A stretch of 24,000 nt of DNA from Eggerthellaceae bacterium (GTDB lineage: Bacteria > Bacillota > Clostridia > Oscillospirales > Butyricicoccaceae): NCBI GenBank assembly GCA_963588905.1, contig CAVAJF010000014.1:11566-35565 (forward strand). Direction: 5' to 3'. The translations under genes and the position numbers were made by a program. Below, in pieces: positions 1 through 24,000 of this stretch. The notes under the pieces were generated by a model that had not been told where the DNA came from, did not search any database, and worked only from the letters and a program-made list of their open reading frames with translations. Every line of letters begins with the position of its first letter. Position 1 is the stretch's first letter.

Positions 1-499
1 GTTTTTTATATCTGCCACTCTTTTCGGCTTTTTTTTGAATTTTTTTTACAAATGGATAGGAAAAAAATTTGCCGAATTTTTACACGAAAGAATTATATGA
101 TGCTAATAACCGACAACATCGGCTAATTTTCTCCAGATTTTCAGTTGCAAATATACAACTTTTTTCTCATATAAACGCTCAAAAATTCGTCATCTGCAAC
201 CAAAATGCAACATTTTCTCACTATACTCCGCAAAGATGCTTGAATATATACAACAGTTTCCGCAAATTTGATGAATAATTTCATCTCGCTTCCTGCATTT
301 TCTAAATTTACACAAGGAATATTTTCCCGCTGTTTTCTCCTATTCAACAGCTCAAATTGCCCATATTGCCGGACAATTGCCGCATTTTTCGCTTTTTTTC
401 TTTGCACCCGGTTAACCGGATGCATCTCTCACTCCGCCGGAAGGCATAGCCCGTTCGGACGTGAATGCTCCAATCGGACAATTTCGCGTCGATTTCTGC

Positions 500-529
500 A
501 AAAAAGACCCGCAGATTTCTCCGCAGGTC
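500..529 (-). terminator. Rho-independent terminator closing the JAB operon
   Basis: On the minus strand GACCTGCGG-AGAAAT-CTGCGGGTC forms a 9-bp stem (2 G-U pairs) followed by TTTTTT. It starts 12 nt after the stop of the 59-aa ORF. Confidence 0.6.
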
Positions 530-541
530 TCCGATATATGT

Positions 542-721
542 TCATCCCTTGTAGTGAAAACATCCATTGCGGTCGCTCGGTCTGTTGTAACCGCCATACG
601 GACCATCACAATGCACCCGTCCATAGTCGTCTTTATCGCGCCAGTTTGCATAAATGCAGTCGCTGCAATTGCCTCGAAAACATCCCTTTGGAATCATAAT
701 TTTCTTCGGACATTCTTTCAT
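542..721 (-). CDS. 59-aa Cys-rich miniprotein (MKECPKKIMIPKGCFRGNCSDCIYANWRDKDDYGRVHCDGPYGGYNRPSDRNGCFHYKG), function unknown
   Basis: Hand-translated; too short for the ORF track. ATG at 721 is preceded by AAGGAGG with 8-nt spacing, 21 nt after the JAB stop. It has 6 Cys and 2 His (including CxxC) and is followed by a terminator. Confidence 0.6.
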   Translation of the reverse strand: MKECPKKIMIPKGCFRGNCSDCIYANWRDKDDYGRVHCDGPYGGYNRPSDRNGCFHYKG

Positions 722-742
722 TTTGAACAGCCTCCTTGTCGT

Positions 743-1183
743 TTATATGGTAACGAGAGAAATCTCGTCACATGCAATACTAATCTGTTCCTGCTTTCGT
801 GTCGCTATGTAAGAAACAATCTGCTTTTCAGGAAGCAGGATAACCGGAAAGTATAGCTGTGTGATTTCTTCCGGCATCGCCCGCATAATAACTTGAATAT
901 ACGATTGATCGGACAACGAAAGCGTTTTGGATGCTCCAAAATGTGTGTGGAACATGCCGTAAAATTCAATTCCTTGTTCGCTCCATCGTGCAATGCAAGC
1001 ATTCAATGCATCTACATCCGGTCGGTATTCACAATAGCTTTCCGGCTCTAATCCCTTGTCCAAATAGAACTGTGTGATAACCCCATCCGTTCCACCTAAA
1101 ATTCCACCAAATTCGTACTTGGTTTTAGGAAAAGCAGAAAAGAGCGGTTGTATCATAGATTGCTGCAGTCTCATCTTAGTCAA
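743..1183 (-). CDS. Stand-alone JAMM/MPN (JAB) family metalloprotease
   Basis: Complete JAMM signature: E24 in YEFGGILGG, then H79-T-H81-x7-S89-x2-D92 (HTHFGASKTLSLSD, nt 949-908). The TTG at 1183 overlaps the upstream stop by 4 nt; an alternative ATG lies at 1174. Confidence 0.8.
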   Translation of the reverse strand: MTKMRLQQSMIQPLFSAFPKTKYEFGGILGGTDGVITQFYLDKGLEPESYCEYRPDVDALNACIARWSEQGIEFYGMFHTHFGASKTLSLSDQSYIQVIMRAMPEEITQLYFPVILLPEKQIVSYIATRKQEQISIACDEISLVTI

Positions 1184-1392
1184 GCCATGCGCAGTATAAA
1201 CTTTACGACTGCACGCATGAGATAATATATGCCAAAAATAACCCCCAGCACATATCCCACAACGGCTTTGAGAATCTTATACTGAATGCCCTTCCGCTCC
1301 AAAATGGCGAACTGCTTCGCATTCACATAATTCCATCCCACATATACTGCCCATACGAAATAGGCAACCAAAAGTGCACCAATAACTGCCAT
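1180..1392 (-). CDS. 70-aa two-TM membrane miniprotein
   Basis: Two hydrophobic helices. The GGAG/GGGGAG RBS is embedded in the end of the upstream gene, and the ATG lies 3 nt after that gene's stop. Confidence 0.6.
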   Translation of the reverse strand: MAVIGALLVAYFVWAVYVGWNYVNAKQFAILERKGIQYKILKAVVGYVLGVIFGIYYLMRAVVKFILRMA

Positions 1393-1395
1393 GTT

Positions 1396-1782
1396 TTACT
1401 CCCCGTCTCCATTGTTTTGTTTTTGGCTGATACGTCCACTTATTTGCTGCTGTACTTTAGCCTCCAACTTTGCAAACATACAATCTTCTTCTGTCGTTGG
1501 AAACTTTACTTTAAGGTACTCTGGTATACCCTTACATCGATTAAACTTCGCATCATATAAAGAACAGCCTTTGCAGTTAAACGGAAAATATTTTTTCGGA
1601 TGTATTTTCTCTCGTATTATGCCCACAAGAAGTACAAGCAGCATAAACGCTCCTTTTATCAAAGCAATAGCTGCAAAAATAATGAAAGCAATGATTCCAA
1701 CAGCGACAATCCCTGGTAAAGCTACTTCAACTAAAAAATGAAGCGGCAACTCGATAAACAAGAATTTCAAGAAAGCTTCCAA
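1396..1782 (-). CDS. 128-aa membrane protein with C-terminal CxxC-x9-C-x17-C tail
   Basis: N-terminal hydrophobic segments (ALPGIVAVGIIAFIIFAAIALI, GAFMLLVLLVGII) are followed by a soluble 4-Cys tail. TTG start has an AAGGGGGA RBS. First gene after the promoter. Confidence 0.6.
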   Translation of the reverse strand: MEAFLKFLFIELPLHFLVEVALPGIVAVGIIAFIIFAAIALIKGAFMLLVLLVGIIREKIHPKKYFPFNCKGCSLYDAKFNRCKGIPEYLKVKFPTTEEDCMFAKLEAKVQQQISGRISQKQNNGDGE

Positions 1783-1806
1783 TTGCTATTCCCCCTTTGT
1801 TTTTCC

Positions 1807-1835
1807 ATCATAGCACGTCACCCGCTTTATGTCAA
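1807..1835 (-). promoter_or_regulatory. Sigma-70-type promoter of the JAB operon
   Basis: Minus strand reads TTGACA (1835-1830), 17-nt spacer, TATGAT (1812-1807), about 25 nt upstream of the first gene. Confidence 0.6.
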
Positions 1836-1916
1836 CTATTTTAATACTAAAATCAACCATATTCGTTTTTTAATTTCGTATGATGACGTAAACTACAAGT
1901 GGAATGAGGTGTTAAT

Positions 1917-2240
1917 ATAGTAGAATTTGGAAAGCAGCTCAAACAGCTGCGGCGGCAAGCGCGGCTGACCCAAACGCAGCTGGCGGCACAATTGGGCGTG
2001 AGCAAATCCGTTGTTTCCTATTATGAGTTGCAAGAGAGATACCCTTCTCCGGAAATCCTTATGAAAATCGCTTCGATTTTTCATGTAAGCACGGATTATT
2101 TGCTCGGAATTGAAAAAACGTCCGGTATTGATACAACCGGACTGACTTCAGACGATATACAATTGGTACACGCTCTGATAGAGACCCTGCGAAAGAAGAA
2201 TGCGGAACTGCTAAAAAATAGAACGGAAGAAAGAGGTTAA
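1917..2240 (+). CDS. XRE-family HTH transcriptional regulator (no canonical start codon; possible ATA start or start-loss pseudogene)
   Basis: The HTH_3-like sequence EFGKQLKQLRRQARLTQTQLAAQLGVSKSVVSYYELQERYPSPEILMKIASIFHVSTDYLLG begins at 1923. The first ATG/GTG/TTG is the TTG at 1992, inside the HTH. GAGGTG (1906-1911) sits 5 nt before the ATA at 1917. Confidence 0.65.
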   Translation: MVEFGKQLKQLRRQARLTQTQLAAQLGVSKSVVSYYELQERYPSPEILMKIASIFHVSTDYLLGIEKTSGIDTTGLTSDDIQLVHALIETLRKKNAELLKNRTEERG

Positions 2241-2253
2241 GGAAAAGACGAGA

Positions 2254-2296
2254 CAAAAAAAATCCCCGCGGAAATTCCGCGGGGATTTGCTTTGCG
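2254..2296. terminator. Bidirectional rho-independent terminator (rplL / XRE gene)
   Basis: Perfect palindrome AATCCCCGCGG-aaatt-CCGCGGGGATT, flanked by an A-run on the left and a T-rich run on the right. Confidence 0.8.
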
Positions 2297-2316
2297 TTGA
2301 GATGTAAAGTAAAAAC

Positions 2317-2685
2317 TTACTTCAGCTCTACAGAAGCGCCAGCCTCTTCCAGCTGCTTCTTGATCTCTTCTGCGTCTTCCTTAGAAGCGCCTTCCTTCAG
2401 GGTAGACGGCAGCTCGTCAACCTTAGCCTTAGCTTCCTTCAGGCCCAGGCCGGTAACGGCACGTACAACCTTGATTACGTTGATCTTCTTGTCGCCAGCA
2501 GCGGTCAGAACAACGTCGAACTCAGTCTTCTCAGCAGCAGCAGCCTCGCCAGCGCCTGCAGCAGCACCTGCTACAGCAACCGGAGTAGCGGATACGCCGA
2601 ACTCTTCTTCCAGAGCCTTAACCAGCTCAGCCAGTTCCAGAACCTTCAGTTCCTTGACAGCATCAATAATTTCATTGACAGTCAT
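2317..2685 (-). CDS. rplL: 50S ribosomal protein L7/L12
   Basis: [33 protein letters not shown]...[41 protein letters not shown]. The ATG at 2685 lies 8 nt after GGAGG; the longer ORF start at 2700 is the RBS itself. Confidence 0.95.
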
Positions 2686-2758
2686 GGTAGTAACCTCCAT
2701 AATTTCAAAAGTTAAATGTGTGGATGGGGAATTTCTTCCCTGTTTTTAGCAGCAAAGC

Positions 2759-3325
2759 TTATTCAGCTGCTGCTTCTTCTTCAGCCGGAGCCTCAGCAGC
2801 AACCAGAGTGGAAACCAGAGCTTCCTGATCTGCCTCGCCCTTCTCAGCAATTGCGTTAAGCGCAATAGCCAGCTGCATAATCGGGTAGTTGAAGCTGTAG
2901 AGGGTCTGTGCGATGAGCACTTCCTTGCTCGGCAGCTTAGCCAGCTCTTCGATCTTGGATACCGGTACAACAGCACCATCGAGGAAACCGGTCTTAATGT
3001 TGAAGTTCTCATGATCCTTAGCGAACTTAGCGAGGATCTTTGCCGGAGCTACAACGTCTTCGGATGCAATTGCGATAGCAGTGGTGCCATGCAGATGCTC
3101 GAACATACCGTCGAAGCCAACTTCCTGAGCGGCAAACTTCAGCATGGTGTTCTTGACAACAGCGTACTCAACGCCGTTCTCGCGCAGCTCCTTACGGAGA
3201 GCGGTATCGTCAGCTACGTTGATACCCTTATAATCAACAACAACACCAGCCGGGGAATTCTTGATCTTTTCAACCAGAGAAGCAACCTGTGCCTTCTTCT
3301 GTTCCAGAACCTTTGCGTTTGGCAT
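2759..3325 (-). CDS. rplJ: 50S ribosomal protein L10
   Basis: L10-like sequence directly upstream of rplL. The ATG at 3325 is preceded by GGAGGTG. The C-terminus has an Ala/Glu-rich tail. Confidence 0.93.
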   Translation of the reverse strand: MPNAKVLEQKKAQVASLVEKIKNSPAGVVVDYKGINVADDTALRKELRENGVEYAVVKNTMLKFAAQEVGFDGMFEHLHGTTAIAIASEDVVAPAKILAKFAKDHENFNIKTGFLDGAVVPVSKIEELAKLPSKEVLIAQTLYSFNYPIMQLAIALNAIAEKGEADQEALVSTLVAAEAPAEEEAAAE

Positions 3326-3492
3326 AGTCTGTTTCACCTCCATAAAAGTGATTGGGACATAGAAAATGCCCTTCTGCTCAAAGACAGAAGGGCATGAAAA
3401 ATCATTTGGAAAATTTCACAAATGCTTGCCTCGGCAGGATGGTAAAAACCGGTTACGATGGATTGTCCATCTCCTGCTGTCTTTGAACGAGC
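3326..3492 (-). promoter_or_regulatory. rplJ (L10) leader with intrinsic terminator/antiterminator
   Basis: Hairpin ATGCCCTTCTG-loop-CAGAAGGGCAT (3366-3395) followed by UUUUCU just before the rplJ RBS. The 5' leader segment UCAAAGACAG (about 3477-3486) is complementary to CUGUCUUUGA inside the terminator. Confidence 0.6.
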
Positions 3493-3498
3493 TATTAT

Positions 3499-3527
3499 AG
3501 TATAACAGCCCGATTCATTCCTGTCAA
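3499..3527 (-). promoter_or_regulatory. rplJL promoter
   Basis: Minus strand reads TTGACA (3527-3522), 17-nt spacer, TATACT (3504-3499). Confidence 0.65.
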
Positions 3528-3561
3528 GGGCTTTTTTGAAAAAAGTTTAAAAATCTTAAAC

Positions 3562-4260
3562 TTAGTTGTTGCCGAGCTTAGCAGCGTTGATCTTGATGCC
3601 AGGGCCCATGGTAGATGCAACTACGCAGGAGCGGATGTACTGGCCCTTTGCTGCTGCCGGACGAGCCTTCAGAACAGCGCCCATCAGGGTGTTGAAGTTC
3701 TCAGCCAGCTTCTCAGCACCGAAGGATGCCTTGCCGATCGGGCAATGGATGATGTTGGTCTTGTCCAGACGGTACTCGATCTTACCAGCCTTAGCCTCGT
3801 TTACAGCCTTCGCAACGTCCATGGTTACGGTGCCAGCCTTCGGGTTCGGCATCAAGCCCTTCGGGCCGAGTACACGACCCAGACGGCCTACCAGACCCAT
3901 CATGTCCGGGCTAGCGATAACTACGTCGTAGTCGAAGAAGTTTTCCTTCTGGATGCGCTGAACCAGATCCTCAGCGCCTACAAATTCTGCGCCAGCGTCG
4001 AGAGCTGCCTGTGCCTTATCGCCCTTAGCGAAAACAAGTACGCGAACATTCTTACCGGTGCCGTTCGGCAGTACGATAGCGCCGCGAACCTGCTGGTCAG
4101 CATGACGGGAGTCAACGCCCAGCTTTACGTGAACTTCGACAGTTTCGTCGAACTTTGCCTTTGCAGTCTTTACGACAGTGTCAAAAGCCTCATCAGTGTC
4201 ATAGAGCTTGCTGCGATCTACGATCTTAGTGCTCTCAATATACTTCTTACCTTTGCGCAC
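3562..4260 (-). CDS. rplA: 50S ribosomal protein L1
   Basis: L1-like 232-aa sequence. GTG start is preceded by AAAGGAGG at 9 nt. Conserved rplK-rplA order. Confidence 0.95.
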
Positions 4261-4368
4261 GATAAATTTCCTCCTTTAGTGGTTAATTCGGAACGATTGG
4301 TTCCTCCCACCAGACGGCGCGGGCCGCCGTCAGCAAATGAAAATTAAAATAACTCAGGTCGCGAGAAA

Positions 4369-4794
4369 TTACTCAGCGACAGTGATGCCCATGGAACGGG
4401 CGGTGCCTGCGATCATGCTCATAGCAGCCTCTACAGAAGCAGCATTCAGGTCAGGCATCTTGGTCTCTGCAATCTTGCGGACGTCGTCAATGCTGATCGT
4501 TGCAACCTTGGTCTTGTTCGGAACCGCAGAACCGCTCTGGATGTTGCATGCCTTCTTGATGAGGACAGCAGCCGGAGGGGTCTTGGTGATGAAGGAGAAC
4601 GAACGGTCAGCGTATACCGTGATAACGACCGGGATAATCATACCTGCGTCATTCTTGGTGCGCTCGTTGAATTCCTTGGTGAAAGCCATAATGTTGACAC
4701 CGTGCTGGCCGAGTGCCGGACCTACCGGAGGAGCCGGTGTTGCCTTGCCTGCCGGAATCTGAAGCTTAATAAATCCTACTACTTTCTGTGCCAT
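4369..4794 (-). CDS. rplK: 50S ribosomal protein L11
   Basis: [38 protein letters not shown]... is the canonical L11 N-terminus. Confidence 0.96.
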
Positions 4795-4891
4795 TTGTAT
4801 AGCACCTCCTTGAAAAATGTGGTAATGGCGAGTCGCTTGGCAATGTGCTTACGCAATCGCTGCGCTCTCCCACCTGCCAAAAAACGAGGAA

Positions 4892-5431
4892 TTACTCCTC
4901 ATCAACGGCTTTGACCTGATTGAGTTCCAGCTCAACCGGGGTCTCACGTCCGAACACGGGGATGGTAATGCGAACCCTGTTCTGTCCTGCGTCGATTTCG
5001 TCGACAACGCCGACAAAGTCGATAAACGGACCGCCGCAGACGCGTACCGAATCGCCGACCTTGTAACCGATCTGCACCTCTTCCACCTCGCGGGACACTG
5101 CGCCCCACTTGCGCGCTTCCTCGTCAGTCAGAGGCTGCGGCTTGTTGGAATTCGGGCTTACGAAGCCGGTGCAGCCGCGCGTGTTGCGCACGAGGTACCA
5201 GCTCTCGTCGGTCACGATCATCTTTACCAGAACGTAACCCGGGAACAGCTTGCGCTCTACCTCGCGGGTCTTGCCGTCCTTGACTTCGCGGACGGTCTCG
5301 ACCGGAATGGTTACCTCGGTAATCAGGTCATGCATTTTGCGGTTCTCCACCGCTTTCATAATAGATGAGGCTACTTTGTTTTCGTAGCCAGAGTAGGTAT
5401 GAACGACATACCATTTTGGTGTCTCAGACAT
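4892..5431 (-). CDS. nusG: Transcription termination/antitermination factor NusG
   Basis: WYVVHTYSGYENKV NGN domain and a C-terminal KOW domain (GDSVRVCGGPF). secE-nusG-rplK synteny. Confidence 0.95.
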   Translation of the reverse strand: MSETPKWYVVHTYSGYENKVASSIMKAVENRKMHDLITEVTIPVETVREVKDGKTREVERKLFPGYVLVKMIVTDESWYLVRNTRGCTGFVSPNSNKPQPLTDEEARKWGAVSREVEEVQIGYKVGDSVRVCGGPFIDFVGVVDEIDAGQNRVRITIPVFGRETPVELELNQVKAVDEE

Positions 5432-5451
5432 TTGTTTTCAAACCTTTCCGC

Positions 5452-5709
5452 TTACGCAGCCACAGAGATCAGCGTTGTGATTCCGAGATTAAAGATTGCA
5501 TCCAGAATCCAGATAAACACACCGATGACCAGAATGGTAGCTATAACGATGAGCGTATTGTTCGCAGTCTGCTTACGAGTCGGCCACACAATCTTGTTGC
5601 ATTCGCTCTTCAGATCGTGGAACCACTTGCCAATTCTGGAAAAGAAGCCCGGCTTCTTCTCCTTACCGGAGTTCTTCTTCTCAGAAGCGTTCTGGTCTTT
5701 CTTAGCCAT
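5452..5709 (-). CDS. secE: Preprotein translocase subunit SecE
   Basis: Basic N-terminus, ECNKIVWPTRKQ motif, then a single C-terminal TM helix. Located between rpmG and nusG. Confidence 0.9.
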   Translation of the reverse strand: MAKKDQNASEKKNSGKEKKPGFFSRIGKWFHDLKSECNKIVWPTRKQTANNTLIVIATILVIGVFIWILDAIFNLGITTLISVAA

Positions 5710-5732
5710 GAAGCCGTATCCTTTCTCCAGCC

Positions 5733-5882
5733 TTACTTGGTCTCACGATGGAGTGTGTGCTTCCGGCAGAACGGGCAGTACTTCTTCATCTCAAGACGCT
5801 CCGGGTTGTTCTTCTTGTTCTTCATCTTGTCGTAGTTTCTCTGCTTGCAATCGGTGCAAGCCAGGGTTACCTTAACGCGCAT
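5733..5882 (-). CDS. rpmG: 50S ribosomal protein L33 (49 aa, absent from the ORF track)
   Basis: Hand translation: [61 protein letters not shown] upstream. Confidence 0.93.
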
Positions 5883-5941
5883 AACGGCACCTCCTTAAAT
5901 AATTGCCTCCCTTTGCAGGGTTGCTTCCCAAAAGAGAGCAT

Positions 5942-5987
5942 AAAAAAATACCCTGCATAGGTGTTGTTATTATAACACGCAGGGTAT
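5942..5987 (-). terminator. Intrinsic terminator downstream of the 6080-6439 gene, overlapping the rpmG promoter
   Basis: Minus strand: ATACCCTGC (5987-5979) ... GCAGGGTAT (5956-5948) with an inner GTGTT/AACAC stem, followed by a T7 run. Confidence 0.6.
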
Positions 5988-5997
5988 CTTTCGTCAA
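5969..5997 (-). promoter_or_regulatory. rpmG-secE-nusG promoter
   Basis: Minus strand reads TTGACG (5997-5992), 17-nt spacer, TATAAT (5974-5969). Confidence 0.65.
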
Positions 5998-6079
5998 TGC
6001 CGATTGGATAATTTATTTTTCACAAATTTTCGCAGATGTTTTTGTCACGAACACAGCACTGTGCCGACTTCGTCCGCCT

Positions 6080-6439
6080 TTAGCGGTTGATGATCTGGAA
6101 GAACCAGCTGTACGCGACGAGAACAGCGAAAATGGTGTAGCAGATCATGGTCATCGTGCGGCCTCTCTCCTGGGTGCGCGACGCAAAAATGCCGAGGATA
6201 CTGCCGACAAACGCAATCGGATAGCCGACAAACGCGCCGATCTGTCCGCAGAACTGTCCGACCAGAATGCCGACCAGCATAATGGCAACAGAAATCAGTC
6301 CCATATAGGTATTCTTTCTATTCTTCTTTACTTCCTGTTCTGCCGCTTCAATCTCTGCTTTTGTTGGTGCCTTCGGTGGTGCCTTGCGCTGCGGCGCACG
6401 CTTTTTTCCGTTTTTTCTCTTGGATTTGGATTCTGCCAT
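6080..6439 (-). CDS. Small membrane protein with Lys/Arg-rich N-terminus (paralog 1)
   Basis: AAAGGAG RBS. Basic N-terminal 45 aa followed by hydrophobic helices. Shares GYP[IL]AF[VI]G with the neighbouring gene. Confidence 0.7.
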   Translation of the reverse strand: MAESKSKRKNGKKRAPQRKAPPKAPTKAEIEAAEQEVKKNRKNTYMGLISVAIMLVGILVGQFCGQIGAFVGYPIAFVGSILGIFASRTQERGRTMTMICYTIFAVLVAYSWFFQIINR

Positions 6440-6477
6440 GTGTATATTCTCCTTTATGTTATAATTTCATGTATTCC

Positions 6478-6822
6478 TCACCCATTTCCCATAATGAGGA
6501 GCACAAACTGCATCGCGCACAGCATACAGAACACGCACAGGACAATTTTTGTAATCTTATGGTTGGTCGTGTCCCATTGCGTATTGACCATAGACGCTGC
6601 GGCGCCGATAAATGCCAGCGGATAGCCAATCAGAGAAGTGATGCGATTGTCAATCAGTGCAAGCACAAATCCTACAATCATCACGCCCAGACAGGCAAAT
6701 CGGATTTTTTTCTCTTTATCCCAGTCCCGCATGGTTGGAACCGCGTTTTTTGTCGTCTGTGCCGCATGGGATTTATTGTTCTTCTTGCGTCCTTTTTTTC
6801 GATTGTTTTTGGATTGTGCCAT
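6478..6822 (-). CDS. Small membrane protein with Lys/Arg-rich N-terminus (paralog 2)
   Basis: The start at 6822 (MAQSKNNRKKGRKK) matches the paralog's N-terminus and has an AGAAGGGG RBS. The ORF-track start at 6843 is probably too long. Confidence 0.7.
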   Translation of the reverse strand: MAQSKNNRKKGRKKNNKSHAAQTTKNAVPTMRDWDKEKKIRFACLGVMIVGFVLALIDNRITSLIGYPLAFIGAAASMVNTQWDTTNHKITKIVLCVFCMLCAMQFVLLIMGNG

Positions 6823-6951
6823 ATCATCAACCCCTTCTCTCATTTTTTGCTTGTTCTATTATAACAATCAAACGCAAAAAGTGCAATGTCATTTGCATCG
6901 GAATCCCCCGTATGCTACAATAGATTTATAGAATAAAGGAGTTTACGGAAC

Positions 6952-7377
6952 ATGAAAATTATGGGAATTGATTACGGCGATGCACGCACAGGTGTGTCGA
7001 TTTCTGATCCGACCGGATTTTTGGCAGGTTCTCCACAGGTCATTTCCACTTGGAATACCGAAAAGCTGCTGGAAGAACTGACTGCTCTCGTACAGAAAGA
7101 AAAAATTGAAGAAATCGTTATGGGTCTGCCGAAAAATATGAACGCCACCCAAGGCGAACGTGCAGAAAAGTGTAAGGCGCTCGGCGCAGAGCTGGAATCG
7201 CGCACCGGTGTTCCGGTTGTCTACTGGGATGAACGCCGCACCACCATTGAAGCCCATGCGATTTTGCACGCCTCTGGCAAAAAGCAGAAAAAGCACAAGA
7301 AAAATGTCGATGCAGTCGCGGCATCCCTCATTTTACAGGGCTATCTCGATTTTAAACGAATGCAGAACAACGTCTAA
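6952..7377 (+). CDS. ruvX: Holliday-junction resolvase-like / pre-16S rRNA nuclease YqgF (RuvX)
   Basis: MKIMGIDYGDARTGVSISDPTGFLA... and the 141-aa length are typical of the YqgF family. Confidence 0.9.
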   Translation: MKIMGIDYGDARTGVSISDPTGFLAGSPQVISTWNTEKLLEELTALVQKEKIEEIVMGLPKNMNATQGERAEKCKALGAELESRTGVPVVYWDERRTTIEAHAILHASGKKQKKHKKNVDAVAASLILQGYLDFKRMQNNV

Positions 7378-7398
7378 ATACCGGTTTAGAAAGAAATC

Positions 7399-7440
7399 GC
7401 GCAGGTTTTCCGAATGACGGAAAAACCTGCGCTGTTTTTA
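7399..7440 (+). terminator. ruvX terminator
   Basis: GCGCAGGTTTTCC-gaatgac-GGAAAAACCTGCGC followed by TGTTTTTATT. Confidence 0.75.
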
Positions 7441-7776
7441 TTCTGCTTTTTTTGTCGTCATGCCTACCAGCCAAAAGACAACCAAGAACACTGCCGCGAC
7501 AAGAGCAGACAGTGTCATGCTGCCGGAGCCCATCAAATACTGCACGCCCGCCGTCAGAAGAACAAACAGAATACAAAAACCAACTGCTTTGTTGCGCGCG
7601 AAACTATAAGAGATCCAGCGTGCCGCCATGGCACCGAGCACCGCAGAGATAATCGCCGCAGGCTGCCAAGTAAATTTCATCGTAAGTAAAGCAAAGCAAA
7701 TGCTGTCTACTAATAAAAAGGAAAACCATCCAAAAATACCCGCCAAGATCGCATTTCGTGTGCTGATTTTTTTCAT
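7438..7776 (-). CDS. Hypothetical multi-pass membrane protein (112 aa)
   Basis: Three to four hydrophobic helices. No recognisable motif. Confidence 0.6.
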   Translation of the reverse strand: MKKISTRNAILAGIFGWFSFLLVDSICFALLTMKFTWQPAAIISAVLGAMAARWISYSFARNKAVGFCILFVLLTAGVQYLMGSGSMTLSALVAAVFLVVFWLVGMTTKKAE

Positions 7777-7921
7777 GATCGCGATACCTCCCGCCTTTGT
7801 GCAGAATTATAACACGGTCATCCAATACCCGCAATGCAAAAATCCCATGCAGGACAGCTGTGTATCATGCAGAATTTTTTGCACATACTAGAATATCGTC
7901 AAACGCTAGGGAGGATTGGAT

Positions 7922-8623
7922 ATGTTTGCAGTACAAACGGCGCTCACTGCTCTGCTCGCCTTGGCAGTCTTATTTGCTATCACCAAGGCAATCGGGCATC
8001 GGCAATTGGCACAGCTCAGTACCTTTGATTATATCAACGGGATTACAATCGGTTCGATTGGCGCAGAACTCGCCGTCGCAGAGGGACAGGAATTCTGGAA
8101 ATGGCTGGTCGCCCTGCTGGTATTTGGTGTCGCAACATGGATTCTTGCCGTCTTGCCCAATCGTTCACTGCCTTTGCGCCGCTTTCTCAACGGCCGCGCG
8201 TCGATTCTGCTCGACAATGGCAGATTATATGATAAGAATTTCAAGCGGGCGCACATGGACATCCATGAATTTCTGATGGAATGCCGCAACCAAGGCTATT
8301 TCGATCTCAGTCAAATTCAAACAGCTGTACTGGAGGCCAACGGCAGCATCAGCATTTTGCCGGTCAGCCGCTACCGTCCGGCGACACCGGAAGATCTCGC
8401 TCTCTCCGTTTCTCAGGAGACCGCCTGCGGCAATGTGATTTTAGACGGCGTGCTCATGGAACGCAATCTCAAAAACATGGGATTTGACCGCGCTTGGCTG
8501 GACAAGCAGCTCGCGCGGCAGCATGTACGGATAACGGACATCTTTTTGGCTATTTGTTCAGCAGACGGCAGTTTAACCGTATTTCCCTATACACACAAGG
8601 ATCATCGCGATATTTGGGAGTAA
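7922..8623 (+). CDS. DUF421 (YetF-like) membrane protein
   Basis: Collinear with B. subtilis YetF-type proteins (TFDYINGITIGSIG..., LLDNGRLYDKNFKRAHMDIHEFLMECRNQG..., LEANGSISILP). The ATG at 7922 lies 8 nt after GGGAGG. Confidence 0.8.
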   Translation: MFAVQTALTALLALAVLFAITKAIGHRQLAQLSTFDYINGITIGSIGAELAVAEGQEFWKWLVALLVFGVATWILAVLPNRSLPLRRFLNGRASILLDNGRLYDKNFKRAHMDIHEFLMECRNQGYFDLSQIQTAVLEANGSISILPVSRYRPATPEDLALSVSQETACGNVILDGVLMERNLKNMGFDRAWLDKQLARQHVRITDIFLAICSADGSLTVFPYTHKDHRDIWE

Positions 8624-8725
8624 AATTCTTTGTGTATTTTTTGTGATTCTCGTTCTTTTAGCAAACAAATTGTGTTATACTAACTCTGAATTGTATCGAT
8701 ACAGAAAAGGAGTGACAGCAACTCA

Positions 8726-10378
8726 ATGAAATATCCATTTTGGGGTTGCGCGGCAGCTGTCGCATTGAGTGCTTGCCTGATGGGCGCACCACATGCACAA
8801 GCTGTCGATTTAAAACAGGCATCGGAAGATACCAAAACCGTGCTCTCTGCGGCGGATCAAGCGTCTCTGCTGCCGGACAGTCTAGATGGGCAATTGGCAA
8901 CCGCTTCTATTACGAAGGAGCAAGCGTGTTCTTTCGCCGTGCGGCTGTATGCATCTCTGACAGACACTTCCTATGACGCACTGATGAGCCGTGACCAAGC
9001 CAAACGCACGGTATGCCCGTTTACGGACACCAAAAGCGCGGATGTCCAAGAGGCATGGCTGTTGGGTTTGACACAGGAGGAAGCCGGCATGTTTTCGCCG
9101 CGTGAGCCTGCCAATCGGCAGCAGCTGTTCGCTGTATTATATCAGGCTGTGCGCAGTGCAAACAGCGGTACAGATCTGTCAGAAAATGAAATCGCCGAAG
9201 CGTTGTATTCGTATACCGACGGCGCCTATGTGCCGGATTGGGCACAGGAAGGCGTGGCCTATTTTATCCGGCAAGGTCTCACGAGCGGTATCGGTGACCA
9301 GCTGCTCGGTGTCGGTGAACAAATTTCCGCAGAGCAAGCCTCTCTTTTAACCTATCGCGTTGCCGCTGCCGTACATACAGGTCGCGGTACCAGCAGCACA
9401 ACCGAAACCATCAGCACCATTTCTATGCACTCGGGCACGAACGCCGTCAGCTGGACAGGCAGCGGTGCAGACTATTATCTGTTGTACTTCTATCAGCAGG
9501 AAAACTTCGCACAAAAGCCGATGTATGTCGAACAAATTGCTTCAACCGGCAGCGGTGCACAGGAATATACTCTGCCGACAGAAATCCAAAATCAGCCGGG
9601 CATTTGGTATTGGTCTGTCGATGGATTTGACTGTGACGGTAAATTACTGGCATCTGCCGACACAGCTACCCAGCTGGTTGTCACAGCAGACGCAGCACAG
9701 CCGGATTCTTCCCTGCTGAATCCAGCGATGCGGACATATACGTATACGGTTCCAGCCCAGACACAAGACGCTTCGTCTGACAGTACAACTGAGAATCAGA
9801 CAACTACCTATCAGCAGACAACGGAGTCCGTGATTTCCTCTACGATTCCAGCAGGCATGACGTATGCCGGTGAACGATACAGTGATAAAGTTGCACGTAT
9901 TTTCGGTTCCGGATCGAGCTATCACAAATACGCCAGTGCATCGGAAGCCAGCAAACATCAGGTAGATATTGCTGTACAGGTATGGGATTTCGACAGCGAT
10001 GGCAATAAAGTGACTCGCACCAAGCATTTACAGGTACATGAAGCGTTGGCAAGCTCTGTTCGTCAGATTTTTGCAGAAATTTACGCAGGTAATGAACGCT
10101 TTCCGATTCATTCTTTGGGCGGTTACAGCTGGCGCGGCGACGGTTCTTCTTCTGAGCATTGTCTTGGCACAGCTTTGGACATCAACTGGGAAGAAAACTA
10201 TATGTGCACCAAGTCCGGCGCACCGCTGACCGGCTCGTATTGGAAGCCGGGCGAGGATGCCTATTCCATTCCGGCAAACAGTGAAGTCGTTCGCATCTTT
10301 GCCAAGTATGGCTTCGGCTGGGGCGGCACATGGAACAGCAAGAAGGATTATATGCACTTCTCGTACTTTGGTACGTAA
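8726..10378 (+). CDS. Secreted protein with C-terminal peptidase M15 (VanY/LAS-type) cell-wall hydrolase domain
   Basis: N-terminal signal peptide (AVALSACLMGAPHAQA). C-terminal SEHCLGTALDIN ... FGWGGTWNSKKDYMHFSY matches the SxHxxGxAxD / D..H zinc motifs of LAS/M15 peptidases. Confidence 0.8.
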   Translation: MKYPFWGCAAAVALSACLMGAPHAQAVDLKQASEDTKTVLSAADQASLLPDSLDGQLATASITKEQACSFAVRLYASLTDTSYDALMSRDQAKRTVCPFTDTKSADVQEAWLLGLTQEEAGMFSPREPANRQQLFAVLYQAVRSANSGTDLSENEIAEALYSYTDGAYVPDWAQEGVAYFIRQGLTSGIGDQLLGVGEQISAEQASLLTYRVAAAVHTGRGTSSTTETISTISMHSGTNAVSWTGSGADYYLLYFYQQENFAQKPMYVEQIASTGSGAQEYTLPTEIQNQPGIWYWSVDGFDCDGKLLASADTATQLVVTADAAQPDSSLLNPAMRTYTYTVPAQTQDASSDSTTENQTTTYQQTTESVISSTIPAGMTYAGERYSDKVARIFGSGSSYHKYASASEASKHQVDIAVQVWDFDSDGNKVTRTKHLQVHEALASSVRQIFAEIYAGNERFPIHSLGGYSWRGDGSSSEHCLGTALDINWEENYMCTKSGAPLTGSYWKPGEDAYSIPANSEVVRIFAKYGFGWGGTWNSKKDYMHFSYFGT

Positions 10379-10392
10379 ATCAAAAAAAACAG

Positions 10393-10434
10393 AGCCAGAA
10401 GTCTTATCTCAGAGACTTCTGGCTTACTTTTTTA
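10393..10434 (+). terminator. Terminator of the M15 peptidase gene
   Basis: AGCCAGAAGTCT-tatctcag-AGACTTCTGGCT followed by TACTTTTTT. Confidence 0.8.
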
Positions 10435-10534
10435 AAAAATTTTGAATTTTCTCCTATTTTACAAGTTTTTCCTTGCAAGCCCTTTGAAATCGTCGTATAC
10501 TGTTCGTCGCGACTTTTTTGAAGGGAGCTTTTTT

Positions 10535-11590
10535 ATGACGTTTTATCAAGAATTACAACTCAATCAAGCGGGTTCTAAGAAGATCATCCGCGAGAGCCAA
10601 ACCGCACAGGAAAAACGGCGGCACATTTTGATTTATCTGTTCAAAATCGCCATTACCGTCGGATTTTGTTTTGTTTTTGTGACGCTGTACAGTCTTATTT
10701 TCGGCTCCGGAAACAGCATTGTCGGTGTTGTCGTTTTACTGCATCTGTTGGTCTTTAAAAATGCAGATCTTCGGATGGATGCCAAGCAATCAACCGGCTT
10801 GCTTGCACTGTTTTTCGCCATCATGACGATTGCCACGCATGTTGCCAATATGGCCAATCCATTTGTCGGGTTGCTCATCAACGCCGCAGCCATTTTGATT
10901 TTAATCTTATTCGGCTGCCACGAACCACGCATGTTCAATCAATCTACGCTGGTTCTCAGCTATCTGTTGCTGTACGGCTATGACGTCTCCGGTACAGAAT
11001 ATCTGACACGTATCGCCGGTATGGCAGTCGGTGCTATTCTCGTCTGTGCAGTCTTTTATAAGAACCATCGGCATCAGACCTATGATCTGCATGTACAGGA
11101 CATCTTACCAGCCTTCACGCTGACGCATCCGCGTTCTAAATGGCAGTTATGTCAAATCCTTTGTGTTCCGCTGGTCATTTTCCTTGCCGAACTGTTTGGT
11201 ATGCCGCGTGCCATGTGGGCAGGTATTGCCGCCATGTCTGCGATTCTTCCTGTCATGGAAGACATGCAGTCTCGCGTGCGCGGACGCATTATCGGCAATA
11301 TCGCCGGTGTGCTGTGCTTTTTTGTTTTGTATACCTACCTGCCGTCTGCGATTTATGCGTATATCGGTGTCATCGGCGGCATTGGTGTCGGTTTCTCCGC
11401 CAAATACGGCTGGCAAGCAGTCTTTAATACCTTTGGTGCTCTTGCCATTGCTTCCCAGCTCTATGGCGTATCCGCGGCAATGGGCCTGCGTGTATTTCAG
11501 AATGTATTCGGTGTTTTGTTTGCGCTTGGCTTCTGTTTAATTTTCAATTGGATTATGCAGCGCACCCAGTGTACCCAGCAAACCGCCTGA
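10535..11590 (+). CDS. FUSC-family (FUSC_2-like) integral membrane protein
   Basis: Multi-TM protein with RVRGRIIGNIAGVL, resembling the R-x3-R-x2-G[TN]-x2-G motif of FUSC-like exporters. The ATG at 10535 follows GAAGGGAG; the ORF-track start at 10442 lacks an RBS. Confidence 0.6.
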   Translation: MTFYQELQLNQAGSKKIIRESQTAQEKRRHILIYLFKIAITVGFCFVFVTLYSLIFGSGNSIVGVVVLLHLLVFKNADLRMDAKQSTGLLALFFAIMTIATHVANMANPFVGLLINAAAILILILFGCHEPRMFNQSTLVLSYLLLYGYDVSGTEYLTRIAGMAVGAILVCAVFYKNHRHQTYDLHVQDILPAFTLTHPRSKWQLCQILCVPLVIFLAELFGMPRAMWAGIAAMSAILPVMEDMQSRVRGRIIGNIAGVLCFFVLYTYLPSAIYAYIGVIGGIGVGFSAKYGWQAVFNTFGALAIASQLYGVSAAMGLRVFQNVFGVLFALGFCLIFNWIMQRTQCTQQTA

Positions 11591-11596
11591 CGGCAA

Positions 11597-11637
11597 AAAT
11601 CTCCTTAGCAATGACTTGTTGAGGAGATTTTTTTGTT
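11597..11637 (+). terminator. Terminator of the FUSC-like gene
   Basis: AAATCTCCT ... AGGAGATTT followed by a T-run. Confidence 0.7.
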
Positions 11638-11651
11638 TCCCGTATCAACAG

Positions 11652-11704
11652 AAATACAAAAAACCGCCCATTTCTTACGAAACAGACGGTTTATCATGGA
11701 GCTA
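11652..11704. repeat. attL-like 53-bp direct repeat (tRNA-Thr 3' end fragment + terminator copy)
   Basis: AAATACAAAAAACCGCCCATTTCTTACGAAACAGACGGTTTATCATGGAGCTA is identical to 16203-16255. Confidence 0.9.
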
Positions 11705-12105
11705 GTAGTATCTCAAATACCGTTTCGGCATCCAGGATACTAACCGCACACATTCCGAACCTCAGCATTTCTTAGCAGCCTAATTGCGTCACATTTTCCG
11801 TGACCGTGCTCTATGCATTCCGTCTCCTGTGCAAGGTATCCCGTTTCAGGACACCCTTTCATGCATTCCTCTTCCCTCTCTCCTGCAAATATTCCGCTAT
11901 TTTGCAGCTGATCGGGCGTGCTGCAGCTGCATTTTCTGCAACTCCCGCCCGTTTGGGCATCAAAAAAGAGAGCAACAAAGCGTCACTCTCTTCCTGTAAA
12001 ACTGGCACTCTGGCAGGCGTAGCACTCTCCTGCGTCTCTTTTGACCCAATGGGTGCGTGGTTGCTACGAAATTCACCACCTCGAAGTGCATACCTACTGC
12101 TGAAG

Positions 12106-12135
12106 AATAAAAAGTCGCCTTCCGAAGAAAGCGAC
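12106..12135 (-). terminator. Terminator of the TA operon (copy 1; copy 2 at 12717-12746)
   Basis: Minus strand: GTCGCTTTC-TTCG-GAAGGCGAC followed by TTTTTATT. It lies inside the duplicated unit. Confidence 0.65.
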
Positions 12136-12283
12136 CCTCTATAATATTTTAGGGTTATTGGATGGGCGGCGTATCCATCATCACGTCAACTTTCGTTGGT
12201 ATCGGGAGCCATTTCCGACTTCAACAACCCTCTCATATTCTATCTTTTGTTCATGTATATTATACCGCGTAGATTGTGTAAAG

Positions 12284-12646
12284 TCAATCTTGTTGTTGTA
12301 CTTTTTTCAAACGTCCACTATGTATACGATTATGTAGCTTTCCATCTGAGATATTATACAGCGATGCCACATACAAGTAATTGTTTTTTATATCCAATTT
12401 GATAGCAACCAAGATATTATCATCAAACACTTTTACAAGCTCCATACTATCCGGTTCTTTAGGATTCTTCCCTATATAGTCTGGATTCAGTAATATTTCC
12501 GGCAATTTATCCATGTATCCCACAAAATCAGGGTGCCTGCGCTGTATATGATTTATCAGCCGTGAAGATCTATAGATTGTCCCTGTTGGCAAAGATATAT
12601 CCAATTGTTTATTGAAGGATTCTTGATACTCTCCAACAGGTATAAG
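12284..12646 (-). pseudogene. 5'-truncated duplicate of the toxin gene (codons 5-124; no start codon or RBS)
   Basis: Identical to 12895-13257. The duplication junction removes MNEE and the RBS, and the copy lies downstream of terminator copy 2. Confidence 0.8.
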
Positions 12647-12716
12647 CTCTTTTGACCCAATGGGTGCGTGGTTGCTACGAAATTCACCACCTCGAAGTGC
12701 ATACCTACTGCTGAAG

Positions 12717-12746
12717 AATAAAAAGTCGCCTTCCGAAGAAAGCGAC
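12717..12746 (-). terminator. Terminator of the TA operon (copy 2)
   Basis: Same hairpin and T-run as 12106-12135, shifted by 611 bp. Confidence 0.65.
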
Positions 12747-12894
12747 CCTCTATAATATTTTAGGGTTATTGGATGGGCGGCGTATCCATCATCACGTCAA
12801 CTTTCGTTGGTATCGGGAGCCATTTCCGACTTCAACAACCCTCTCATATTCTATCTTTTGTTCATGTATATTATACCGCGTAGATTGTGTAAAG

Positions 12895-13269
12895 TCAATC
12901 TTGTTGTTGTACTTTTTTCAAACGTCCACTATGTATACGATTATGTAGCTTTCCATCTGAGATATTATACAGCGATGCCACATACAAGTAATTGTTTTTT
13001 ATATCCAATTTGATAGCAACCAAGATATTATCATCAAACACTTTTACAAGCTCCATACTATCCGGTTCTTTAGGATTCTTCCCTATATAGTCTGGATTCA
13101 GTAATATTTCCGGCAATTTATCCATGTATCCCACAAAATCAGGGTGCCTGCGCTGTATATGATTTATCAGCCGTGAAGATCTATAGATTGTCCCTGTTGG
13201 CAAAGATATATCCAATTGTTTATTGAAGGATTCTTGATACTCTCCAACAGGTATAAGCTCTTCATTCAT
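12895..13269 (-). CDS. Putative toxin, PBECR-like (Barnase-EndoU-ColicinE5/D-RelE-like) nuclease family
   Basis: 124 aa. The pattern IYRSSRLINHIQRRHPDF...LPEILLNPDYIG...MELVK...ILVAIKLD...YLYVASLY...SGRL matches my recollection of PBECR-type proteins on firmicute mobile elements. It starts 4 nt after the RHH gene. Confidence 0.55.
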   Translation of the reverse strand: MNEELIPVGEYQESFNKQLDISLPTGTIYRSSRLINHIQRRHPDFVGYMDKLPEILLNPDYIGKNPKEPDSMELVKVFDDNILVAIKLDIKNNYLYVASLYNISDGKLHNRIHSGRLKKVQQQD

Positions 13270-13272
13270 ATT

Positions 13273-13491
13273 CTATTTCCCTTCTCCGGCAGGCGCATCG
13301 TCCCGCTGTATGGTTTCATCTATCGCACGTTGAATAAACCCGTTGAGACTTTCTCCCCGCTGTTCTGCATGAGCCTTGACTTCTTCTTTTCTTCCTTTCG
13401 GAAGTGTAAGATTTACTCGGTCATAAGCCTTTGCAATATATTTATTTGTGGCTCTCTGCTGAGCCTTACTTACTTTTGGCGTTTCGCCCAT
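13273..13491 (-). CDS. Ribbon-helix-helix (CopG/Arc-like) antitoxin
   Basis: MGETPKVSKAQQRATNKYIAKAYDRVNLTLPKGRKEEVKAHAEQRGESLNGFIQRAIDETI shows the typical RHH pattern. The ATG at 13491 follows GGGAGG. Confidence 0.7.
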   Translation of the reverse strand: MGETPKVSKAQQRATNKYIAKAYDRVNLTLPKGRKEEVKAHAEQRGESLNGFIQRAIDETIQRDDAPAGEGK

Positions 13492-13639
13492 GTAGATATA
13501 CCTCCCTATTATCTGAATATTATATACCAATTTTTATACTTACGCAAATATAATTTTCGCAAAAATATATTTATACAAAAATGAGCAGCTGTGAGAACAG
13601 GGAAGCGAATACCGGCACGCCCTGACGGCATCAGATGAA

Positions 13640-13888
13640 GTGATTAAACGGCTGCGAGAAGAAATAGACCTGCTCAAAAATGAGCGGGTTGCACCGGAAC
13701 CAGAAACCGAACCAGAAAAGCCAGCTTTTTCCACAGCTCCCGCCAGCGAGTCGGAAAACCAAGACAGCGAAATCTTACGCCTGTTTGAATCCGGTATGAG
13801 CCTGTCGCAGATCGGCGCACGGTTCGGAATCTCCAAATCATCCGCACACGCTGCCAAAGAGCGAGCAAAGAAAGCACAGACCGCCTAA
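13640..13888 (+). CDS. Small HTH protein, probably the 3' remnant of a larger gene
   Basis: C-terminal HTH (ILRLFESGMSLSQIGARFGISKSSAHAAKERA). The reading frame is open upstream to a TGA with no RBS, and only a GTG start is available. Confidence 0.4.
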   Translation: MIKRLREEIDLLKNERVAPEPETEPEKPAFSTAPASESENQDSEILRLFESGMSLSQIGARFGISKSSAHAAKERAKKAQTA

Positions 13889-14124
13889 TACAATCAAAAG
13901 CACCCCTTGTTCCAGCCGTAAACCGGAATGAGAGGTGCTTTTCTGTTGTCCGTCTATGTTGAACGGCTCACGCATGGCTTATTCGCCGCCGTAGACGCCC
14001 GCTGTGGCGTTTTGACATGTCTCTTTCATTGTCCCCTCCTTCGGCTTCTGACAGCTTCTTGTATGTTACGTCAGAGCTTTCCTTGCCTGCTACATCTTGC
14101 GCCGCGTCTCTTGCTCTCGCCAGT

Positions 14125-14411
14125 TTTCCCCATCGAAAAGCATTGGTATCCGCTTCTGTCTTGTCCATGCTTCGAGTATACAAAGCGCATCAGGCAGAAC
14201 AACGCTTGAAACTGGGCAGTGCATGGAATCCGGCATGGACAGAGCACCCGCGACTGTTTACCCAGCTTGACGGCACGCCCATCAATCCCGACAGCGTAAC
14301 CAAATGTTTCATGCATTCATTGCGCGGTCTGATTTACCGCCGATTCATATTCACAACTTGCGGCACCCGTATGTCAAGCACACGACAAAAAATATATCTG
14401 GGCAAAAGTAG
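14125..14411 (+). pseudogene. Tyrosine recombinase (phage integrase family) remnant
   Basis: SVLSMLRVYKAHQAEQRLKLGSAWN...LFTQLDGTPINPDSVTK, then a -1 frameshift near the A-run at 14302-14304, then FHAFIARSDLPPIHIHNLRH. The N-terminal ~200 aa and the C-terminal catalytic His/Tyr region are missing. Confidence 0.75.
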
Positions 14412-14526
14412 GAACCCCAAGCTACCAAAAATAATCTGATAGTCTGGGGTTTCTGTTTTGGTCTATTACACTCGCACGGAGCACTATACCAGTCACTGTA
14501 TGGTCAGTTTTTGCAATCGCTTTAAA

Positions 14527-15147
14527 CTATTCGAGGCTTATACGGTAGGAAGATTTTGGAACTTCTCTATCTTTCAAAGAGGAATATCTCAGAATACTCC
14601 AAGTGCTTTTCAGCAATACGGTGTTCATCTGAATAAGTCCAACAACGGGTTCTGCATCTTTACAGACAATATTCTCTAAAATGGACGAAGGAATCATGAT
14701 TTCCGGTACCAGTCTTTTCATTGCGTGGTGCCACAAATAATACCGAGTTCCCAGGAATTCGCATGCAGCCATATGCAGCATGTGTGGATAATATCCTAAA
14801 TTTCTTCTGCCCCTATATTCAGACAATTCTTTGGCTGTAGCAGCTATCCAGATGGCGGCTAGTTCCTCTTCGTTGCGAGCTTCCATCAACATTTCAGCAG
14901 TTTGAATTGTACCCTTATTGGTGGGTTTTGTGAAATACAGAAACTGTGTAGGATTCTTTTCAATCAATTGTTTTCTTTCATGAGCTTCTGTAACTTCAAG
15001 CCAATCGTACCCGTAGATGTAACCATCTTGCTTGTATTCTACAAATACCGTTTCAGCGGATACAGGCTCTGTAAGCACTTTGGGAAAATGATAACCGTAC
15101 ATCCTCCAAAGCTCATAGACGTTTTCCCACTTCATCTGTTCAAACAT
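14527..15147 (-). CDS. Hypothetical protein, 206 aa (second gene of the islet cassette)
   Basis: ATG preceded by GGAGGA at 6 nt, 58 nt downstream of the HTH gene. I recognise no motif. Confidence 0.7.
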   Translation of the reverse strand: MFEQMKWENVYELWRMYGYHFPKVLTEPVSAETVFVEYKQDGYIYGYDWLEVTEAHERKQLIEKNPTQFLYFTKPTNKGTIQTAEMLMEARNEEELAAIWIAATAKELSEYRGRRNLGYYPHMLHMAACEFLGTRYYLWHHAMKRLVPEIMIPSSILENIVCKDAEPVVGLIQMNTVLLKSTWSILRYSSLKDREVPKSSYRISLE

Positions 15148-15205
15148 TAGTTTCCTCCATGTTCATTTTGTATTTCACTGGCTTCAAATACTACTGGCCG
15201 CAAGA

Positions 15206-15985
15206 TCAATCCATATAAAACTGCTGGTCATTCCAATGCTCAAAATGAAACGGATGATTTTCAGCCAGATACTCATTCGAATATAGGTAAGTGATGATAT
15301 CCATATCATCAAACATGTCAAAGACCCAATCCTCTGAATGATCGAGATGCTCGTTATCAATGAGATTATCCGCACCTACACCGATTTCGATAAGCGTCTG
15401 TGCTTCTTCATTGCATAAATAAATAATCAGCTCCTCCAAAATACTATGAGCAGCTATCGGCATCCCATGCTTTGCCCTCCATCTTAATTGGAGAAGAACG
15501 CATTTCATATTATAGAGGAAGTCGTAGTTATACCGCATCAAAAACTGCGGAGGGAGTTCCTCAGAAATGAACGATGTACTCAGTTGACCAATATGTGAAC
15601 CGGAAGGCATAGATGCAAGATCTGATTGATCCTGATTAATATAATCGAGCAGGATATCGCTGCCTATTGCAAAAGCCATAGCGGCGCCGGAACCGTAGTT
15701 ATCCGCAAGAAACTGAGACCAAGCTTCATGATCCCGGCATTCTTCAACCAGAGATTTCTTCTCAGCATCACTTTTCCCATCAGGGAAATCACGCCAGTTT
15801 AGTGCTTTACAAATCCCCCTGCATTTGTCCCGGCGAATGGATTCACCCGCTTCGTAGCGACTCCAAGTTTTTGTACCTACCCCAGCTCTCAAGGCAGCTT
15901 CTTCGATCGTTAAATTCAGTTCGTTGCGCCTATTCTTAATCTTTCTTGCAAGTTCTTGATTGCCTTGAATACTTCTTTGAGCCAT
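15206..15985 (-). CDS. XRE-family HTH protein with an unknown ~190-aa acidic C-terminal domain
   Basis: N-terminal ELARKIKNRRNELNLTIEEAALRAGVGTKTWSRYEAGESI is an XRE-type HTH. The ATG is preceded by GGAGGTGGAG. Confidence 0.8.
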   Translation of the reverse strand: MAQRSIQGNQELARKIKNRRNELNLTIEEAALRAGVGTKTWSRYEAGESIRRDKCRGICKALNWRDFPDGKSDAEKKSLVEECRDHEAWSQFLADNYGSGAAMAFAIGSDILLDYINQDQSDLASMPSGSHIGQLSTSFISEELPPQFLMRYNYDFLYNMKCVLLQLRWRAKHGMPIAAHSILEELIIYLCNEEAQTLIEIGVGADNLIDNEHLDHSEDWVFDMFDDMDIITYLYSNEYLAENHPFHFEHWNDQQFYMD

Positions 15986-16028
15986 TTTTGCTCCACCTCC
16001 TGTTTTTCTGACGCGTCATTGCCATATC

Positions 16029-16057
16029 AGTATGTCACAATGTACATGCATTGTCAA
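16029..16057 (-). promoter_or_regulatory. Promoter of the HTH/206-aa cassette with embedded palindrome
   Basis: Minus strand reads TTGACA (16057-16052), 17-nt spacer, CATACT (16034-16029). The inverted repeat ACAATG-N6-CATTGT (16037-16054) fills the spacer and overlaps the -35 box. Confidence 0.55.
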
Positions 16058-16137
16058 TATTAAAAATGGCTGATAGGAAGTGCGTGCTCTCTCTTTTTGC
16101 CCTTCCGAGACCGTACAAGGGACAGTTTTTGAGGGCA

Positions 16138-16170
16138 ATAAGGGACAAATAAGGGACAAATAAGGGACAA
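16138..16170. repeat. 3 perfect tandem 11-bp repeats ATAAGGGACAA (plus 2 degenerate copies from 16116)
   Basis: Read directly from the sequence. Degenerate copies are CAAGGGACAG (16116-16125) and TGAGGGCAAT (16130-16139). Confidence 0.85.
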
Positions 16171-16202
16171 CGTTGATAGTTTCTAAAATATAGTTTCTCT
16201 AA

Positions 16203-16255
16203 AAATACAAAAAACCGCCCATTTCTTACGAAACAGACGGTTTATCATGGAGCTA
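16203..16255. repeat. attR-like 53-bp direct repeat (overlaps the tRNA-Thr 3' end)
   Basis: Identical to 11652-11704. Confidence 0.9.
16206..16243 (-). terminator. tRNA-Thr terminator (duplicated at about 11655-11692)
   Basis: Minus strand: AAACCGTCTGTTTC-GTAA-GAAATGGGCGGTTT, a 14-bp stem with 3 G-U pairs and a GNRA loop, followed by a T-run. Confidence 0.7.
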
Positions 16256-16322
16256 ATGGTCGGATTTGAACCGACGACCTGCTCATTACGAGTGAGCTGC
16301 TCTACCCCTGAGCCACATTAGC
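16248..16322 (-). tRNA. tRNA-Thr (anticodon CGU)
   Basis: Hand-folded cloverleaf: GCTAATG/CATTAGC acceptor, GCTC/GAGC D stem, GCTCA-CTCGTAA-TGAGC anticodon arm, GTCGG-TTCAAAT-CCGAC T arm, encoded CCA. 75 nt. Confidence 0.93.
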
Positions 16323-16406
16323 ATCTGTATTGTATTTTATCACAGCATATATCGGCGCGTCAAGACAAAATCTCAAAATATTTTTTGTTTTTTTTCGCAT
16401 CACCTC

Positions 16407-16434
16407 TTGACAAACGCCTAAAAAGCGTTATACT
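16407..16434 (+). promoter_or_regulatory. rpsF-ssb-rpsR promoter
   Basis: TTGACA (16407-16412), 16-nt spacer, TATACT (16429-16434). Confidence 0.55.
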
Positions 16435-16494
16435 GGTAAAGTATCCTTGCTCACACACAAGGTGTGGGCCAAAGGCCAGAAGGAGGTGCTTAAA

Positions 16495-16788
16495 TTGGCA
16501 AAGGTAAATGGTAAGTACGAAACAATTTTCATTGTCAACCCGAATCTTGGTGAGGAAGCAATCACCGCTATCGTGGAAAAGTTCAAGTCTCTGATCGCTG
16601 ACAACGGTACTGTAGTATCTGTTGACGACTGGGGCAAGCGTAGAATGGCATATGAGATCAACGACCTGCGTGAAGGCTACTACACCCTGATCGAGTTCGA
16701 GTCTCTGCCGTCTTTCCCGGCTGAGCTGGATCGTGTTTACAAGATCACCGATGGCGTTATGCGTTCCATCATCGTTTGCAAAGACTAA
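16495..16788 (+). CDS. rpsF: 30S ribosomal protein S6
   Basis: KYETIFIVNPNL...GKRRMAYEI...GYY is typical of S6. The TTG at 16495 lies 6 nt after GGAGGTG; the ORF-track start at 16447 is too long. Confidence 0.92.
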   Translation: MAKVNGKYETIFIVNPNLGEEAITAIVEKFKSLIADNGTVVSVDDWGKRRMAYEINDLREGYYTLIEFESLPSFPAELDRVYKITDGVMRSIIVCKD

Positions 16789-16804
16789 GGATTGGTGACA
16801 GAAT

Positions 16805-17308
16805 ATGCTGAATAAAGCAATTCTTATGGGTCGCCTTACCCGCGATCCAGAGCTTCGCTACACACAGAGCAATATTCCGGTCGTTACGTTCTCTATCGCT
16901 GTTGACCGCAATTACAGCGGCAATAATGGAGATCGTCAGACGGATTTCATTGACATCGTTGCTTGGAGACGTACCGCAGAATTTGTTTCGCAGTGGTTCA
17001 CCAAGGGCCAGATGATCGTGGTAGTGGGCAGCATCCAGTCCAGACGCTGGCAAGACAAGAACGGCAACAATCGCACATCTATTGAAGTTGTCGCAGACGA
17101 GGTACAGTTTGGCGAGTCCAAGCGTTCTCGTGAGAGCGGCGGAAGCTATCCGAACAACAATGGTGGCTACCCGCAGAATGGCGGATATCAGAATCCGAAT
17201 CCGTATGCTGCTCCGCAGCAGTCCGCTCCTGCACCAAGCTTTGATATGCCGGCAGGCAATTCGGATTTTGCTGAAATTTCCGATGATGACGGCGAAGTTC
17301 CGTTTTGA
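16805..17308 (+). CDS. ssb: Single-stranded DNA-binding protein
   Basis: MLNKAILMGRLTRDPELRYT OB fold, Gly/Pro/Gln-rich linker, and C-terminal acidic tip DDDGEVPF. Confidence 0.95.
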   Translation: MLNKAILMGRLTRDPELRYTQSNIPVVTFSIAVDRNYSGNNGDRQTDFIDIVAWRRTAEFVSQWFTKGQMIVVVGSIQSRRWQDKNGNNRTSIEVVADEVQFGESKRSRESGGSYPNNNGGYPQNGGYQNPNPYAAPQQSAPAPSFDMPAGNSDFAEISDDDGEVPF

Positions 17309-17332
17309 TTATCGAACAAGGAGGTTATGACA

Positions 17333-17584
17333 ATGGCTGAAGAAAAAAGAGAATATCGCCCCAATCGCGGCGGCCGTCGCCGCAGAAAGGTTTGTTCTTT
17401 CTGTGTAGATAAGGTTGAGGCTATTGATTATAAGGACGTAGCAAAGCTGAAGAGATACATGTCCGAGCGTGGCAAGATCCTGCCGCGTCGTATGACTGGT
17501 ACCTGTGCCCTGCATCAGCGTCAGCTGACCGAGGCTATCAAGCGTGCTCGTCACATCGCTCTGCTGCCGTATACTGCAGAGTAA
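17333..17584 (+). CDS. rpsR: 30S ribosomal protein S18
   Basis: RRRKVCSFC...[41 protein letters not shown]. The ATG at 17333 has better AAGGAGG spacing than the ATG at 17327. Confidence 0.93.
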
Positions 17585-17618
17585 TTTCAATCCCCGATTA
17601 TAACAGGATACCATCAAA

Positions 17619-17646
17619 GAACACATCACACGATGTGTTCTTTTTT
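17619..17646 (+). terminator. rpsR terminator
   Basis: GAACACATC-acac-GATGTGTTC followed by TTTTTT. Confidence 0.8.
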
Positions 17647-17651
17647 GTTGT

Positions 17652-17685
17652 AAAAAAGCAGCTCTTCCGTTTGGAAGAGCTGCTT
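17652..17685 (-). terminator. Terminator of the SH3b/SLH gene
   Basis: AAGCAGCTCTTCC-gttt-GGAAGAGCTGCTT, with a T-run on the minus strand. Confidence 0.8.
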
Positions 17686-17700
17686 CTCTATTTCGATGGA

Positions 17701-19248
17701 TTATCGATTGTTATACAGGAATGTCACAATCTGTGCACGAGTGCAGGATTTTTTCGGGCTAAACGTCGTCTTAGACGTACCGCCGGTAACGCCCTTTGCC
17801 ACTGCCCACTGAACAGCCTTGTAATACCAATCCGAGGACTTGACATCGGTAAACGGATTCTTTGTCGAAACCGTCGGCTTTCCGGCACGATTCCACAGGA
17901 AGGTCACAATCTCTGCGCGATTACAGGTCTTATTCGGGCTAAATGTCGTCTTAGACGTACCACCGGTAATTCCCTTCGATACCGCCCACTGAACAGCCTG
18001 ATAATACCAATCCGAAGACTTGACATCCTTAAATGCATTCTTTCTGGAGACGGTCGGTCTGCCAGCCTGATTCCACAAGAAGACAACCGCCTGTGCACGG
18101 GTGCAGGTCTGATTCGGTGCAAACTTGGTGTCGCTGACGCCAGCCGTAATATTGTTGGATACCGCCCACATAACCGGCTCATAGAACCAATCACTCTGCG
18201 AAACATCCGTAAACTTCACAGTCGGGGCATTCGGCTTCTCTGTCGTGGTATATGCCTTGCTGATATAGCCATCCTGACCGTTGTACTTGATTAAGTACCA
18301 GCCATTGGTTTCACCAAGAGTTTCCACAGCAGTTCCCTGCTTGAGCACACCCAAAATAGTCGAGGTGTTGTTCGGCTGTGCACGAACGCGCAGATCCTCC
18401 TTCGGATATACGGTCAGCACCGGAGACGGAGACGGCTGCGGTGTATTGGTATCCGAGGTATACTTCGCACTGATATAACCGGTCTGACCGCTGAACTTGA
18501 TTTCATACCAGCCATCTTTCAGACCGTAGGTTTCTACCTTCGAGCCCTTTGCCAGCGTACCCAACACTTTCGCATTCGTGTTCGGCTGTGCGCGAACCTT
18601 CAAATTTTCCGTCGTATACACGGTCTTAGTCTGTGGTGTCGGGGTCGGCGTCGACTGAGACGGATCCGTAGTCGTGGTGTACTGCGCGCTGATATAGCCG
18701 GTTTGACCGTTGAACTTGATTTCATACCAGCCATCCTTCAGGCTATATGTCTCTACCTTCGCTCCCTTTGTCAACGAACCCAGAACCTTCGCACTGGTGT
18801 TCGGCTGTGCACGAACCTTCAGATTTGCCGTTGTATACACCGTCGTTGTCTGCGATGGTGTCGGGGTCGGCGTCGGCTGGGACGGATTGGTATCCGTCGT
18901 GTACTTCGCGCTGATATAGGCAGTTTGACCGCCAAAGGTAATGGTATACCAGCCATATTTTTCCGCTGTCACCGTAACAGCTGTATTCTTTTTCAGTGTA
19001 CCAAGCACCTTAGACGAAGCGTCCGGCTGCTCGTGTACATTCAAATCTGTGGTAACGTATACCGTCTTAGAAGCCGCTACATTCTGGCTCTGAGATCCAG
19101 CATTGTCCACAGCAGCAACAGCTGCCGGAACAGTTGTATCCGTATTCTGATTCGGTTCTACAGCAAATGCGCCGCTCGAACACAGAAGACAGGCAGAGGC
19201 ACCTACCGCGATAACTCGTTTTTTCATGTTCTTATCCATATTTGTCAC
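17701..19248 (-). CDS. Secreted cell-wall-associated protein: signal peptide + 4 SH3b repeats + 3 SLH repeats
   Basis: Signal peptide (VIAVGASACLLCSSGAFA). Four copies of ...V.A.PN...KVLG.L.KG..V......DGWY.I.F.GQTGYISA.YTT joined by Pro/Thr/Ser linkers. Three copies of F.DV..SDWYY.AVQWAV.KGIT.GTS.TTFSP...C.RA..VTFL. Confidence 0.85.
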   Translation of the reverse strand: MTNMDKNMKKRVIAVGASACLLCSSGAFAVEPNQNTDTTVPAAVAAVDNAGSQSQNVAASKTVYVTTDLNVHEQPDASSKVLGTLKKNTAVTVTAEKYGWYTITFGGQTAYISAKYTTDTNPSQPTPTPTPSQTTTVYTTANLKVRAQPNTSAKVLGSLTKGAKVETYSLKDGWYEIKFNGQTGYISAQYTTTTDPSQSTPTPTPQTKTVYTTENLKVRAQPNTNAKVLGTLAKGSKVETYGLKDGWYEIKFSGQTGYISAKYTSDTNTPQPSPSPVLTVYPKEDLRVRAQPNNTSTILGVLKQGTAVETLGETNGWYLIKYNGQDGYISKAYTTTEKPNAPTVKFTDVSQSDWFYEPVMWAVSNNITAGVSDTKFAPNQTCTRAQAVVFLWNQAGRPTVSRKNAFKDVKSSDWYYQAVQWAVSKGITGGTSKTTFSPNKTCNRAEIVTFLWNRAGKPTVSTKNPFTDVKSSDWYYKAVQWAVAKGVTGGTSKTTFSPKKSCTRAQIVTFLYNNR

Positions 19249-19415
19249 TCCTTCGAGATCTATTTGGATCTTTTCATTGCCTAGATAATAGCACTGTTGG
19301 GTGACAAATGCAAGGGATTGTTACATATTTTTATGTTTTCTTAAGAACTGTTATTGTTCTGTTATTTTCGTTATCATTCTGTCATTTTTACAAAAACTGA
19401 CAATCTAATCTTGAT

Positions 19416-19451
19416 ATAAAAAATGAGCCGTCTGCTGCGAACAGACGACTC
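19416..19451 (-). terminator. cysS terminator
   Basis: Minus strand: GAGTCGTCTG-ttcgcag-CAGACGGCTC (one mismatch) followed by ATTTTTTAT. Confidence 0.7.
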
Positions 19452-19481
19452 ACCATAAACGTATTGAACTGTCAATATTAT

Positions 19482-20897
19482 TTAGTCTTCTTTATAGCTC
19501 CACTGGGTGCCTTGACGCGTATCCTTGATGACAATGCCCTTCTCATTGAGCAGATAGTCGCGGATGCGGTCAGCTTCAGCAAAGTTTTTAGCCTTCTTGG
19601 CAGCGGTGCGCTGAGCAATCAGCTCTTCTACCTCGCTGTCGATGCTCTTCTTTTCCAGATGGTCGACAATGCCAAGGACGCCGCACAGCTCCATCATCAG
19701 ATCGAAGCAAGCCTGTACAAAGGCATGGGTGCAAGCCGGATTCTTGACCTCGGTATTGATTTCACGAACCAGCTCAAAAATAGCAGCCAGCGCATCGGCC
19801 GTGTTGAGGTCATCGTCCATGGCATCCATGAACTTCTGGCGGTACTGCTGCAGCTGTTCCACCTTTGCCTGCTCCTCTGCGGTCATCGTGTCACCGGTCT
19901 GATGGTCAAGCAGGAACTGCAGGTTCTCTGCCGCAGTGTACAGACGGGTCAGCGCATTCTTTGCCATAATCAGCGACTCTTCCGAGTAGTTGATTGGGCT
20001 GCGGTAATGACCGGACAGCATGAACATACGAATGGTCTCATAGCCGTATACCTTCGCAGCATCACGAACCATAAAGAAGTTGCCCTTGGACTTGGACATC
20101 TTCTCGTTGTCAATGGTCAGGAAGCCGTTGTGCAGCCAGTAATTGGCAAACGTGCAGCCGTTAGCGCACTCAGACTGTGCAATCTCATTTTCATGATGCG
20201 GGAAAATCAGGTCTTTGCCGCCGGAATGAATGTCAATCGTCTTGCCCAGATACTTGTTTACCATTGCCGAGCACTCAATGTGCCATCCCGGACGTCCCTT
20301 GCTGCCCCACGGGGTATCCCAGCTCGGCTCGCCCGGCTTTGCTGCCTTCCAGATCGCAAAATCCATCGGATCTTCCTTCTGTTCGCCGACACTGATGCGG
20401 GCACCTGCCTGCAGCTCGTCCAGCGGCTGATGCGACAGCTTGCCGTATTCTGGGAAGCTCTTGGTGCGGAAGTATACGTCGCCGTTCGCCGCAACATATG
20501 CATGACCGTTGTCAATCAAGGTCTTGACAATGTCAATAATGGCATCCATGGTCTCGGTTGCGCGCGGATGCACGGTAGCCGGATGAATGCCCAGGCCCTT
20601 GGCGTCGACAAAATACTCCTTGATATAGCGGTCAGCAATGACGTCATAGGTCACGCCTTCCTCATTTGCCTTCTTGATTACCTTGTCGTCAATATCCGTA
20701 AAGTTCTGTACAAACTTTACTTCATAGCCGCGGTACTCAAAATACCGGCGCAGGGTATCAAAAATGATGAACGGGCGCGCATTGCCGATGTGGAAATAGT
20801 TGTACACCGTCGGGCCGCAGGAATACATCTTGACCTTGCCCGGCTCCAGCGGGACAAACTCTTCCTTTTTGCGCGTCATCGAGTTATATAATTTCAT
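19482..20897 (-). CDS. cysS: Cysteine--tRNA ligase
   Basis: Class I signatures HIGNARP and KMSKS, plus CysRS-typical WGSKGRPGWHIEC. 471 aa. Confidence 0.96.
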   Translation of the reverse strand: MKLYNSMTRKKEEFVPLEPGKVKMYSCGPTVYNYFHIGNARPFIIFDTLRRYFEYRGYEVKFVQNFTDIDDKVIKKANEEGVTYDVIADRYIKEYFVDAKGLGIHPATVHPRATETMDAIIDIVKTLIDNGHAYVAANGDVYFRTKSFPEYGKLSHQPLDELQAGARISVGEQKEDPMDFAIWKAAKPGEPSWDTPWGSKGRPGWHIECSAMVNKYLGKTIDIHSGGKDLIFPHHENEIAQSECANGCTFANYWLHNGFLTIDNEKMSKSKGNFFMVRDAAKVYGYETIRMFMLSGHYRSPINYSEESLIMAKNALTRLYTAAENLQFLLDHQTGDTMTAEEQAKVEQLQQYRQKFMDAMDDDLNTADALAAIFELVREINTEVKNPACTHAFVQACFDLMMELCGVLGIVDHLEKKSIDSEVEELIAQRTAAKKAKNFAEADRIRDYLLNEKGIVIKDTRQGTQWSYKED

Positions 20898-20914
20898 AAT
20901 AGCATCCTTCCCCT

Positions 20915-21481
20915 TTAATTTTTTGGTTTGGTTGCACCCTCCGCAACCAGATTCCAGTTGCGGTGCAGGTAATCATAGCCGGAATACAGTGTAATTGCCA
21001 TCATAATCCAGCCGCACAGCTGAATGAGAAAGGCATCGTGCAGGCTTTGTGCACCCGTGATGATAGTGCACAGGAAAATGAGAATTACGCCTGCAATCTG
21101 CACACAGGTCTTAACCTTGCCCGACCAAGCGGCTGCCATCGCAGTGCCCTTCATCGCAGCAATGGTGCGCAGAGACGTGATGATGAATTCGCGGGCGAGA
21201 ATGATAAATACCATCCAGCCGAACATCAGGCCACGGTCAATAAAAATGACCATCGCCGCACAAATGAGCAGCTTGTCCGCGAGCGGGTCGACGAATTTGC
21301 CGAAATCCGTCACCTGATGATATTTGCGCGCCACATAGCCATCGAGAAAATCTGTAAAGCTGCACACGCAAAACAACACCAGCGCGATGACATCACAAGT
21401 CGTTCCGCCAATCGTCGCAAAAATGACGAAGAACGGAATCAGCGCGATACGCGCCAAAGTAATCTTATTCGCAAGTGTCAT
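20915..21481 (-). CDS. pgsA: CDP-diacylglycerol--glycerol-3-phosphate 3-phosphatidyltransferase
   Basis: CDP-alcohol phosphatidyltransferase motif DFLDGYVARKYHQVTDFGKFVDPLADK. Start placed at MTLANKITLARI (21481); an alternative ATG at 21493 has no spacer after the RBS. Confidence 0.88.
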   Translation of the reverse strand: MTLANKITLARIALIPFFVIFATIGGTTCDVIALVLFCVCSFTDFLDGYVARKYHQVTDFGKFVDPLADKLLICAAMVIFIDRGLMFGWMVFIILAREFIITSLRTIAAMKGTAMAAAWSGKVKTCVQIAGVILIFLCTIITGAQSLHDAFLIQLCGWIMMAITLYSGYDYLHRNWNLVAEGATKPKN

Positions 21482-21561
21482 AACTTGTCCCATCCTTATT
21501 TCAATTTGCAGAAACTATCCGCAAAAATTATTATACGGTCTCTATCCGAACGTGTCAACCG

Positions 21562-22899
21562 TTATTCTGCGGTCTCCGTGCTGCCAGTGAGATCTGCTCC
21601 CTGCGCACCCGTGATACGCACCGGTACAAACTCGCCTTCTTCGACAGAGAACGCGCTGTCAAACAGTACGCGGCCGTCAATATCCTGCGAATCGGCATAG
21701 CTTCTGCCATAGTACAGACCGGTCTCTCCGTCCCAGCCCTCGCACAGAACGTCGAGCAGTTGTCCCTGCATCCGTGCCGCAAATTGGTCGAGCACATCCG
21801 ACTGCAATTCTTCAATAATCATCCGGCGCTCGTTTTTCAGCTCTTCATCAATCTGATCCGGCATCTCAGCAGCTTCGCTGCCCTCCTCCGGCGAATAGCA
21901 GAACACACCGGCGCGTTCAATCTGCATCTCGCGCAGGAATTCGCACAGCTCTTCAAACTCCGCATCGGTCTCGCCCGGGAGACCGACAATCAAGCTGGTG
22001 CGCAGCACAAGTCCCGGAATTTCGCGGCGCAGCTTGTGGAACAGCTCACGCAGGAACTGGGCATCGCCGCGGCGGTGCATGGCGCGCAGAATGCGGTTGT
22101 TTACGTGCTGAATCGGAATGTCCAGATACTTGACGATTTTTGGCTCCTGTGCAATGGTCTGAATCATATCGTCTGTGATTTCATCCGGATACAGATAATG
22201 CAGGCGCACCCAAGTAAAGTCCATCTTACATAGCTCGTGCAGCAGCTCAGACAGCTTGTGCTCATGATACAAGTCCATGCCGTAGCGCGTGATGTCCTGT
22301 GCCACAATGATAATTTCGCGCACGCCCGCATCCGCCAGCGCCTGTGCTTCCTTCAGAACATCCTCCATCGGACGAGAGCGGAACTTGCCGCGCAGCGACG
22401 GAATAACACAGTAGGCACAGTGATTGTCACAGCCCTCTGCGATCTTAAGATATGCCGAGTAACCCGGCGTCAGCAAAATGCGGCCGCCCTCCATTTCTGC
22501 CTCGTTGATCTGACCAAAATTCTGATATACCGTGCCCGGTGCCTGCATAACAGCGCGCACGGCATCGACAATATTGGTATAGCTGCCCGTGCCCAGCACA
22601 GCATCAATTTCCGGCAGTTCCTCGACAATTTCCTTCGGGTAGCGCTGTACCAGACATCCCGTCACGATGAGCGCCTGCAGCGAACCGGTCTTCTTCAGCT
22701 CCGCTGTCTCCAAAATCGTATTGATGGCTTCCTGCTTGGCAGACTCAATAAAGCCGCAGGTATTGACGACAGCGACATCTGCATCTGCCACATCTTCTAC
22801 AATGGTCACACCGGCATCCGCCAGCTGTGCCAGCATGTGCTCGCCGTCTACGAGATTCTTTGCGCAGCCCAGCGAGATCATACCCAATTTAATCGACAT
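21562..22899 (-). CDS. rimO: Ribosomal protein S12 methylthiotransferase RimO (radical SAM, TRAM domain)
   Basis: N-terminal SLGCAKNLVDGE, radical-SAM CDNHCAYC, a C-terminal TRAM-like end, and a 445-aa length typical of RimO. Confidence 0.85.
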   Translation of the reverse strand: MSIKLGMISLGCAKNLVDGEHMLAQLADAGVTIVEDVADADVAVVNTCGFIESAKQEAINTILETAELKKTGSLQALIVTGCLVQRYPKEIVEELPEIDAVLGTGSYTNIVDAVRAVMQAPGTVYQNFGQINEAEMEGGRILLTPGYSAYLKIAEGCDNHCAYCVIPSLRGKFRSRPMEDVLKEAQALADAGVREIIIVAQDITRYGMDLYHEHKLSELLHELCKMDFTWVRLHYLYPDEITDDMIQTIAQEPKIVKYLDIPIQHVNNRILRAMHRRGDAQFLRELFHKLRREIPGLVLRTSLIVGLPGETDAEFEELCEFLREMQIERAGVFCYSPEEGSEAAEMPDQIDEELKNERRMIIEELQSDVLDQFAARMQGQLLDVLCEGWDGETGLYYGRSYADSQDIDGRVLFDSAFSVEEGEFVPVRITGAQGADLTGSTETAE

Positions 22900-23392
22900 A
22901 AAATCCTTCTTCCTCCTGATTTCGTTCTAATGCAGCGCGATAATTCTCCATAGCGATTTTGATTTCAGAAAAAGAAAATCCGCGGCGCTGCAATGCCGCC
23001 ATCGCCTTTTCGCGTTCTTTTCGATCCGAGACATCACCGCGCAGCTTTTTTTCGAGTAATGCGTGCATCTTGTCCCAATTCGGCTCCATCTGTTTCAGCA
23101 GTTCCGCTGCAATTTCCTTTGGCACACCGCGCTGATACAGCTCCTGCCGAATGCGCAAGGCTCCATATCCCTTGTTTCGATACGAACGAATAATGGTCTC
23201 TGCATACGCTTCGTCATCAATCGCATGCAGCAGGCGCATCCGCTCTACCGCATAATCTACCGCTTCCGGTGCAAATTCTTTATCCAGCAGCTTTTTTTCC
23301 AGCATCGCCGCAGACAGTGGGCGGCGGCTGAGCATCCCAGCCGCCGCGACCTCTGCCTCTCGATACTGTTGTTCGTCACACATCTCCGGCAT
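22889..23392 (-). CDS. recX: Recombination regulator RecX
   Basis: Starts 2 nt after the recA stop. Repeated helical RecX-type segments (GYGALRIRQELYQRGV, ALQRRGFSFSEI). Confidence 0.8.
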   Translation of the reverse strand: MPEMCDEQQYREAEVAAAGMLSRRPLSAAMLEKKLLDKEFAPEAVDYAVERMRLLHAIDDEAYAETIIRSYRNKGYGALRIRQELYQRGVPKEIAAELLKQMEPNWDKMHALLEKKLRGDVSDRKEREKAMAALQRRGFSFSEIKIAMENYRAALERNQEEEGFYVD

Positions 23393-23394
23393 AT

Positions 23395-24000
23395 TTAAAT
23401 ATCGTCATCACCGAAGTCATCCGCGTCAATGGAGACAGCGGCAGACCGTCTCTGCGGCGCTTCTTCCGGTGCCGGCGCATGTTCGTCTTCGTCCACGCTG
23501 ATAGCTCGTCCCGCGCGACGCTGTGCCATATGTGTCGCGCGCTCCTGCTTTGCCTTCTCGCGGCTCTCCTGAATCGCCTCACGAATCTTTGCTTCCAGCT
23601 CATCCGCAACATCCGGGTGTTCTGCCAGATACTTTTTGGCGTTGTCTCTGCCCTGGAAACGCTCTTCGTTGATGGTGAACCATGCGCCGCCCTTTTTAAT
23701 CAGATCATACTCCACGCCCAAGTCAATCAGCTCGCCGGTACGCGAAATGCCCTCGCCGTACATAATATCAAAATATGCCTCACGGAACGGAGGTGCCATC
23801 TTATTCTTGACAATCTTCGCTCTCGTATGGCTGCCGATAGCGCGGTCGCCTTCCTTGAGATATTCGACGCGGCGCACATCAATGCGGACGGACGAATAGA
23901 ACTTGAGTGCACGGCCGCCGGTCGTCACTTCCGGATTGCCGTACATGACACCAACCTTTTCACGCAGCTGGTTGATGAAAATCGCTACGCACTTGGACTT
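23395..24000 (-). CDS. recA: Recombinase RecA (C-terminal part; the gene continues beyond the window edge)
   Basis: [37 protein letters not shown]... is the canonical RecA core. It ends in a long acidic tail. Confidence 0.95.

What the first reader, a model, noticed from the sequence alone, without database searches (positions are those of the whole stretch)
500..1835. Orphan JAMM/MPN protease operon with two small membrane proteins and a Cys-rich miniprotein, lacking any ubiquitin-like/E1/E2 partner
Seen in the sequence: a compact unit on the minus strand. It has a promoter (TTGACA-17-TATGAT, 1835-1807), four genes separated by 3, -4 and 21 nt, and an intrinsic terminator (529-500). Gene 3 has every JAMM catalytic element: E24, then H79-x-H81-x7-S89-x2-D92. 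Gene 1 has two TM segments and a soluble CxxC-x9-C-x17-C tail. Gene 2 is a 70-aa 2-TM protein. Gene 4 is 59 aa with 6 Cys and 2 His. Established knowledge: bacterial JAB proteases are normally found with Ubl/E1/E2 modules (CBASS Cap3, Bil systems, CysO/Mec-type sulfur carriers), as RadC, or fused in phage tail proteins. None of those partners is present here. Inference: this may be an uncharacterised membrane-associated JAB module, possibly a processing protease acting on the Cys-rich peptide or on the gene-1 tail. It appears to be horizontally acquired, because GC is visibly lower than in the flanking r-protein genes and a divergent XRE regulator sits beside it. The function is unknown, and I cannot tell whether it is defence, signalling or peptide maturation.
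Basis: partly seen in the sequence, partly recalled or inferred. Interest (0 to 1): 0.75.

Follow-up and report, generated by a model that had tools for sequence, protein, structure and literature searches.

The report
JAMM protease paired with 4-Cys miniprotein
The window holds a real four-gene operon whose last two genes, a small zinc metalloprotease of the JAMM/JAB type and a 59-residue four-cysteine protein, form an undescribed gene pair found together in hundreds of gut Clostridia, always without the ubiquitin-like partners such proteases normally have; its function is still unknown.

Summary
On the minus strand, a sigma-70-like promoter, four tightly packed genes and a strong intrinsic terminator lie between rplL and an AT-rich spacer, next to a divergent XRE regulator.

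Gene 3 is a JAMM/MPN+ protease. The Glu, HxH, Ser and Asp residues are invariant in 119 homologues. The AlphaFold model has pLDDT 92.6, and its best solved match is the archaeal desampylase JAMM1.

The conserved unit is not the four-gene operon. It is the pair of JAB plus the Cys-rich miniprotein ("mini").
- 45 of 45 species loci found through mini carry the JAB.
- 25 of 25 assessable JAB variants found through the JAB carry mini, usually 0-100 nt downstream and often with a 4-nt overlap.
- Mini is far more conserved than the JAB (63% against 39% mean identity; pN/pS 0-0.04).

A divergent XRE gene accompanies about two thirds of loci. The other partners are swapped between loci: small 2-TM proteins like gene 2, membrane-anchored 4-Cys domains like gene 1, Sel1 repeats, TM2 proteins and CFI-box proteins. 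No Ubl, E1, E2 or CD-NTase was seen at any locus.

My best reading is a mobile, XRE-controlled conflict module in which the JAB docks on or cleaves 4-Cys domains at the inner face of the membrane. That mechanism is inferred, not shown.

The parts
1807..1835 (-). Operon promoter: TTGACA, 17-nt spacer, TG-TATGAT
   Evidence: scores it 11 of 12 with an extended -10. The -10 element is conserved in relatives. The -35 element is removed by the L031-type deletion.
1396..1782 (-). g1, 128 aa: hydrophobic N-terminal hairpin followed by a cytoplasmic 4-Cys tail (CxxC-x9-C-x17-C)
   Evidence: ORF. The N-terminus MxAFLKFL is conserved in relatives, which supports the TTG start. The tail aligns with the mini family over all four Cys (hhalign probability 59%, E = 9e-5). 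A plain HMM search gave only E = 1.
1631..1738 (-). 108-nt in-frame segment of g1 that encodes the TM stretch; seen only in this window
   Evidence: Absent from L009, L031, L032, L080 and L081.
1180..1392 (-). g2, a 70-aa protein with two TM helices
   Evidence: ORF. Direct homologues occur in L015, L031, L033 and L056. It is related to the 2TMc group (hhalign probability 88%). pN/pS is 0.15-0.31.
743..1183 (-). JAMM/MPN+ metalloprotease (JAB); the likely start is ATG 1174, giving 143 aa
   Evidence: E24, H79, H81, S89 and D92 are invariant in 119 sequences. AF2 pLDDT is 92.6. Foldseek matches PfJAMM1 with TM 0.74-0.86. The family profile matches JAMM1 at 8.7e-6. PADLOC JAB scores 5.8e-5.
542..721 (-). 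mini: a 59-aa four-cysteine miniprotein (C19, C22, C38, C54) and the obligate partner of the JAB
   Evidence: The family has at least 264 clusters. Adjacency to the JAB was found in 45 of 45 and 25 of 25 assessable cases. pN/pS is 0-0.04. A strong RBS, AAGGAGG, lies 7 nt upstream.
497..532 (-). Intrinsic terminator: 13-bp stem, GAAA loop, U-run
   Evidence: One search gives -20.3 kcal/mol and z = -3.9. It is conserved in relatives.
1917..2240 (+). Divergent XRE-family HTH regulator, probably starting at ATA 1917
   Evidence: HTH_3 at 4e-15. The start-codon problem is shown. An XRE gene lies within 3 kb in 34 of 56 loci and is divergent and upstream in 29.

Best explanation
The window carries one version of a previously undescribed accessory gene module of gut Clostridia.

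**Composition (shown).**
- The fixed core is a catalytically intact minimal JAMM/JAB zinc metalloprotease.
- It is co-transcribed, and often translationally coupled, with a roughly 60-residue protein built around four invariant cysteines. That protein is probably a zinc-binding mini-domain.
- The core is usually controlled by a divergent XRE repressor.
- It is surrounded by interchangeable, mostly membrane-anchored partners.

**Proposed mechanism (inferred).**
- The JAB works in the cytoplasm at the membrane surface.
- Its docking and/or cleavage target is the 4-Cys domain.
- The free miniprotein is its dedicated substrate or regulator.
- Membrane-tethered paralogues of the same domain bring the protease to, or make it act on, small membrane proteins such as gene 2. 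In this window the tethered paralogue is the tail of gene 1.
- Those small membrane proteins serve as the output.

**Proposed role (inferred).** The patchy, mobile and modular distribution suggests the module takes part in a biological conflict. Candidates are phage defence by abortive infection, or an addiction-type function. Metabolism and peptide maturation look less likely.
For: **Shown.**
- The operon anatomy is real.
- The JAB fold is confirmed and the catalytic residues are invariant.
- JAB and mini co-occur strictly when searched from either side.
- A 4-nt stop/start overlap joins the two genes in at least 7 lineages.
- Mini is more conserved than the JAB in 99.6% of locus pairs and is under strong purifying selection.
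- The invariant Cys are C19, C22, C38 and C54.
- The conserved N-terminal motif I-x-I-P-x-G-x-F-x-G-N-C is modelled with low confidence despite a deep alignment. A segment that folds only on a partner would look like this.
- Significant mini paralogues are fused to C-terminal TM anchors or multi-TM domains beside the JAB: L045, L040 and L048, P0273, P0280, P0261 and P0266, and L079.
- The g1 tail and the N-termini of the CFI-box proteins align with mini over all four Cys.
- Accessory genes are modular.
- An XRE gene accompanies 34 of 56 loci.
- Loci lie between unrelated housekeeping genes. Occasional neighbours include serine recombinases, prophage genes, and TIR, IetAS or DRT genes.
- Close strains carry different deletions.
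- No Ubl, E1 or E2 was seen anywhere.
Against: - There is no direct evidence of a JAB-mini contact or of cleavage. A complex could not be modelled.
- The homology between the g1 tail and mini is only suggestive. The HMM search gave E = 1. The hhalign template set was picked by eye.
- None of the accessory proteins carries a recognisable effector enzyme.
- Enrichment for defence-island neighbours is modest and was not tested statistically.
- The module is essentially absent from sequenced phages and plasmids.
- In L009 and L032 the catalytic Glu and g2 are deleted, yet mini and the JAB remnant still look constrained. This hints that mini has a role that does not need JAB catalysis.
- The TM anchor of g1 is unique to this window.
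Confidence: 0.4

Rival explanations
1. Toxin-antitoxin-like pair. Either the JAB or a small membrane protein is toxic, and the tightly co-produced 4-Cys miniprotein neutralises it. This would resemble MqsR-MqsA, where a zinc-ribbon antitoxin follows its toxin and carries an XRE domain. Here XRE would provide transcriptional autoregulation.
For: - The two genes are translationally coupled.
- An XRE gene is usually adjacent.
- The module is small, mobile and patchy.
- Close strains show deletions of one component. The JAB 5' end and g2 are lost while mini is kept in L009 and L032, and XRE is lost in L031.
- Mini stays constrained after the JAB is damaged.
Against: - Antitoxins usually evolve faster than toxins, whereas mini is the slowest-evolving part.
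- TA modules do not normally carry a large, shuffled set of extra membrane, Sel1 or CFI-box genes.
- L031, L080 and L081 keep the JAB, mini and g2 without XRE, so XRE is not an essential antidote.
- None of the components matches a known toxin or antitoxin family.
Confidence: 0.2
2. Regulated-proteolysis signalling device. Membrane partners sense an envelope or extracellular cue through Sel1 repeats, lectin domains, lipoproteins or TM2 domains. The JAB then cleaves a tethered 4-Cys domain or the XRE repressor to switch gene expression. ImmA/ImmR, CapP/CapH and BlaR1/BlaI work this way.
For: - A divergent XRE gene is common, and some XRE proteins carry TM segments (L015).
- 4-Cys domains are fused to a TM segment plus a C-type lectin (P0355), or sit beside lipoproteins and secreted M23 peptidases.
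- The XRE of the window resembles CapH-type regulators (PADLOC capH at 4.5e-10).
Against: - The XRE proteins vary widely in length and sequence and are missing from about a third of loci. They are therefore unlikely to be the conserved substrate.
- No output regulon is evident beyond the operon itself.
- The known anti-repressor proteases are HExxH enzymes, not JAB enzymes.
Confidence: 0.2
3. Peptide maturation. Mini would be a ribosomally made precursor that the JAB trims into a bioactive or metal-binding peptide.
Against: - Mini is uniformly and highly conserved, with no leader plus hypervariable-core layout.
- No modifying enzyme, exporter or immunity gene is conserved nearby.
- Mini has no signal peptide.
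- The internal GG in YGGY is not kept in divergent members (L001, L011 and L004).
- The C-termini are short and variable and lack GG.
Confidence: 0.07
4. A disguised Ubl system. Mini would be a tiny ubiquitin-like tag, and the JAB its processing or deconjugating enzyme, as with SAMP/JAMM1 or CysO/Mec.
For: The closest solved structure to the JAB is the desampylase PfJAMM1 bound to SAMP2. The partner is much more conserved than the protease, as ubiquitin is.
Against: - The mini model has three short strands, no helix and no beta-grasp, and has no PDB or BFVD analogue.
- Mini has no C-terminal Gly-Gly.
- No E1-like adenylating enzyme lies within about 5 kb at any locus.
Confidence: 0.05

Closest known systems
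Archaeal minimal JAMM desampylase (Pyrococcus furiosus JAMM1, PDB 5LD9/5LDA; Haloferax HvJAMM1)
   Same: It is a stand-alone MPN+ domain of about 130-145 residues with the same E...HxH...S..D zinc site. It is the best structural match (TM 0.74-0.86, E = 4e-9) and the best sequence-profile match (8.7e-6).
   Different: JAMM1 acts on beta-grasp SAMP proteins that end in Gly-Gly and works with an E1 (UbaA). Here the partner is a 4-Cys miniprotein that has neither a beta-grasp fold nor GG, and no E1 is present. Sequence identity is 12-15%.
CBASS Cap3 and Bil BilC (JAB proteases of bacterial Ubl-like defence systems)
   Same: They are JAB proteases in mobile, often XRE/CapH-regulated defence operons. 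The weak sequence hits here are to PADLOC JAB (Cap3) models (5.8e-5). Cap3 structure 9ILD appears among the fold matches.
   Different: No CD-NTase, Cap2, BilA, BilB or BilD (E1, E2, Ubl) was found at any locus.
Protease-controlled regulator or effector modules (ImmA/ImmR, CapP/CapH, bacterial gasdermin-protease operons)
   Same: The logic would be the same: an XRE regulator, a dedicated metalloprotease and a membrane-acting output in a mobile module.
   Different: The protease fold differs (JAB, not HExxH or caspase-like). The conserved partner is a 4-Cys miniprotein. The membrane proteins are unrelated to gasdermins. The mechanism here is only inferred.
MqsR/MqsA-type toxin-antitoxin pairs
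   Same: The first gene is followed by a small zinc-binding protein, the pair is linked to an XRE-type HTH, and the module is small and mobile.
   Different: There is no sequence or fold relationship. XRE is a separate, dispensable gene. Many extra variable genes are present. The small protein is the most conserved component.

Membership tests
JAMM/MPN+ (JAB) metalloprotease superfamily | Catalytic motif: Glu, then H-x-H-x7-S-x2-D | tested here: met
   E24, H79, H81, S89 and D92 are present in the window and invariant in 119 homologues.
JAMM/MPN+ (JAB) metalloprotease superfamily | MPN fold | tested here: met
   The AF2 model has pLDDT 92.6. Foldseek finds 164 PDB matches at E <= 1e-3 and the listed top matches are MPN-domain proteins. 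The best is PfJAMM1, TM 0.74-0.86.
JAMM/MPN+ (JAB) metalloprotease superfamily | Score above the Pfam Prok-JAB (PF14464) gathering threshold | tested here: not met
   The window protein scores 14.9 bits against a cut-off of 25. Several family members do carry a precomputed PF14464 hit. This is a divergent clade, not an excluded one.
JAMM/MPN+ (JAB) metalloprotease superfamily | Zinc-dependent (iso)peptidase activity | not testable with these tools
   This needs biochemistry.
CBASS type II (Cap3) | CD-NTase and Cap2 (E1/E2) in the operon | tested here: not met
   Neither was found in the window or in the neighbourhoods of related loci.
Bil / bacterial Ubl-conjugation operons | Ubl, E1 and E2 genes beside the JAB | tested here: not met
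   No such families appear among neighbours. Mini is not a beta-grasp protein.
Ubl-JAB sulfur-carrier or SAMP pairs (CysO/Mec, SAMP/JAMM1) | Beta-grasp partner that ends in Gly-Gly | tested here: not met
   Mini C-termini are [FL][HY][YWF] followed by 1-4 residues with no GG. The model has three short strands and no fold match.
RadC / phage tail protein K JAB proteins | RadC-type N-terminal region, or a fused NlpC/P60 domain in a tail-gene context | tested here: not met
   Neither Pfam nor PHROG gives such a hit, and the protein is a single-domain 143-146 aa protein. There is one dubious hit in phage genomes.
Known anti-phage defence systems (PADLOC-DB v2.0.0) | Component proteins match the system's HMMs | tested here: not met
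   g1, g2 and mini have no hits. The JAB gives only weak generic JAB hits, and XRE gives generic HTH hits.
RiPP precursor plus protease | Leader/core layout, variable core, modifying enzymes and an exporter | tested here: not met
   Mini is uniformly conserved, and no such neighbours are conserved.

The most novel reading that the evidence does not exclude
JAB plus the 4-Cys miniprotein would be a new kind of protease-and-small-protein switch that works without any ubiquitin-like protein. The zinc-stabilised mini-domain, free or tethered to the membrane, would be the recognition and cleavage handle through which a JAMM protease arms small membrane effectors. If so, this is a new family of abortive-infection or conflict systems specific to gut Clostridia, and the first defined non-Ubl substrate class for prokaryotic JAMM enzymes.
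Probability: 0.2. Interest if true: 0.8.

Novelty: new variant of a known kind. Interest (0 to 1): 0.66.

Why it matters
Nearly all prokaryotic JAB/JAMM proteases that are understood work on ubiquitin-like tags or sit inside nucleotide-signalling defence systems. Here a catalytically intact JAMM clade is locked to a completely different partner. It has at least 390 sequence clusters and is common in human and animal gut Clostridia.

That partner is a four-cysteine miniprotein more conserved than the enzyme itself. Gene callers frequently miss it or call it in the wrong frame.

- Working out what the pair does would define a new substrate or cofactor class for JAMM enzymes.
- It would assign a function to several protein families that currently have none: mini, g2-like 2-TM proteins, MWR-repeat proteins, CC-TM306 and the N-terminal domains of CFI-box proteins.
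- It might add a Clostridia-specific conflict or defence system that current catalogues (PADLOC, Pfam, NCBIfam, PHROGs) do not contain.

Tried and rejected
- **Family libraries.** Pfam, NCBIfam, PHROGs and PADLOC scans of g1, g2 and mini found nothing. The same libraries found nothing usable for the accessory proteins except Sel1, TM2, CFI-box-CTERM and weak lipocalin/DUF5640 hits.
- **Mini profile against PDB sequences.** The only result was a chance-level resemblance to the CxxCH site of cytochrome c3 (E = 0.04). Mini lacks the His, so I rejected it.
- **Diglycine idea.** I considered cleavage after YGG in mini. The GG is not conserved in divergent members, so I rejected it.
- **g1 tail against the mini HMM.** The result was E = 1, not significant on its own.
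- **Operator search.** No inverted repeat was found in the XRE-g1 intergenic region.
- **Phage or plasmid carriage.** There were no plasmid hits and one unannotated 4-kb "phage" contig. IMG/VR hits are mostly one lineage at a prophage border.
- **JAB-mini fusion proteins.** P0270 and P0309 look like in-frame deletions of the L129-type locus and are too doubtful to use as Rosetta-stone evidence.
- **Lipocalin-like lipoproteins.** They are recurrent only in a few lineages, 3 of 56 loci.
- **Literature.** Searches found no description of this pairing.
- **Failed scans.** The genome-collection scan with the broad alignments failed for lack of a conserved stretch and was repeated with a tighter alignment.
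Full report
**1. What is in the window.**

Four ORFs lie head to tail on the minus strand:
- g1, 1396-1782, 128 aa
- g2, 1180-1392, 70 aa
- a JAB protein, 743-1183, 146 aa from the TTG
- a 59-aa Cys-rich ORF ("mini"), 542-721

The spacers are 3 nt between g1 and g2 and 21 nt between the JAB and mini. The quoted 4-nt overlap between g2 and the JAB depends on the TTG start. All homologues begin M-[KR]-I, and that Met is nearly invariant. ATG 1174 is therefore the more likely start, giving 143 aa and a 5-nt spacer.

TTGACA-17-TG-TATGAT at 1835-1807 is the best promoter-like site in the region, at 11 of 12. The scan as a whole does not exceed shuffled expectation.

The pattern scan did not list the terminator. 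RNAfold gives a 13-bp stem with a GAAA loop and a U-run, -20.3 kcal/mol, z = -3.9, at about 532-497. It is conserved in relatives.

A divergent XRE gene follows (HTH_3 at 4e-15). Upstream lie rplL, rplJ with its L10 leader, rplA, rplK and nusG.

GC is 35-47% in the operon and 49-58% in the r-protein genes. This is a weak signal, because other parts of the window are similar.

The nearest genome match is an Anaerotignum sp. MAG, with mini 98% identical. The lineage is Lachnospirales, Anaerotignaceae.

**2. Gene 3 is a genuine but divergent JAMM protease.**

- Library hits are weak. Pfam Prok-JAB gives E = 0.024, below its threshold. PADLOC JAB/Cap3 models give 5.8e-5.
- A profile search retrieved at least 390 sequence clusters, all unnamed.
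- In a 119-sequence alignment, E24, H79, H81, S89 and D92 are invariant.
- The AlphaFold model is confident, at pLDDT 92.6 and pTM 0.87.
- Its best solved matches are the minimal archaeal desampylase PfJAMM1, alone and bound to SAMP2 (E = 4e-9, TM 0.74-0.86). After that come Mov34, the uncharacterised Firmicute protein 2KKS, CSN5, Rpn11, BRCC36 and Cap3.
- The family profile also finds JAMM1 by sequence, at 8.7e-6.

**3. The conserved unit is JAB plus mini, not the four genes.**

The first single-sequence search gave only eight JAB relatives. Every one of their contigs encodes a mini homologue next to the JAB. Gene callers had often missed it or called it in the wrong frame.

A mini profile found at least 264 clusters. 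An exhaustive search of 1.84 billion representatives gave only 122 at E <= 1e-3. The family is therefore small and sharply defined.

The co-occurrence tests gave the following:
- Scanning one genome per species with mini returned 45 loci, and all 45 carry the JAB.
- Scanning metagenomes with the JAB returned 284 matches, of which 80 were kept. These contain 27 distinct JABs. All 25 that have room downstream carry mini.
- Mini usually follows the JAB on the same strand within -67 to +112 nt.
- An ATGA-type 4-nt overlap occurs in at least seven lineages.

Mini is more conserved than the JAB in 99.6% of locus pairs (mean identity 63% against 39%). Against close relatives its pN/pS is 0-0.04, compared with 0.06-0.18 for the JAB and 0.15-0.31 for g2. 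The small ORFs are therefore real genes.

**4. What mini looks like.**

- Invariant residues are G13, C19, C22, C38 and R51.
- C54, P11, F15, G17, N18, D21, Y24, D31, G34, R35, Y42, G43, Y45, P48 and G53 are at least 90% conserved.
- I infer, but have not shown, that four Cys spaced CxxC-x15-C-x15-C in a cytoplasmic protein of an anaerobe form a Zn(Cys)4 site or another metal site.
- The AF2 model is only moderately confident (pLDDT 72). It has three short strands and no helix, and no analogue in PDB or BFVD.
- It is not a beta-grasp Ubl.
- C-termini are short, variable and lack Gly-Gly.
- The internal YGGY is not conserved in divergent members. A diglycine-type cleavage site is therefore not supported.

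**5. The surroundings are modular.**

- An XRE gene lies within 3 kb in 34 of 56 dereplicated loci, and is divergent and upstream in 29.
- Sel1-repeat proteins, often with TM anchors, occur in 21 of 57.
- "MWR"-repeat miniproteins occur in 12.
- A 306-395-aa coiled-coil/TM protein occurs in 10, often with a TM2-domain protein and Sel1.
- CFI-box-CTERM proteins (NF041770 at 7.7e-23) with an N-terminal 4-Cys domain occur in 5.
- Proteins of about 130 aa with two 4-Cys domains occur in 4.
- Small 2-TM proteins occur in roughly 14. g2 belongs to this group. It has direct homologues in L015, L031, L033 and L056. hhalign gives 88% probability of a link to the 2TMc group, with the caveat that TM composition inflates such scores.

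The full window-like order is a Cys-rich membrane protein, a 2-TM protein, the JAB and mini. It recurs in L015, an organism so common that its mini is indexed in 1575 blocks of the collection.

None of the accessory proteins has a Pfam family apart from Sel1 and TM2.

**6. 4-Cys domains recur in tethered form.**

Clear mini paralogues carry a C-terminal TM anchor or a multi-TM domain and sit next to the JAB and free mini:
- L045 at 3e-15, plus L040 and L048
- P0273, P0280, P0261 and P0266
- L079

One mini-like domain is fused to a TM segment and a C-type lectin, with no JAB nearby (P0355 and L076).

The g1 tail scores only E = 1 against the mini HMM. I then assembled a set of g1-type tails and CFI-box N-termini by eye. 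A profile-profile comparison with that set aligns all four Cys, at 59% probability and E = 9e-5. I treat the homology between g1 and mini as likely but unproven.

The positively charged stretch REKIHPKK follows the hydrophobic hairpin. By the positive-inside rule this places the g1 tail in the cytoplasm, where the JAB is. This is an inference.

**7. Mobility and decay.**

Loci sit between unrelated housekeeping genes. Occasional neighbours include:
- serine recombinases in L045, L071 and L075
- a prophage edge in L027, with Mu-F and minor capsid-ART genes
- TIR-NB-ARC, TIR-MORN, IetAS, DRT and PDC-S01 genes

This association with defence genes is scattered and I did not test it statistically. 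Sequenced phages and plasmids essentially lack the module.

Five close relatives of the window, about 91-97% identical in DNA, all differ from it by indels:
- All lack window 1631-1738, the TM segment of g1.
- L031, L080 and L081 lack 1828-2090, which covers the XRE 5' half and the -35 element.
- L009 and L032 lack 1098-1504, which covers the g1 3' end, g2 and the JAB N-terminus with the catalytic Glu.

The window has the most complete version seen.

One result is odd. Since L009 and L032 diverged, mini shows 3 synonymous and 0 nonsynonymous changes, and the JAB remnant shows 9 and 6. Mini therefore seems to stay constrained without JAB catalysis.

**8. Interpretation.**

Shown:
- an intact JAMM enzyme
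- an obligate, translationally coupled and hyper-conserved 4-Cys partner
- frequent XRE control
- interchangeable membrane-associated accessories, some of which carry the same 4-Cys domain
- a patchy, mobile distribution restricted to gut Clostridia
- no Ubl, E1, E2 or CD-NTase at any locus

Inferred:
- The 4-Cys domain is the JAB's docking or cleavage handle.
- Free mini acts as substrate or regulator.
- Tethered copies, including g1 here, localise the reaction to the inner face of the membrane.
- Small membrane proteins such as g2 are the output.
- The module serves a conflict function, either abortive-infection-like defence or addiction.

I put about 0.4 on this package. The rivals are a TA-like pair (0.2), a regulated-proteolysis signalling device (0.2), peptide maturation (0.07) and a disguised Ubl system (0.05). 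The last two run into specific negative tests described above.

**9. Comparison with known systems and novelty.**

In fold and chemistry the enzyme is closest to minimal archaeal JAMM1. In genomic style the module is closest to Cap3/BilC-type defence JABs and to XRE-plus-protease modules. It fails the defining partner tests for all of these (see the membership table).

PADLOC v2.0.0, Pfam, NCBIfam and PHROGs hold no model for mini, g1 or g2. Literature searches found no description of the pairing.

I rate it a new variant of a known kind: a JAMM protease with a new, non-Ubl obligate partner and a new operon architecture. Interest is 0.66. The pair is widespread, cleanly defined and experimentally tractable, but its function is not yet known.

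Noticed in passing
window 1905-2240 (+): The XRE reading frame opens after TGA 1905-1907. It has no ATG, GTG or TTG before TTG 1992, and starting there would delete helices 1-2 of the HTH. ATA 1917-1919 lies 5 nt after GAGGTG and is conserved in L009 and L032. This suggests a rare ATA start, or weak translation of the repressor.
   Followed up: partly
window 1631-1738 (-) and the g1 tail: g1 in the window carries a 108-nt in-frame segment that encodes its TM stretch. All five close relatives lack it. The window in turn lacks a 54-nt segment that the relatives have in the tail.
   Followed up: yes
L009, L032; L031, L080, L081: Close relatives carry different deletions in the module. One removes the g1 3' end, g2 and the JAB 5' end. 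Another removes the XRE 5' half and the -35 element. After the first deletion, mini (3 synonymous, 0 nonsynonymous changes) and the JAB remnant (pN/pS about 0.18) still look constrained.
   Followed up: partly
window 12005-12089, 12153-12229, 12764-12840 (-): Rfam places three skipping-rope RNA (RF02924) copies within about 840 nt (bits 50.6-56.3, gathering score 36.7).
   Followed up: no
window 3353-3504 (-); 16251-16322 (-): Rfam finds the ribosomal protein L10 leader (RF00557) upstream of rplJ, and a tRNA gene.
   Followed up: no
window 2260-2288: The rplL terminator is a perfect 13-bp GC-rich palindrome. The scan scores it as a terminator on both strands, so it could also end the convergent XRE gene.
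   Followed up: no
L041 2029-2259, L058 6141-6392, L064 2597-2947 and others (12 of 57 loci): An unannotated family of 50-116-aa proteins built from 4-6 repeats of about 12 residues (Y-x-D-x-S-G-M-W-R-x-P-x-D) follows JAB-mini. One database protein (P0263) joins the N-terminal half of mini to such repeats.
   Followed up: partly
L040 6292-6837, L048 1330-1827, L050 6262-6783, L013 1329-2195: These proteins end in a CFI-box-CTERM domain (NCBIfam NF041770, E = 7.7e-23). In L040, L048 and L050 an N-terminal CxxC...C...C domain resembling mini precedes it. No paper in the searched library mentions the CFI-box.
   Followed up: partly
L019 3302-4375; L079 4208-6322: Secreted M23 peptidoglycan endopeptidases flank the JAB-mini pair in two unrelated loci, one of them with Ricin-B lectin domains. 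L019 also sits between TIR-NB-ARC-TPR, AAA and TIR-MORN genes.
   Followed up: no
L129-type loci (at least 27 human-gut contigs), 5881-8237: The commonest human-gut version of the module is followed by lipoproteins of 129 and 479 aa and a TM-anchored 135-aa protein. The 129- and 135-aa proteins share a lipocalin-like GxWY...YDDGT domain; a related lipoprotein (L049) gives weak DUF5640/Lipocalin_4 hits.
   Followed up: partly
window 141-425 (-): A 94-aa ORF downstream of the terminator is kept, at 72-100 aa, in the close relatives only. It lies in the AT-rich spacer and its coding status is unclear.
   Followed up: no
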